Assembly (NCBI GenBank): GCA_947175575.1
Contig: CAMWNG010000003.1
Location: 9,796-73,795, forward strand
Source: an uncultured Bacteroidales bacterium
GTDB lineage: Bacteria > Bacteroidota > Bacteroidia > Bacteroidales > Muribaculaceae
Direction: 5' to 3'
Length of the DNA stretch: 64,000 nt
A program made the position numbers and the translations under genes. Below the pieces are notes generated by a model. It saw nothing but the letters and a program-made list of their open reading frames with translations. It was not told the origin of the DNA and ran no database searches. This document shows, in pieces, positions 1 to 64,000 of this stretch. Every line of letters starts with the position of its first letter. Within the stretch, counting starts at the first letter, position 1.

Positions 1-774
1 CCCCTCGAACCTAATGTTCCACATCATTTCTCCTTCAGAGGAGGCGATGATGTTACCTATATCGTATCAGCATATTTGGCAGCTAAAACTGCCAAGAAAT
101 TTGGAATACGTCACCTGATACTGCAAAATATGCTTAATACACCTAAATACACATGGGGTGTGCAAGACATTGCCAAAGGTCGTACCATGCTGAAACTGGT
201 ACGTTCACTTGAAGATTCCAGTTTCAAAGTCAGCCTCCAAAGCCGAGCTGGGCTTGATTATTTTGCACCCGACTTGGAGAAAGCTAAGGTACAACTCGCT
301 GCCATCACTGCAATGATGGACGATATTGAACCTGAGAATCCCAATAGTCCAGAAATTATCCATGTCGTAAGTTATTCCGAAGCCGTTCGTTTGGCAACCC
401 CTCCTGTAATTGAAGAAAGCATAAAAATAACTCTCGGTGCTTTAAAATCCTATCGCATTTTTAAGGCATTGCATGGAGATAAAACGATTGAATTCAACGA
501 TATCACATCCCGTTTTGAATCTCTTTACACAGAGTCTAAGAAAGCTATAGAAATCCTCGAAAAAGCTTTTCCAAATCTATACACTCCCGAAGGCCTTTAT
601 AAAGTATACGAAATGGGATTCTTCCCAACTCCATACATTTACGACCCGGAGCATTTGTTCCCAAATGCAACCAAATGGAATACCGCGGTAATAAACGGAG
701 GTATCAAAGTGGTTGATGAAAATGGTAAACCTATTGATACCGCGAAGAGATATATGTCCATTTTAGGACTATGA
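1..774 (+). CDS. hypothetical protein, C-terminal part (ORF open to window start)
   Basis: Frame 1 has no stop from nt 1 (PLEPNVPHHFSFRGGDDVTY...), so the track start at 76 (a TTG) is only a lower bound. Stop at 772-774. I cannot place the sequence in a family. It is visibly more AT-rich than the next gene. Confidence 0.5.
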   Translation, partial: PLEPNVPHHFSFRGGDDVTYIVSAYLAAKTAKKFGIRHLILQNMLNTPKYTWGVQDIAKGRTMLKLVRSLEDSSFKVSLQSRAGLDYFAPDLEKAKVQLAAITAMMDDIEPENPNSPEIIHVVSYSEAVRLATPPVIEESIKITLGALKSYRIFKALHGDKTIEFNDITSRFESLYTESKKAIEILEKAFPNLYTPEGLYKVYEMGFFPTPYIYDPEHLFPNATKWNTAVINGGIKVVDENGKPIDTAKRYMSILGL

Positions 775-824
775 ATACTTTTGAATAGATTCTCAAAATT
801 CTAATAAACGAAAATCTCAACCTC

Positions 825-2087
825 ATGCGTGAACGAATTTATCTCTGTCTGGCTCACATGAGCGGCAGGGAAATGGATTATATCAAGGAGGCGTTCGACA
901 CCAATTGGGTGGTGCCGATGGGGCCGAATGTCAACGGGTTCGAAAAAGATCTCGAAAGTTTTGTAAACCGACGCGAAGGCAAGGCGCCTCTTGACCGTAA
1001 GGTGGTGTGTCTCAGTGCCGGGACGGCCGCCGTTCATCTGGCCCTGATCGCCTGCGGTGTCGGGGCCGGCGATGAGGTGCTGGTGCAGTCGTTCACTTTC
1101 TGCGCTTCTTCTCACCCCATCACTTATCTCGGTGCTACTCCCGTGTTCATCGACTCAGAAAAAGAATCCTGGAACATGGATCCCGACCTGCTTGAAGCGG
1201 CCATCAAGGACCGAATCGAAAAGACCGGCCGGCAACCCAAGGCAATCATCCCGGTAGCACTCTACGGCATGCCGTATCAGATCGACCGCATCATGGAAAT
1301 CGCCGACCGCTACGGCATTCCCGTCATCGAGGACGGAGCCGAAGGCTTCGGTTCGCTCTACAACGGGCAGAGTCTCGGCACATTCGGACGATTCGGCGTG
1401 CTCAGCTTCAACGGAAACAAGATGATAACCACCTCCGGCGGCGGCGCACTCATTTGCCCTGACGCCGAAACCGCACGCGAGATACTCTGGTATGCCACCC
1501 AGGCCCGCGAATCATATCCCTACTATCAGCACGAGGCCATCGGATACAACTACCGGATGTCAAACGTCTGCGCCGGAATAGGCCGCGGACAGATGACCGT
1601 AGTCGACGAACATATAGAACACCACAAACATGTCCAGCAGCTCTATTGCGAGCTCCTGAAGGATGTCAAGGGCATAACCATGCATGGCAATCCCGGCCCG
1701 GAATACGACTCCAACTTCTGGCTCTGCACCGCGGTGCTCGACCCCGATCTTCGCATCAAAGGACAAGAAAACGCCTACCGGCAGGTCATCACCGGAGCTG
1801 TCGGGGGTGCCGCAGGCGTAACCCATGCCGCCTCCACAGCCGTCACCGACTGCCAGCCGAACTCGAACGTCGAAGGACTCCGTATGGCACTCGATGCGGC
1901 CAATGTCGAAGCTCGTCCGCTCTGGAAACCCATGCACTGTCAACCCGTTTATAAAGACGCGCCCGCCTACCTCAACGGCGTCAGCGAGGCACTTTTCAAG
2001 ACAGGCATCTGCCTTCCCGCCGGCCCGTACGTCTCCGATGACGACGTCCGCTACATCGTCGACACCATAAAGGCCGCCATCGACTGA
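825..2087 (+). CDS. DegT/DnrJ/EryC1/StrS-family PLP-dependent aminotransferase (sugar aminotransferase type)
   Basis: ATG at 825. Family hallmarks: SFNGNKMITTSGGGALI (PLP-lysine region), GFGS, and RPLWKPMH near the C-terminus. Confidence 0.85.
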   Translation: MRERIYLCLAHMSGREMDYIKEAFDTNWVVPMGPNVNGFEKDLESFVNRREGKAPLDRKVVCLSAGTAAVHLALIACGVGAGDEVLVQSFTFCASSHPITYLGATPVFIDSEKESWNMDPDLLEAAIKDRIEKTGRQPKAIIPVALYGMPYQIDRIMEIADRYGIPVIEDGAEGFGSLYNGQSLGTFGRFGVLSFNGNKMITTSGGGALICPDAETAREILWYATQARESYPYYQHEAIGYNYRMSNVCAGIGRGQMTVVDEHIEHHKHVQQLYCELLKDVKGITMHGNPGPEYDSNFWLCTAVLDPDLRIKGQENAYRQVITGAVGGAAGVTHAASTAVTDCQPNSNVEGLRMALDAANVEARPLWKPMHCQPVYKDAPAYLNGVSEALFKTGICLPAGPYVSDDDVRYIVDTIKAAID

Positions 2088-2107
2088 CTACTAAAAATTA
2101 CGATATG

Positions 2108-2137
2108 ATGCGCGAGGCTCCGACGAGTCTCGCGCAT
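2108..2137. terminator. stem-loop between convergent genes (putative bidirectional terminator)
   Basis: atgcgcgag (2108-2116) pairs perfectly with ctcgcgcat (2129-2137) around a 12-nt loop. T-rich sequence follows on the + strand and attttt lies a few nt downstream on the - strand. Confidence 0.5.
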
Positions 2138-2140
2138 TTC

Positions 2141-3076
2141 TTATATATTAAGCAGGGAAAGATATGTCGCAAGGTCGCGGGATTTGACCAAGGCTTTCAG
2201 GTAGCGTTTGTCGAAAAGGTCTGATTCGATGAATTCAAGTCGCGGCTTCAATCGTGCAAGTGCCTGGGCATCACCTTGCGATGAAGCTATAATGCTTTCA
2301 GCAACCGCCCTGTGAATTGCCAACCAAAGCTCACGGCGCCGGTCGGCGTCCCATTCGTTTCCGCCAATTATCTCCGCTCCCAACGAGGGCCGTGAAAGCA
2401 TTCCGCGCCCTAACATCACGCCCTTGATATTGGGGAAGCGATCGGTAATCACAGCATAGTCGGACGGTGTAGTTATATCGCCGTTATAAATGAGCGGATG
2501 ATGCAGACGCTCAGAAAATCTATCGAAGCATTCCAAATCCGGCTTACCACGATAGCCCGCTTTCGCCACCCTGGGATGCAGGGTAACAAATTTAACCGGA
2601 ATCTTATTTATCAATTCGATAGTTTTCTCCCATTCATCGGGCGAAGAAATTCCGGGGCGCATCTTCACGGAAAATTCCAAGTCCGGATTCTGACTCACAA
2701 AATCAGCAAGTTCGGCCAATAAACATGGATTTACGGCCGCTGCCACTCCTCTTCCGGCCTTGACCTGCGGAGGAAACGGACAACCCATATTGAGATCAAT
2801 ACGGCTGTAACCGGCCCGGGTGATTGCCTCAGTAAGAATGCCAAGTTCATTCATATCCTTGAAAATCACCTGCGGTACCAGGCTGATATCCCGATTCCGA
2901 TCCGGCGCAAGGCTCTTAATATCCCTCGCACGGATTTCATCGCTCTCGACTCTGACGAATGGAGAAAAATAAGTGAACGACATGTCCGACGAATGCATCG
3001 CCCGCGCATGTGCGCATCGCCACGCTGGATCTGTAAGACCCTGTAAAGGCGCGATAAGTAAGGACTTTACGTTCAC
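2141..3076 (-). CDS. tRNA-dihydrouridine synthase family protein
   Basis: N-terminus LIAPLQGLTDPAWR and the NMGCPFPPQV motif are typical of Dus flavoenzymes. The start codon is GTG at 3074-3076. Confidence 0.8.
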   Translation of the reverse strand: MNVKSLLIAPLQGLTDPAWRCAHARAMHSSDMSFTYFSPFVRVESDEIRARDIKSLAPDRNRDISLVPQVIFKDMNELGILTEAITRAGYSRIDLNMGCPFPPQVKAGRGVAAAVNPCLLAELADFVSQNPDLEFSVKMRPGISSPDEWEKTIELINKIPVKFVTLHPRVAKAGYRGKPDLECFDRFSERLHHPLIYNGDITTPSDYAVITDRFPNIKGVMLGRGMLSRPSLGAEIIGGNEWDADRRRELWLAIHRAVAESIIASSQGDAQALARLKPRLEFIESDLFDKRYLKALVKSRDLATYLSLLNI

Positions 3077-3090
3077 AACGGTACAAAAAT

Positions 3091-3348
3091 TTACTTCGAC
3101 ACCGACAATTTACATGTCTTGAGAGCCTGTGCGAGCTGGTCGGGACACGATGTGTTCTTGTTTCCGCAAACGAGACCCTCGAGTGCCTCGATCACCTCAT
3201 CGACCCTACGACCGCGACAAAGCGCTGCTATGCCTTTGAGATTTCCGTTGCAACCGCCATGAACAGAGAGATTAACAACAGTGTCTCCCTCTATCTCGAT
3301 TTCCATTCTGCGGCTGCATACTCCTTTGGGGGTGTATTCAAATTTCAT
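3091..3348 (-). CDS. TSCPD-domain small protein (TIGR03905-like)
   Basis: 85 aa with GGCNGNLKGI and a literal TSCPDQL motif. ATG at 3346-3348. Confidence 0.75.
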   Translation of the reverse strand: MKFEYTPKGVCSRRMEIEIEGDTVVNLSVHGGCNGNLKGIAALCRGRRVDEVIEALEGLVCGNKNTSCPDQLAQALKTCKLSVSK

Positions 3349-4294
3349 AATACGTCTCAGGTAATTTACGAATAATCTTGTTATTGGAAGTTTTTGGTAA
3401 TTTATCCGTTACTAAAAATCGATGGGGAAAATGTCTGGAATCAGATAATCCTCTCTCCAGACGTTCCGGTAAATCCTGGAAGCTGGTATATTCCGTTTCA
3501 TCAATTACCATCACCACAGCCTGACCCCATTTGGCATGCGGCTCGGATGCTATATAGAATTCCTGAAGTCCGGGTAGTAAAAGGCGAATTTCTTCTTCAA
3601 GCTTTTCCGGATGGATTTTTAAACCACCGCTGTTAATCACATTGTCTGCTCGTCCGAGCCACATGAACGATGTCGGAGATTCAATCGACACTACATCACG
3701 CGTGATAAGAGTTTTCCATGAAAACTCCTGCGAATGTATCACCAGACAACCGTATTTGTCAGCAGTGAACGTAACGTCACCCACGGCGTGATAGACTGGA
3801 GAAGCCCCTACCCTCCTCAACGCCACATGGGAGCAGGTCTCTGTCATGCCGTAACCTATCCACGCCGGTATTCCCGACGCCATGACAGCCTCTTCCTGCC
3901 GGGTCGACATCGGAGCGCCTCCAATCAGAATTCCCCGCACAAGCTCTCTATCGAGTTGCAGGAGCGACTCAAGCTGTGAAGGCACTACCGAAATAAGATC
4001 AACAGGCTCAACCAGTTCGATACGGTTAGAGACCGGGAGTTCCAAGAGTCGGCCACCGCAAAGTTCAGCACGAACAGCCATCATTTTTCCGGCTATATAT
4101 GATGCACTCAGCGGAATAGCCACAACAGAGTTTTCATTAAGTCCGAAGAATCTGATGGTGTTCAGTGCTGAAACCCTCATGTCCGATTTCAGCAGGAGTA
4201 TATCCTTAGGCTGCCCCGTTGACCCGCTTGTGTGCGCTTCAATGTATGGACGAGGAGACCGCCATTCGTCAATAAAATCCTTCATTGTGCCCAT
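3338..4294 (-). CDS. menE: O-succinylbenzoate--CoA ligase (short AMP-binding form)
   Basis: TSGSTGQPK AMP-binding motif, YGMTE, and context directly downstream of menC. An alternative ATG lies 3 codons in (MKDF). Confidence 0.8.
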   Translation of the reverse strand: MGTMKDFIDEWRSPRPYIEAHTSGSTGQPKDILLLKSDMRVSALNTIRFFGLNENSVVAIPLSASYIAGKMMAVRAELCGGRLLELPVSNRIELVEPVDLISVVPSQLESLLQLDRELVRGILIGGAPMSTRQEEAVMASGIPAWIGYGMTETCSHVALRRVGASPVYHAVGDVTFTADKYGCLVIHSQEFSWKTLITRDVVSIESPTSFMWLGRADNVINSGGLKIHPEKLEEEIRLLLPGLQEFYIASEPHAKWGQAVVMVIDETEYTSFQDLPERLERGLSDSRHFPHRFLVTDKLPKTSNNKIIRKLPETYYEI

Positions 4295-5313
4295 GACAGT
4301 TCAGGCATTTTCCATACGCCTTCAGGCGAATACCATAAATGGTCGCCGCGGAGCGTTAACGGAGATTCCACATTATTATAATATAGCTGTCCTGTGCCGA
4401 GTCCTTGCGGAACAGTTACCCCGCGAGACGCGGCATATTCCGCAATAGCAAACAGACCCACATCCGATTCAAGGGCCGAAGTGAGCCACCATCCGACATC
4501 ACGTCTCTCGGCCTCCGAAATCCATGCGTCACAGCCGGCGAAGCCTCCGCATAGCGCAGGTTTGAGTATTATGAACTGCGGATGGATATAATCGAGCAAT
4601 CGGGCACATTCCTCCTCGGACCGAACCCCTATCAATTCCTCGTCAAGGGCAATCGGGACAGGTGTTCGCGCACATACACGGGCCGATTCATCCAAAAGTC
4701 CGGCCTTCAAGGGTTGCTCCAGCGAATGTATTCCGAAAGCAGCGAGCACATCCAGACGCCGCAAAGCATTTTCAGGCGTAAAACTGCCGTTCGCATCAAG
4801 ACGTATTTCAAGCGCATCCGCAGAATATCTCTCACGGATGATGCGGAGCAATCCTACCTCGGAATCGAAATCAATTCCACCGATTTTGAGTTTCAGCACC
4901 TTGAAACCGTCATTGAGTTTGGCGTCGATACGCTCTCGCATGATGTCGCGGTCTCCCATCCAGATCAGTCCATTTATCCGGATTCCTGACTCACCGCGGG
5001 TAAATGGAGAATCCAGCCCCCCGGATAACCTTCTGAGGGCAGTTTCTACGCCGAATCTCACTGATGACAAACTGATGGTCTCCGGACGCGACAAATTCGC
5101 AGTAGCAAGTATATGCCTCAATCTGTCGACGAAGTCAGGGGTATCTTCAGCGCTCAAACCTTCGAAAAGGTTGCACTCCCCCACTCCGCTACGCCCAGTT
5201 TCAGTATCTGTAATACGTATAAAACGGGTCAAACGCTCCGTCATCGAGTTTCGTGAAGTACGTGCCTCGAAACGAAACGATAGCTTATACTCCGCCCATT
5301 CCGCTTTAAGCAT
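4282..5313 (-). CDS. menC: o-succinylbenzoate synthase (enolase superfamily)
   Basis: Enolase-superfamily pattern (KLKIGG, RLDANGSF, LDEEL) in men context. Its ATG overlaps the menB stop (ATGA). Confidence 0.8.
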   Translation of the reverse strand: MLKAEWAEYKLSFRFEARTSRNSMTERLTRFIRITDTETGRSGVGECNLFEGLSAEDTPDFVDRLRHILATANLSRPETISLSSVRFGVETALRRLSGGLDSPFTRGESGIRINGLIWMGDRDIMRERIDAKLNDGFKVLKLKIGGIDFDSEVGLLRIIRERYSADALEIRLDANGSFTPENALRRLDVLAAFGIHSLEQPLKAGLLDESARVCARTPVPIALDEELIGVRSEEECARLLDYIHPQFIILKPALCGGFAGCDAWISEAERRDVGWWLTSALESDVGLFAIAEYAASRGVTVPQGLGTGQLYYNNVESPLTLRGDHLWYSPEGVWKMPELSWAQ

Positions 5314-6137
5314 CAGCCGGGAAACTGCGGAAATTTATCGAAATCGGGGTCTCTTTTCTCAAGAAAAGCGTTCTTGCCTTCCTGCGCCTCGTCCATCAGA
5401 TAATACATCAGAGTTGCGTCGCCCGCAAACTCCATGAGTCCGTGCTGACCGTTCAGTTCGGCATTCAGCGCGCGTTTGATCATGCGTATTGCGAAAGGAC
5501 TGCGTTTCATGATAGTCTCACACCATTCTACAACCTCATCCTCAAGACGTTCGAAAGGAACCACCTTGTTGATCATTCCCATATCAAGGGCTTCGGCTGC
5601 GGTGTACTGCCGGCAAAGGAACCAAATCTCTCGGGCTTTCTTCTGGCCTACACAACGCGCGAGATATGAAGAACCGAACCCGGCATCGAAGCTTCCGACC
5701 TTAGGGCCGGTCTGACCGAAACGGGCATTTTCAGAGGCGATTGTCAGGTCACAGATAACCTGCAGCACGTTACCGCCGCCGATCGCATAACCGTTCACCA
5801 TCGCAATAACAGGTTTCGTCAGGCTCTGTATGGTCTTATGAAGTTCAAGAACATTCAGACGCGGTGTGCCATCGGCATCCCGATAACCGCCACGATCCTT
5901 ATAATGCTGATCCCCACCGGAGCAGAATGCTTTATCGCCCACGCCGGTGAGCACCACAACGCGCACTTCCGGGTGCTCGCGGCAATAATTGAACGCATCA
6001 AGCATCTGAGCGTTGGTCTGCGGACGGAAGGCGTTATACACCTCGGGACGATTGATGCTGATACGGGCTATTCCGTTATAAAAGTCGAAAAGAATATCGG
6101 AGTATTCCTTGATAGTGGTCCAGTTACGTACTGACAT
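5313..6137 (-). CDS. menB: 1,4-dihydroxy-2-naphthoyl-CoA synthase
   Basis: Crotonase fold with FCSGGDQ, GYAIGGG and GSFDAGFG. Typical 274-aa MenB length. Confidence 0.92.
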
Positions 6138-6142
6138 ATTTT

Positions 6143-7828
6143 TCAGGATTTAAAGAATTCACGTAAAATGTCCGCGCTCAACGGACCCGGTGTATGCACA
6201 TCAAGTATCACCGGCAGAGTATCGTCGCTCCAAAATTGACGCAACGCATCGACAAGCCCCTCGGAGGAGTCGGCACAAATATATCTGAACCCGTATCCCT
6301 CCGCCAACTGTCGGAGCGGAAGCCTGATATCAGTTACAAAACAGCGCTCAAGCTCGGGCAGTCGGGCCGTCGAGGGAATGAAGCGGAAAATACCTCCTCC
6401 GCCGTTATTAAGTACAACGATCTTGAAATTAGCGGGTATGCAGCCGAGAGCGAGTGCTCCGATGTCATAAGCGAAACTCATATCACCGCTTATGAGCAGA
6501 GTGGGATCGGGAGTCACGAGTGCAGCTCCCACGGCTGTAGAAGTACAACCGTCAATTCCGCTGACGCCACGGTTACACTGTACAGTGGCACAACGACTGT
6601 AATCAAACATCTGGATGTATCTGATGGCTGTGCCGTTGCTTACCTGAAGATGCACACCCGAGGGTACGGACCCCAGGACAAAATCCATAGCTTTAAAATC
6701 ACTCCAATTGGCAGCCGCTGCAAAATCAACAGCTTTGCGACGTGCAACTTCAGATTTGTCAAGCCAGAAGCTCTTGAATGGAGAAGGTTCGGTATGAATT
6801 TCAATGTCCGCGAAGAGGGAGGCAAGGACGTCAGGCGTGTCAAAAACAGCTACCAGACGCTTAAAGGGGTCTACCACCCTATCGCTGTCATTGACAGCGA
6901 CGTGCTGCAAGCCGCGAACGCCCCGAAGCCATGTCTTCACATATCTGGACAGGAGCGAGCCTCCGAGCGTAACCACCACATCGGGAGCAAATCTTTCGCG
7001 TTCAGCAGCAGTAGAGACCGACAGCGTAGCGTCAATATTTCCGATTGATCCGGCCAGTGCGCCGAGGTTGCTCTGCGCCTCACGCATAACCACCACATTA
7101 GGCAATGCGGCGATACTTTCAAGAAGCGAGATATCAAAACCGGGCTGCAGGAATCCTGCGAGCACCAGAACCTTTTGCTGCGGAGAGAACATCTCACGCA
7201 TTCTGACGGTATCATAGCCGTCCGGACGTATTGCAGCTGAAGGGCGACGGACAATCTGAGGACATTCATTCAACGGAAAATCGGCTTCATCGGCCAACGG
7301 AGCATCGAGACGTACATTTATCTGCACCGGTCCACGCCGGTCGGCGAGAGCAGTGAGAACGGCTTCATTTATCAGACGGTCAGTCATCCATGCGCGATCA
7401 GGATCAGAAGATTCCACTGGCAAATCAACCGATGTCTTTGTAAAGTTCCCATAAATACCTGCCTGTCGTATTGTCTGCGAATCATCCTGATCTATCCATT
7501 CCTCGGGACGGTCAGCCGTAACGGCAATCAATGGCAGTCCGCGATAATATGCTTCAGCAAGGGCGGGGCCGTAATTGAGCGGAGCTGTACCCGAGGTGCA
7601 ACACACCGCCACCGGGGCACCGAACGATGCCATTGAGATTCCGAGTGCGACGAAAGCGGCCGTACGTTCGTCAATCACGACTGTGGTTGAAATGTCCGGA
7701 TGGCGTTCGAATGCCATAATAAGCGGCGTGTTCCGGCTGCCCGGCGACAGCACCGCGTGACGTACACCATGCTGCGCGAGTATATCGACAAGATGTCTTG
7801 CTGTTCGTTTTGTCGTATTTTTTGGCAT
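6143..7828 (-). CDS. menD: 2-succinyl-5-enolpyruvyl-6-hydroxy-3-cyclohexene-1-carboxylate synthase
   Basis: ThDP enzyme signature (GSRNTPL, GDMSF...NNGGGGIF). I chose the internal ATG at 7826-7828 ([15 protein letters not shown]) because a -7 box lies at 7867-7874, inside the longer track ORF (to 7900). Confidence 0.88.
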
Positions 7829-7866
7829 ATTTTTCCACAAAATATAAAAACGCCGGATGGGCAAAA

Positions 7867-7874
7867 CAAAGTTA
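7867..7874 (-). promoter_or_regulatory. Bacteroidetes-type -7 promoter box (TAACTTTG) for the men operon
   Basis: The reverse complement of caaagtta matches TAnnTTTG, 39 nt upstream of the chosen menD ATG. Confidence 0.45.
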
Positions 7875-7927
7875 AGTATTTTATTTGTTATACAAGACAT
7901 GAAACCTCTGCTTTTTGCTCCTGAACA

Positions 7928-9070
7928 ATGAAAAAACTGATATTGCCTGTACTATTGACACTCTGCGCGACGGAAATAACCGCAGCGCAGAACGTCACGG
8001 ATTCCACGGATACAAAACCTCGGAATCTGATAGACAAAGTCATGGCATATTTCAACGAGTCGAATAAGAAACCGGTGGGCCGCAACATGGACTTCAGCCT
8101 GATCGGCGGTCCGTATTATTCCTCAGAGAGCAAATTCGGTCTGGGACTTGTGGCGGCGGGGATATATTCGACCGCTCCGGAGGACACCCTGACATCGCCC
8201 TCAAATCTTTCAATATTCGCCAAAGCCACCACAGCCCCGAATCTCGAGGGCGGTGTGGAAGGAGAACACATCTGGCCACGGAACCGATACCGTCTCAACT
8301 ACGAGGTATCGTTTTCCTCGATAAACACATATTATTGGGGAGCAGGTTACGCCATGCAGAGCAATAACGCCAACAAATCAAAATACCGTTATCTGGCGTC
8401 GCATGCCGAAGCTCATTTCGCAGTGCGAGTCGGCAGCAACCTGTACATCGGACCGATGGCAACCTTCGATTATATCAACGCGTCGCATCTCCAGAATCCT
8501 GAATTATGGGACGGAGAACCGCTAAGAAATTTCAACTGGGGAATAGGCGCGTCACTGCGATTTGACACCCGTGACAATCTGACGGCTCCCAACCGTGGTG
8601 TATATGTCAGATGGGACCAGTCCTTCGACTTCCACTGGATGGGCAACAAATATCCGTTCAAGGTGAACGAATTGACAGCGTCATGGTATGGCAGACTCTG
8701 GAAGGGAGCCGTTCTCGCCACACAGGCTCATTGGCGCATAACCTGGGGTGACACCCCCTGGAGCCTGTTAAGCACCATCGGAGGCTCATCGTCAATGCGC
8801 GGCTACTACGAAGGGCGTTACCGCGATAAAGGCGAGGCAGACATAACCGTGGAACTACGCCAGAAAATATGGCGTCGCAACGGAATAGTGGTATGGGCCG
8901 GAATGGCATCGCTGTTCCCCGGCCTCGGAGACATCAACTTCCATCAACTGTTGCCGAACTTCGGCATCGGATACAGATGGGAATTCAAAAAAAACATGAA
9001 TGTGCGTGTCGACTACGGCATAGGGAAGCATGAATCCGGCATCTTCTTCAATATAAACGAGGCATTCTGA
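7928..9070 (+). CDS. Omp85/surface-antigen (D15) family outer-membrane beta-barrel protein, no obvious POTRA region
   Basis: Signal peptide (MKKLILPVLLTLCATEITAAQ), alternating beta-strand pattern, GGSSSMRGY motif and C-terminal aromatic residue (F). Confidence 0.65.
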   Translation: MKKLILPVLLTLCATEITAAQNVTDSTDTKPRNLIDKVMAYFNESNKKPVGRNMDFSLIGGPYYSSESKFGLGLVAAGIYSTAPEDTLTSPSNLSIFAKATTAPNLEGGVEGEHIWPRNRYRLNYEVSFSSINTYYWGAGYAMQSNNANKSKYRYLASHAEAHFAVRVGSNLYIGPMATFDYINASHLQNPELWDGEPLRNFNWGIGASLRFDTRDNLTAPNRGVYVRWDQSFDFHWMGNKYPFKVNELTASWYGRLWKGAVLATQAHWRITWGDTPWSLLSTIGGSSSMRGYYEGRYRDKGEADITVELRQKIWRRNGIVVWAGMASLFPGLGDINFHQLLPNFGIGYRWEFKKNMNVRVDYGIGKHESGIFFNINEAF

Positions 9071-9083
9071 CTTTCAAAAGCTT

Positions 9084-10787
9084 ATGAACAAATTCATCAC
9101 AATAATAAAGAAAATCTTCTCGCCCATGTCGCTGATGTGGGTGCTTCCGTTGCTGCTCATAATACCAAATATTGTGCTTGATATAACGGAATACTCCTCC
9201 CCACTTGTTAAAATCGCCAACATACTTCTGCCCTGGGGCGTCTATATGCTGCTGACATCATGGAGCAAGAACGTGGGACGCACTGTGCTTTTCATGCTGC
9301 CACTGATAATTTACGCCGCATTCCAGATCGTCCTTTTATATCTTTATGGAGAGTCGATTATCGCGGTAGACATGTTCATCAATCTGGTGACCACTAATCC
9401 GGAAGAAGCAGGTGAATTGCTCGGAAACCTGGCACTGGCCATCATTACCGTGTGTCTCGCCTATCTTCCTCCTATAGGATGGGCCATATATCTTATCCGG
9501 AGCAAACGATACACATCCGTGGCTTTCCGCCGTCGCGGCCGTCGCACAGGATTCATCATGGCCGGAATCGGCCTTATTATGGTATTCGTATGCTACGGAG
9601 TGGTGAAACCTTTCAACATCTCACGCGATATCTTCCCTATAAATGTGATCAACAATACCATCACTGCGGCAAAACGTGTAAAGGCTACAGCCCGTTACTA
9701 CCAGACCTCATCCGATTTCAGTTATCAGGCATCGGCGACACATCCTATCGACACGAAAGAAATATATGTGATCGTGGTGGGTGAGACATCGCGCGCCGAC
9801 AATTGGGAGCTTTTCGGCTATGACCGGCCGACGAATCCCCGACTGAGTAAACGCAGCGACCGCCTTATCCTCTTCCCCAAGACATTATCTGAGAGCAACA
9901 CCACCCATAAAAGTGTACCCTTGATGCTCTCATGTTGCACAGCCGAAAACTTCGGAGACTCGATTTACACCTCTAAAAGTATCGTATCCGCCTTCAATGA
10001 AGCCGGATTCCGTACGGGTTGGCTGTCAAATCAGGGACGTAATCATTCGTTCATTGACTTCTTCGCACGCGAAGCACAAACAACAACCTTTCTGACCGAT
10101 GACGGTCAGCACCATTACGACATTGATCTTATAGCTCCGATGAAAGAATTCATCGAGAACTCGCCCAACAACAAACTGTTCATCGTGCTGCACTCTTACG
10201 GCTCGCATTTCAACTACCGTGACCGTCTGCCGGCCGACGACATCTATTTCACACCGGATGACAATTCAGAAGCTTCATTCGAAAACCGCGAACAGCTGCT
10301 GAACGCTTACGACAACACGATCCGGTACACCGACCGTTTCCTTGACAGTGTGATAACCGTCATTGACAATCAGGATTGCGTGGCTTCCGTTCTCTATGCC
10401 TCCGATCACGGCGAGGATATTTTCGACGACCGGCGCCACCGCTTCCTTCATGCATCGCCTGTACCGACATATAATCAGCTGCATGTTCCGATGTTCATAT
10501 GGACGTCGGAAGAATACGATTCGGTCTATCCTGAAAAAGTTGAGACTGCGCGAAGTCACAAAGACATGAATGTATCATCATCGCGCACAGTATTCGACAC
10601 TATGCTTGAACTCGGTGGCATCCGTTCGGCCTATGCAAGAACCACCAAATCATTAGCAAATCCCGACTATAATCAGGGGCGTCGGAGATATGTAAATGAC
10701 TACAACGAAGGTGTCGATCTGAAAAGCGCAGGCTTCCGTTCCTTTGATTACGACAATCTCATTAAGCACGAAATATCAGCACATTAG
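9084..10787 (+). CDS. phosphoethanolamine transferase (EptA-like, sulfatase superfamily)
   Basis: Five or so N-terminal TM helices followed by a sulfatase domain (VVGETSRADNW, HSYGSH, ASDHGE). 13-nt gap after the preceding OMP gene. Confidence 0.8.
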   Translation: MNKFITIIKKIFSPMSLMWVLPLLLIIPNIVLDITEYSSPLVKIANILLPWGVYMLLTSWSKNVGRTVLFMLPLIIYAAFQIVLLYLYGESIIAVDMFINLVTTNPEEAGELLGNLALAIITVCLAYLPPIGWAIYLIRSKRYTSVAFRRRGRRTGFIMAGIGLIMVFVCYGVVKPFNISRDIFPINVINNTITAAKRVKATARYYQTSSDFSYQASATHPIDTKEIYVIVVGETSRADNWELFGYDRPTNPRLSKRSDRLILFPKTLSESNTTHKSVPLMLSCCTAENFGDSIYTSKSIVSAFNEAGFRTGWLSNQGRNHSFIDFFAREAQTTTFLTDDGQHHYDIDLIAPMKEFIENSPNNKLFIVLHSYGSHFNYRDRLPADDIYFTPDDNSEASFENREQLLNAYDNTIRYTDRFLDSVITVIDNQDCVASVLYASDHGEDIFDDRRHRFLHASPVPTYNQLHVPMFIWTSEEYDSVYPEKVETARSHKDMNVSSSRTVFDTMLELGGIRSAYARTTKSLANPDYNQGRRRYVNDYNEGVDLKSAGFRSFDYDNLIKHEISAH

Positions 10788-10935
10788 GACAACATACCAT
10801 CTACCACAATAACAAAAGTTTCCCATTTCCAAACATCAATCCACTACTACACAAATAGTTAGGCATTTTTGAAATTAAAAAAGTTTCCCAAAACATTTTT
10901 CTCACAAAATATTTGGCGATTCAAAACATAAGCCG

Positions 10936-10943
10936 TACCTTTG
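10936..10943 (+). promoter_or_regulatory. -7 promoter box (TACCTTTG) for nrdDG
   Basis: Exact TAnnTTTG match 26 nt upstream of the ATG at 10969. Confidence 0.5.
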
Positions 10944-10968
10944 CAAAAGTATTCCAATTTTGCAAACC

Positions 10969-13176
10969 ATGATACAGACAGTAATAAAGCGCGACGGGCG
11001 CATTGTAGGCTTTAACGAAGAAAAAATCAAAGCCGCCATACGAAAAGCCATGCTGGCCACCGAGGCCGGCGAGGATGAAGGACTCATCAATAAAATCGCC
11101 ACACGAATCGCCACACGCGGCGACGAGCGCATGACTGTCGAAGCAATACAGGATCTGGTAGAGGTGGAACTCATGAAGAGTTCGCGTAAGGAAGTGGCTC
11201 GCCGCTATATCGCTTACCGCGACCAGCGTTCCAGAGCCCGCAAGGCTAAAACGCGCGACATGTTCCTTGAGATAATCGAAACCAAGAACAACGACATCAC
11301 CCGCGAGAATGCCAACATGAATACGGATTCACCTGCGGGAATGATGATGAAATTCGCGTCGGAAACCACAAAGCCCTACGTCGACGACTATCTACTGACC
11401 GACGAGGCCCTTCAGGCAGTGCGTCATGCATACATCCATATACATGACAAGGACTACTATCCTACGAAGAGTCTTACCTGCGTACAGCACCCCCTCGACC
11501 GCATACTGGAATACGGATTCATAGCCGGACATGGTGAAAGCCGCCCGGCCAAACGCATCGAGACTGCCAGCGTAATAGCCTGCATATCACTCGAAACGGC
11601 TCAAAATGAAATGCATGGCGGTCAGGCCATTCCGGCATTTGATTTCTACCTCGCTCCTTTCGTGCGTTCATCGTTCATAGAAGAGGTCAAGAACCTCGAA
11701 AACCTGTACGGAGAGGATTTTTCCGATCTTTACAACAAAGAATTCAAGGACTATGTGAAACGTCCGCTTGACGGACTCGAAGGCAAGGACAGGGTGCTCC
11801 AGCATGCCATGAACCGTACTGTAGCGCGTGTACACCAGGCCATGGAAGCCTTTATCCATAATATGAACACCATCCACTCGCGTGGTGGTAATCAGGTAGT
11901 TTTCTCCTCAATAAATTACGGCACCGATACTTCGGCTGAAGGCCGCTGCATCATACGCGAGCTCCTCAAATCGACATACGAAGGTGTCGGCAACGGCGCC
12001 ACTGCCATCTTCCCTATCCAGATATGGAAGAAAAAACGCGGAGTGAGCTATCTGCCCGATGACCCCAACTACGACCTTTACCAACTCGCATGCAAAGTTA
12101 CGGCACGTCGATTCTTCCCGAATTTCGTAAATCTCGACGCGACATTCAATCAGCATGAAAAGTGGCGTGAGGACGATCCCAAACGCTATATGTATGAGGT
12201 GGCCACGATGGGCTGCCGTACACGTGTGTTCGAGGACCGATATGGTGAAAAGACATCCATAGGACGCGGCAATCTGAGCTTCACAACCATCAACATCGTG
12301 CGTCTGGCCATCGAATGTATGAATATACGCGACCCAGAGGAACGTATCGAGCATTTCTTCACACGACTCGATGAAGTGCTCGAGATAGCCGCACGCCAGC
12401 TTTGCGACCGTTACAACTTCCAGAAAACAGCACTTGCAAAACAGTTCCCGCTGGTGATGTCCAAGTTATGGAACGGCTCCGACGTACTTAAACCGACCGA
12501 TACTGTAGAATCCGTAATCAACCACGGTACCCTCGGCATAGGTTTCATCGGCCTGGCCGAATGTCTGGTGGCTCTCACCGGAAAACATCACGGCGAGAGC
12601 GAGGAATCGCAGAAACTCGGCTTGCGTATCGTGAGCCACATGCGCTCACGAGCCAATGAATTCTCGGAACGCTACGACCACAACTTCTCCGTTCTGGCCA
12701 CTCCGGCCGAAGGTCTTTCAGGCACATTCACCGCCAAAGACCGTAAAACATTCGGTATAATCCCGGGCATCACCGATAAGATCTACTATACCAATTCGAA
12801 CCATGTACCGGTTTACTACAAGTGTTCTCCCCGCCACAAGGCCGAGGTAGAGGCTCCATATCACGAACTGACGCGCGGCGGCCATATTTTCTATGTGGAA
12901 ATAGACGGCGACGCCACCCATAATCCGGAAGCGATCGCCAACATTGTGGATCTCATGGACCGTCACAACATCGGCTATTGCTCTGTGAACCACAATCGTA
13001 ACCGTTGCATGGATTGCGGTTACGAGGACGCGTCCGAAGGGCTTGAAGAATGTCCCAAATGCCACTCGCACAACATTGACAAACTCCAGCGTATTACAGG
13101 CTATCTTGTAGGTACTACAGACCGCTGGAACAACGCAAAACTCGCCGAACTGAACGACCGCGTGGTTCATGAATGA
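10969..13176 (+). CDS. nrdD: anaerobic ribonucleoside-triphosphate reductase
   Basis: N-terminal ATP-cone (VIKRDGRIVGFNEEKI), C-terminal Zn ribbon CMDCGY...CPKCH and glycyl-radical tail RITGYLVG. The track start at 10960 is a TTG, and the ATG at 10969 fits the promoter better. Confidence 0.95.
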   Translation: MIQTVIKRDGRIVGFNEEKIKAAIRKAMLATEAGEDEGLINKIATRIATRGDERMTVEAIQDLVEVELMKSSRKEVARRYIAYRDQRSRARKAKTRDMFLEIIETKNNDITRENANMNTDSPAGMMMKFASETTKPYVDDYLLTDEALQAVRHAYIHIHDKDYYPTKSLTCVQHPLDRILEYGFIAGHGESRPAKRIETASVIACISLETAQNEMHGGQAIPAFDFYLAPFVRSSFIEEVKNLENLYGEDFSDLYNKEFKDYVKRPLDGLEGKDRVLQHAMNRTVARVHQAMEAFIHNMNTIHSRGGNQVVFSSINYGTDTSAEGRCIIRELLKSTYEGVGNGATAIFPIQIWKKKRGVSYLPDDPNYDLYQLACKVTARRFFPNFVNLDATFNQHEKWREDDPKRYMYEVATMGCRTRVFEDRYGEKTSIGRGNLSFTTINIVRLAIECMNIRDPEERIEHFFTRLDEVLEIAARQLCDRYNFQKTALAKQFPLVMSKLWNGSDVLKPTDTVESVINHGTLGIGFIGLAECLVALTGKHHGESEESQKLGLRIVSHMRSRANEFSERYDHNFSVLATPAEGLSGTFTAKDRKTFGIIPGITDKIYYTNSNHVPVYYKCSPRHKAEVEAPYHELTRGGHIFYVEIDGDATHNPEAIANIVDLMDRHNIGYCSVNHNRNRCMDCGYEDASEGLEECPKCHSHNIDKLQRITGYLVGTTDRWNNAKLAELNDRVVHE

Positions 13177-13636
13177 TACGCTCAGAGTGGTCGATATAGT
13201 CGAAGGGACGACAGTCGACGGTCCCGGACTGCGCACATCGGTGTATCTGGCCGGATGCGAGCACCGTTGCCCCGGCTGTCATAACCCGCAGACATGGCCG
13301 ACAGATGCCGGCCGGGACATGAGTGTGGAGGACCTGCTCGAGATAATCGATCACGCGGATTTCAATGTAACACTCACAGGCGGAGATCCCATATATCAGG
13401 CCTCAAAGCTCCTGCCTCTGCTGAAAGCGCTGGCCGAACGTGGCAAGACTGTCTGGCTATACACCGGTTTCACCTACGAGGAATTGCTCGGAATCCCGGA
13501 TGCCGTGGCATTGCTGCCGTATCTGGAAGCGATCGTGGACGGTCCGTTCATCGCTGATCTGCGCGACACCGCGCTGCGTTTCCGTGGTTCATCGAACCAG
13601 CGTATAATCAAACCAAACGGTGAGATCCTTTGTTGA
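13169..13636 (+). CDS. nrdG: anaerobic ribonucleotide reductase activating protein (radical SAM)
   Basis: GCEHRCPGCHN cluster motif, 155 aa, overlaps the nrdD stop by 8 nt. Confidence 0.92.
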   Translation: MNDTLRVVDIVEGTTVDGPGLRTSVYLAGCEHRCPGCHNPQTWPTDAGRDMSVEDLLEIIDHADFNVTLTGGDPIYQASKLLPLLKALAERGKTVWLYTGFTYEELLGIPDAVALLPYLEAIVDGPFIADLRDTALRFRGSSNQRIIKPNGEILC

Positions 13637-13661
13637 ATGTATAGAATAAAAACATTCAGCC

Positions 13662-15665
13662 ATGACCTCACATCCACAGCCATCCAATTCAGCCGACAGA
13701 CGATTTCTCGAACTGCTCGCCAACAATTTCCCCACCATCAGTGCCGCATCTACAGAAATCATCAATCTGGAGGCAATACTGAATCTGCCGAAAGGCACCG
13801 AACACTTTGTGGCGGATATTCACGGCGAACATGAGGCCTTCCGCCATATCCTGAAAAATGCATCCGGCAACATAAAACGAAAGGTCACGGAGATTTTCGG
13901 TACATCACTTACAAATTCGGACATACGCGAACTCTGTAGCCTGATTTACTATCCGGAACAGAAACTCGAATATATAATCAACACTCCTGGTTGCAATCTT
14001 AACGATTTCTACACCGTGACGCTTCATCGTCTGGTGAAAGTCGCACAGTCTGTATCATCAAAATATACGCGGTCGAAAGTTCGCAAGGCATTACCACGCG
14101 AGTTCGCCTATATAATCGAGGAACTGCTGCACGAAGGAGGGTCAGACCCCACGAGCAACAAGCAGGCATACTTCAACCGCATCATCGAGTCGATAATCTC
14201 GACTGGACAGGCTGACGCTTTCATAGTGGCCATGTGCAATGTCATACAACATCTGAGCATCGATCAGCTGCACATTCTGGGGGATGTCTATGATCGCGGC
14301 CCGGGTGCGCATATCATCATGGACACATTGTCCGAATACGATAAGTTCGACTTCCAATGGGGAAACCATGATGCGCTCTGGATGGGCGCGGCTTCGGGAA
14401 ACGCGGCATGTATAGCGAACGTGCTCCGCATATCGCTGCGATACGGCAACCTGGCGACTCTCGAGGACGGTTACGGAATAAATCTGCTGCCGCTCGCCAC
14501 TTATGCCATGGAACAATATGCAGATGATCCTTGCGAGGGATTCGAACCGCGGGTCGACGAGTCATTCGAGCTAACCGAAAAAACGGCACACCTCATATCC
14601 ACCATGCACAAGGCAATAACAGTGCTACAGTTCAAGATCGAGGGTAATCTGATAAGCCGGCATCCGGAGTGGGATATGGATGACCGCAGACTTCTGCACC
14701 GCATAGATTTTGACCGGAATACAATAACGCTGGACGACAAGACATATCAACTCCGACGTTCGGAATTTCCGACAATAGACCCGAAGGATCCATATCGTCT
14801 CACGGCAGAAGAAACTGCCCTTGTGGATAAACTCATCCATTCATTCCGCGTAAGCGACAAACTCAACAGACATGTCAAGCTGTTGCTGAGCCACGGAGCG
14901 ATGTACGGTGTGTACAATTCGAATCTGCTCTTCCACGCGTCAATGCCTCTTAACGCCGACGGGTCGCTGAAGGAGGTGAAAGTACGCGATGAAAAGCTAA
15001 AAGGCCGGGCTCTCCTTGACTGCGTGGATCGAATGATGCGCGAGGCTTTCAATCATGATAACAACGATGATGACCGACGTTATGCGTCGGACTATTACTG
15101 GTATCTGTGGTGCGGGCCCGACTCCCCGCTGTTCGATAAAGCCAAGATGGCCACTTTCGAACGCTACTTCATAGCTGACCCTGAAACATATCATGAAGAA
15201 AAGGGGCATTATTACACATTGCGGAACGATGAATCGATATGCGATATGATACTCGACGAGTTCGGGGTCAGCGGACCGCACCGTCACATTATCAACGGAC
15301 ATGTGCCGGTAAAACTGAATAAAGGCGAAACGCCAATACGCGCCGGAGGAAAACTGATGGTGATTGACGGAGGCTTCGCGAAGGCCTATCATGCCACCAC
15401 CGGTATGGCAGGCTATACGCTTGTGTTTCACTCGCGCGGATTCCAGCTCGTAAAGCATGAACCCTTCACATCGGCCGAAGAGGCGATAAAGAACGGGACA
15501 GACATCGTATCGACAACGGAAATCGTCGAACTTTCCGACCACCGGATGCAGGTGCGCGACACCGATAAAGGACGACAGCTTATGTCGCAGATAGCAGAGC
15601 TGCGCCAACTTCTGCACGCATACCGTCACGGCCATATCAAAGAAAGATGGTCCTCCAGAAGCTAA
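13662..15665 (+). CDS. fbp: fructose-1,6-bisphosphatase class III
   Basis: Length of 667 aa, and the N-terminal FPTISAASTEIINLEAILNLPKGTEHFVADIHGEHEAF is characteristic of class III FBPase (metallophosphoesterase). Confidence 0.9.
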   Translation: MTSHPQPSNSADRRFLELLANNFPTISAASTEIINLEAILNLPKGTEHFVADIHGEHEAFRHILKNASGNIKRKVTEIFGTSLTNSDIRELCSLIYYPEQKLEYIINTPGCNLNDFYTVTLHRLVKVAQSVSSKYTRSKVRKALPREFAYIIEELLHEGGSDPTSNKQAYFNRIIESIISTGQADAFIVAMCNVIQHLSIDQLHILGDVYDRGPGAHIIMDTLSEYDKFDFQWGNHDALWMGAASGNAACIANVLRISLRYGNLATLEDGYGINLLPLATYAMEQYADDPCEGFEPRVDESFELTEKTAHLISTMHKAITVLQFKIEGNLISRHPEWDMDDRRLLHRIDFDRNTITLDDKTYQLRRSEFPTIDPKDPYRLTAEETALVDKLIHSFRVSDKLNRHVKLLLSHGAMYGVYNSNLLFHASMPLNADGSLKEVKVRDEKLKGRALLDCVDRMMREAFNHDNNDDDRRYASDYYWYLWCGPDSPLFDKAKMATFERYFIADPETYHEEKGHYYTLRNDESICDMILDEFGVSGPHRHIINGHVPVKLNKGETPIRAGGKLMVIDGGFAKAYHATTGMAGYTLVFHSRGFQLVKHEPFTSAEEAIKNGTDIVSTTEIVELSDHRMQVRDTDKGRQLMSQIAELRQLLHAYRHGHIKERWSSRS

Positions 15666-15691
15666 GTCACTCTTAAATTCATATTAAGAAT

Positions 15692-15741
15692 TTAACCGAA
15701 AGCGCCGTATGCTCTGGATGGCATACGGCGCTTTCGGTTAA
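15692..15741. terminator. long perfect hairpin between convergent genes (bidirectional terminator)
   Basis: ttaaccgaaagcgccgtatgc pairs with gcatacggcgctttcggttaa (21-bp stem, 8-nt loop). It sits between the fbp stop and the stop of the efflux operon. Confidence 0.7.
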
Positions 15742-15750
15742 TGACGTACG

Positions 15751-16047
15751 TCAGACGCCTTCGGAATCAAGCGTCCATGTGAACGCGCGCAGCCCAAGAC
15801 GCGGACTCTCGGCATCGAAGGCACGCAAACGTGCAAGAAGGGATGCTACACGTTCATCCGGTACGACGGTCAGAATGGCCGAATTCATCGACGGCCAGGC
15901 ATGTGAGCCGTGATGTGGTTCTCCGTCCACACTGCCACGCCCTGTCACCTGTGGCCATGAAGTGTATCCGCGACAGTTCAGACGGTCAAGCACATCAACG
16001 ATGCGTTCATAATGAGCCTGGTCAAAGGTTATCATCACAGCTTTCAT
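15751..16047 (-). CDS. small P-II-like transporter-associated protein (resembles the 'PG0541 family' proteins found after RND pumps in Bacteroidales)
   Basis: 98 aa. Its ATG overlaps the RND permease stop (ATGA). The beta-alpha-beta-like N-terminus is MKAVMITFDQAHYERIVDVLD. The family name is recalled from memory, not searched. Confidence 0.6.
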   Translation of the reverse strand: MKAVMITFDQAHYERIVDVLDRLNCRGYTSWPQVTGRGSVDGEPHHGSHAWPSMNSAILTVVPDERVASLLARLRAFDAESPRLGLRAFTWTLDSEGV

Positions 16048-19000
16048 ATTGTAGCGTTTTTAAGGTGAGACTTACGGAATTTCCGCCGGCTGTTACGAAT
16101 GCCGGTCTTGGCGAATACGCAATACATCACAGGCACGAAGAGCAGGGTCAGAATCGTTGAGAAAGTCAGACCTCCGATGACGGCTGTACCCATCGGACGC
16201 CACATCTCGGCACCCTGACCTGTGCCACACGCCATCGGCACCATACCGAGAATCGTGGTCAGCGATGTCATAATCACAGGACGCAGACGCGAACGACCAC
16301 CGAGAACCACGGCACGTTTAACCGACATACCACGTTCACGGTTAAGTGTGATATAGTCAATGAGCACGATACCGTTTTTCACCACGATACCGATAAGCAT
16401 GATCGCACCGATAAGACTCATCACATTAAGTGTATGGCCTGACATCCACAGGATGATGAACACACCTGAGAAAGCGAACATTACCGAGGACATGATGATG
16501 GCCGGATATGTGTAGCTCTCGAACTGCGCTGCCATCACGATATACACGAGAATCAATATCAGCACGGCAAGCATCAGAAGATCGCGGAAAGAGTCCTGCT
16601 GATCTTCATACTGTCCGGCCAACTGGATCTGGATCCCTTGCGGAATATCCATCTTGTCAATCTTTTCAAGCGCCTGCTCGGCTATGAGACTCATAGGAAC
16701 GTCTCGTATAATGGTCGACACTGTGATTATGCGTTCGCGGTCCTTACGCTCGATGGTCGGAGGTGTATAATGCTCCACCACCTTGCCTACGTCTCTAACT
16801 CTCACGGCCTGACCGGCATTATTGTATATAAGGATGTTTTCAATATCGGCTATGGACGTACGGGATTCCGGTGCATACATCACCTTTATATCATACTCCT
16901 CACCATCCTCACGGAAACGAGAGGCCGTGGAGCCATTGATGCGGTTACGCAGGACATTGGCGGCCGTTGAGAGATTCAGGCCATAAAGCGCAAGTTTCTC
17001 ACGATCGAAGTCGACACGATATTCAGGCTGATAGTCGGCACGGGATATACGCACATCGGCCGTGCCTTCCAGTCCTTCGAGCATTCGTTTCATCGCGGCC
17101 GCTACGGAGTCGGTCTCCTCGAAATCATAGCCGTAAATCTCGAAGTCGATGGAGGCCTCACCACCCATAGCTCCCATGTTGCCGCCCACTTTCACCTGAG
17201 CTTTCTTATATTCAGGATAAGCAAGCAGGTCCTGACGCATCAGGTTGGCGATCTCCGTAATCTTACGGTCGCGCAGTCCGGGGTCGGTGAGACGTATATT
17301 CATCGACACAATGTGAGAACCGTTGTCCTGAAGTGAGGCGAACACGTTGTCGCTCGATGCCGAACCGGTAGTATAATTTATCACCTGAATCTCGGGATAC
17401 TGCTCGCGCCATTGGCGAACCAGACGTGAAGTGACCTCATCGGCAATTTCAACACGTGTACCGATGGGCAATTCCAGACTCACCGAGAGACGACCGTCGT
17501 CAGCCGTGGGAAAGAATTCCGTACCCACATGCTTCATGAGGAACAGCGAACCGACAAATGTAGCGAGACAGAAGATTATGGTGAGAGTACGGAAGGATGT
17601 TACCTTGCCGAGCAGCCAGGCATAACCGGCATCAAAAGCATCAAGCGCTTTCTCGATGGGACCATACAGTGTGGTGAAAACTTTTCCGTGATGATTTACG
17701 CGCCGGAGCATCAGAGAACAGAGCATCGGAGTGAGCGACAGCGCGCATACGGTCGAAATAATCATCATGATGGTAACCATCCAGCCAAGCTGACGGAACA
17801 ATACGCCCGTCATGCCTGTAACCATCGTAAGCGGGAAGAATACAGCAATAAGAGTCAGAGTCGAAGCCACGACTGACACCGCCACCTCGTTAGTGCCATG
17901 AATCGCGGCTTGCTTCGGGTCAGACCCGCGTTCGATATGGGTGGTGACGTTCTCGAGAACCACAATTGCGTCATCCACCACCATACCGATCGAAATGGAC
18001 AAGGCGGACAAGGACACAATGTTAAGGGTATTGCCGGTGATGGCAAGGTATATGAACGAAGCTATAAGCGAGATCGGGATTGTGATACAGATAATCAGCG
18101 TGGCGCGCCAGCGTCCGAGGAAGATAAAAACCACTATCATCACAAACAGGAGTGCGTACATCACCGTTTCGACAAGAGAATTGATAGTGTTGCGTATGTT
18201 GTCGGATGTATCAACGATAATTCCCAACTTGACATCGCTCGGCAGACGTTTCTGAAGCGAAGGCAACATCTTGAGTACCTTGTTCGAAATCTCGACCGAA
18301 TTGGCGCCGCTCTGTTTCTGCACCACGATCATGGCACCTCGTTCACCGTTGTTATATGTCACCTGGGCTCGTTCCTCGAGTGAGTCATCAATTCTTGCAA
18401 CATCGCGCAGATAGACATTCTTACCACCGAACGAACCCACGACAATATCGGCCATCTGGTCCGAAGAAGTGAACTCGCCCTGCACGCGCAACGAATATGT
18501 GTCCGAACCGACGTCGAACACACCACCTGGAATATTACGGTTTTCAGCCGCCACGACAGCGCTTATCTGCTCTACGGTAAGATTATATGCCTCGAGACGT
18601 GCCGGATCGACATATATGTGAATCTCACGTTCCGGTGCACCGGATATGGAGACTGAACCCACGCCGGAGATACGCGCGAGTGGGTTTGCCACCGCGTCAT
18701 CAAGGATTTTATACAGACCCGGCATGCTCTCCGTGGCCTGTACGGAAAGCAGCAGGATAGGAATCATGTCAGTGGAGAATTTGAAAATGATGGGAGTCTC
18801 GGCATCGTCAGGCATAGCCGATGAAACCATGTCGAGTTTATCACGCACATCGTTGGTCAGCACGTCGATATCCTTGCCGTATTCAAATTCCATCGTTATC
18901 ACCGAAATATTCTCGCGCGACTTAGAAGTGATGTGCTTGAGGTCGTTGACCGAGTTCAACACATTCTCGAGCGGACGGGTGACATTCTGTTCTATGTCGG

Positions 19001-19169
19001 CCGCCGACGCACCCTGATATGTGGTCATCACCATCAGGGTGTTCGATTCAATATCGGGATATAGGTCGATAGGCAGCGTCCTGAGCGAGAAAAGACCGAG
19101 CACCACCACTGCTACAAAGCAGAGGGTGGTCATGATTGGACGCTTTACTGCACCGCTGTATATACTCAT
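16044..19169 (-). CDS. efflux RND transporter permease subunit (AcrB/HAE1-like)
   Basis: 1041 aa with 12-TM/2-loop architecture. The N-terminus KRPIMTTLCFVAVVVLGLFSLRTLPIDLYPDIE is typical of the family. Confidence 0.95.
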   Translation of the reverse strand: MSIYSGAVKRPIMTTLCFVAVVVLGLFSLRTLPIDLYPDIESNTLMVMTTYQGASAADIEQNVTRPLENVLNSVNDLKHITSKSRENISVITMEFEYGKDIDVLTNDVRDKLDMVSSAMPDDAETPIIFKFSTDMIPILLLSVQATESMPGLYKILDDAVANPLARISGVGSVSISGAPEREIHIYVDPARLEAYNLTVEQISAVVAAENRNIPGGVFDVGSDTYSLRVQGEFTSSDQMADIVVGSFGGKNVYLRDVARIDDSLEERAQVTYNNGERGAMIVVQKQSGANSVEISNKVLKMLPSLQKRLPSDVKLGIIVDTSDNIRNTINSLVETVMYALLFVMIVVFIFLGRWRATLIICITIPISLIASFIYLAITGNTLNIVSLSALSISIGMVVDDAIVVLENVTTHIERGSDPKQAAIHGTNEVAVSVVASTLTLIAVFFPLTMVTGMTGVLFRQLGWMVTIMMIISTVCALSLTPMLCSLMLRRVNHHGKVFTTLYGPIEKALDAFDAGYAWLLGKVTSFRTLTIIFCLATFVGSLFLMKHVGTEFFPTADDGRLSVSLELPIGTRVEIADEVTSRLVRQWREQYPEIQVINYTTGSASSDNVFASLQDNGSHIVSMNIRLTDPGLRDRKITEIANLMRQDLLAYPEYKKAQVKVGGNMGAMGGEASIDFEIYGYDFEETDSVAAAMKRMLEGLEGTADVRISRADYQPEYRVDFDREKLALYGLNLSTAANVLRNRINGSTASRFREDGEEYDIKVMYAPESRTSIADIENILIYNNAGQAVRVRDVGKVVEHYTPPTIERKDRERIITVSTIIRDVPMSLIAEQALEKIDKMDIPQGIQIQLAGQYEDQQDSFRDLLMLAVLILILVYIVMAAQFESYTYPAIIMSSVMFAFSGVFIILWMSGHTLNVMSLIGAIMLIGIVVKNGIVLIDYITLNRERGMSVKRAVVLGGRSRLRPVIMTSLTTILGMVPMACGTGQGAEMWRPMGTAVIGGLTFSTILTLLFVPVMYCVFAKTGIRNSRRKFRKSHLKNATI

Positions 19170-20191
19170 TTCTCAGCTTTTTTAAGTTCGACACGGGCTC
19201 CGTCCGTGAGACGAGTCTGACCCGATATAACGACGGTGTCTCCATCTTCGATGCCGGAAAGAAGTTCGTATGTGTCGCCGATGCGCTCTCCGAGCTCGAC
19301 ATGGCGGAAATTAACCGTGCCATTATTATATGTATATACATACTTCTGGGCTGAACCGGTCTGTTTCACGACGGCTCGGTCAGGCACAACCACGTTGTCC
19401 TGCGCACCGACATTCATGGATACGCGGGCGAACATACCCGGAAGAATCTTGGCGGAAGGATTCTGAACGGAAACCTCGACCGGCAGAGTGCGCGAAGCGA
19501 CATCAATAGCGGGAGAAACTCGGGACACACGTCCTTGGAAAGTCTCGCCCGGAAAGGCATCGAAAGTGAGTTCGACATCCATTCCACCCTTAACATGCGC
19601 AACATCCGACTCGTTTACGTTTATAACGGCTTTCACAGCTGGAGTAATCTGCCCCACAGTAAGGATTGGAAGCTGTCCGGACATATCGCCGGGGTCATAA
19701 TTGCGTGCGGTCACCACACCGTTGATCGGAGACGTCAGCACAGTATTGGTCATCGCGTTCTCATATTGGGAACGCTGGGCATCCATCTGGGCCTTTAGTT
19801 GATCGACCTGACGCTGCGTACCGGCACCGATGTTGAGAAGTTCAACTGCACGGTTATACTCACGTTCGGTATTCTCGAGATTTATCCGAAGCTGATCAGC
19901 AGTTGACGAATCAAGCGTGGCGAGCACCTGTCCGCGCCGGACCTGATCACCGACATCCACGCGGATCTCCTTGATGCGGTTCATTGTTGCGGGGGAGATG
20001 TTGTTGATGTTCTCAGCCTCGATGTTTGCTGTATAAGAACGGGAATGCTGCACTGTCTGTGAGTGAGCCAACCCGACTTCGACGATTGGAAGTTCTTCTT
20101 CAGCAATGGCCGCGGTCTCTATATCTTCCGACTTGGAGCCGCATGAGGCGAGTGTTATCATCGCGGCAATCGCCGCAGGGTATATCTTCAT
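19166..20191 (-). CDS. efflux RND transporter periplasmic adaptor subunit
   Basis: Lipoprotein-type signal (ASCGS), coiled-coil hairpin and beta-barrel segments of the HlyD/MFP family. Stop overlaps the permease start. Confidence 0.9.
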   Translation of the reverse strand: MKIYPAAIAAMITLASCGSKSEDIETAAIAEEELPIVEVGLAHSQTVQHSRSYTANIEAENINNISPATMNRIKEIRVDVGDQVRRGQVLATLDSSTADQLRINLENTEREYNRAVELLNIGAGTQRQVDQLKAQMDAQRSQYENAMTNTVLTSPINGVVTARNYDPGDMSGQLPILTVGQITPAVKAVINVNESDVAHVKGGMDVELTFDAFPGETFQGRVSRVSPAIDVASRTLPVEVSVQNPSAKILPGMFARVSMNVGAQDNVVVPDRAVVKQTGSAQKYVYTYNNGTVNFRHVELGERIGDTYELLSGIEDGDTVVISGQTRLTDGARVELKKAEK

Positions 20192-20199
20192 AATGTAAA

Positions 20200-21600
20200 T
20201 TATTTGTTTTCGTATTGTTGAACGGGAGCATTGCCGAGCAGAAGTTCAAGATCGCTGTCGGCTACCATATAATTATATATGGCCTGAAGGAGCGCGAGAC
20301 GCGCCCGGGTAAGGGAGAGTTCACTGTCTCGAAGGTCAAGATATGTTGTGGCTCCAATCTCAAAACTCTTCTGCTGGATGTCATGAGCCCGTTCGGCTTC
20401 ACGGACACTCTCGCGACTGGAAGCTATCTGCTTCACATTGAGCGTGATGTTCTCTATGGCCAGACGTGCCTGCATGTCGAGTGTCCTGTTAAGGTTCTGC
20501 CTGGTATATGCCATCTGCTCCAACTGAATCTCCGCCTGCCGTATACGGCTCAGGCGCTGACCACCTTGATATAATGGAATCGAAAGACTGAGCCCTACCA
20601 TCGAATAAGACGTCCATCGGAAGTTCTTGAAGGGCGATCCGTTGCTTGATGAGTTCCAGTTATAATTTCCACCAAACCCGAGCGTAGGCCATAAAGAAGA
20701 TTTCTGCACCTTAAGAGCCTGGCGTAGATTTTTGGTGTCAATATCATTCATTATCAGAGTCGTATTGTTGGACAAATCCGGATTTAAGTCAAGTACTTTC
20801 TCATACATTCCTGACTCGTAGTCAGAGAGATCACCGACCGTGGTGAATTGGGTTTCTGATTCGATACCCATCAGTATGGCGAGCTGCAATGAGGCCCGGC
20901 TTACAGCGATATCGCACTGTATGAGTTCAGGCTCTATGTTCTTCATGGCTACCGACGTGCGGAGGACTTCGTACTCCGAAGCGTCACCGGCCGCCAGCCT
21001 TTTGGTATAGATATCGTGGGTCAGAGCGGCCATATCATAGCTCTCTTTCACAACGCGTTGCGAATCCTTGGCGAGCTGGAGTGCATAATACGCGTTCTTT
21101 ACCTGATTGACAAGATCAAGACGCGACGCCCTGGCTTGTTCGAGCGAGCGCGCTATCTGAATATCCCCTAATTTAAGCGAAGCCCAAAGCTGTGGAGCCA
21201 CAAGCGGTATCGAGGCCTGAAATCCAAGCGAATACATATTGTCTCGTCCAACCTTGAAACCGTCGTTCATCGAACGTGAAGTCTGAGCCTCCTCACCTGA
21301 GCCGGAAGAATCACCTCCGCCGGGCATCATGTCTCCGAACGCGTCAAAGTCCATATATGTCACCTGCTTCTGCAAAGTTCGGTTATAACTTCCGTCAAAG
21401 GACAATGACGGCAAAAGTTGTCCGAGCGTTTCCTTACGTGAATAATCCGCTTTGGTTATATCCATATCCGCAATGCGCACTGTCGGATTCTGACTCAAGG
21501 CGACTGCCAGACATTGGTCAAGTGTGAGTTCCTGAATCTGACCGTTAACGGTAAATGTAGTCAATAGTGCGGCCAAGATCCATGTTCCAAAAAATCTCAT
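20200..21600 (-). CDS. TolC-family outer membrane efflux protein
   Basis: Two-fold repeated OEP pattern. I chose the ATG at 21598-21600 (MRFFGTWILAALL signal peptide). The 44 extra codons of the track ORF cover the promoter box. Confidence 0.88.
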   Translation of the reverse strand: MRFFGTWILAALLTTFTVNGQIQELTLDQCLAVALSQNPTVRIADMDITKADYSRKETLGQLLPSLSFDGSYNRTLQKQVTYMDFDAFGDMMPGGGDSSGSGEEAQTSRSMNDGFKVGRDNMYSLGFQASIPLVAPQLWASLKLGDIQIARSLEQARASRLDLVNQVKNAYYALQLAKDSQRVVKESYDMAALTHDIYTKRLAAGDASEYEVLRTSVAMKNIEPELIQCDIAVSRASLQLAILMGIESETQFTTVGDLSDYESGMYEKVLDLNPDLSNNTTLIMNDIDTKNLRQALKVQKSSLWPTLGFGGNYNWNSSSNGSPFKNFRWTSYSMVGLSLSIPLYQGGQRLSRIRQAEIQLEQMAYTRQNLNRTLDMQARLAIENITLNVKQIASSRESVREAERAHDIQQKSFEIGATTYLDLRDSELSLTRARLALLQAIYNYMVADSDLELLLGNAPVQQYENK

Positions 21601-21627
21601 GTATGATATAGTTAATTTTTGAGCCTG

Positions 21628-21635
21628 CAAATATA
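21628..21635 (-). promoter_or_regulatory. -7 promoter box (TATATTTG) for the efflux operon
   Basis: The reverse complement of caaatata matches TAnnTTTG, 28 nt upstream of the chosen TolC ATG. Confidence 0.45.
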
Positions 21636-21771
21636 GCAAAATAATTATACAAGAATCATGCAAAAGGAAAAATCGCACAATTTTGTAGAATAAAAGGACA
21701 GTATTTATAATGCGCTGAAAATTGTGGATCAAAAGATAGGCATGATATTATGTAAATTCCGCATTTTTTAG

Positions 21772-21779
21772 TAAGTTTG
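21772..21779 (+). promoter_or_regulatory. -7 promoter box (TAAGTTTG) for the Fur-family gene/purA
   Basis: Exact TAnnTTTG match 9 nt upstream of the ATG at 21788, implying a very short leader. Confidence 0.4.
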
Positions 21780-21787
21780 CAGTGCAA

Positions 21788-22273
21788 ATGCATAGCAAAC
21801 GTACGACAGCCTCGGCTGAGGAAAAATTTGACGATTATCTGCGACAGCATCATCGCAGACGCACCGATGAGAGAAAAACCATCCTGCACACCGTCATGAA
21901 GCTCGACGGACATTTCACCGCCGAGGATCTTTGTGCACGTATGCGCGAGGCAGATTATCCCGTTTCGGTAGCCACTGTCTATTCAACTCTGGAACTGCTC
22001 GTGGACTGCGGACTCGTGGTAAAACAGCGTTTTTCCGAAAAGGCGACTTGTTATGAGGTTGCGTCGGCCGGAAGTTCTCCCACTCATCATCATCTGATAT
22101 GCAGCGTGTGCGGAAAAATCAAGGAAGTGCGCGACTCCGCAATCACTGATCTGCTAAATTCACGAAGATACACCGGATTCTCGCCTCGCAGCTACGCGCT
22201 GACGATATACGGTATATGTACGGCTTGCAGCCGCAAATCCAAAAATAAGAAATCACAAAAAACACATTCTTAA
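21788..22273 (+). CDS. Fur-family transcriptional repressor
   Basis: Winged-helix region (ATVYSTLELLVDCGLV) and two CxxC pairs (CSVCG, CTAC). The track start at 21782 is a GTG and the ATG lies two codons later. Confidence 0.8.
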   Translation: MHSKRTTASAEEKFDDYLRQHHRRRTDERKTILHTVMKLDGHFTAEDLCARMREADYPVSVATVYSTLELLVDCGLVVKQRFSEKATCYEVASAGSSPTHHHLICSVCGKIKEVRDSAITDLLNSRRYTGFSPRSYALTIYGICTACSRKSKNKKSQKTHS

Positions 22274-22281
22274 CTAAGATA

Positions 22282-23559
22282 ATGAAAGTCGATGTTCTAT
22301 TAGGCCTCCAATGGGGCGACGAAGGTAAAGGAAAAGTTGTTGACGTGCTTACTCCGCGATATGATATCGTAGCACGTTTTCAGGGAGGACCCAACGCCGG
22401 TCACACTCTTGAATTCGACGGACGTAAAGTGGTGCTCCGCTCCATACCCTCCGGCGTTTTTCAGGGAAATGTGAATGTCGTGGGTAACGGCGTAGTTCTT
22501 GACCCTGTATTGTTCGCGGCAGAAGCCCGGGAACTCATCGAGACCGGTACTCCGTTGCGGGACATCCTGAAGATAAGCAAGAAAGCGCATCTGATTCTTC
22601 CGACTCACCGTCTGCTCGACGCAGCAGGCGAGCGCGCCAAAGGTACAGCCAAAATCGGCACGACCGGAAAAGGCATCGGCCCTACCTACACCGACAAGAC
22701 ATCGCGTAACGGCCTCCGCGTAGGTGATACCCTCGAACCTGACTTCGAACAGCGGCTCAAAGCAGCAACCGACCGTCATCTCGATATGCTTGCCCGCCTG
22801 GACGCCACTCCGGATCCTGACAAACTTGAAAAACTTCAGAAGGAATGGCTTGAAGCCGTCGACTTCATACGTAATAATTTCGAGACAATCGATTCTGAAC
22901 ACTATATTAATAAAGCACTCAGTGAAGGCAAGACCATGCTTTGCGAAGGCGCACAAGGTACAATGCTCGATGTGGATTTCGGCTCTTATCCGTTCGTAAC
23001 TTCCAGCAACACCATCACAGCCGGAGCATGCACGGGTCTGGGTGTGGCACCGAACAAGATCGGAGATGTCTACGGCATTTTCAAAGCATATTGCACACGT
23101 GTAGGCAGCGGGCCGTTCCCTACGGAACTGTTCGACGAGACCGGAGCTGAAATACGTCGCATCGGGCATGAGTTCGGTGCTGTAACAGGCCGCGAACGCC
23201 GCTGCGGGTGGATAGATCTCGTGGCTCTGCGTTACGCCATCATGATCAACGGAGTGACAAAACTCATAATGATGAAGAGCGACGTGCTCGATACCTTCCC
23301 CACTATCAAAGCCTGCGTGGCATACGAAGTGGATGGTAAAGAAACACGGGATTTCCCCTACTCGATCGACGATCCGGAACGAGTACGTCCGATCTACAAA
23401 GAACTCCCCGGCTGGCAGTGCGACCTCACATCGGTAACATCACCCGACCAATTCCCTGAAGAATTCAAGAACTATATAGCTTTCCTTGAAAAAGAACTCG
23501 GAGTACCCGTGGCCATCGTATCCGTTGGCCCGGACCGCACTCAAACCATTGAACTCTAA
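22282..23559 (+). CDS. purA: adenylosuccinate synthase
   Basis: N-terminus GLQWGDEGKGKVVD, plus GTTGKGIGP and GVTKLIMMKSDVL. Confidence 0.97.
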   Translation: MKVDVLLGLQWGDEGKGKVVDVLTPRYDIVARFQGGPNAGHTLEFDGRKVVLRSIPSGVFQGNVNVVGNGVVLDPVLFAAEARELIETGTPLRDILKISKKAHLILPTHRLLDAAGERAKGTAKIGTTGKGIGPTYTDKTSRNGLRVGDTLEPDFEQRLKAATDRHLDMLARLDATPDPDKLEKLQKEWLEAVDFIRNNFETIDSEHYINKALSEGKTMLCEGAQGTMLDVDFGSYPFVTSSNTITAGACTGLGVAPNKIGDVYGIFKAYCTRVGSGPFPTELFDETGAEIRRIGHEFGAVTGRERRCGWIDLVALRYAIMINGVTKLIMMKSDVLDTFPTIKACVAYEVDGKETRDFPYSIDDPERVRPIYKELPGWQCDLTSVTSPDQFPEEFKNYIAFLEKELGVPVAIVSVGPDRTQTIEL

Positions 23560-23573
23560 CCAGACTAACCGAC

Positions 23574-24818
23574 ATGGCAAAAGTAAAACCATTCAAAGGC
23601 GTCCGACCACCCAAACATCTGGTCGAAAAAGTAGCCTCGCGCCCCTATGACGTTCTCAACTCAGAAGAAGCCCGTGCGGAAGCCGAAGGTAATCCTCACT
23701 CGCTTTATCATATCATCAAACCCGAAATTGATTTCACACCCGGAACGGATGAACACGACCCTAAGGTGTATGACAAAGCTGTAGAGAACTTTAACGCTTT
23801 TCAGACATCCGGCTGGCTGGTTCAAGACGACAAGGAACATTATTACATTTATGCGCAGACAATGGATGGCCGTACACAGTACGGAATCGTAGTGGCAGCC
23901 AATGTCGACGACTATATGTCCGGCGCCATCAAGAAGCACGAGCTCACCCGCCGAGACAAGGAAGAAGACCGCATGAAACATGTAAGGGTGCAGAACGCCA
24001 ATATTGAACCGGTATTCTTCGCCTTCCCCGACAACCGCGCCCTTGACCGCATCATAAAAGAGGTGACTATGGATGATCCCGAATACGATTTCATAGCTCC
24101 CGACGGATTCGGGCATACATTCTGGGTGGTGAAAGACGATGAACAGATTCAGGCAATCACCGATGCTTTCGCAAAGATTCCGGCCCTTTATATCGCGGAC
24201 GGACATCACCGCACCGCTGCCGCAGCTCTGGTCGGAAACGAAAAGGCACGTCTGAATCCTGAACACCGCGGCGACGAGGAATACAATTACTTCCTGGCAG
24301 TAGCATTCCCGGCCTCACATCTCAAAATCATAGACTATAACCGTGTAGTAAAGGATCTCAACGGGCTGTCTCCGGCTGAATTTCTCGAGAAACTCGAATT
24401 CAAATTCATTGTGAAAGACATGGGAACCGTTCCATACCGTCCGGAGAAGTTACACGATTTCAGCCTCTATCTTGAAGGACGATGGTATTCTCTCACAGCA
24501 CGCGAAGGCACCTATGATCCCGAAGATCCGATTGATGTTCTTGATGTGACCATTTCAAGCAAATACATTCTTGATCAGATTCTGGGAATTACTGACCTCA
24601 GAAGCGACAAACGTATTGATTTCGTCGGAGGCATACGCGGTCTTGAAGAACTCAAACGTCGCGTCGATTCGGGTGAAATGGCTATGGCACTGGCTCTATT
24701 CCCCGTTTCAATGGAGCAGCTCATCAAAATAGCTGACACGGGCAACATCATGCCCCCAAAAACCACATGGTTCGAGCCGAAACTGCGTTCGGGCCTTGTT
24801 ATCCACAAATTAGACTGA
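23574..24818 (+). CDS. DUF1015 domain-containing protein
   Basis: N-terminus KPFKGVRP...VASRPYDVL and the ADGHHR motif are typical of DUF1015. Confidence 0.8.
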   Translation: MAKVKPFKGVRPPKHLVEKVASRPYDVLNSEEARAEAEGNPHSLYHIIKPEIDFTPGTDEHDPKVYDKAVENFNAFQTSGWLVQDDKEHYYIYAQTMDGRTQYGIVVAANVDDYMSGAIKKHELTRRDKEEDRMKHVRVQNANIEPVFFAFPDNRALDRIIKEVTMDDPEYDFIAPDGFGHTFWVVKDDEQIQAITDAFAKIPALYIADGHHRTAAAALVGNEKARLNPEHRGDEEYNYFLAVAFPASHLKIIDYNRVVKDLNGLSPAEFLEKLEFKFIVKDMGTVPYRPEKLHDFSLYLEGRWYSLTAREGTYDPEDPIDVLDVTISSKYILDQILGITDLRSDKRIDFVGGIRGLEELKRRVDSGEMAMALALFPVSMEQLIKIADTGNIMPPKTTWFEPKLRSGLVIHKLD

Positions 24819-24826
24819 CTCAAATC

Positions 24827-25933
24827 ATGGACAATAATATCCCCGAAAGCCAGAATACTCCCAAACGGGAGACCGTAGTGAGCGGAATACGCTCAACCGG
24901 GAACCTTCATCTTGGCAATTACTACGGCGCACTGCGCAAATTCGTTGAAATCCAGGACAAGCACGATTGTAATTTCTTCATAGCCGATCTGCACGCGCTG
25001 ACAACTTCCACTGATCCGGCAGCGCTGCACGCTTCAGTTAAAAGCGTATTGGCAGAATACCTCGCCGCAGGTATAGATCCTGAAAAGGCCACTATTTTCA
25101 TTCAAAGCGATGTACCGGAAGTGTCAGAAATGTACCTGTTGCTGAACATGCATGTTGGTATAGGCGAACTGATGCGCACGGCCTCATTCAAGGACAAAGC
25201 CCGCAAAGCCCTCGGAATACATGTAGAAGCAGGTACTCCTGACGATTCCGACGAGGCGTTCGAGAAACAGATCATAGGTGCAGAGACAAACAAACGAGTG
25301 AATGCCGGTCTGCTCACCTACCCCACCCTCATGGCCGTAGACATTTTGATTCAGAAAGCCACGAAAGTCCCTGTCGGCAAGGACCAGCTCCAGCACCTTG
25401 AACTGACACGACGGTTCGCACGACGGTTCAACTCGTTTTACGGGGTTGACCTCTTCCCCGAACCCACCGATTTCAACTTCGGAGGAGCACCCATAAAGGT
25501 GCCCGGACTTGACGGCAGCGGAAAGATGGGCAAGAGCGAAGGCAACTGCATCTATCTTACGGATGATCCCAAAGTGCTCCGCAAAAAGGTAATGCGAGCC
25601 ACGACAGACGAAGGCCCGAAAGAGCCCAACTCTCCCATGAGCGAGCCTGTAGCGAATCTTTTCAGCCTGCTTGAACTCACATCAACTCCGGAAATCGTAA
25701 CACATTTCCGCGATGCTTATGCCGACTGTTCCATACGCTACGGCGATCTAAAAAAACAACTCGCAGAAGATATTCTGGCCATAACCAATCCCATACGCGA
25801 ACGCGTAGCCGATATAATGGCCGATGACAACTACTTGCGGCGCGTAGTGCGCGACGGTGCGGAACGCGCGCGCGCACGCGCGTCAGAAACGCTCAAAGAA
25901 GTGCGCCACATCATGGGCATCCGCCCGTTATGA
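24827..25933 (+). CDS. trpS: tryptophan--tRNA ligase
   Basis: HIGH-type motif (GNLHLGNYYG) and KMSKS-type motif (KMGKS). I chose the ATG at 24827, just after the DUF1015 stop. The track start at 24767 would overlap the upstream gene by 52 nt. Confidence 0.92.
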   Translation: MDNNIPESQNTPKRETVVSGIRSTGNLHLGNYYGALRKFVEIQDKHDCNFFIADLHALTTSTDPAALHASVKSVLAEYLAAGIDPEKATIFIQSDVPEVSEMYLLLNMHVGIGELMRTASFKDKARKALGIHVEAGTPDDSDEAFEKQIIGAETNKRVNAGLLTYPTLMAVDILIQKATKVPVGKDQLQHLELTRRFARRFNSFYGVDLFPEPTDFNFGGAPIKVPGLDGSGKMGKSEGNCIYLTDDPKVLRKKVMRATTDEGPKEPNSPMSEPVANLFSLLELTSTPEIVTHFRDAYADCSIRYGDLKKQLAEDILAITNPIRERVADIMADDNYLRRVVRDGAERARARASETLKEVRHIMGIRPL

Positions 25934-26685
25934 CCATGCTGCGCAAAATCACACTCACAGCTATCGGCTGCGCCTCGATTTTTTTCGGGGTCGCAGCCGA
26001 TATTTTCGACAGCCATGGATGTGCCGTGCGTATATCCGAGAATGAGAAGGTGATCTGGCCGGTATTTTCGGCCGACTCAGCGTTCGAAGGCGCACCGGAG
26101 GCTCTTGACGCTATGGAATGCCGTGGAATCAAAGGGTCATTCTTTTTCACAGGCAACTTCTTGCGCGATACCGCTCACCGCACGATAATCAATAGGGTAA
26201 TAAAAGGCGGACATTATGTAGGGCCCCATAGCGACGGACATCTGCTTTACGCGGACTGGGACCGCCAACGAACCGTGCTTGTCAGTTCGGACAGTCTCCT
26301 TGATGATATGAGGCATAATCTGGCCGAACTGGCACGTGCCGGAGTAGACACCTCATGTGTAAAGATCATCATGCCACCGTTCGAATGGATAGAAAGAAGT
26401 CAGACCGCACTCTTGCATGACTCCCTCGGATTAAAAGTGATAAACCCGACTCCGGGACTTGAGGTCTACCGCGATTACACAACTCCCGACATGTCGTACT
26501 ACTGGTCAAGCGAACGACTCCTTTCCCAAATGTATGAATTCGAACGCAAGGAAGGACTAAACGGAGTTGTATTCATCATGCACCTCGGAACACATCCGTC
26601 ACGCACAGACAAATTTTATCGCCATCTGCCGGAAATACTCGACTCACTTACCTCCCTCGGCTATCGGTTCGAACGGCTTCCATAG
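25930..26685 (+). CDS. polysaccharide deacetylase family protein (divergent NodB-like)
   Basis: Signal/anchor segment followed by GIKGSFFFTGNFL and HYVGPHSDGH motifs. Start overlaps the trpS stop (ATGA). Confidence 0.65.
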   Translation: MTMLRKITLTAIGCASIFFGVAADIFDSHGCAVRISENEKVIWPVFSADSAFEGAPEALDAMECRGIKGSFFFTGNFLRDTAHRTIINRVIKGGHYVGPHSDGHLLYADWDRQRTVLVSSDSLLDDMRHNLAELARAGVDTSCVKIIMPPFEWIERSQTALLHDSLGLKVINPTPGLEVYRDYTTPDMSYYWSSERLLSQMYEFERKEGLNGVVFIMHLGTHPSRTDKFYRHLPEILDSLTSLGYRFERLP

Positions 26686-27437
26686 AGGCGGTGAAAAAAG
26701 TGACCGACCATCAATGCGCCGCCTACGATGTTTCCGAGAGTGGCAAAAAACAGATTCTTACCCAAAGCTGCAAATGATACATCCGCACCGACCATCATTC
26801 CGCACGGAATGAAAAACATATTGGCAATGGCGTGTTCGTATCCGAGAGCGACAAACGCGGCCACAGGAATCCAACATGCCAGTGCTTTCCGCCCCATGGT
26901 ATCAGCCCCAAGCGCAAGCCACACGGCAAGACATACGCACCAGTTAGCCCCGATGCCGCGCAGGAAAGTGACGAGAGGGGACAAAGCGGCTTTAGTCTCT
27001 GCCATGCGTATTATCGCGCCGTGATATGGTTCGCTGTCCACCATACCGCAGCACACCACCATAAGGAAGGTGAAAAGCAACGCTCCCGCAAAATTTCCGA
27101 TCCATACCATAGTCCAATTGGTAATTACAGCACCGGGACCGATTCGACGCTCATTAACGGCCGGAATCAACAACGCGTTGTTGCCCGTGAACAGATCGGC
27201 ACCGAACATCACAACAAGAAACAGACCTATCGGAAACGCGAGAGCGCTTATCAATTTCTGCAATCCGGGATTTGCCGCCGAAAATTCCGGGAATCCGAAT
27301 CCTAAAATAAGGGACAAAACTCCGCCGAGAGAGATAAACACTCCGGCGAGGACTGAAAGCGCGAAAAGCCGACCGGGTTTCCGGACAGCTTTTTCAGTTC
27401 CGACTTCCACGGCTTTCTCTATCACCATCTTCTGCAT
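26661..27437 (-). CDS. formate/nitrite transporter (FNT) family protein
   Basis: Six-TM pattern with GADLFTGN and GNIVGGALMVG signatures. Confidence 0.88.
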   Translation of the reverse strand: MQKMVIEKAVEVGTEKAVRKPGRLFALSVLAGVFISLGGVLSLILGFGFPEFSAANPGLQKLISALAFPIGLFLVVMFGADLFTGNNALLIPAVNERRIGPGAVITNWTMVWIGNFAGALLFTFLMVVCCGMVDSEPYHGAIIRMAETKAALSPLVTFLRGIGANWCVCLAVWLALGADTMGRKALACWIPVAAFVALGYEHAIANMFFIPCGMMVGADVSFAALGKNLFFATLGNIVGGALMVGHFFHRLYGSRSNR

Positions 27438-27438
27438 A

Positions 27439-27840
27439 TCAACTTACGGCTATTAGTTCAACATCGAACACAAGAGTGGAACCTCCGGGTATTCCGGGTT
27501 GGGAAAATTTCCCATATCCCTGTTCAGCGGGAATATATATTTCCCATCTGTCACCGGGGTGCATCTTTGTAAGTGCGATCATCCAACCGGGGATAAGTTC
27601 GCGCAGACGGAATGCCGGTGCAACGCCACCACGGCTCGAATCGAACTTCTTTCCATTTATTGTCGATCCGGTATAATGCACGGTAACAACTGAATTCCGA
27701 TTCGGAACTGCACCTTGCGGATTCCCACTCTTTATAACCTTATAAAATACGCCTTTGTCAAGAGGCCTCACACCCGCCTCAGCCGATTTCTCGCTAAGCC
27801 AACGACGGTTTTTGTCAATATATTCCTGTTTGTTTGCCAT
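27439..27840 (-). CDS. FKBP-type peptidyl-prolyl cis-trans isomerase
   Basis: Motifs VTVHYTGSTINGKKFDSS and LVFDVELI. Confidence 0.9.
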   Translation of the reverse strand: MANKQEYIDKNRRWLSEKSAEAGVRPLDKGVFYKVIKSGNPQGAVPNRNSVVTVHYTGSTINGKKFDSSRGGVAPAFRLRELIPGWMIALTKMHPGDRWEIYIPAEQGYGKFSQPGIPGGSTLVFDVELIAVS

Positions 27841-27842
27841 AT

Positions 27843-30275
27843 TCAGAATTCTACCGAAAGTCTCACATTGAACTGACGGCGGGTCAGATAATTAGGTACA
27901 GCGTATTGTATATTGTTAACGTCAGTCACCCAATAATACGAGCTGACGTTTGAAATGTCAAACAGGTTAAATACATCGAACCCGAGCCACATGCTCTTGA
28001 AATGAGACAGAAATCCGGATCTATGGTGTTCGGAATCGGCGGGAGTAACAAATCCGTAGCTCAGACCGATATCGACACGTTTATATGCCGGAGCACGGAA
28101 ATAACTTACGTCACGTCCGACGCGCGGGGCGGTGGTAGGGAGACCGTCGCTGAATATACCCTTGAGGCTGAATTTCAATCTTGGGAATTTCGGGAAATAA
28201 TCCGTGAAATATAAACCCAATGAATAACGACGGTCAGTTGGCCTGGGAACTTTTACACCGTTGAGATCCTCCTGAGTCTTCATAAGGGAGAAACTAAGCC
28301 AAGAGTCGCTGCCGGGCACAAACTGTCCGAACAGTTTGAAATCCATACCCATAGCGTATCCGCTTGAAGAGTTCACACCCGAATATGTGATTTTCAGATT
28401 ATCCACTTCAAATGGTATCAGGTTGCCGAGAGCCTTATAATACAATTCACCTGTAAGCTTGAACGGCCGGCCGAACGACCTGAATGTATAATCTGCCGCT
28501 CCTATGATCTGGAAGGAGCGTTGCGACTTGATATTGTCGTTCAATTCTATCACTGTATTTCCGGCAGCATCCTGTACAGGCATACGGTACTCCTTATAGA
28601 ACGGAGATTGATAATATAGCCCTGTGGCAAAACGGAAAGCCCATCTCGGAGCTTTATCAGGAACGAAACCCAGTGATATTCTGGGACTGAACAGAAACTC
28701 TTTGTTAAAAGACCAATAGCTCAGACGCACGCCGCCGTTGATGTTAAGATATCCCGCCGACGTCTGCAAACGCCAAGTGTCCTGAGCATAAAGAGCCATA
28801 CGGACAGAAGAAATATCATGATGAGAATCGAGATTATAGATGACACGGAGAGCATCTGGATCGTACGGCAATGAATAACCGGCGGAGTCACGCATCTCCC
28901 ATTCACGTGAACGGTCGGATATGTGTTCAGAATTGAAACTGAGGCCATAGTCGAGAGTGTGATTCGCCAGACCGGTAGAGCCTTTCAGAGCAATTGTCAT
29001 CACACTCGCTTTAAGACGGTTGCGAGCGTGTTCAAGATACTTTCCCACTCCGAGTTCGCCTCCGACAGAGCCTTCGCCGGATGAATCGCCGGATGTACCG
29101 GCCTGGTCAAGCCAATATTCACCGGAGATATCATAGGCCACAAGCTCATTGGTCAGGAATCCTGATGCAAGGAGAGAATATTCAGTCTTTTTCGATGGGT
29201 TATACTTTAGGGTCAAGGCACCGAACCATGTCTCGAAACGGTCTTTCTCCTGACCGTCGAAATAAACCTTGAATTGCTTGGCATCGGTGGATGTCCCGAA
29301 ATTGGTTGTACGGTTATGAGGAATGAACCTATAATTGTTAACGGCTATATTTCCCAAAAAATTGAGACTGACCTTATCACTGAACTTGTAGGTCATAGAA
29401 GTCTGATAATCAAAGAAACGGGGATCGTATTCACCCTTGTCATCCATTGAACTCAACAATGATGCGTTGCTTTTGTAACGGATGCCATGCAGTTGGGTGA
29501 ACCGCCGGGATGAGGAACCGAGTGTAAGACTGCCGCCCATAAAACTCAGGGCGGCCGCGCCTTCAAACGCTTCCGGCTGCCGGTATGTTATGTCAAGTAC
29601 ACTGGACATTTTGTCGCCGTACATGGCAGAAAAACCGCCGGTGGAAAAACCGATAGCACCTACCATATCCGGATTGATGATCGACAGGCCTTCCTGCTGT
29701 CCTGAGCTTACAAGCTGAGGTCGGTAGACTTCTATTCCGTTGATATACACCAGGTTTTCATCATATGTACCACCACGGACATTATATTGACTTGACATCT
29801 CGTTGCCGGAACTCACCCCGGCCATAGTGCCGAGCAGTCCTTCAACAGAACCACCGGTGGCGTCAGGAGCAAGGCGCGAGGCATTAGCGTCGATTTTCTG
29901 AATGGAGCCGGTCTGGCGTTGTATGTCAGTAACCTCTACACCTTGAAGAGCGTAAGATTTAGGTTGCATCTTGACATTGAGCGTCACGTCTGAATCCGGA
30001 GAGATAAGCCGGCGTTTTGCATCCTCATATCCGATACAGGAAAAAATAACCTTTATAGTATCCTGAACGGGTGCCTGGATCGTATATTTGCCGTCGAGAC
30101 CGCTTGTCGCACCTATGAGTGTGCCATCAATACGCACGGAAACAAATTCCAGAGGTTCGTTGTTTTCATCAGTCACGAGTCCCCGGATCTTTATGCCGGC
30201 GGCGTAGGAGGCTAAAAAGGAAATTATGAAGAGAAATGTGAGGAGAAAATATCTGAGTCGGTTCATTGCTGTCAT
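27843..30275 (-). CDS. TonB-dependent receptor with N-terminal carboxypeptidase-regulatory-like domain
   Basis: CarbopepD_reg-like segment (IRGLVTDENNEPLEFVSVRIDGT), plug region, long beta-barrel and terminal F. An alternative ATG lies 3 codons in. Confidence 0.85.
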   Translation of the reverse strand: MTAMNRLRYFLLTFLFIISFLASYAAGIKIRGLVTDENNEPLEFVSVRIDGTLIGATSGLDGKYTIQAPVQDTIKVIFSCIGYEDAKRRLISPDSDVTLNVKMQPKSYALQGVEVTDIQRQTGSIQKIDANASRLAPDATGGSVEGLLGTMAGVSSGNEMSSQYNVRGGTYDENLVYINGIEVYRPQLVSSGQQEGLSIINPDMVGAIGFSTGGFSAMYGDKMSSVLDITYRQPEAFEGAAALSFMGGSLTLGSSSRRFTQLHGIRYKSNASLLSSMDDKGEYDPRFFDYQTSMTYKFSDKVSLNFLGNIAVNNYRFIPHNRTTNFGTSTDAKQFKVYFDGQEKDRFETWFGALTLKYNPSKKTEYSLLASGFLTNELVAYDISGEYWLDQAGTSGDSSGEGSVGGELGVGKYLEHARNRLKASVMTIALKGSTGLANHTLDYGLSFNSEHISDRSREWEMRDSAGYSLPYDPDALRVIYNLDSHHDISSVRMALYAQDTWRLQTSAGYLNINGGVRLSYWSFNKEFLFSPRISLGFVPDKAPRWAFRFATGLYYQSPFYKEYRMPVQDAAGNTVIELNDNIKSQRSFQIIGAADYTFRSFGRPFKLTGELYYKALGNLIPFEVDNLKITYSGVNSSSGYAMGMDFKLFGQFVPGSDSWLSFSLMKTQEDLNGVKVPRPTDRRYSLGLYFTDYFPKFPRLKFSLKGIFSDGLPTTAPRVGRDVSYFRAPAYKRVDIGLSYGFVTPADSEHHRSGFLSHFKSMWLGFDVFNLFDISNVSSYYWVTDVNNIQYAVPNYLTRRQFNVRLSVEF

Positions 30276-30316
30276 AAATATAGATATATAACGTGATGAA
30301 CCCTCCTTTTATTGCC

Positions 30317-31219
30317 TTATAACTTCTTGCGGCGGAACACGAAGTTGCGCCCGAGATATTTCTCACGCACTATCGGATTTTCCGCCAGTTCTTCCGATGT
30401 ACCCTGGAAAAGGATGCGTCCTTCGAAAAGCAGATATGAGCGGTCGGTGATGGAAAGAATTTCCGGAGCGTTATGGTCGGTTATGAGAATACCGATATTC
30501 TTTTCCTTCAGGCGGTACACAACACGTTGTATGTCCTCAACGGCTACCGGATCGACGCCTGCGAAAGGTTCGTCGAGCATTATGAATTTCGGATCTATGG
30601 CCAGACATCGGGCAATCTCAGTGCGACGACGTTCACCGCCGGAAAGGTTTTCACCAAGGTTTTTGCGTACTTCTCCGAGATTGAATTCCTCGATAAGACT
30701 CTCGAGCTTTTCTTTTTGATATTCTTTCGATTTTCCGGTGAGCTGAAGGATAGTGCGAATATTATCCTCTACCGTCATTTTGCGAAAGACTGACGCATCT
30801 TGGGCAAGATAACCGATACCATTCTGGGCGCGCTTGTAAACCGGAAATTTCGTGATATCCTTGTCATTCAGAAAGATTCGGCCTTCGTTAGGTGTTATCA
30901 GACCGGTGGTCATATAGAAAGTAGTGGTCTTGCCGGCACCGTTGGGCCCGAGAAGCCCGACAATCTCGCCCTGACGCACATTGATAGATACATGATTTGC
31001 CACGGTACGTTTTCCGTACCGTTTCACCAGATTGTCGGTACGAAGTACCATCGGGCCTTCATCGTCTGACGATAGCGTTTCAGAACCCGGAACAGCCTCG
31101 GTTTCTGTGTCATCGGCGACAACCTGCCGGCTTATGTCAGCTTCTGGAAACTCGAGAATCGACGGAGTTTCCTGTCCCTGCTCTCCGCGGTTTCTGTCAA
31201 GTCGGAATTGAATACCCAT
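30317..31219 (-). CDS. lptB: LPS export ABC transporter ATP-binding protein, with possible 56-aa acidic N-terminal extension
   Basis: Walker A GPNGAGKTT, signature LSGGERRR and a typical LptB tail. The canonical-looking start MVLRTDNLVKRYG is the ATG at 31049-31051. The longest ORF starts at 31219, 2 nt after the udk stop codon. Confidence 0.85.
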   Translation of the reverse strand: MGIQFRLDRNRGEQGQETPSILEFPEADISRQVVADDTETEAVPGSETLSSDDEGPMVLRTDNLVKRYGKRTVANHVSINVRQGEIVGLLGPNGAGKTTTFYMTTGLITPNEGRIFLNDKDITKFPVYKRAQNGIGYLAQDASVFRKMTVEDNIRTILQLTGKSKEYQKEKLESLIEEFNLGEVRKNLGENLSGGERRRTEIARCLAIDPKFIMLDEPFAGVDPVAVEDIQRVVYRLKEKNIGILITDHNAPEILSITDRSYLLFEGRILFQGTSEELAENPIVREKYLGRNFVFRRKKL

Positions 31220-31221
31220 TA

Positions 31222-31842
31222 TTATGCTTTATTCTTCCGCAGACGGCTTTCGATATAATCGGTAAGCAGGTTTATCGCTACTGTGTTTGAGCCGCCCTGC
31301 GGAACTATGAGATCAGCGAAGTCCTTACAGGGTGCAATATACCGGTTATGCATTGGTTTGAGGACATTCTCGTATCTGTCGATAACCATCTGCGGCGTAC
31401 GGCCACGTTCGATACAGTCGCGTGCTATGACACGTATAAGTCTGTCGTCGGCATCAGCATCGACAAAGACTTTCACATCCATCATCTGACGCAACACCGG
31501 ATCGGTAAGTACCAGAATACCCTCGACAATCACCACATCGGCCGGTTTTACAGGTACAGTTTCGGGTTGCCGGGTACATGTAAGATAAGAATAAGTCGGC
31601 ATTTCAATTGCTTTGCCTTCGCGCAACTGTCTGAGATGATCGACAAGCAATGTCCATTCGATGGCGTCAGGTTCGTCAAAATTAATCTTACTGCGCTCCT
31701 CCACAGGCACATGACTCGAATCCTTGTAATATGAGTCCTGAGGAATGACAGCCACCTCGCCGGAGGGGAACGAGTTTATTATCTTATTGACAACTGTGGT
31801 CTTACCGGAACCGGTGCCACCTGCTATACCAATTATTATCAT
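31222..31842 (-). CDS. udk: uridine kinase
   Basis: P-loop start MIIIGIAGGTGSGKTT, 206 aa. Confidence 0.92.
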   Translation of the reverse strand: MIIIGIAGGTGSGKTTVVNKIINSFPSGEVAVIPQDSYYKDSSHVPVEERSKINFDEPDAIEWTLLVDHLRQLREGKAIEMPTYSYLTCTRQPETVPVKPADVVIVEGILVLTDPVLRQMMDVKVFVDADADDRLIRVIARDCIERGRTPQMVIDRYENVLKPMHNRYIAPCKDFADLIVPQGGSNTVAINLLTDYIESRLRKNKA

Positions 31843-32032
31843 ACCGATCGTATTGTGTCTGATTTCTCCGCGAAGTTAGTAAAATTTACCGAAGTCACCA
31901 AAACAGCGGTATTAATATTTAATAAAATCTTCACAAGCCGGCTATATTGGCACATTACGAGCCAAATTTGGCATATTTGGACAAATCAAGATTTTTTAAG
32001 AGTCTGAGAGCCTTTGTCTGAACTTTTTGATG

Positions 32033-32040
32033 TATCTTTG
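32033..32040 (+). promoter_or_regulatory. -7 promoter box (TATCTTTG) for mlaEF-holB
   Basis: Exact TAnnTTTG match 65 nt upstream of the ATG at 32105. Confidence 0.4.
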
Positions 32041-32104
32041 CATTCAATAAAAGAGCGTAGCGGCAAATCCGCTCGTTATAAATCCAAACATTTCAGTACA
32101 CTTT

Positions 32105-32854
32105 ATGCTGATCACAAATTCGCTGGCCACTTTCGGCCGATACTGCATATTCATGCGACGCGTGTTCGCGCTGCCGGAACGCTGGCGCATCTTCATGCGG
32201 CGCACCATACAGGAAGTTGGTAAGCTCGGATTAGATTCCATTCCGCTCGTAATTGTCATTTCGATTTTCATCGGTGCCGTTATCGCTATCCAGATGCAGT
32301 TGAACATTTCATCTCCGCTTATACCCGCATATTCCACGGGACTCGCGACACGAGACATCGTTCTGCTGGAGTTCTCCAACTCGATTTTATGCCTAATTCT
32401 GGCAGGCAAGGTCGGATCTAACATCGCCTCAGAAATCGGTACGATGCGCGTCACCGAGCAGATTGACGCCCTTGAAATCATGGGCGTGAACTCGGCTAAC
32501 TTCCTTGTCCTTCCAAAGATTGTCGGATTTGTATTGTTCATGCCTGTGCTGGTGGTGCTTTGTATGGCCACATCGCTCATAGGCGGTTACCTTGTAGCAT
32601 TGTTTACTGATATAATCACCGTAAGCAAGTATGTTTACGGCCTCCAGGCTCTGTTTACCGAATGGTATGTATGGTACGGACTTATAAAAAGTTTCGTCTT
32701 TGCTTTCATAATAGCTTCGGTAGCATCATTTTACGGTTATTATGTTAAAGGAGGCGCCCTGGACGTAGGCAAGGCCTCGACCGACGGTGTGGTAGCCTCA
32801 AGTATCCTTATCCTGCTGTTTGACGTTATTCTCACTAAACTCCTGCTGCAATGA
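32105..32854 (+). CDS. mlaE: MlaE-family ABC transporter permease
   Basis: 249-aa polytopic protein with LATRDIV...EIGTMRVTEQIDALE, the MlaE/Ttg2B signature. Confidence 0.85.
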   Translation: MLITNSLATFGRYCIFMRRVFALPERWRIFMRRTIQEVGKLGLDSIPLVIVISIFIGAVIAIQMQLNISSPLIPAYSTGLATRDIVLLEFSNSILCLILAGKVGSNIASEIGTMRVTEQIDALEIMGVNSANFLVLPKIVGFVLFMPVLVVLCMATSLIGGYLVALFTDIITVSKYVYGLQALFTEWYVWYGLIKSFVFAFIIASVASFYGYYVKGGALDVGKASTDGVVASSILILLFDVILTKLLLQ

Positions 32855-33636
32855 TCGAGGTTAAAAATGTCATAAAAGCGTTTGACGGCCGTACTGTCCT
32901 TCATGATGTAAGCGCAACATTCTATACCGGAAAGACCAATCTCATCATTGGTCAGAGCGGATCGGGCAAGACGGTGATGATGAAAAGTCTTGTCGGACTT
33001 ATTCAGCCTGATTCAGGTGAAATTCTGTTCGACGGTCGTAATCTGTTGAAAATGGATACGGGTCAGGTGCACGAACTGCGGAAAGAAATCGGCATGCTCT
33101 TCCAGGGCTCAGCTCTTTTCGATTCGGAAACTGTGCTCGGGAATGTCATGTTTCCGCTGCAGATGTTTACACGCCAGAGTTTCGATGAAATGCGTGAACG
33201 TGCCATGTTCTGTCTTGACCGCGTGAATCTCAAGGGGGCCGAAGACAAATATCCCTCCGAGATTTCAGGCGGCATGCAGAAACGTGTAGCTATCGCTCGC
33301 GCAATCGCTCTTAATCCGAAATATCTCTTCTGTGACGAACCCAACTCCGGCCTCGACCCCAAGACCTCGATCGTAATAGATGAGCTGCTAAGCGACATCA
33401 CCCATGAGTACAATATCACTACGGTAATCAACACACATGATATGAACTCCGTACTCGGTATCGGCGAAAATATAATTTTCTTAAACAAAGGACATCGCGA
33501 ATGGGTGGGTGATATGAGCCAGATATACGATACCGCCAATGAGGCGTTGAACAATTTCGTATTCGCCACCCACTTGTTCCAGAAAGTCCGTGAATACGTT
33601 GTGAAGAACGAGACGCCAATACCTCCGGAGAAATGA
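32851..33636 (+). CDS. mlaF: ABC transporter ATP-binding protein (MlaF-like)
   Basis: Walker A GQSGSGKT, signature SGGMQKRV, Walker B LFCDEP. Overlaps the mlaE stop. Confidence 0.85.
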   Translation: MIEVKNVIKAFDGRTVLHDVSATFYTGKTNLIIGQSGSGKTVMMKSLVGLIQPDSGEILFDGRNLLKMDTGQVHELRKEIGMLFQGSALFDSETVLGNVMFPLQMFTRQSFDEMRERAMFCLDRVNLKGAEDKYPSEISGGMQKRVAIARAIALNPKYLFCDEPNSGLDPKTSIVIDELLSDITHEYNITTVINTHDMNSVLGIGENIIFLNKGHREWVGDMSQIYDTANEALNNFVFATHLFQKVREYVVKNETPIPPEK

Positions 33637-34772
33637 GATTCGCAGACATTCCGGGACATCAGGAAATAAAACGACGCCTGCGCGCTATGGCCGACACAGG
33701 CCATATTCCGCACGCGTTGCTCCTCGAAGGCCCAGCAGGAGTCGGAAAATTCGCTCTGGCCCGCGCTTTTGCGCAGTATATACATTGCACTGACCGTACC
33801 CCCGACGGGGATTCATGCGGCAGATGTCCGTCATGTCTGCAACATCAGAGCTTCAACAATATCGACACATTCTATACTTTCCCTGTGGTGAAACGCGGCA
33901 CTGCCGGTCTCAGCACAGACTGGCTTCCGGAATTCAGGCAGTTTCTTACCGACTCTCCCTTCATGGACAGCGATCGGTGGCCGTCGTTGCTGGGCAACGT
34001 GAACGCCCAGCCGTTGATTTATGTGGAGGAAGCGTCCGCGCTCGTTTCGCGACTGAACGTGGCCGCTCGCCAGTCGGCCTATAAAATTGTGCTGTTATGG
34101 CAACCTGAACGGCTCGGAGAGGCAACTGCCAACAAATTACTGAAACTCATCGAGGAGCCCTACTCTGACACGCTCTTCATCATGACATCCGACAATCCGG
34201 AGGCGATTCTTCCAACAATCTATTCCAGAACCCAGAGGATTTCCGTCAGGGCTTATTCGCCTGCTGAAATAGTTGACATACTCTCGTCTCAATTCGCCAT
34301 AGACCGCGAATCGGCAACCATTGCCGCCGATCTGGCAGACGGGAACGTCAACGCCGCTTTACGCATGGTGAGCGTGGACAAGGACAAGTCGCGCTATCTG
34401 GATCTGTTCATGTCTTTGATGCGGCTTGCCTGGACGAGGAAGGTAAAGGAACTTCGTGACTGGAGTAACGATGTCGCGGCTCAAGGGCGCGAAGACTCCA
34501 TCCGGTTTTATGACTACTGCGCGAGAATGATACGCGAAAACTTCATTCTCAATCTCGGACACGCCGACCTGAATATGCTCACGGATGAAGAACTCACTTT
34601 CAGCCGACGCTTTTCCCCTTATATAAATATATATAATGTGGAAGATATCTTCCGGTTGCTCACCGAGGCAAGAAATGATGTCGCACGCAACACAAACGGC
34701 AAAATAGTCGCGTTCGACCTCGCTATAAAAATGATATTGCTTATAAAAAGAGGTGTGGAGGCTCCAAAATAA
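33633..34772 (+). CDS. holB: DNA polymerase III subunit delta'
   Basis: HALLLEGPAGVGKFALARAF, a Zn-module CGRCPSC, and SRTQ sensor motif. Confidence 0.8.
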   Translation: MRFADIPGHQEIKRRLRAMADTGHIPHALLLEGPAGVGKFALARAFAQYIHCTDRTPDGDSCGRCPSCLQHQSFNNIDTFYTFPVVKRGTAGLSTDWLPEFRQFLTDSPFMDSDRWPSLLGNVNAQPLIYVEEASALVSRLNVAARQSAYKIVLLWQPERLGEATANKLLKLIEEPYSDTLFIMTSDNPEAILPTIYSRTQRISVRAYSPAEIVDILSSQFAIDRESATIAADLADGNVNAALRMVSVDKDKSRYLDLFMSLMRLAWTRKVKELRDWSNDVAAQGREDSIRFYDYCARMIRENFILNLGHADLNMLTDEELTFSRRFSPYINIYNVEDIFRLLTEARNDVARNTNGKIVAFDLAIKMILLIKRGVEAPK

Positions 34773-34946
34773 TTTTACTCACGAACAATAAACCCCGACA
34801 CACCTCGTTATTATTTCATAGTTTGCACTGTACGCGCGCTCTTAGATGTGTAACAGACGCATTTGAGGCCTGAAGCGTGCCGGGCATGACGTTTTCATAA
34901 ACTGATCATTTGACAAGTTAATCTTATTTAGCAAGTTAATACCTAC

Positions 34947-36863
34947 ATGAAAAAGCAATTTTTCACCGCAGCAGCCATCAGTGCCACTCTTCTGGCTATT
35001 ACCGCGCAAAAGCCCGATCCCGTGCTCATGACTGTCAACGGAAAAGACGTCAAGCTGAGCGAGTTCGAGTATCTCTATAACAAAAACAACGCTCAGCAGG
35101 TTGAACCTCAGACCATTGACCAATACGTCGACATGTTCATAGATTATAAGCTCAAAGTGGCCGATGCTGAAGCGCACGGACTCGACACCACCGAAGCTTT
35201 CGTAAAAGAATATGCACAGTTCACCAACGAACTGTCAGCACCATATCTCATTGACCGCGAAGCACTTGACTCACTCGTCCGGCAGCAATACAGCCATATG
35301 GAACGTGAATTACTGGTGTCACACATTATGGTCAACGACTCCCGCGCCGAATTTCTTGATTCCATCCGCACTGAAATATTAAACGGCAACATCACTTTCG
35401 AAGATGCAGCACGCGAATATTCCATAGACAAACCTTCAGCTGTGCGTGGAGGTCTGATGGGCATGGTACTCCCGGGACAATACCCCTGGGCTTTCGAAGA
35501 AGCCTCTTATGCAACCGCTCCCGGTGCTATCTCACCCGTAATTAATTCGGGATTCGGCAATCACATCATTCGTGTGGAAAAATCCACTCCGGCACGAGGG
35601 GAAGTGCGCGCAGCACATATTCTCCGTACCACGCGCGGCCTCTCGGACTCTGCCGCCATGGTTCAGAAACAGCTCATCGATTCCATTTACGCTGTCGTAA
35701 AAGCTGATCCAGACAAATTCACCGCAATGGCGGAAGAATTCAGTGAAGATCCCGGCTCCGCAAAACGTGGCGGTGATCTCGACTGGTTCCGCTCCGGTGC
35801 TATGGTCGCCGAATTCGACTCCGTCGCTTTCGCAATTCCGGTAGGTTCCATTTCCGAGCCGTTCACCACAGCGTTCGGTTGGCATATCATCAAGAAAAAC
35901 GATGCACGCGGCATCGGCACTCTCGAAGAAAACCGCACCAAAATCGAACAGACACTTACCGCGACTGAACGTGGCGCCCAACCTCGTATTTCCTTTATCA
36001 ACAAGATCGCAAAAGCGCACAACGGACGTGTCCTCACAGAAAATATAAAGAACCTTCCCGGAGTCGGACAGTCCGCTACCGTGCGCCTTGACAGCGCCCT
36101 TATAGCTGAATTTGCAAAAAGCGATATTCCACTCGTGGTCATCGAGGATAAAGTGTTCACTCTGGGCGATATTGCCAAACGCATGCGGCCCGGACATCTT
36201 CGCGGCTATCAGTCTGTCGAAACTCAAGTGACCCGCGACGCCCGCGCGCTTCTTACAGAAAAAGCCACGGATATCGCCCGCGAGGATCTGATGAAAACCA
36301 ATCCTGATTACGCCAATCTCATCAATGAGTATCGCGATGGTATTCTTCTTTTCGAGATTTCCAATACGAACGTATGGGACAAAGCATCCAAAGATAAGGA
36401 TGGCCTTGAGAAGTTCTTCAAAGCCAACCGAAAGAAATATGCGTGGGATACACCCAAATTCAAGTCTTACGTGATATTCGCCCCGACAGATTCACTCCTT
36501 TCCGAGGCTATGAACTATGCCTCGACACTTTCGCCCGACATTCAAAAGGAACAGCTCGTGGATCTCATGCGCGAAAAATTCGGACGCGATATAAAAGTCG
36601 AGAAAGTTATTGCCGCCAAAGGCGACAACAAGATCACGGATTACCTTGCATTCGGAGGCCCCCGTCCCGAAGCCGATAACGCCCGTTGGAGTTCCTATGC
36701 TGCTCTTTTCGGTCGCATCATTCCCGCCCCTGAAGAGGCAGCGGACGTCCGTGGAGCCGCTGTAGCGGACTATCAGGCCAAACTTGAACAGGAGTGGTTG
36801 CGTCAGCTTCACAAGCGCTATAAAGTACAGCTCAATAAAGACGTGCTTAAACTTGCCCGCTGA
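34947..36863 (+). CDS. peptidylprolyl isomerase with two parvulin (PpiC) domains, SurA-like
   Basis: Signal peptide. Two rotamase segments (VSHIMV...GNHIIRVE and AAHIL...FGWHIIKK). Confidence 0.8.
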   Translation: MKKQFFTAAAISATLLAITAQKPDPVLMTVNGKDVKLSEFEYLYNKNNAQQVEPQTIDQYVDMFIDYKLKVADAEAHGLDTTEAFVKEYAQFTNELSAPYLIDREALDSLVRQQYSHMERELLVSHIMVNDSRAEFLDSIRTEILNGNITFEDAAREYSIDKPSAVRGGLMGMVLPGQYPWAFEEASYATAPGAISPVINSGFGNHIIRVEKSTPARGEVRAAHILRTTRGLSDSAAMVQKQLIDSIYAVVKADPDKFTAMAEEFSEDPGSAKRGGDLDWFRSGAMVAEFDSVAFAIPVGSISEPFTTAFGWHIIKKNDARGIGTLEENRTKIEQTLTATERGAQPRISFINKIAKAHNGRVLTENIKNLPGVGQSATVRLDSALIAEFAKSDIPLVVIEDKVFTLGDIAKRMRPGHLRGYQSVETQVTRDARALLTEKATDIAREDLMKTNPDYANLINEYRDGILLFEISNTNVWDKASKDKDGLEKFFKANRKKYAWDTPKFKSYVIFAPTDSLLSEAMNYASTLSPDIQKEQLVDLMREKFGRDIKVEKVIAAKGDNKITDYLAFGGPRPEADNARWSSYAALFGRIIPAPEEAADVRGAAVADYQAKLEQEWLRQLHKRYKVQLNKDVLKLAR

Positions 36864-37741
36864 TGACATACAACATAATATATAATAACCGTCAGGCAGC
36901 CCGTGGCTGGCTGACGGTTATTCTTTTAGTCATGCTTCTCGGAAGCTGCTCGTCAGATGTTCCCGCCACACCTGAAAGCGTGCTTGTGCAGATCGGCTCC
37001 CATACTCTAACCCGCGAAGACATGGCAAAAGTCACCCCGGCCGGACTTTCGGCGGAGGACTCCGCAAAATTCGTAAAGGCATATGCCACTAAGTGGATCG
37101 ATGAAAATCTCGTCAATGAAATTGCTTCCGGCGAAGTTGACATTGAACGTATTGACAACCTTGTGGCTGAATACCGCCGAGAACTCATACTCAGAGAGTA
37201 CACTGACCGGATGTACCGACAGAACGCCTCCGAACTTCCGGAAGACTCTCTCCGCTCATTTTACGATTCACACCCTGATCTTTTCCGACTTGCCCAACCC
37301 ATGCTCCGCGGAACATACATAAAAATTGACGCTACCGCTCCGAATTTAAGGCGTATCAGACGGCTCTATTCATCCGACAAACCCGAAGATGCCGATATGC
37401 TTGAAAAAGAACTTCTGTCTGATGCTATCCATTACGACTATTTCAGAGACCAATGGGTGCCATGGGATCAGATCGAGAATCGCATACCTTATGATTTCGG
37501 CACCAATCCATATCTGTGGCCAGCCAAAGGACGACACCTCGACTTCTCCCAAAACGGCAACACATACCTTCTTTACATCTCCGATATCATACCGGTCGGA
37601 CAAATAGCGCCATACGAAGCTGCACGCCCGGATATCGTCACACGTATGCTCAATGCCGAAAGATCGAAATTCCAGACCGAGCTGCTTCGCGAACTTTTGC
37701 AAAAGGCCGTGAATGACAAACGTGCGGTTATAAACATTTAA
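36863..37741 (+). CDS. lipoprotein, SurA/PpiD-like chaperone with degenerate or absent parvulin domain
   Basis: Lipobox LLGSC. The region after the lipobox resembles the SurA N-terminal domain. The ATG overlaps the stop of the preceding PPIase gene. Confidence 0.55.
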   Translation: MTYNIIYNNRQAARGWLTVILLVMLLGSCSSDVPATPESVLVQIGSHTLTREDMAKVTPAGLSAEDSAKFVKAYATKWIDENLVNEIASGEVDIERIDNLVAEYRRELILREYTDRMYRQNASELPEDSLRSFYDSHPDLFRLAQPMLRGTYIKIDATAPNLRRIRRLYSSDKPEDADMLEKELLSDAIHYDYFRDQWVPWDQIENRIPYDFGTNPYLWPAKGRHLDFSQNGNTYLLYISDIIPVGQIAPYEAARPDIVTRMLNAERSKFQTELLRELLQKAVNDKRAVINI

Positions 37742-37795
37742 CTAAATTTAACCCACTGTCATCTGTCTGTTTTTGGCCGGCTCGGCGAAAAGCAG

Positions 37796-37803
37796 TACCT
37801 TTG
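37796..37803 (+). promoter_or_regulatory. -7 promoter box (TACCTTTG) for rpsF-rpsR-rplI
   Basis: Exact TAnnTTTG match 63 nt upstream of the rpsF ATG. Confidence 0.5.
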
Positions 37804-37865
37804 CACCGGAAATTCCGAAAGTATGGGTTTTCCTCAAAATAATCATTAATCCAACTCATTTAACA

Positions 37866-38234
37866 ATGCAGTACGAAACCGTTTTCATTTTAACTCCCGT
37901 TTTGTCTGATGCCCAGATGAAGGAAGCGGTAGAAAAGTTCAGCAAAGTTCTCACCGACAACGGTGCAAACATTGTGAACACCGAAGAATGGGGAATGCGC
38001 AAGCTCGCCTACCCCATCGACAAGAAGTCATCCGGCTTCTACACTCTGATCGAATTCGAAGGCGAACCCACCATCGTCCGCAAGCTTGAAACAGCTTTCC
38101 GTCGCGACGAACGCGTACTTCGTTTCCTCACATTCCGTCAGGACAAATACGCCGCTGAATATGCCGCTAAGCGTCGCTCTCTCAAAGCCGCTAAAGCCGC
38201 TGAAGTTAAACCCGCTGAAGCAAAGGAGGACTAA
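37866..38234 (+). CDS. rpsF: 30S ribosomal protein S6
   Basis: [15 protein letters not shown] is the canonical S6 start. The track ORF begins at an upstream TTG that would include the promoter. Confidence 0.95.
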
Positions 38235-38237
38235 ACC

Positions 38238-38507
38238 ATGGCACAAGCAAAATCTGAGATCCGCTACCTCACTCCTATGTCGGTAGACGTGAAAAAGAAA
38301 AAATACTGCCGCTTCAAACGCGCAGGCATCAAATATGTTGACTATAAGGATGCTGAATTCCTCAAGAAATTCCTCAACGAGCAGGGCAAGATCCTTCCCC
38401 GCCGCATCACCGGAACTTCTCTCAAATTCCAGCGTCGTGTAGCACAGGCCGTGAAACGTGCACGTCACCTCGCACTCCTGCCCTATGTAACCGACCTTAT
38501 GAAATAA
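38238..38507 (+). CDS. rpsR: 30S ribosomal protein S18
   Basis: Motifs KKYCRF...IKYVDYKD...LPRRITG, 89 aa. Confidence 0.96.
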
Positions 38508-38528
38508 CCCCTTAATCCGAAAGCCAAC

Positions 38529-38972
38529 ATGAAAATCATTCTTAAAGAAGACGTTCGTGGCCTTGGATACAAGGACGACGTTGTTGAAGTAAAAGACGGT
38601 TACGGCCGCAATTTCCTCATCCCTACCGGTAAAGCCGTAGTCGCTACTCCCTCGGCACTCAAAGTTCTTGCTGAAAACCAGCGTCAGCGCGCTCACAAGA
38701 TCGCGCAGATCAAGGCCGATGCTGAAGCAGCTGCTGCCGCACTCGAAGGCGTTGCACTCACAATCGGTGCCAAGACTTCCGCTACCGGCACTATCTTCGG
38801 TTCTGTCAACGCTATCCAGATTGCTGAAGCCCTTGAGAAACTCGGACACAATGTTGACCGCAAACTTATCATCCTCAAGGACAACATCAAGGAAGTCGGC
38901 AAATACACCGCAACCGTTCAGTTCCACAAAGAAGTGGCTGTCGAAGTCCCCTTCGAAGTGGTTGCAGAATAA
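38529..38972 (+). CDS. rplI: 50S ribosomal protein L9
   Basis: MKIILKEDVRGLGYKDDVVEVKDGYGRNFLIP. Confidence 0.96.
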   Translation: MKIILKEDVRGLGYKDDVVEVKDGYGRNFLIPTGKAVVATPSALKVLAENQRQRAHKIAQIKADAEAAAAALEGVALTIGAKTSATGTIFGSVNAIQIAEALEKLGHNVDRKLIILKDNIKEVGKYTATVQFHKEVAVEVPFEVVAE

Positions 38973-39041
38973 TCAAGACCCCTCCCTTGGCTGTCATATC
39001 CCGGACAGCCATTCCCCAACCCTCGTATTATAACGAGAAGA

Positions 39042-39075
39042 TTAACCCGCGTCGAGAGACACGGGTTAATTTTTT
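39042..39075 (+). terminator. rho-independent terminator of the rpsF operon
   Basis: ttaacccg / cgggttaa stem around a 12-nt loop, followed by tttttt. Confidence 0.7.
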
Positions 39076-39130
39076 CCCAAAGTTAATCTAAAACAATAAC
39101 ACATTTATTAGATCAAGCCGTTTTTCGAAA

Positions 39131-39165
39131 TTAAAAAATCCCGACGAGGATAATTCGCCGGGATT
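39131..39165 (-). terminator. rho-independent terminator downstream of the PepSY-like gene
   Basis: On the - strand, aatcccggcg...cgtcgggatt (10-bp stem, one mismatch) is followed by a T run. Confidence 0.6.
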
Positions 39166-39186
39166 CAGTTTATTATATAACAAGTA

Positions 39187-39627
39187 TTAATCTTCAGCAC
39201 CCAAATATGTGCCGATAGCGGAGAACATAAGGTCAAGACCATTTACTGTCTCGACATCATATCCGTACTTCTCTTTTGAAATCTCGTTCACTCCGCCTGC
39301 ATCGGGAATTGCTTTGATATATACATCAATATCCGAAGGATAAAATCCGGTGGGAACTGTCAAGCCGAGTGGAGCATCGACGTCCAACCAAGCGCCATTC
39401 CTATCAAATTCAATTTCATGTCCGTTGGAAAGGGTTACATCGTACTTGTTATCATCCCTTACTGTGTTAAGAATTTCCACATTGGGATAATATGTCTGAA
39501 CGAATGCTGTTGCAGGAGTTGGAAGTTCTTCCGGTGACACAGGCTTGTCATCATCTCCACAACTCCAAAGGCCGAGTGTAAGACTAAATACAGACATCAG
39601 GCCAAGGATTCTAACTATTTTTTTCAT
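39187..39627 (-). CDS. PepSY-like (DUF2874-type) lipoprotein
   Basis: Lipobox LWSCG. Repeated pattern ...YPNVEILNTVRDDNKYDVTLSNGHEIEFDRNGAW... is typical of PepSY-like beta-lactamase-inhibitor-like domains. Confidence 0.6.
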   Translation of the reverse strand: MKKIVRILGLMSVFSLTLGLWSCGDDDKPVSPEELPTPATAFVQTYYPNVEILNTVRDDNKYDVTLSNGHEIEFDRNGAWLDVDAPLGLTVPTGFYPSDIDVYIKAIPDAGGVNEISKEKYGYDVETVNGLDLMFSAIGTYLGAED

Positions 39628-39683
39628 GTCTGAGTGATTAAGTAATTTTCAGACATAACACCGGCCGGGCACGAATTGTTGCG

Positions 39684-40307
39684 TCAGTTTTCTTTTAGCT
39701 TGACGCCGGCAAGTTCAAATAATTTTCTGTCGGGAATGATGAATATTTCCACACGCCTGTTTACAGCGCGGTTAACGCGTGTAGTGTTCGGTACACGCGG
39801 TTCATCTTTGCCTATGCCGTAGGGCACCACATTTGTATCGTCCGTCCCGGCAAGCTGCCACAGATAATCATCAATAGCATTGGCACGTGCAGCTGAAATC
39901 GAATCAGCATACACCTCATCACCTGTATCATCAGTATGCACAGCCACAAGCACTTTGTATTTTTTGGGTTCACGTACCACGATTCCCAACGGACGCAGAC
40001 GTTCACCAGCCGTAGGCTTAAGCTCCACTGCGCCGGCTCCGAAAAGATCAGAACAAGGCACCGTTAACTCAACAACTTCGCCGTCGCGCAACATTTCTGT
40101 TGCGAAACCTGACTTTAGCATATACCGCCGCAGCTGATCCATGGCTGTTTTCACATACGCTTTTGCTTTCTTAGGAACCTCGGGCGTGGCGATGTTCTGG
40201 TCAAGACTGTATTCCAGCACATCCTGCTCTTCAGATTGTCCGGCCGCTGTGACACAAGGTGCCCCCCAGACAGCGGCAGTCAATAATAATATGGGAATTA
40301 TTCGCAT
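39684..40307 (-). CDS. OmpA-family (OmpA_C-like) protein
   Basis: Signal peptide. C-terminal peptidoglycan-binding pattern: HTDDTG..., SAARANAIDDYL and NRRVEIFI. Confidence 0.8.
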   Translation of the reverse strand: MRIIPILLLTAAVWGAPCVTAAGQSEEQDVLEYSLDQNIATPEVPKKAKAYVKTAMDQLRRYMLKSGFATEMLRDGEVVELTVPCSDLFGAGAVELKPTAGERLRPLGIVVREPKKYKVLVAVHTDDTGDEVYADSISAARANAIDDYLWQLAGTDDTNVVPYGIGKDEPRVPNTTRVNRAVNRRVEIFIIPDRKLFELAGVKLKEN

Positions 40308-40332
40308 GGTATAGGAGAGAGTTTGCGGTTAA

Positions 40333-40635
40333 TCATTCAAGGGTGGCTTCATAGTCAAGATACGCACGCAGCAACGGTTCAACGGCCTCGGGAGCCAGCG
40401 TGGCGCCTTTATCTTTTCGAAGCATACGACGTACATAAGCCATCAAATCCTCGAAATCCACATCGTCTTCTTCAAGATCATCCATGTCTATCTCAAGCAA
40501 GCCGTTTGCCTCATAATAATCATATACGAGATCTATGAGGTTGGTAAGCTCATCCTCATCGGTACACATCGTTGCAATCTCTGCGGGAACATGGTCCTGC
40601 ATATATTTTATCGCTTGGCTTTCGTCAAATTCCAT
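40333..40635 (-). CDS. hypothetical small acidic protein
   Basis: 100 aa, very D/E-rich centre (EIDMDDLEEDDVDFEDL). Sits 6 nt after the rimM stop on the same strand. No family recognised. Confidence 0.5.
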   Translation of the reverse strand: MEFDESQAIKYMQDHVPAEIATMCTDEDELTNLIDLVYDYYEANGLLEIDMDDLEEDDVDFEDLMAYVRRMLRKDKGATLAPEAVEPLLRAYLDYEATLE

Positions 40636-40641
40636 ATCATT

Positions 40642-41172
40642 CTAATTTATATCAAGAATACCTGCAGGCAGGTCGAGCGTCAATGTCCGGTTTTCCGGAT
40701 CGAGCGCCACAAGCAGTTCTTCCGCGAATGGCACAAGCACTTTCAGACCGGCAGGGGTTTCTACCTCAAAAAGTATATTGACCGTCGAGTCATCAATTGA
40801 ACGTATAACACCGATTTCGTGTTCACCGTCGATGAGCCTGAACCCTTCAAGGTCATACAGATGAACTCCATCGGCATCTTCATCCGAAAAATCCACAGGC
40901 AATTCTGCTGTCAGAGCGAACAATATTGCATTCGAGAATTCGGCTGCCTGTCTTTCGTTCTCAACCCCCTCAAATCGCACCAGCCAACTCTCAGAACCTC
41001 TTCTACGACTTTCAGCCACAAAAAACGGCACAAAGATACCCTCTCTGTCAATCAGAAAACATCGAACATCCTCGGGCGAAAAATCATAATCAAGCGTTAT
41101 TGATACTTCTCCTTTGATGCCGTGCGGCTTGAAAATCTGTCCAACCTCTGTAAGGCTGTCGGGTGTGATCAT
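40642..41172 (-). CDS. rimM: ribosome maturation factor RimM
   Basis: VGQIFKPHGIKGEVSI N-terminal beta-barrel motif plus a PRC-barrel-like C-terminus. Confidence 0.9.
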   Translation of the reverse strand: MITPDSLTEVGQIFKPHGIKGEVSITLDYDFSPEDVRCFLIDREGIFVPFFVAESRRRGSESWLVRFEGVENERQAAEFSNAILFALTAELPVDFSDEDADGVHLYDLEGFRLIDGEHEIGVIRSIDDSTVNILFEVETPAGLKVLVPFAEELLVALDPENRTLTLDLPAGILDIN

Positions 41173-41753
41173 TTTTTCTTCTTTTTCTTGCCGGGGACAG
41201 GCACAATATTAAATTCGCACAGACGTGTTTCGGACGGGTCGAGTCTGATAACACCATGCGACATATCATACAGGTCGCGGAACACCCGTTCGTCATCCAC
41301 TCCGTCAGGATTAACAGCCAGAAGCTGTTTCTTCATGTGATTGGCAAGAAGCATTACCAACTCCTCCCGGCGTTCGTCCGGCTCCATCTTCGAGGCTTCC
41401 TCGACCATCAGTTCAAGCAGACATCCATATTCCCTTCTGTTAGCTACTCCGCTTCCGGGTGCCACACGATCGGGGCATGTGTCGAATTCTTCTGGACGCG
41501 AAATTTCGAACGGGACATCTACATCCAATTTGAAATCGCTCATCAGGAACAGATGTTCCCAAAGGCGCAGGCGATTGGATTTCTGATCACCCTGCTGAGG
41601 AAAAAGAACTGTCATGGCGTCGACTATCGACCGTGCGCAATGTGTACGCTCCTGTCGGTCCTCAATCTCAAGACACCGAGCCAGCATATTCTGAATATTT
41701 CTGCCATATTCCGGAAGTATGACCGGAGACATATGATTATTGTATGTGAGCAT
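41169..41753 (-). CDS. DUF4290 domain-containing protein
   Basis: VILPEYGRNIQNM... start is typical of DUF4290. It ends in GKKKKKK, and the stop overlaps the rimM ATG. Confidence 0.75.
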   Translation of the reverse strand: MLTYNNHMSPVILPEYGRNIQNMLARCLEIEDRQERTHCARSIVDAMTVLFPQQGDQKSNRLRLWEHLFLMSDFKLDVDVPFEISRPEEFDTCPDRVAPGSGVANRREYGCLLELMVEEASKMEPDERREELVMLLANHMKKQLLAVNPDGVDDERVFRDLYDMSHGVIRLDPSETRLCEFNIVPVPGKKKKKK

Positions 41754-41775
41754 TGTCAGTTACTTATGAGATGTG

Positions 41776-41783
41776 CAAAGGTA
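41776..41783 (-). promoter_or_regulatory. -7 promoter box (TACCTTTG) for the DUF4290-rimM operon
   Basis: The reverse complement of caaaggta matches TAnnTTTG, 23 nt upstream of the ATG at 41753. Confidence 0.5.
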
Positions 41784-41825
41784 CGGAAATTTTTGCAATA
41801 ATTTTTCCAGTTAAAATATTTTAGC

Positions 41826-41833
41826 TAAATTTG
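41826..41833 (+). promoter_or_regulatory. -7 promoter box (TAAATTTG) for serC-serA
   Basis: Exact TAnnTTTG match 35 nt upstream of the serC ATG. Confidence 0.5.
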
Positions 41834-41867
41834 CATCATCAACCGAACTCTAAAATCTTTACAGAGT

Positions 41868-42938
41868 ATGAAAAAACATAACTTTTACGCCGGGCCTTCC
41901 ATCCTGAGCGAGTACACTATAAAAAATACGGCTGAAGCCATCCTGAACTTCGCCGACACCGGCCTTTCAGTGTTGGAAGTATCGCACCGCAGTAAGGAAT
42001 TTCAGGCCGTGATTGACGAAGCATCAGCGCTTGTAAAAGAAATTCTTGACATACCTGAAGGTTTTTCCGTACTCTGGCTTGGCGGAGGTGCATCCATGCA
42101 GTTCTGCATGATTCCTTATAACTTCTTGAATACCAAGGCTTCCTACCTCGACACCGGTACGTGGGCGTCCAATGCCATCAAGGAAGCACGCCTGTTCGGC
42201 GACGTGGACGTGGTCGCATCATCCAAAGACGCCAATTACACCTATATTCCGAAAGACTGGACAGTCGCCAAAGATTCCAATTATTTCCATTACACGTCGA
42301 ACAATACCATTTACGGCACAGAGATGCGATTCGACCCCGAGGTTCCGGTTCCTATGATCGCGGACATGAGCTCGGACATCTTCTCCCGTCCCGTCGATTT
42401 CTCGAAATATATCGCCGTCTATGCAGGCGCTCAGAAGAATCTCGCTCCGGCCGGCGTAACGCTCGTCATCGTACGCGATGAAGCGCTCGGACACGTCGAA
42501 CGACAGATTCCCACGATGCTTGACTACCGCACACACGTCAAGAAAGGTTCCATGTTCAACACTCCGCCCGTACTTCCGATCTACTCTGCGCTTATGACTC
42601 TGCGCTATTATAAGGAACTCGGAGGACTGAAAGAACTTGAACGCCGCGACCTTGAAAAGGCAGCCCTGCTTTACGACGCGATAGACAGCAGCCGGATGTT
42701 CCGCGGCACAGTCACCGACACCGCCGACCGATCCATAATGAACGTATGCTTTGTTATGACACCTGAATACACCGAACTTGAAAAATCATTCGTTGATTTC
42801 TGCGCGGAACGCGGTATAGTCGGAATCAAGGGTCATCGCAGCGTCGGAGGCTTCCGTGCGTCGCTCTACAACGCTATGCCGATCGAAAGCGTCAAAGTGC
42901 TCGTTGAGGCAATGAAAGATTTTGAAAACAAGCATTAA
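41868..42938 (+). CDS. serC: 3-phosphoserine/phosphohydroxythreonine aminotransferase
   Basis: [13 protein letters not shown] start, GGGASMQF and [12 protein letters not shown] (PLP-lysine region). Confidence 0.95.
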
Positions 42939-42956
42939 TCCAGAATAACTCAGGAC

Positions 42957-43877
42957 ATGAAGAAAGTTCTCGTCGCTACAGAAAAACCGTTCGCGGCAGA
43001 AGCCGTTCAAGGCATTCGAGAAGTAATTGAGAATGCAGGTTATCAGTTCATGCTGCTGGAAAAGTATGCCTCGAAAGTAGATTTGCTGAATGCCGTCGCA
43101 AATGCTGACGCACTTATCGTTAGAAGCGATAAAGTGGACGGCGAAGTAATCGATGCGGCAGAAAACCTCAAGCTTGTTGTGCGCGCAGGTGCCGGATACG
43201 ATAACGTCGACACCGAGATGGCAAAGGCGCACGGAATCGTTGTCGAGAACACTCCGGGACAGAATTCCAACGCTGTCGCCGAACTTGTTTTCGGCATGGC
43301 AATAATGGCCGCACGCAACATGTACGCCGGCACCTCCGGTTTCGAACTCAAGGGAAAACGGCTCGGACTTCAGGCATTCGGTCAGGTCGGTCGCAATGTC
43401 GCACGCATTGCTAAAGGTTTCGGCATGACAGTGGATGCATTCGATCCTTTCTGCCCTGAGGAAGTGATGGAGCAGGCCGGCGTCACCCCGGTACATAGCG
43501 TCGAATCACTTTACAGTCACAATCTGTTCGTGTCAATACATATTCCGGCCACACCGCAGACAGTAAAAAGCATCGGCTACGATCTTATAACCCTCATGCC
43601 CAAAAACGCTGTCCTTATAAATACAGCTCGCAAAGAGGTCGTTGACGAGGATGGACTCGCAAAAGCGCTTGAAGATCGCCCGGATATCAAATATGTATCA
43701 GATGTGAAACCCGACAATGCCGATTTCCTGACTGAAAAGTTTGCGGGCAGAGTATTCTTCACGCCCAAGAAAATGGGGGCTCAAACCGCTGAAGCGAACA
43801 TAAATGCCGGAATCGCCGCTGCAAATCAGGTTGTGGCTTTCTTCAAAGAAGGGATTGATCGTTTCAGAGTAAACTAA
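42957..43877 (+). CDS. serA: D-3-phosphoglycerate dehydrogenase (short 2-hydroxyacid dehydrogenase form)
   Basis: NAD-binding GLQAFGQVGRNVA, a D-isomer-specific dehydrogenase pattern, and position directly after serC. Confidence 0.8.
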   Translation: MKKVLVATEKPFAAEAVQGIREVIENAGYQFMLLEKYASKVDLLNAVANADALIVRSDKVDGEVIDAAENLKLVVRAGAGYDNVDTEMAKAHGIVVENTPGQNSNAVAELVFGMAIMAARNMYAGTSGFELKGKRLGLQAFGQVGRNVARIAKGFGMTVDAFDPFCPEEVMEQAGVTPVHSVESLYSHNLFVSIHIPATPQTVKSIGYDLITLMPKNAVLINTARKEVVDEDGLAKALEDRPDIKYVSDVKPDNADFLTEKFAGRVFFTPKKMGAQTAEANINAGIAAANQVVAFFKEGIDRFRVN

Positions 43878-43888
43878 GCTGCATTTAG

Positions 43889-43928
43889 TTCAGCGTAACG
43901 TATCCTTTTTAGCGACCGTTACGCTGAA
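43889..43928 (+). terminator. stem-loop after serA (weak terminator candidate)
   Basis: ttcagcgtaacg / cgttacgctgaa forms a 12-bp perfect stem with a 16-nt loop. No clean T tract follows. Confidence 0.35.
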
Positions 43929-44147
43929 TCATATTTCTTATGCCCTGCGATATAGCCGAAACAATCTTTTCCGCCCCGGGCTTCAAAATTTACTGATGAT
44001 ATAACAGAAAAAATAATTTGTAAACGCGCAGCTGAACGTAACTTTATCGCCCGACTATGCAATAAATACATATCCGGCACGTTATAGTCTTAGCTGTAGA
44101 AGCGTCAACGCGCCTGAGCGGCTGAAAATACACCAATCACGCCTAAC

Positions 44148-44951
44148 ATGAAATTCAAGACATTCGCCATATCCTCTTTGCTTGCTGTCTGTCTGGCATC
44201 CTGCACGTCCACAAAAACCGCACTACCCTATTTCACCGACATTTCAGAGGTGAAAACCGGAGTGCTGGAAGAATTGGACTACAACACAGTAATCGCTCCC
44301 GACGACGAACTCCTCATCACAGTCCTTTCAAGTTACCCCGAGGCAACCGCCGCCTATAATCTCCCGTTATCTAATCCGGCAACACGTTCCGATCTTATGA
44401 TCGCAACCACTCCAAAGCAACAGACCTACGTCGTGAATTCCGAAGGCGACATCACCATGCCTGTTCTCGGCATAATACATGTAGCCGGAATGACCACCGA
44501 GGCTTTGCAGAAAGAGCTTACCACACGCATTCAGGCCGATGTGAAGGATGCAGTAGTCAGAGTGGAACTTGTGAACTTTCAAATTGTTGTCGCCGGTGAA
44601 GTCGCAAAACCGAGCACTATAAAGGTCGACCGCAACCGGTTCAGCATCCTTGACGCTTTGAGTGCGGCCGGCGACCTAACACAATATGGCGAACGATCAA
44701 ATATTTTGCTCATACGCGAGAACGAAGGAAAACGCGAATACATCCATCTCGATCTCAACTCTTCCGATATCCTGACATCGCCCTACTTCTACCTGAAGCA
44801 GAACGATTATATTTACGTAGAACCCAACTCGATTCGTCAGGCAAATTCCCGCTACAATCAGGACAACGCATTCAAGCTTCAGGTTATAAGCACAATTGTG
44901 AGCGCATCATCCGTAATAGCTTCGCTCGTAATCGCCCTAACCGTCAAGTAA
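44148..44951 (+). CDS. wza: polysaccharide export outer-membrane protein (Wza-like)
   Basis: Lipoprotein-type signal (LASCTS), a Poly_export-like segment (NSEGDITMPVLGIIHVAGMT) and an SLBB-like segment. Confidence 0.85.
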   Translation: MKFKTFAISSLLAVCLASCTSTKTALPYFTDISEVKTGVLEELDYNTVIAPDDELLITVLSSYPEATAAYNLPLSNPATRSDLMIATTPKQQTYVVNSEGDITMPVLGIIHVAGMTTEALQKELTTRIQADVKDAVVRVELVNFQIVVAGEVAKPSTIKVDRNRFSILDALSAAGDLTQYGERSNILLIRENEGKREYIHLDLNSSDILTSPYFYLKQNDYIYVEPNSIRQANSRYNQDNAFKLQVISTIVSASSVIASLVIALTVK

Positions 44952-44993
44952 AAAAGCTCATTTAATCAATTACCTCCATCTCATCTTTTCCTG

Positions 44994-47300
44994 ATGGCAC
45001 AGAATAATCACAGCGATTTCATAAATATATCCCAGCTTCTGAAAAACTACCTTTCAAAATGGTATCTTTTTCTTATTTCCATCATAGTCTGCATGTTGCT
45101 GGGGCTGCTTGTAATTCGTATACATAAAGTTAAATACGGCGTGCGCGCCAATATCCTCATCCAACAGGAATCGGCCACCAGTCCGCTCGACATGATGGGT
45201 GGCCTTGGTGATATTTTCGGAGCCTCAGGTCACACTGACGATGAGATTTTCGTACTCTCTTCACACTCTGTCTACCGCGATGTCGTGCGCGACCTCGGAC
45301 TGAACCGCACACACTACATCCATACAGGATTCCTGAACAACGTACTCACATATCCGAACTATCCGATCGATGTGACGATGCCTGAAGCCGTGGCCGACAC
45401 TCTCTCAAAAAGCCTGCGCTTTAACATCAAGATTAATGAGGCGGGAAAAGCAAACATCACCGTAAAGGAAAGTAAACTTGGCACTCTCACTAAAATCAAA
45501 GATGTATCGCTTCCATATACGGTTAAAACCATCTTCGGAGATTATACGGTTGAACCCACATCGTTCTATGTGCCCGGCACAGAACTTGACACCCGCGTAC
45601 TTGTAACCGGCTATCATTCAGCTGCAGAAGACTATGCCCTTGATATCTCCAGCGAGATTGCCAACAAGCGCTCCAATGTTATTCTGATGGGCTATAACAC
45701 CACCTGCCCCAAACTTGGTGAAATGCTCCTTCAGGATATCATTGACAAATATAACCAACGAGGTATCTACGAAAAAAACGTCCAAGGAAAGCAAACTGGT
45801 CAGTTCATCGATGAACGTCTCAGACTTCTCGCTGATGATCTTTCCGACAGCGAAGCCAAGTATCAGAGCTACCTTGAACGTCAGGGTATTGTTGATCCCA
45901 CAGTCGAAGTACAATATCAGACAGAAAAACGCGCCAATGTCGAAGCATCTCTTATCGAAGCGGAGACATCCCTTGAAATCCTGCGCATAACGAAGGAATT
46001 CCTCGCCCTGCCTGCCAACCGCTACGAACTTATACCCACTGCAGTTTCCTCCGAGGCTCTGCAACGCACTATATCGGAATATAACACTCTGCTTATCGAA
46101 CGAAACGATCTCGCTTCACACGCCGACGCATCCAACATAGCTTTACAGCGCAAGACAGCAGCGATAGACGCGGCTCGAAACAATATAATCGCATCGGTCG
46201 ACAAACAGTTTGTCAATCAGGAAGTTCTCGTACGCGATCTCAAGGCGCAGATGGCTGCAACCGGCAACCGGCTCGGCAGTGTGCCTTCGCAATCTCGTGC
46301 CGTTATTGACATGAAGCGTCAGCTCGAAGTCAAGCAGGAACTTTATGTCTTCCTTCGCAAACGTCAGGAAGAGAACGCCATGATGATGGCCAACGCCACA
46401 CCCAAGGCTCAGATTGTAGACGTGCCTTACACCCTTAAGAAACCTCTCGGAATCACTAATAAGATGATTCTCGCCCTCGCGTTTATCTTCGGTTTCTGTA
46501 TTCCTCCCGTATATCTTTATGTATTAAAATTGTTCCGCAACCGTGTGGAAAACCGTGAAGAAATCGAGAGCCGTACTCAGACCCCGATTCTCAGCGAAAT
46601 GTGCATAGACCATTCGGGACGTTCTCTGGTTGTATCTCCCACCGACCTCTCATCAGCTACGGAGCTGTTCCGCCTTATGCGTGCCAATCTGCTCTTCGTG
46701 TTCAACGACCCGAAGGACAAAGTCGTGCTCACCACGTCGACCACATCCGGCGAAGGCAAGTCTTTCATATGTATAAACCTGGCCGCATCGCTCGCACTTC
46801 TCGGCAAGAAGGTGCTTCTTGTGGGAATGGATATTCGTGCGCCCAAGCTGTCATCCTATCTTGATCTTGCGCCCGGACTCGGTCTCACTCAGTATCTTTC
46901 ATCAAGCGAGATTTCCATAGAACAGATTATCAACAAGAAGCCACTGGCAGACTTCCCCACCCTTGACATCATAGTGGCCGGCCCCATCCCGCCGAATCCC
47001 GCCGAACTTCTTATATCCAATAAAGTCGATGAAATGTTCAGCATCCTTCGTCAAAGATATGACTACATAGTGGTCGATTCGGCTCCTGTTGGTATGGTCA
47101 GCGATTCGTTCGCGCTCAATCGCATCGCGGACGCTACCATATATGTCACACGCATTAATCATACTTCGCTCGCAGACATTGACTACATCGACGAGATTTA
47201 CCAGGATAAGCGACTCAAGAAACTGTCGCTCGTGGTTAACGGCGTAAAGTCCAAAAAGACATACGGATACAGTAAGGACAAACGTGCCCTCGACCATTAA
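44994..47300 (+). CDS. wzc: polysaccharide co-polymerase / tyrosine autokinase (Wzc-like)
   Basis: Wzz-type N-terminal TM segment, long coiled periplasmic region, second TM segment, then a P-loop domain (TSTTSGEGKSFICINLA, VVDSAP). Confidence 0.88.
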   Translation: MAQNNHSDFINISQLLKNYLSKWYLFLISIIVCMLLGLLVIRIHKVKYGVRANILIQQESATSPLDMMGGLGDIFGASGHTDDEIFVLSSHSVYRDVVRDLGLNRTHYIHTGFLNNVLTYPNYPIDVTMPEAVADTLSKSLRFNIKINEAGKANITVKESKLGTLTKIKDVSLPYTVKTIFGDYTVEPTSFYVPGTELDTRVLVTGYHSAAEDYALDISSEIANKRSNVILMGYNTTCPKLGEMLLQDIIDKYNQRGIYEKNVQGKQTGQFIDERLRLLADDLSDSEAKYQSYLERQGIVDPTVEVQYQTEKRANVEASLIEAETSLEILRITKEFLALPANRYELIPTAVSSEALQRTISEYNTLLIERNDLASHADASNIALQRKTAAIDAARNNIIASVDKQFVNQEVLVRDLKAQMAATGNRLGSVPSQSRAVIDMKRQLEVKQELYVFLRKRQEENAMMMANATPKAQIVDVPYTLKKPLGITNKMILALAFIFGFCIPPVYLYVLKLFRNRVENREEIESRTQTPILSEMCIDHSGRSLVVSPTDLSSATELFRLMRANLLFVFNDPKDKVVLTTSTTSGEGKSFICINLAASLALLGKKVLLVGMDIRAPKLSSYLDLAPGLGLTQYLSSSEISIEQIINKKPLADFPTLDIIVAGPIPPNPAELLISNKVDEMFSILRQRYDYIVVDSAPVGMVSDSFALNRIADATIYVTRINHTSLADIDYIDEIYQDKRLKKLSLVVNGVKSKKTYGYSKDKRALDH

Positions 47301-47366
47301 TCCTCACCATATACGACAGGCTGATGGCTCCGTCACTTCGCGCAGATAATTCAGACAATTCAAGAC

Positions 47367-47410
47367 GTAGTTCCTCACACAAGCGTGAGGAACTACACTT
47401 TTCTGTTTTT
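47367..47410 (+). terminator. strong rho-independent terminator after wzc
   Basis: gtagttcctcac / gtgaggaactac forms a 12-bp perfect stem with a 6-nt loop, followed by acttttctgttttt. It lies inside the 5' end of track ORF 47324..48817. Confidence 0.7.
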
Positions 47411-47434
47411 GAATTCGGTTGGCCGCTTGCATTC

Positions 47435-48817
47435 ATGCTTTCGGCTACGATGTGCGGTCTTAAGCTATACTTCGCATGGCTGTTCATACTTGTCATACTG
47501 ATAAATCGGTTTATCAACAATAAATACGATTTCATCATCATGCTCACCATCCTCGGATGTGGCATGCAGCTTATCGATTTGTCGGATTTGTATTTCCCAA
47601 CATCATCCGTGATATTCTGTATTAGTGTCATAATCTTCGTCCTATTCAAGAGAAAAGGAATTATGAAACAGCTGTCATGGTGGTTATTGATCTACCTTTG
47701 CTGCTTGATTTGGATAGCACACTACAGTCTGGAATCCCTACCCAAACAAATGACTGGACTCTTGAGATACATGATGGTGATTTCATTCATCATACCTGTC
47801 TCGGTATTTTCCGGATTGGAATTCGACATCAGATACTTTTTCAAGAGGGTTTTGGTATTCGCATTTCTTTTCGCCGGATTTTTCATGATGGATGTTTGCA
47901 TTTTCAACGGCGCATTCCTACTCCCCCGCGACCAGTCATGGATATATTACGAGATGGCGTCTGATATAGAGAATATCAATATCATGCCTTTTGCGTTCAT
48001 ATTCCCAAGGCGATGGCCACAAGGTCTGTATATTTATATCCTGTGTATTTATCCTTTGGCGAGGATGTATAAATTGTCTATATTCCAATGGCTATGGCTT
48101 GTAATACCGATTGGATTATCAAGGACTTTTACCTATACAATTGGTTTGGTCATCACATATTTCTGTTGTATAGGTACACCCAGACAGTGGCTTAAGTATG
48201 CTATTGTTGGCCTTGTCGGCTTTACGGCTCTTTATTTCATAGATGCTCAGTTCCCTGAATATGATGGTAGCTCGACGCTCCGAATAAAATCTTCAGTAGA
48301 CCAATTCTTATATCTGGACCTTGATAAAGCGGATGAAGAAGATCTTGCCGAACTCGGTTCCACCCGTGGCGCACAGATCATCCCCAAAATCGAACATTTG
48401 TTGTCAATGGGCAAACAATGGGTGGGTTTCGGTTTTATACGTTCCGATTCAAATATTCAGGCATACGTTATTGAAAACGATTTGTATAACAATCCTGATA
48501 TGGCCGAAGAGCTCGCTACCGGCGTTGAAAGTATGCCATTTCAGATCGTACTGACAATCGGTATCATAGGACTTGTCATCGTGCTCGCCTTTTATATTGG
48601 TATAAGCTGGTTGATAAGAAAACTACCACATTGCGGATATTTCAATTCCGTACTGTGGTGTCTGTTTATCATAGGCGCCAGTGGCTTCGGCGGTTGGATT
48701 GTCCCAGATACTCTATATATTCTCGCTCTGTCATTAGGTGTCGTTATCATGGACGGTAGAACATCCACTTCTGACTTCGCCCCCTTGCGTCCCTATTATC
48801 CAGGATCTCGCTTATGA
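47435..48817 (+). CDS. polytopic membrane protein, O-antigen/EPS polymerase (Wzy)-like candidate
   Basis: About 10+ hydrophobic segments and one larger loop, AT-rich codon usage, and a position between wzc and wzx. I moved the start to the first ATG after the terminator (MLSATMCGL). The exact start is uncertain. Confidence 0.55.
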   Translation: MLSATMCGLKLYFAWLFILVILINRFINNKYDFIIMLTILGCGMQLIDLSDLYFPTSSVIFCISVIIFVLFKRKGIMKQLSWWLLIYLCCLIWIAHYSLESLPKQMTGLLRYMMVISFIIPVSVFSGLEFDIRYFFKRVLVFAFLFAGFFMMDVCIFNGAFLLPRDQSWIYYEMASDIENINIMPFAFIFPRRWPQGLYIYILCIYPLARMYKLSIFQWLWLVIPIGLSRTFTYTIGLVITYFCCIGTPRQWLKYAIVGLVGFTALYFIDAQFPEYDGSSTLRIKSSVDQFLYLDLDKADEEDLAELGSTRGAQIIPKIEHLLSMGKQWVGFGFIRSDSNIQAYVIENDLYNNPDMAEELATGVESMPFQIVLTIGIIGLVIVLAFYIGISWLIRKLPHCGYFNSVLWCLFIIGASGFGGWIVPDTLYILALSLGVVIMDGRTSTSDFAPLRPYYPGSRL

Positions 48818-50364
48818 GCCAAGCTACCTCCCGACGCATAGCACGCAATTCGCTGTATTTGTATCTGAGGATGCTCGTCACCCTCTTCGTGAGTCTGTAC
48901 ACTTCGCGTGTGATGCTTCAGGTACTCGGCGTTCGAGACTATGGCGTGTATAATGTAGTCGGAGGCATGGTGGTCATCCTATCGTTCCTAAACGGCACGA
49001 TGAGTGGCACCACACAGCGTTTCCTGAATTTCGAAATGGGTCGTGCAGCTGAAGGACAATTGAAGCGTACCTTTGAAGCCGCATTTTCCATTCATCTTTG
49101 CGTTTCCGCCATATTATTCATTCTTGGCGAAACCGTCGGATTGTGGTTTGTCAATACACAGCTCGTAATATTACCCGAACGCATCGTGGCTGCCAACTGG
49201 GCATATCAGTTCGCCCTGCTCGGTGGCGTGTGCACCATCATGCAGGTCCCGTTCACCGGTGCCATATTGGCCCACGAGCACATGAATGCCTACGCATATA
49301 TCAATCTCGCATTCACGTTTTTGAAGCTTGGCGTGACCGTCGCACTCCTATATATCGGTGCTATCGACACACTTATAATTTATGCCGCCCTGATTTTTGC
49401 GGTCACTGTTCTCACCACATGGCTTTTCGCAAGATATTGTCATACACACTTCATCGAATGTCGCATGAACTTCAGCTGGCATAAAAATGAAATAAAAGAT
49501 ATGCTGCGGTATTCTCTCAGCGATCTTATCGGCACTACATGCTACACAGTGGAGAATCAAGGCGTGATCGTGATTCTGAACCGTATCGGCGGCACCATCC
49601 TCAACGCGGCAGGCGGTCTTAGCGTCACCGTCGGGAATGCCTTGTTTCAGTTCGGCACTTCAATCATCATGGCATTCCGTCCGCAGATAATTCAGCAATA
49701 TGCAGCCGGAAATTATACATACATGCAGACTCTCCTTGTCAATTGTTCCAAATTCTCGATTCTTCTGATGGGAATGTTCGCGATACCGGCCTTTGCCGAG
49801 ATGGATTATCTGTTGAATATATGGCTGACAGATGTACCTCCCTATACAGCCGATTTCTGCCGAATATCTCTGATAGCCCTCTTGAGCATGTTGACGCTTC
49901 AGACACTGAACGCGGCGATGCATGCTACAGGCAAGATCTTTATATTCAGCTTAATAACTGGTCTGTCGTATCTGTTGGAACTGCCCGTCATGTACTATCT
50001 CATGCGGCAGACAGGCAATCCACGCTGGGCATATTACGTTCCGATTTTCCAATTGTCCATGTGCGTTTTCATTGTCGCTGGAATGTTCAAATATCGTCTC
50101 CCTCAGTTCAAGGCATGGAATTTCCTAATAAACGGATACTTCGCGCCCTGGGCCTTGGTAATCACACTCGGATATTTGATTACATGGTTCCAGAAATATC
50201 TATGTGGTCAAGGTTTCGGAGAAAGTTTCGTACAGCTTATTGTTATAGGCTTATTATCGGTCCTATCTGTTTGCTCTATAGCATGGCTGGTTCTATTACC
50301 GGCGGAAGTCTGTTGCCAAATTCGAAACACCATCAGAAACCGTTTTAATAGACATAAAAACTAA
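48814..50364 (+). CDS. wzx: oligosaccharide flippase (Wzx / polysaccharide biosynthesis protein, MOP superfamily)
   Basis: N-terminus IARNSLYLYLRMLVTLFVSLYTSRVMLQVLGVRDYGVYNVVGG is typical. About 14 TM segments. Start overlaps the upstream stop (ATGA). Confidence 0.8.
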   Translation: MSQATSRRIARNSLYLYLRMLVTLFVSLYTSRVMLQVLGVRDYGVYNVVGGMVVILSFLNGTMSGTTQRFLNFEMGRAAEGQLKRTFEAAFSIHLCVSAILFILGETVGLWFVNTQLVILPERIVAANWAYQFALLGGVCTIMQVPFTGAILAHEHMNAYAYINLAFTFLKLGVTVALLYIGAIDTLIIYAALIFAVTVLTTWLFARYCHTHFIECRMNFSWHKNEIKDMLRYSLSDLIGTTCYTVENQGVIVILNRIGGTILNAAGGLSVTVGNALFQFGTSIIMAFRPQIIQQYAAGNYTYMQTLLVNCSKFSILLMGMFAIPAFAEMDYLLNIWLTDVPPYTADFCRISLIALLSMLTLQTLNAAMHATGKIFIFSLITGLSYLLELPVMYYLMRQTGNPRWAYYVPIFQLSMCVFIVAGMFKYRLPQFKAWNFLINGYFAPWALVITLGYLITWFQKYLCGQGFGESFVQLIVIGLLSVLSVCSIAWLVLLPAEVCCQIRNTIRNRFNRHKN

Positions 50365-50550
50365 ATCTCAACTTAATTCTAATGTTAAACTATAACCTGA
50401 GAGTTTATTTGATTGATATATAGTGAAGCATAGTATCTCAAATTATAAATAATCTATAAGTCGAAACAGAATCATAACTTCACGAAAAACTATCCCTCCC
50501 AACACTATAACAGAAATACGTTTTACAGATGCTCAATATCTGTTTAATAT

Positions 50551-51579
50551 CTATAGAAATTTCTTTATACTACGAACAAGACGTGACGAAATTCGACTTA
50601 TTACCCAACCTACTGTTATTGAGCAGATAAATGTAATAAAGACAAGCATACCTGAATTAATTTCAGGCGTGATATAAATAATATATACCATAACCAATCC
50701 ATGCAATAGATATATTTCATAAGAAATATTACCTAAGAATCTCCCTATGGGATTATTAAACTTTAAATACTGTGCACAAGTAAAAATTGTTAACATAAAT
50801 GACACCCCTAATGCTACCTTGAGCAAATATGCACCCCAGAAATAAATGGGTTTAAATTTTATATATGCCACGCCCAGGAGTCCCGTCATAAATATCAAAG
50901 TAATCGCTTTGCGAACATTTTTGCGACTCATCCAGACTATCATTTGGCTTCTGTATTTATACGCGAGTAATCCCCAAACCAGACCCATCCGTTCAAACGG
51001 CCACACTGATGTGGACCAACTATCTAAAGTGAAATAATAATAAAGGCTTGATCCCGTAACTACTGCAATTAGTATGCTCTGTGCAATCCATCGCGTTACT
51101 ATAATTTTATATAACAAGTAAAAGAGAACACAATACTCAAGCAAAATTGTAACGTAATGGTTGAATTTCAAAAGCTCCGTCCACCGTTCAGCGTAATGCA
51201 ACCTATTAATTAAACAGTATCCATATGCAAGCACATTAACCAAAAACATCGGTATTAAAAGTCCTGATAAGCGATTAATCCAGAAGCGACGTAGATAATC
51301 AGGACGATGGTTATATGAATATTCCATACCGTAAGCAGATACAAAGAAGAAATAAGTTACCGCGATATAGGCGTAGCTTCCGATACATTTTTGGAGAGGG
51401 TTTGTGTAGGCCTCAGGGAAATGTATCATAACCACAATGATGGCAGCTATTCCTTTGAGCAAGTGAGTAGTAGGAAAATCAAAAGCATCAGACATAATAT
51501 CAGAGGCATAGTTTCTCAAACGCACTCTCCAAAACAAAGCAAATATTGTAAATATCAACACAACAAGTGTAAGAACCAT
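50551..51579 (-). CDS. acyltransferase family 3 membrane protein (putative O-acetyltransferase)
   Basis: 342 aa, about 10 TM segments, LLKGIAAIIVVMIHF motif near the N-terminus, very AT-rich. Confidence 0.7.
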   Translation of the reverse strand: MVLTLVVLIFTIFALFWRVRLRNYASDIMSDAFDFPTTHLLKGIAAIIVVMIHFPEAYTNPLQKCIGSYAYIAVTYFFFVSAYGMEYSYNHRPDYLRRFWINRLSGLLIPMFLVNVLAYGYCLINRLHYAERWTELLKFNHYVTILLEYCVLFYLLYKIIVTRWIAQSILIAVVTGSSLYYYFTLDSWSTSVWPFERMGLVWGLLAYKYRSQMIVWMSRKNVRKAITLIFMTGLLGVAYIKFKPIYFWGAYLLKVALGVSFMLTIFTCAQYLKFNNPIGRFLGNISYEIYLLHGLVMVYIIYITPEINSGMLVFITFICSITVGWVISRISSRLVRSIKKFL

Positions 51580-52125
51580 CGTAAAGAGTTAATTATGGTT
51601 ATGGAAATAATAATTTAAAATTTATCAAAGACTAATACCATTAGGTAAACCATTGTCAGACGAATTAAGTATATTGTAACATTGAGCGCGCGATCAAGTA
51701 TAGTATTAAACTTGATAATCTCGACAGGAGTCCAACTATCAAGCCTAAGTATCTATCTAAGTGTGATGTAATCAAATTTCATTTCAGAGTTATGAATACA
51801 TTACTGCAATGATACCAGCTAACCGTAATCCAAATCAATTTTTTAATTTTGATAACTTTTTATGGAGCAACTATTTAGCCAGACAATCATAAATTTTCTC
51901 CTGATATGATTGTCAATGAATCATTGTAAACACGATTAACAACTACTGACGCTATTGTTTTTTGATGACAACATCAAGTTCCACTATGTGTCATAATAAA
52001 CTGATACGCTCAATATATCATATGAAAGAATTAGGATTCATTTGAATAATGTCAAGCTATCTAATGATCTATTAATCACATGAAGCGACAAACAATTTGG
52101 GGATTTATCGTCCTCATTATGTTTA

Positions 52126-53499
52126 TTAATCTATCTCATTCTTCAGCAGTGCGATTGCTTCGGCAGGTGAAACAGTCTGTTGCGTTCCTTCGGCCATGTT
52201 CTTCAATGTGATGACACCCTGCTCCACTTCGGTTTCACCCACGATCGCAACATAGGGAATACCCGATGTATTAGCATACGCCATCTGCTTCTTCATCTTC
52301 GCGTTATCGGGGTAGAGTTCGCATGTGATTCCGGCAGCACGCATTTCTTTGATGACTTTGAGCGAGAATGCGGCCTCTTTCACACCGAAATTCACAAACA
52401 TCACCTGCGAATGAGCCCCCAGGCTGGCAGGATAAAGATCCAGTCCGTTTAATACGTCATAAATTCTATCGGCTCCGAATGAAATGCCCACACCTGAAAG
52501 GCCGGGCATACCGAATACACCCGTCAGATTATCATAACGGCCGCCACCGGTGATTGACCCAATGGCGAAATCTTTGGCCTTGACTTCGATAATCGTACCG
52601 GTATAATAATTGAGTCCGCGGGCAAGCGACACATCAAGATCAAGTTCGGCACGAAGTCCGAGCGCGAGAGAGCCGTCGACTACCTCACGCAATTCCTTGA
52701 CTCCGAGGCTTCCGATCTCTGACGGTTTCAGCAATTCTTCGAGTGCATCAAGCCGTTCATTTATGGTTCCGCTTATCTGCAACATAGGCTGAAGCGCCTG
52801 GATCGCTTCGGCAGAAAGACCACGGAAAGCAAGTTCCTCATTGACTTTTTCAATACCGATTTTGTCGATTTTATCGATGGCGACAGTAATATCCACGAGA
52901 CTGTCAGGTGCACCGATCAGTTCGGCTATTCCGGCCAGCACCTTACGGTTGTTGAGTTTGATCACGATCCTGATGCCAAGGCGTGCGAACACTTCGTCGA
53001 TAAGCTGAAGCAATTCTATCTCGTTAACGAGAGAATCGCTGCCCACAACGTCGGCATCGCACTGATAGAATTCACGGTAACGGCCCTTCTGCGGCCGGTC
53101 GGCTCGCCATACGGGCTGAATCTGATAGCGGCGGAAAGGCATTTGCAATTCGTTGCGATGCTGCACCACGAAACGTGCGAAAGGCACCGTCAGGTCATAT
53201 CTTAAACCTTTCTCAGAAATCTGGGTAGTCAGTCGCGTGAAACATTCTTCATTGAGAAAATCAGGATTGACTCCGGCCAGATAATTACCTGAATTGAGAA
53301 TCTTGAAGAGCAGTTTGTCTCCCTCCTCGCCGTATTTACCCATCAGGGTCGAAAGATTCTCCATAGCCGGAGTCTCGATCTGATGAAAACCGAAAAGTCG
53401 GAACACGGATCGTATAGTGTCGAAAATATAGTTTCTGCGAGCCATCTCCGCGGGAGAGAAGTCGCGTGTACCTTTGGGTATCGAAGGTTTCTGTGCCAT
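52126..53499 (-). CDS. hisS: histidine--tRNA ligase
   Basis: PKGTRDF start, class II motifs ([32 protein letters not shown]) and an anticodon-binding C-terminus. Confidence 0.96.
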
Positions 53500-53521
53500 G
53501 AGAGTGCATTTTATTATTTTG

Positions 53522-53529
53522 CAAAGTTA
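53522..53529 (-). promoter_or_regulatory. -7 promoter box (TAACTTTG) for hisS
   Basis: The reverse complement of caaagtta matches TAnnTTTG, 23 nt upstream of the ATG. Confidence 0.5.
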
Positions 53530-53634
53530 GTAATTTTTTCCTTAACAGTTATCCCTTTAATAAAAAAACGGGCATAATGCACCCACAGCTTATTGACATA
53601 AAATCTCTCATTTGCCAGATTCGGATTTTTTTGC

Positions 53635-53642
53635 TACCTTTG
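53635..53642 (+). promoter_or_regulatory. -7 promoter box (TACCTTTG) for the TPR/PD40 gene
   Basis: Exact TAnnTTTG match 19 nt upstream of the ATG at 53661. Confidence 0.5.
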
Positions 53643-53660
53643 GGCATAAATATATTCGAT

Positions 53661-55073
53661 ATGCGTAAATTTCTGCTCACAGCAATAATCGTCGCCTGCG
53701 CCTGCTCTGCTTTCGCCGGAGCGGTGGATGAAGCCAAAGCTCTATATTACGAAGGACAGTATGCTGCTGCGCTTGAAAAGCTCGAAGCTGCAGTGGCCCG
53801 TTCGCCTCGCGACGGCAACGCCAACTATTGGCTCGGTGCCACTCTTGTGGCCCTCGGGCGCCCGTCTGAGGCCGAAGCGCCATTGAAAAAAGCGGAGTCA
53901 AAGGGTGTTGCTGATGCAGCCCTCGCATTGGCACGCATCGCCACTGATGATTACCGTCCTGCGGATGCCCGCGAATGGTACGACTCTTACGAACGCCTGA
54001 TGCGTAAGACCCGAAAGGATGTTCCCGCCGAAGTTGAAGAAGCTCAGAGCCGACTGGTGCTCATGGAGAATATGCTTGACCGTGTGGAACGCATTGCAGT
54101 AATCGATTCCATTGTTGTCGATGCAGACTTGTTTTTCACCCACTACCGGCTCTCGCCGGAAGCCGGACGGCTTGTCGAGGGTAGCGCAGTACTGATGCCG
54201 GATGTAGAGATGGCATTCGTTCCACAGAGCCGCACCGAGATTCTTTATGCAGCACCGGACTCTACCGATACGTTCGTGCTGATGGGAGCCGATATTCTGG
54301 ATGACGGAACGGTCGATCACCCTGCCCCGCTCCCCGGTGACGATCTCGGCGACGGTGGTAATGCCGAATATCCCTTCCTGATGTCCGACGGTCTGACCCT
54401 CTATTTCGCCTCGGACGGCGACGGCTCGATCGGTGGCTACGATATTTTCCTGACCCGCCGTGGCGATGACGGATTCCTCCAACCCCAGAATATCGGCATG
54501 CCTTACAACTCGCCTTACGACGACTATCTGCTTGCCATCGACGAAACCACAGGTGCCGGTTGGTGGGCCACGGACCGCAACCGTATTCCCGGCAAAGTGA
54601 CTATCTATGTGTTCATCCCGGAGGAAAACCGAGTCAATGTACCGGAAGATGATCCCAATCTCACGGCTCTCGCCCGTCTGAGTGACATTTCGCTCACTCA
54701 GCGTCCGGGAGCGGACTATAAAAAGACTCTGGCACGTATCCAACAACTCGGCATGATGGACAATGTGCGCAACTCTGCCGAAACCGTCGGAGGAGGATTC
54801 TATCTCCCAGTCGCTTCGCTTGACCGCATCTACACCCGACTCGATGATTTCCGCAATCCTCAGGCGCGCGCTTCGATGATTCAGGCTCTGGAATGTCGGG
54901 CTGAGATAGAACAAATCGGCAACCGTCTGGCCGCTCTGCGCAAAGCCTACTCGGACGGACGAACCTCCGAGAGCATCAACATCCTGAACCTCGAGAACAG
55001 CCTTGATGATGCACGTCGGCGTATGAAGACCTTTGTAAACCGTGCCGTATCGGCCGAATCATCCGACAAGTAA
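53661..55073 (+). CDS. secreted TPR plus PD40 (WD40-like beta-propeller repeat) protein
   Basis: Signal peptide MRKFLLTAIIVACACSAFAG, a TPR-like helical N-terminus, and PD40-like repeats (YPFLMSDGLTLYFASDG, GGYDIFL). The track start at 53577 would cover the promoter box. Confidence 0.65.
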   Translation: MRKFLLTAIIVACACSAFAGAVDEAKALYYEGQYAAALEKLEAAVARSPRDGNANYWLGATLVALGRPSEAEAPLKKAESKGVADAALALARIATDDYRPADAREWYDSYERLMRKTRKDVPAEVEEAQSRLVLMENMLDRVERIAVIDSIVVDADLFFTHYRLSPEAGRLVEGSAVLMPDVEMAFVPQSRTEILYAAPDSTDTFVLMGADILDDGTVDHPAPLPGDDLGDGGNAEYPFLMSDGLTLYFASDGDGSIGGYDIFLTRRGDDGFLQPQNIGMPYNSPYDDYLLAIDETTGAGWWATDRNRIPGKVTIYVFIPEENRVNVPEDDPNLTALARLSDISLTQRPGADYKKTLARIQQLGMMDNVRNSAETVGGGFYLPVASLDRIYTRLDDFRNPQARASMIQALECRAEIEQIGNRLAALRKAYSDGRTSESINILNLENSLDDARRRMKTFVNRAVSAESSDK

Positions 55074-55085
55074 ATAATTTCTGTC

Positions 55086-56072
55086 ATGGAACTCACCATA
55101 ATACTTCTGGCAGTGGCACTGGTGGTGCTTCTCGCCGTGTTCTTCTACTATTGCCCCTTCTTTCTCTGGATTTCAGCCCGCGCGAGCGGAGTGCGCCTCT
55201 CCATGCTGCAGCTTGTGCTGATGCGCATACGTCAGGTGCCGGCCTCGGTGATCGTCCGCGCCCTCATCGAGGCTCACAAAGCAGGTCTCGACGATGTCAC
55301 ACGCGACGACCTCGAAGCCCACTATCTCGCGGGCGGTAACCCCGAACGCGTGGTTCACGCTCTTGTCTCGGCGTCCAAAGCCAATATTCCTCTTGGATTC
55401 AAGATGGCCACAGCCATCGACCTCGCCGGCCGCGACGTATTCCAGGCCGTACAGATGAGTGTAAATCCCAAAGTGATCGAGACACCTCCGGTGACAGCCG
55501 TGGCAAAGGACGGCATCCAGCTCATAGCCATCGCGCGAGTCACTGTCCGTGCCAACATCCGTCAGCTTGTGGGTGGCGCCGGCGAAGACACAGTGTTGGC
55601 TCGTGTAGGCGAAGGAATCGTAAGCAGCATCGGCTCGTCAGCTTCGCATAAACAGGTGCTCGAGAACCCCGACTCCATTTCCAAACTTGTGCTCAGCAAG
55701 GGGCTTGACTCCGGCACAGCCTTCGAGATTCTGTCAATCGACATCGCCGACATAGACATAGGCAAAAACATCGGTGCTGTTCTTCAGATCGATCAGGCTC
55801 AGGCAGACAAGAACATCGCCCAGGCCAAAGCCGAAGAACGCCGCGCCATGGCCATCGCTCTCGAACAGGAAATGAAGGCCAAGGCCCAGGAAGCCCGCGC
55901 CAAGGTAATCGAGGCCGAGGCTGAGTTGCCCCGTGCCATGGCACGTGCCTTCGCCGATGGGAATCTCGGTGTGATGGACTATTATCGCATGAAAAACGTA
56001 GAGGCTGACACACGCATGCGTCAGTCGATTGCCGAAGACGGCGTTCTACCCGCCGATAATTCTTCCAAATGA
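55086..56072 (+). CDS. floA: flotillin-like protein FloA (SPFH/UPF0365 family)
   Basis: N-terminal TM segment, then [22 protein letters not shown]..., a typical FloA/YqfA opening, followed by an A/E/K-rich coiled tail. Confidence 0.85.
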
Positions 56073-56887
56073 CGGTCGGAAGGCTCAAAGACATAATTTC
56101 ATCGGGTGAGGGATATAACTTTCACACCCATACCCCATGGTGCGACGGCCATTCCGCTCCGCGCGAAATGGCACTGGCGGCGATAGCGGCCGACATCTCA
56201 CATCTGGGCTTCTCGCCCCATTCTCCGGTGCCTGTCCCATCGCCTTGCAACATGGCGATGACCGATGTACCGGCCTATTTTGACGCGATTACTCGGTTAC
56301 GCGATGAATTCTATCCCGGACTGCATGTATATACCGGGATGGAAGTGGACTATCTGCACGGCCTCTACGGCCCCGCATCTCCGGAGATTCAGGATCTCGG
56401 CCTTGACTTCGCCATCGGGTCCGTACACTTCATTCCGCGCCGCGACGGCCGCTTCGTGGATATCGACGGCAACTTTGACTCGTTCACACGCAAGATGCAC
56501 GACGACTTCGGCGGCGATATCGTCTACGTGGTCAACACCTTCTACGAAGCGTCGCACCGTATGCTCGAACTCGGAGGTTTCGAAATACTCGGCCATGCCG
56601 ACAAGGTGGCCCAGAACGCCGGGCTCTATCATCCCGGACTCGAACAGGAAGGGTGGTACCGCGATCTCGCCGACAATTTCTTAAAGGCCGTCGCCGAATC
56701 GGGTGTTATTGTGGAAATCAACACGAAAGTCCGCGCCGACAAAGGACGCTTCTTCCCGCATGAACGCTTCTGGCCCCGTCTTGTGGAATCAGGCGTAGCA
56801 TTGATGGTGAACAGCGATGCCCATTATGCCGAAAAAATCAATGCCTCACGCGGTGAGGCACTTGAAACGCTCCAACGATATGCCTGA
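56069..56887 (+). CDS. PHP-family histidinol-phosphatase-like protein (HisJ family)
   Basis: [13 protein letters not shown] metal-binding start and SDAH near the C-terminus. Overlaps the floA stop (ATGA). Confidence 0.7.
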
Positions 56888-58757
56888 GTCACCACGTCCG
56901 CTCGAACTTCTGGCCCCTGCTCGCACCCCCGTCGAGGCGCGGCAGGCCATCTTGTTCGGAGCCGATGCTGTATACATCGGCGGACCGGCGTTCGGTGCCC
57001 GCTCCGCCGCATGCAACACAGTTGAGGACATCCGGTCGGTGGTGGAATTCGCACGACCGTTCGGGGTGAAGGTTTACGTGACTCTCAATACCATCATATA
57101 TGAATCCGAACTTAAAGAAGTGCGGAAACTTGTCGACACATTATATAATATAGGCGTCGACGCTCTCATAGTGCAGGATATGGCGTTGCTGTCGATGGAC
57201 ACCGCACCGATTGATCTGCATGCGAGCACCCAGACCGATGCACGCACTCCCGAAAAAGCCGCTATGCTCAGTCGCGCCGGTTTTTCTCAGATCGTGCTGC
57301 CGCGCGAGGCCTCGCTTGATGAGATAATCCAGTATGCCAAAGCTGCTCCGGATGCGTCGCTCGAGGTGTTCGTCCACGGAGCGCTTTGTGTGAGCTACAG
57401 CGGAGACTGCCATGCAGGCGCAGCCTTGACAGGCCGTAGCGCCAATCGTGGCGAATGTCCTCAGATCTGCCGTCTTAAATATACCCTTGAGGATGCTGAC
57501 GGTCATCCCGTCGCCGCACCCGACGGCAACAGCTCCACCCGCTACTGGCTGTCGCTCGCCGACATGAAACGCATCGACTATCTGGCCGAGCTTGCTGACG
57601 CAGGCGCCTCATCATTCAAAATCGAAGGCAGGCTAAAGGACGCCAACTATGTTCTGAATGTCACCAGGGCTTATTCGCAGGCTCTCGATCGTGTCGTAGC
57701 CGAATCCGACGGACGCTACTGCCGCGCGTCCTTCGGTCGTGTGATTTCGGATTATCGCCCCGATCTCGAGGCTACATTCAATCGCGGTTACACACCCTAC
57801 TTTCTCAACGCCGGCGCACGCACCGGGCTTGGTTCGTGGAACTCGCCAAAATGGGTTGGCCGTCCGGTTGGCCGGATGGTCGCTGCCGGCCGTAATTTCA
57901 TCGATGTCGACGTTTCAGGAGCAATTAAGAATGGTGACGGCCTCACGTTTTTCGATGCGGACGGCGAACTCGCCGGCTTCCGTGTCAATCGTGCCGAGGG
58001 ACGAAGGCTGTTCGCCGCTCCGGGCAGTCGCCTGCCGTCAAAACCCGGCACACAGCTTTACCGCAACGCCACAGCGCGCGATGATGCCCCCCTTGCTACA
58101 GCGCGGCGTGTAATCGACGTGTCCATGATCCTTTCACGTCTGCCTGACGGACGCGTAACTCTTTCGGCCACAGACTCGCGCGGGCTCTCCGCAGAAGTTG
58201 TTTCCGATACGCCTTTCACCGATTCACCCAAGACCTCACCGCTCGCTCACCGACACGAGACTCTTTCACGTCTTGGCAACACGATATACTCGCTCATCAG
58301 CCTCGATGACACGCTTGACGATGTTTTCATCCCCGCAAAAGCCCTGACCGAGCTTCGTCGCCGTGTACTCGAACGCCTCGACACGCTCGCACGCGACCGA
58401 TTCAAGCCCCGCCTCCGCCGTAAAGGTTCGCTGGCGTCCGACGCGTTCCGGGGCATGACGTTCGACTACCACGCGAACGTGGCCAACAGCATGGCCCGCT
58501 CGTTTTACACCATCCACGGCGCCTCCCGGGTCGATCCGGCTTTCGAAACCGCACCTCCCGCGGGGCATCATCGCGTAATGACCACCCGCTACTGCCTCCG
58601 GCGCGAACTGGGAGCATGCCTTCGAGGCCCGGGAGCGTCACGCCTTCCCGCACAGCTCTTCCTTTCGGCTCCCATCGGACGCCTCCGGCTCCGGTTTGAC
58701 TGCGATGCCTGCCGGATGGAGGTGTATGCAAAAACCAATTCCAACAAAAATAAGTAA
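56880..58757 (+). CDS. U32-family peptidase-like protein (long form with C-terminal extension)
   Basis: LELLAPARTPVEARQAILFGADAVYIGG, plus the Cys-rich region CVSYSGDCH...CPQIC and EGR. The ATG at 56880 overlaps the upstream stop. The track start at 56817 lies deeper inside the PHP gene. Confidence 0.85.
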   Translation: MPESPRPLELLAPARTPVEARQAILFGADAVYIGGPAFGARSAACNTVEDIRSVVEFARPFGVKVYVTLNTIIYESELKEVRKLVDTLYNIGVDALIVQDMALLSMDTAPIDLHASTQTDARTPEKAAMLSRAGFSQIVLPREASLDEIIQYAKAAPDASLEVFVHGALCVSYSGDCHAGAALTGRSANRGECPQICRLKYTLEDADGHPVAAPDGNSSTRYWLSLADMKRIDYLAELADAGASSFKIEGRLKDANYVLNVTRAYSQALDRVVAESDGRYCRASFGRVISDYRPDLEATFNRGYTPYFLNAGARTGLGSWNSPKWVGRPVGRMVAAGRNFIDVDVSGAIKNGDGLTFFDADGELAGFRVNRAEGRRLFAAPGSRLPSKPGTQLYRNATARDDAPLATARRVIDVSMILSRLPDGRVTLSATDSRGLSAEVVSDTPFTDSPKTSPLAHRHETLSRLGNTIYSLISLDDTLDDVFIPAKALTELRRRVLERLDTLARDRFKPRLRRKGSLASDAFRGMTFDYHANVANSMARSFYTIHGASRVDPAFETAPPAGHHRVMTTRYCLRRELGACLRGPGASRLPAQLFLSAPIGRLRLRFDCDACRMEVYAKTNSNKNK

Positions 58758-58771
58758 CACAAAATACAGCT

Positions 58772-59809
58772 ATGGAAAAAACTCGGATTCTTGTTACCGG
58801 TGGCACCGGATACATCGGTTCACACACCACTGTCGAACTGATCAACGCCGGTTTCGATGTAGTTATCATCGACAATCTTTCCAATTCCAACATCGACTCA
58901 CTTGACGGCATAGAGGCTATTACAGGCGTTCGGCCGGCTTTCGTGAAGGGCGACTGCACCGATTTCGCCACCCTCGAAAAACTCTTCGCCGACTATCCCG
59001 GCATCAAGGGCATAATCAACTTCGCCGCATCGAAAGCCGTAGGCGAAAGTGTTGAGAAGCCCCTGCTCTATTATCGCAACAATCTCACGACTCTCATCAA
59101 TCTGCTCGATCTCATGCCGCGCTTCGGCGTGAAAGGCTTCGTTTTCTCGTCGTCATGCACTGTCTACGGCGAGCCTGACGAAAATCCCGTCACCGAGAAC
59201 ACTCCCACCAAGAAAGCCACATCGCCATACGGAAACACAAAGAAGATTTCCGAGGACATCATCGTGGACACTGTCGCCTCCGGCGCGCCTTTCCGTTCCA
59301 TCATCCTGCGCTACTTCAACCCCGTGGGTGCGCATCCGTCGGCACTCATAGGCGAACTACCCAACGGCGTTCCCCAGAACCTCATCCCCTACCTCACCCA
59401 GACTGCCATTGGCATCCGCAAGGAGCTGAGTGTGTTCGGCAACGACTATCCCACTCCCGACGGTTCGTGCATCCGCGACTTCATCAATGTCGTAGACCTC
59501 GCCAAGGCCCATGTGGTAGCAGTCCGTCGCCTTGTGGAGGACAAGACCCTCGAGCCCGTCGAAGTGTTCAATCTCGGCACAGGTAACGGCGTGAGTGTCC
59601 TCGAACTGATCGACACCTTCGAGAAATCCACCGGAGTCAAGGTGCCCCACCGCATCGCACCGCGTCGCGCTGGCGATATAATCCAGGTATGGGCCGACCC
59701 CACCCGCGCCAACGAAGTGCTCGGATGGAAAGCCGAATCCACCCTGGCCGACACAATGGTGAGCGCATGGAAATGGCAGCAGCATTTACGCGAAAAAGGC
59801 ATAATGTAA
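58772..59809 (+). CDS. galE: UDP-glucose 4-epimerase
   Basis: VTGGTGYIGSHT, the YGNTK catalytic motif, 345 aa. Confidence 0.93.
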   Translation: MEKTRILVTGGTGYIGSHTTVELINAGFDVVIIDNLSNSNIDSLDGIEAITGVRPAFVKGDCTDFATLEKLFADYPGIKGIINFAASKAVGESVEKPLLYYRNNLTTLINLLDLMPRFGVKGFVFSSSCTVYGEPDENPVTENTPTKKATSPYGNTKKISEDIIVDTVASGAPFRSIILRYFNPVGAHPSALIGELPNGVPQNLIPYLTQTAIGIRKELSVFGNDYPTPDGSCIRDFINVVDLAKAHVVAVRRLVEDKTLEPVEVFNLGTGNGVSVLELIDTFEKSTGVKVPHRIAPRRAGDIIQVWADPTRANEVLGWKAESTLADTMVSAWKWQQHLREKGIM

Positions 59810-59814
59810 GTCTC

Positions 59815-61077
59815 ATGAAAGCATTTATTCTCACTGTCTCCATGCTTGCGGCGGTCAGCGTTTCGGCGCAGACCACTCCTGCCGAGGTGGCCGCTTCTCC
59901 CGGCAAAGCCGGCGGTGTCTATTTCGCTTATCCGGTCACCGAGAGTCTCAACACCCCGGCTCCGGCGGGTTATAAACCGTTTTACATCAGTCATTACGGT
60001 CGTCATGGTTCCCGCTACCTCATCAGCGATGATGATTATTCCCGCGTGCGTGACACCTTCCATAAAGCAGCCGAGGCAGGCGCGCTCACACCGCTCGGAC
60101 TCGATGTGATGGCTCGTCTCGACAGTCTGTGGGTCGAGGCCGAAGGCCGGGGCGGCGAACTCTCACCGCTCGGACGTCGGCAGCATCACGACATCGCCGC
60201 GCGCATGTACACAGCCTTCCCCGAGGTCTTCGCTCCGGGCGCGGATATGTATGCCTCGTCAACAACCATCATGCGATGCGCGCACTCCATGTTCGCCTTC
60301 ATCGAAGGCCTCAAGGAGCAGGCTCCCTATCTTGAAATTCCTCGCGAGAGCGGCGAGCGCGACATGTTCTTCCTCAACTATCACAGCCCCGAAAGCGGTT
60401 GGTACACAAGTCACGATGGTCCCGGATATCAGCCGTGGAAACGCTTCCGCGAGAAACAGACCCGGCCCGACCGCCTCGTGGCATCGCTGTTCTCCGATCC
60501 GGACTATGTGAACATGTGGATCGACCCAGCCGAGCTGATGTGGCAGCTCTACTGGGTGACGGTCGACACCCAGAACATGGAGACACCCGTGGAACTCTAC
60601 GACATTTTCACACCCGAGGAACTTTATGCCCTCTGGGAGGTGTTCAATTTTCACTTCTTCAGCCGTAATTCGAGCTACGCCCCTGCCGAAGGGCATTTCG
60701 TTGCCAACGCAGACAATCTCATCCGCAACATGGTATCGCAGGCCGACCGCGTGATTGCCAACGGAGGCCACGGCGCAACCCTGCGCTTCGGCCACGACGG
60801 CAACATCGTGCCCCTCACAGCCCGCTTGGGCCTCGAAAACTGTGCCACCGACGAGACAGATCCCGCGAAATTATCATCCGTGTGGACCGATTTCAAAATC
60901 TCTCCGATGGCTTCCAACGTGCAGATGATTTTCTTCCGCAATGATGACGGCGACATTCTCACCAAAATCATGCTCAACGAACGCGAGATTGCCGTACCGG
61001 TCGAAACCGATAACTTCCCCTTCTACCGCTGGATCGATCTCCGCGACTATCTCAATAACATCACCGAGACGAAATAA
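59815..61077 (+). CDS. histidine acid phosphatase (branch 2; Minpp/phytase-like), secreted
   Basis: Signal peptide MKAFILTVSMLAAVSVSAQ, the RHGSRY catalytic motif and a later HD (FGHDGNI). The track start at 59689 lies inside galE. Confidence 0.8.
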   Translation: MKAFILTVSMLAAVSVSAQTTPAEVAASPGKAGGVYFAYPVTESLNTPAPAGYKPFYISHYGRHGSRYLISDDDYSRVRDTFHKAAEAGALTPLGLDVMARLDSLWVEAEGRGGELSPLGRRQHHDIAARMYTAFPEVFAPGADMYASSTTIMRCAHSMFAFIEGLKEQAPYLEIPRESGERDMFFLNYHSPESGWYTSHDGPGYQPWKRFREKQTRPDRLVASLFSDPDYVNMWIDPAELMWQLYWVTVDTQNMETPVELYDIFTPEELYALWEVFNFHFFSRNSSYAPAEGHFVANADNLIRNMVSQADRVIANGGHGATLRFGHDGNIVPLTARLGLENCATDETDPAKLSSVWTDFKISPMASNVQMIFFRNDDGDILTKIMLNEREIAVPVETDNFPFYRWIDLRDYLNNITETK

Positions 61078-61089
61078 CCACATCCAAAG

Positions 61090-61135
61090 TAAGGCAAAGG
61101 CGGGCGCTGAAAAATCAGCGCCCGCCTTTGCCTTA
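61090..61135. terminator. perfect 21-bp hairpin between convergent genes (bidirectional terminator)
   Basis: taaggcaaaggcgggcgctga - aaaa - tcagcgcccgcctttgcctta. Confidence 0.75.
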
Positions 61136-61156
61136 CGGAATCAACTGTAATTCGGT

Positions 61157-61450
61157 TCAGAGCACTTTCTCCACTTCGGAAATAAGATCGTCAGCGGATA
61201 TTTCGCCGGAATGGCGCCATTTCTCTGCACTGTCCTTATATATAATAAATGTGGGAACGACCTCCACTTTGGCCGCGTCGGCATCCGCTTCGCAAGCATC
61301 GATGTCATATTGAGCCACGCGGGCACGGTCGGTCAACAGATTTTTCACTTGTTCCACCACCGGCATCATCTTGCGGCAGTGAGGGCACCATGAGGCATAA
61401 AATTCCACCAGGACCACGCCCGGCTGAGCGATTTCTTCTTTGTAAGTCAT
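61157..61450 (-). CDS. trxA: thioredoxin
   Basis: WCPHC active site, 97 aa. Confidence 0.9.
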   Translation of the reverse strand: MTYKEEIAQPGVVLVEFYASWCPHCRKMMPVVEQVKNLLTDRARVAQYDIDACEADADAAKVEVVPTFIIYKDSAEKWRHSGEISADDLISEVEKVL

Positions 61451-61484
61451 AGGTTATTGGGTTAGTAGTTCAGATACCTATACA

Positions 61485-62120
61485 ACGCCTCCGTCACCCC
61501 TAAAGTTCACCCCCGACGCGCCAACAAGCGGACCACGACGGTCTCCGCCGTGGCTGCCAACCCGACAAAACCAGGGACCCGCGCACGTCCCGGGCGCATT
61601 GCCTTCCCAACACAAAAGGACGCAACCACCCCTTCCGGCTACACCCGCGCAGCCGGGACGTCTGCGCCTCCCTGCCACGAGCCACCAACCCGGCAAAACC
61701 GCCCCTTCCGGCTACCCCGCCGCGTCCGGGACGGCCGCGGTCCGAACACTTGCGGCCGCCCCTCGGACCACGACGGTCTCCGGCGTGGCTGCCAACCCGA
61801 CAAAACCAGGGACCCGCGAACGTCCGGCGCTGCCAATCCGACAAGAAGGGACGCGCGAACGCCCCGGGCGCGTCTGCCAACCCGACAAGCCGGACGAAAC
61901 CACCCCATCCGGCACTCCCGCGCGCAGCCGGGACGTCTGCGCCTCCCTGCCACGAGCCACCAACCCGGCAAAACCGCCCCTTCCGGCTACCCCGCCGCGT
62001 CCGGGACGGCCGCGGTCCGAACACTTGCGGCCGCCCCTCGGACCACGACGGTCTCCGGCTTGGCTGCCAACCCGACAAAACCAGGGACCCGCACACGTCC
62101 CGGGGGCGTTGCCTTCCGGA
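61485..62120. repeat. GC-rich (C-rich on + strand) mosaic tandem repeat, about 2.3 copies of a 235/275-bp unit built from about 42-bp palindrome-bearing sub-repeats; non-coding
   Basis: cggaccacgacggtctccg starts at 61529, 61764 and 62039. 61649-61825 matches 61924-62100 with 3 mismatches. Sub-repeats beginning ctgccaa(c/t)ccgacaa start at 61554, 61789, 61830, 61874 and 62064. All six frames are open. Confidence 0.85.
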
Positions 62121-62241
62121 CAAAAATGTCATTCCGTCAACACATTCCTGTACGCAGTGGGCGCAAAAATATTGCGCCCCTACCGAATTGTTAAAATAAA
62201 AATTTCACACATATTTATATTGCAAAATATAAATATATTTT

Positions 62242-62249
62242 ATATCTTT
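62242..62249 (+). promoter_or_regulatory. -7 promoter box (TATCTTTG) for the Big_2 surface-protein gene
   Basis: Exact TAnnTTTG match in a very AT-rich stretch, with a TTG at about -33 (62220-62222). About 170 nt upstream of the ATG at 62420. Confidence 0.45.
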
Positions 62250-62419
62250 GCGGGAAAATTAGTCGAGGCATGTTCACACACCTGACCAAAACCATTCGAG
62301 CCACCGGCCGACTGTACAAATCGGCGCGGCGAATCAAAGTCTGCCTCACTTCCGAACCAATCGATTCACAAAAATAACCAATCAATCAAGATAGAACAAC
62401 TAACCAATCTCACAACAAT

Positions 62420-64000
62420 ATGAAAAAATTATTACTTTTTCTATTCGCTGCCATAGCCGCCCTCGGCCTCCACGCCGAAACTGTTGTAATGGTAGCACCT
62501 GGAGCCTCATATAATCCAACTAATGACGATGAGGCAAAATATGAAACTTCTGTGACTGCTCAAGGAAAGCAGTCCGGGACTATCAATGATTACATTAGTT
62601 ACGAATTTGAGGAAGCTACCTTTCGTTCTGACAAGCAAATTCGTCTAAATGCAAAAAAATATATAAAATTTAGTACTTCTGATAATATCAGTATTACTGA
62701 AGTCGTTTTTAATTGTACCTCCGCCTCCTATGCTAATATAACATATAATAGTAACGCTCTATCAAAAAATGGAGCAGTTCAAACATGGAATGGCACAGCT
62801 ACAGATGGTCTAATATTTAACACTAGCTCACAGTCAAGAGTAACCTGGATTAAAATTACCTATCAAACTACCGGTCCGAAAGAACCAGTCGATTACACAT
62901 CGTTACCTTCATTTGTTGATGTTATACTTGGAAATACAGCATCTGTCTATCTTGGTGAAACGCATCCCGAAATCACTTGGTCTTCTGCTGACGAAAACAT
63001 TGCTACCGTAGAAAATGGTGTTATAACCGGCGTAGCCAAGGGTTCAACAACTATTACAGCAACCTGGAATGCTGTTGAAAATGAATGGACTGCCGGTTCA
63101 GCCGAAATCAAGGTTAATGTTGCCGGCATCCCAACAATGTCTTTGATTAGTAGCACAGATGATCTCGAACTCGGGAAGTTTTATGCGATAGCATACAATA
63201 ATAATGTGGCTTCCACCGCTGAAAACTCCAATAAATTTTCTTCAGTTGAAGTAGCCATTGAAAATAATACTTTCAAAGCAAACGACGATGTGTTATTGTT
63301 CACCTTAATCGATAAAAACGATCAAGGTAATTACCTTATCCGGCTTGTGAACTATAACGGAACAAACGAGTATATCTCTACGACCTCAGGTGAGACATCT
63401 ATTTATAAGGTAAACGAATCAAGCGCCAAGTATGCCTCTATCAGCTTTACAACACAGAAAAATGTAAATATTTCATTTACGAGTACAACTGACCGCACTA
63501 TAAAATGGGGCACCAGTACCAAAGATTTTAGGAACTACGCATCTTCTAATGGAGCTGCTATTCAACTCTACAAAGAAGTTGAGCCGGAGATTGTAGAACA
63601 AGAATATTACCGTCCCCGCTGGAAAGAACAGACCCTGCAGGTAGGTAACCAATTTGCACAGGCTACTATTGCTCTCGGATATGAACATCCTGAGGTCATT
63701 TTCTCTTCAAGCAACGACGAAGTCGCTACCGTTGAAGGCAATGTTGTGACTGCTAAAGGCGTAGGTACGGCTATCATTACCGGCACATGGCAAGATAGTG
63801 AAAACTGGTTCGGCGACGCACGCGCGTTCCGCGTAAATGTTATCGGCAATAAGAAAGACCCCAATCTGCGATTCCAGCATGAGATCATCCACGGCAAACT
63901 CGGCGTGGGTGTAGCAGCTCAGGCAGCTCTCTACGACGGTGACGGTGAACTCACCTACGAATCGAGCAATGAATCGGCTGTTACTGTTGATAAAAAGACA
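62420..64000 (+). CDS. secreted/cell-surface protein with repeated bacterial Ig-like (Big_2) domains, N-terminal part (ORF runs off window)
   Basis: My own translation of frame 2 gives MKKLLLFLFAAIAALGLHA|ETVV..., with no stop through 64000 (527 codons). Big_2-like segments are ITWSSADENIATVENGVITGVAKGSTTITATW, VIFSSSNDEVATVEGNVVTAKGVGTAIITGTW and LTYESSNESAVTVDKKT. It is missing from the supplied track, presumably because no stop occurs in the window. Confidence 0.8.
   Translation, partial: MKKLLLFLFAAIAALGLHAETVVMVAPGASYNPTNDDEAKYETSVTAQGKQSGTINDYISYEFEEATFRSDKQIRLNAKKYIKFSTSDNISITEVVFNCTSASYANITYNSNALSKNGAVQTWNGTATDGLIFNTSSQSRVTWIKITYQTTGPKEPVDYTSLPSFVDVILGNTASVYLGETHPEITWSSADENIATVENGVITGVAKGSTTITATWNAVENEWTAGSAEIKVNVAGIPTMSLISSTDDLELGKFYAIAYNNNVASTAENSNKFSSVEVAIENNTFKANDDVLLFTLIDKNDQGNYLIRLVNYNGTNEYISTTSGETSIYKVNESSAKYASISFTTQKNVNISFTSTTDRTIKWGTSTKDFRNYASSNGAAIQLYKEVEPEIVEQEYYRPRWKEQTLQVGNQFAQATIALGYEHPEVIFSSSNDEVATVEGNVVTAKGVGTAIITGTWQDSENWFGDARAFRVNVIGNKKDPNLRFQHEIIHGKLGVGVAAQAALYDGDGELTYESSNESAVTVDKKT

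Follow-up and report, generated by a model that had tools for sequence, protein, structure and literature searches.

What is a block of about 640 bp of GC-rich, internally repeated DNA doing in the genome of a gut Muribaculaceae bacterium, where it separates a thioredoxin gene on one side from the gene of a surface protein with a Big_2 domain on the other? An earlier note on the window, by which we mean the whole 64-kb stretch of DNA that was analysed, had described a mosaic tandem repeat whose hairpins hinted at selection on structure and whose minus strand had the potential to form G-quadruplexes. In our view the block is most likely repeat DNA of a neutral or selfish kind, and not a gene, a G-quadruplex switch or a structured RNA. 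Repeats of the REP, BIME and BOX type are poorly catalogued in Bacteroidota, and the block is of modest biological interest.

Setting and anatomy of the block

Between positions 61485 and 62120 the plus strand holds 283 C, 170 G, 121 A and 62 T, that is 71% GC and 10% T, compared with a GC content of 50% for the whole 64-kb window, and a C-rich and T-poor block is thus present where the earlier note had placed it. The genome as a whole has ~50% GC, and duplication alone does not account for the combination of high GC and strong C skew in the block. When a scan of the window was combined with the gene calls, the block was the sole long island of at least 68% GC found outside called genes. A further, small GC island at 967–1092 was read from the sequence alone. 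The strings of which the block is composed were absent from the rest of the window and from 7.45 kb of the contig beyond it, i.e., there is one locus in 71 kb.

To the left of the block is the thioredoxin gene (61157..61450, minus strand), an open reading frame of 97 aa for which the gene call carries the Pfam domain Thioredoxin and whose product is 73% identical to the protein of the sister species. The block opens with a unique C-rich lead-in (61508..61528, plus strand) that starts directly 3' of CCCCTAAAGTTCA, the last sequence common to the sister species; the local alignment with the sister locus, L002, stops on this side at AAAGTTCA. On the right, the repeats are followed by a non-repeated tail (62127..62190, plus strand), which is likewise missing in relatives, as the similarity to L002 restarts only at ~62195, with the Big_2 promoter. 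Reading of the tail sequence revealed a perfect 8-bp hairpin, GGGCGCAAAAATATTGCGCCC (62159-62179, plus strand), and the motif scan placed in it a match to the Bacteroidetes -7 box, TATTTTTG, which runs on the minus strand from 62171 down to 62164. Beyond the tail lies the conserved AT-rich promoter region of the Big_2 gene (62198..62250, plus strand), in which the repeat search and the motif scan identified an inverted repeat (I3) and a -7 box, TATCTTTG, at 62243. This region is 82% identical to L002 and is also recognisable in a further relative, L009; it is outside the repeat, and with it the variable region ends on the right. The thioredoxin start at 61450 and the Big_2 promoter and start had all been given correctly in the earlier note. 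Inside the block the motif scan found no promoter motif, and the gene calls for ~20 kb around it include no mobile-element, transposase, cas or reverse transcriptase gene, in line with what had been noted before.

The block comprises 2.3 tandem units, the complete ones being 235 and 275 nt long, and four types of module make up a unit: H (25 nt), A (41-46 nt), B (73 nt) and C (92 nt). Unit I (61529..61763, 235 nt, plus strand) consists of H1 (61529-61553), A1 (61554-61598), B1 (61599-61671) and C1 (61672-61763). Unit II (61764..62038, 275 nt, plus strand) consists of H2 (61764-61788), A2 (61789-61829), an additional A2' (61830-61873), B2 (61874-61946) and C2 (61947-62038). The partial unit III (62039..62126, plus strand) has H3 (62039-62063), A3 (62064-62109) and a truncated B head, TGCCTTCCGGACAAAAA (62110-62126). 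The 19-mer CGGACCACGACGGTCTCCG occurs three times, at 61529, 61764 and 62039, where 0.02 occurrences are expected, and the 15-mer CTGCCAAYCCGACAA occurs five times, at 61554, 61789, 61830, 61874 and 62064, where 0.29 are expected. The two long periods and the five sub-repeat starts of the earlier note were recovered at exactly these positions, as was the extra module of ~40 nt in the longer copy, and the long near-identical recurrence that it reported was found between 61646-61825 and 61921-62100, with three mismatches (61785, 61818 and 61819). Tandem Repeats Finder, which had been proposed as a check, detected the 41-44-nt sub-repeat at 61778-61888.

Setting aside the one extra A module (A2', ~40 nt) in unit II, units I and II are 94.8% identical, and the copy at 62039-62126 (repeat family D2) has 91% identity with unit I. 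The identity between units is uneven, being 100% for C1 and C2 in the window, ~97% for the H-A part and ~70% for the B heads, a pattern consistent with recent duplication or gene conversion. Modules A, B and C start alike, with (C/T)TGCC and then a CCAACCCGRCAAAACC-like motif followed by a short GC hairpin. Modules B and C have 82-83% identity across their common part, and the B tail repeats the A hairpin segment in inverted orientation (22 nt, 82% complementary, I4). The sub-repeats abut, without unique spacers between them. Nested repeats together with a terminal partial unit are the usual result of successive tandem duplications with gene conversion.

The locus in relatives and a homologue elsewhere

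The named homologues of the adjacent histidine-phosphatase gene (His_Phos) are from Muribaculaceae, and no other strain of the same species is on record, the nearest His_Phos homologue being 85% identical. In the sister species that carries it (L002 and L046), the thioredoxin and Big_2 genes are adjacent as in the window, with a spacer of 418 nt between them versus 970 nt in the window. A GC-rich part of this sister spacer, ~120 nt long, gave a score of 20 against the block, compared with 19.3 ± 2.3 in shuffles, and therefore has no significant similarity to it. It belongs instead, as a single copy, to another GC-rich family with a 45-nt unit, GCCACnnnKCTCYGCGGTRnnRGGYGCGCGC. A 400-nt block that lies between Big_2 and mutL is filled by three further direct copies and by inverted ones (score 55 vs 18 ± 2). 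The sister family thus flanks the surface-protein gene on both sides, in two spacers, and it was not found in the window. Homology of the block to the GC-rich blocks of the sister species was rejected, as the alignment scores equal those of shuffles. A short resemblance was seen between module H (GGACCACGACGGTCTCCGCCGTG) and the unit of L002 (GGAGCCACGTCGCTCCGCGGTG).

At L009 (His_Phos 84% identical) there is no thioredoxin gene and no GC-rich block of any kind, and the Big_2 promoter is kept. In relatives that are ~70% identical, the spacers upstream of thioredoxin are 155-216 nt long and have 31-35% GC. The absence of the block from the orthologous spacers of the nearest relatives argues against a conserved regulatory role for the flanking genes: in the control regions of thioredoxin and Big_2 the block is not a conserved element, and we have no evidence that it regulates either neighbour. 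The block and the unrelated sister family show how rapid the turnover of such GC-rich blocks is in these gut bacteria. Should its copy number vary among strains, the locus would be usable as a strain marker.

The comparison with related Bacteroidales that the earlier note had called for did, beyond these spacers, yield one translated relative. A 214-aa plus-strand open reading frame of the block had one meaningful match (E 1e-15), P0122, a 235-aa protein from another genome, where it lies on a single 14.9-kb contig, and P0122 was the sole translated relative among 1.84 billion representative proteins. Module H is recognisable three times in its translation, as DHDGxRRGCQP at residues 2 and 79 and, in another frame, as GPRRSPAWQP at residue 162. 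Since these H modules are ~231 and ~249 nt apart and have A-, B- and C-like segments between them, one other genome has a homologous array of ~700 nt, with the unit order of the block. The H-A-B-C order is common to both at only ~50% translated identity. The family is thus real though rare, with P0122 as its second member.

Searches for further copies gave results at the level of chance or none. A motif scan of 185,579 species genomes returned 31 single matches in unrelated taxa and phyla, none of them blastn-similar, compared with ~35 expected by a chance estimate made by hand, and the same scan of JGI metagenomes returned three, again the chance level; the pattern employed in both narrowly misses the P0122-type variants, which have CCGACCAAGCC and CCGTCAAAACC in place of CCGACAAAACC. 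Nothing was found in viral contigs with exact 19-mer and 17-mer scans or with a P0122 protein-pattern scan, in plasmids and phages by blastn, or in plasmids by tblastn with P0122. The protein P0121 (1,727 aa, 17 repeats; E 8e-16 summed over 17 weak stretches) was rejected as an unrelated satellite translation that had been matched via composition. Weak tblastn matches of P0122 in relatives were likewise set aside, as they lie inside the His_Phos coding sequence and reflect composition.

Origin of the array and competing explanations

We consider that the block is probably a lineage-restricted, non-coding, GC-rich minisatellite with higher-order units, produced by tandem duplication and gene conversion and without a dedicated function. 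We infer both its neutrality and the following course of growth. An ancestral sub-repeat of ~40-70 nt, which to judge from the anatomy would have been a short GC hairpin plus CTGCCAAYCCGACAA, would have given rise to the A, B and C modules by duplication and divergence. Tandem duplication of the complete H-A-B-C unit would then have produced the 2.3 copies, the latest duplication presumably being the 275-nt step, for which the copies are still 98-100% identical. One A module may have been gained or lost as the array grew, and gene conversion may still shuffle variants among the copies. The seed sequence may have arrived as a mobile REP-like element or may have arisen in place. The array would sit in a dispensable spacer upstream of two divergent promoters, with no dedicated role for thioredoxin or Big_2, and any effect that it has would be a by-product, for example of its hairpins, of weak terminator-like sites on the minus strand or of the added distance between the promoters.

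As the main rival we see a dispersed mobile family, of the REP/BIME or MITE kind, of which the block would be a cluster. A transposase supplied in trans, or recombination, would have spread the units between intergenic sites, and the array would be a local pile-up. That a homologous block is present in another genome, not tied to the present locus, would fit such a family, although an abundant one should have given more than one translated relative, long T-poor blocks often being called as open reading frames. Two spacers of the sister species contain a 45-nt family of its own, in both orientations, and the inverted copy of the A hairpin segment in the B tail is reminiscent of paired REP units; BOX and BIME elements are also modular, with variable subunit numbers. 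Weighing against dispersal are the single locus in 71 kb of contig and the chance-level yields of the genome scan (31 matches vs ~35) and of the JGI scan (three matches). Nor does the block have the hallmarks of a transposed element: no inverted repeat joins the ends of 61508-62190, no target-site duplication was seen at either junction when these were compared with L002, and there is no transposase gene among the gene calls within ~20 kb. In addition, the A and B/C hairpins, with stems of 5-6 bp and loops of 8-13 nt, are unlike those of the tagged REP families (PMC3733652). We therefore regard a dispersed mobile family as possible but unlikely.

Our preferred reading of the block as a neutral minisatellite is not free of difficulties. 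The unit order in P0122, an excess of folding over the whole block and the presence of four terminator-like sites that all face the same way count against pure neutrality. A neutral array would be expected to lose its unit order, and the persistence of H-A-B-C in P0122 at ~50% identity consequently implies some degree of constraint or of concerted evolution. It is conceivable, though in our estimation quite unlikely, that the H-A-B-C unit represents an undescribed modular GC-rich element family of Muribaculaceae, a Bacteroidota counterpart of BIME and BOX elements, in which lineage-specific families recolonise the spacers around a fast-evolving surface-protein gene. In that case selection would maintain the order of the units, which might for instance act as a structured RNA of the minus strand or, placed between the divergent promoters, as an insulator or a recombination element.

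The hairpins are where such selection had been suspected. All those named in the earlier note lie where it had placed them, and the suggestion that their stems differ between copies yet still pair was not borne out. In the A hairpin, GGGAC-N8-GTCCC, the stem letters are the same in A1 and A3, the outer pair is lost in A2, and A2' has an A·C mismatch, yet has gained a new inner G-C pair. In the B/C hairpin, CCGGCT...AGCCGG, the top pairs are lost in B2 and C. Pairs changed on both sides numbered none of six in the A hairpin and none of six in the B/C hairpin, in a covariation test to which the presence of only 3-4 distinct copies gives low power. Where copies differ, stems are broken or shortened. 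The folding of single modules does not exceed that of shuffles of the same composition (z -2.9 to +0.9), and it is the whole block that stands out, with z ~-3.7 on both strands alike (20 shuffles), much of this excess coming from inverted copies of the same 22-nt segment (I1-I10). With no compensatory change in any stem and no module that folds exceptionally well, selection on structure is not supported. The G-quadruplex potential ascribed to the minus strand fared no better: there were no canonical motifs on that strand with loops of at most 7 or at most 12 nt, for which shuffles gave 0.8 and 2.0, and the 27 G-runs compare with 28.8 in shuffles.

We also considered transcription of the block from the minus strand, which would give the thioredoxin mRNA a long G-rich leader or yield a structured RNA of its own, the hairpins functioning in attenuation or RNA stability. 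The -7 box match TATTTTTG at 62171 is directed into the block, but it is at the level of chance (three matches in 2.8 kb, partly AT-rich) and has no TTTG -33 box, and the block interior lacks a promoter motif. The predicted fold of the minus-strand RNA, at -359.6 kcal/mol, has a z of -3.7, but the z-score of the plus strand is equal. In favour of this reading, each sub-repeat, when read on the minus strand, presents a hairpin and then UUUUGUCGG, all four terminator-like sites in the block are on this strand (the scanned region has 6 vs 2.3 ± 1.4 in shuffles), and the stem mismatches of H1 and A2', which are A·C on the plus strand, become G·U there. Against this, no covariation was seen in the A and B/C stems, and the element is missing upstream of thioredoxin in all relatives examined. 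Rfam, when searched with the whole window at the gathering threshold and with 61300-62450 at E up to 10, gave nothing relevant (best E 0.84, unrelated families), in agreement with the earlier statement that no described element class matches. A minus-strand RNA is, on this evidence, improbable.

GC-rich repeat blocks are weak points of short-read metagenome assemblies, and repeats of 275 nt at 98-100% identity are hard for short reads. The tandem structure could accordingly be in part an artefact of short-read MAG assembly, with the copy number or module order wrong, or, in the extreme version, could be foreign contamination. In the 7.8 kb over which it was compared with the window, the corresponding NCBI contig (JAIDXY010000074.1 of GCA_029058395.1) departs from it at exactly three bases, 61693, 61706 and 61716, all of them in C1, and the same three differences and no others were obtained in the repeat comparison over 1.2 kb around the block. 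At 61706 and 61716 the NCBI record has the bases that B2 and B1 carry at the equivalent positions, and P0122 shares the variant at 61693, CCGTCAAAACC; the three differences point to gene conversion or to the mis-placement of reads among repeat copies. The length and module order of the block are, on the other hand, identical in the window and the NCBI record, both flanks are syntenic with the sister species, so that a chimeric join is excluded, and an independent genome has a homologous block with the same unit order. Because of the syntenic flanks and the independent homologue, the block is real, and an artefact or contamination, either of which would by the earlier note have made it uninteresting, is if anything less probable still than a minus-strand RNA. 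Since the NCBI record differs at three bases that are all inside the repeat, the copy number and fine sequence of the block are uncertain and must be taken as provisional.

The block is non-coding. At least eight open reading frames of >=40 aa overlap it on both strands, much as had been described, and T-poor sequence gives open reading frames in all frames by composition alone. Among the lengths of 25, 41-46, 73, 92, 235 and 275 nt, only that of A1 (45 nt) is divisible by 3, and no repeat period is (235, 275, 41, 44 and 73 nt included), so that the same DNA is read in differing frames along any open reading frame. Six of the translations had no match in a Pfam search, which likewise accords with the absence of a matching described class; the 210-aa minus-strand open reading frame had no homologue among 5.8 billion protein clusters; and the NCBI record has no gene call in the block. 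The earlier note had held that a protein homologue aligning through one frame, with substitutions biased to the third position, would make the block coding. P0122 is annotated as a 235-aa protein on another contig, and against the plus strand of the window it aligns in frames 1, 2 and 3 (E 6e-25, 3e-42 and 4e-33), from which it follows that the homology is at the DNA level and is broken by frame-shifting indels. That the block is a gene for a low-complexity Pro/Arg/Gly-rich protein is thus extremely improbable, in spite of the long open reading frames on both strands and the annotation of P0122. GC-rich blocks of this kind yield spurious gene calls, P0122 being one and a 152-aa "gene" in L002 another. 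A template/variable repeat pair of a diversity-generating retroelement was rejected on inspection, as the repeat is non-coding and upstream of a gene, and there is no reverse transcriptase within ~20 kb.

Comparison with known repeat systems

The block, as a series of head-to-tail units of 10-300 nt in non-coding DNA, answers to the definition of a bacterial minisatellite, and only to this generic definition: its kind is already known, and it is a member of no described family. MIRUs and other bacterial VNTRs are GC-rich tandem units of 40-100 nt in intergenic spacers, which grow by slippage or unequal recombination. The block shares with MIRUs the presence of GC-rich tandem units of 40-100 nt within an intergenic spacer, and differs in its composite units; it was seen at one locus in 71 kb, and MIRUs have ~40 loci per genome and are often read as small open reading frames that are coupled to the genes on either side. 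The BOX elements of Streptococcus pneumoniae, with the structure boxA-(boxB)n-boxC, are modular and intergenic and have predicted hairpins. The block is alike in its intergenic location, its predicted hairpins and one internal module of ~45 nt that varies in number (A in one unit, A plus A' in the other), but BOX elements are AT-rich, number >100 per genome and form no whole-unit arrays, and they have no sequence similarity to the block. A CRISPR array can be dismissed, as the sub-repeats abut without unique spacers and the gene calls include no cas genes.

The likening of the block to REP/BIME elements in the earlier note is a fair description of its kind. Like the BIMEs of Escherichia coli and other enterobacteria, it is an intergenic, non-coding mosaic of short GC-rich imperfect palindromes and linker motifs, in which a part is inverted (I4 in the block) and tandem repetition is in variable number; unlike BIMEs and REPs, which occur in hundreds of dispersed copies, mostly at operon 3' ends, it was seen at one locus in 71 kb. 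The likeness does not extend to the tag or to the stem and loop sizes of the tagged REPs. The palindrome of those is 20-40 nt long and bears an unpaired tag, GTAG or CGTC; their stems measure 5-13 bp, a RAYT transposase often accompanies them, and in REPs of the CGTC type the stem has 8-9 bp and the loop 4-5 nt (PMC3733652). In the block, the H stem is 9 bp long and its CGTC lies within the stem, the stem and loop sizes of the A and B/C hairpins are wrong, and no RAYT gene is among the called genes within ~20 kb. Our search of the literature on REP-type elements in Bacteroidales or Bacteroidetes returned nothing relevant, and none for Muribaculaceae.

The closest described case in Bacteroidales is BrickBuilt of Porphyromonas gingivalis. 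Its unit measures 23 nt, its leader and tail subunits have ends that are inverted repeats, it is present 19 times per genome, and promoter activity has been shown for it (PMC4596501). The block differs in having units of 235-275 nt composed of 25-92-nt modules, without inverted ends, at a single locus and with no internal promoter motif. What the two have in common is that each is species-restricted and always intergenic, a spacerless tandem minisatellite located between coding sequences near promoters (PMC4596501).

Gene order and the Big_2 gene

In relatives of ~70% identity, a VKOR-family (vitamin K epoxide reductase) gene comes after thioredoxin, which lies opposite a polysaccharide-export operon (L003 7449-8771, L048 9343-10685 and L051 1912-3227). 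Both the window and the sister species lack the VKOR gene and have the surface-protein gene Big_2 as the neighbour of thioredoxin, and the thioredoxin/Big_2 junction is therefore rearranged relative to these relatives. A long perfect hairpin (AAGGCAAAGGCGGGCGCTG ... CAGCGCCCGCCTTTGCCTT; window 61091-61134) between the convergent His_Phos (histidine-phosphatase) and thioredoxin genes is probably a bidirectional terminator.

The Big_2 gene (window 62421-64000, continuing past the window; L047 5801-8962) is AT-rich, with a GC content of 33-44% compared to 55-65% in neighbouring genes, and its product is just 52% identical to the sister-species protein, versus 81% for MutL, 85% for His_Phos and 73% for thioredoxin. 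Big_2 is a surface gene that is either fast-evolving or exchanged. An AT-rich near-palindrome at 62198-62250 (24-nt arms, 79% complementary), with a -7 box, TATCTTTG, at 62243, is conserved 5' of Big_2 in the sister-species locus L002 and in L009, a relative 84% identical in His_Phos, and is presumably a promoter or operator of Big_2.

Base differences within the repeat block

Across the 7.8 kb compared, the window and the corresponding public NCBI contig record, JAIDXY010000074.1, differ only at 61693, 61706 and 61716 (G/T, T/A and C/A, respectively), all of which lie in C1, a module of the GC-rich tandem repeat. At 61706 and 61716, the NCBI record carries the bases found at the equivalent sites of sub-repeats B2 and B1, and P0122, the sole meaningful database relative of the block translation, shares the variant at 61693. 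The confinement of all three differences to C1, together with these matches, points to gene conversion or to read mis-placement.

The ORF of a second database protein, P0121 (1,727 aa), consists of 17 tandem units of ~100 aa each. The protein resembles the translated product of a further long DNA tandem repeat, and its match to the block-derived query seems to be driven by composition.

A GC-rich repeat family in the sister species

A distinct family of GC-rich 45-nt repeats, with four direct copies as well as inverted ones, flanks Big_2 on both sides in the sister species (L002 7761-7805 and 11382-11687, equivalent to L046 11761-11805 and 15382-15687). A 152-aa "gene" called in the larger of these blocks has no Pfam match, and the call is probably spurious. 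The hairpins GGGCGCAAAAATATTGCGCCC (window 62159-62179) and GGGACGCAAAATTTTGCGTCCC (L002 11521-11542) are alike, with A/T-rich centres, and each is located at the edge of its species' GC-rich block.
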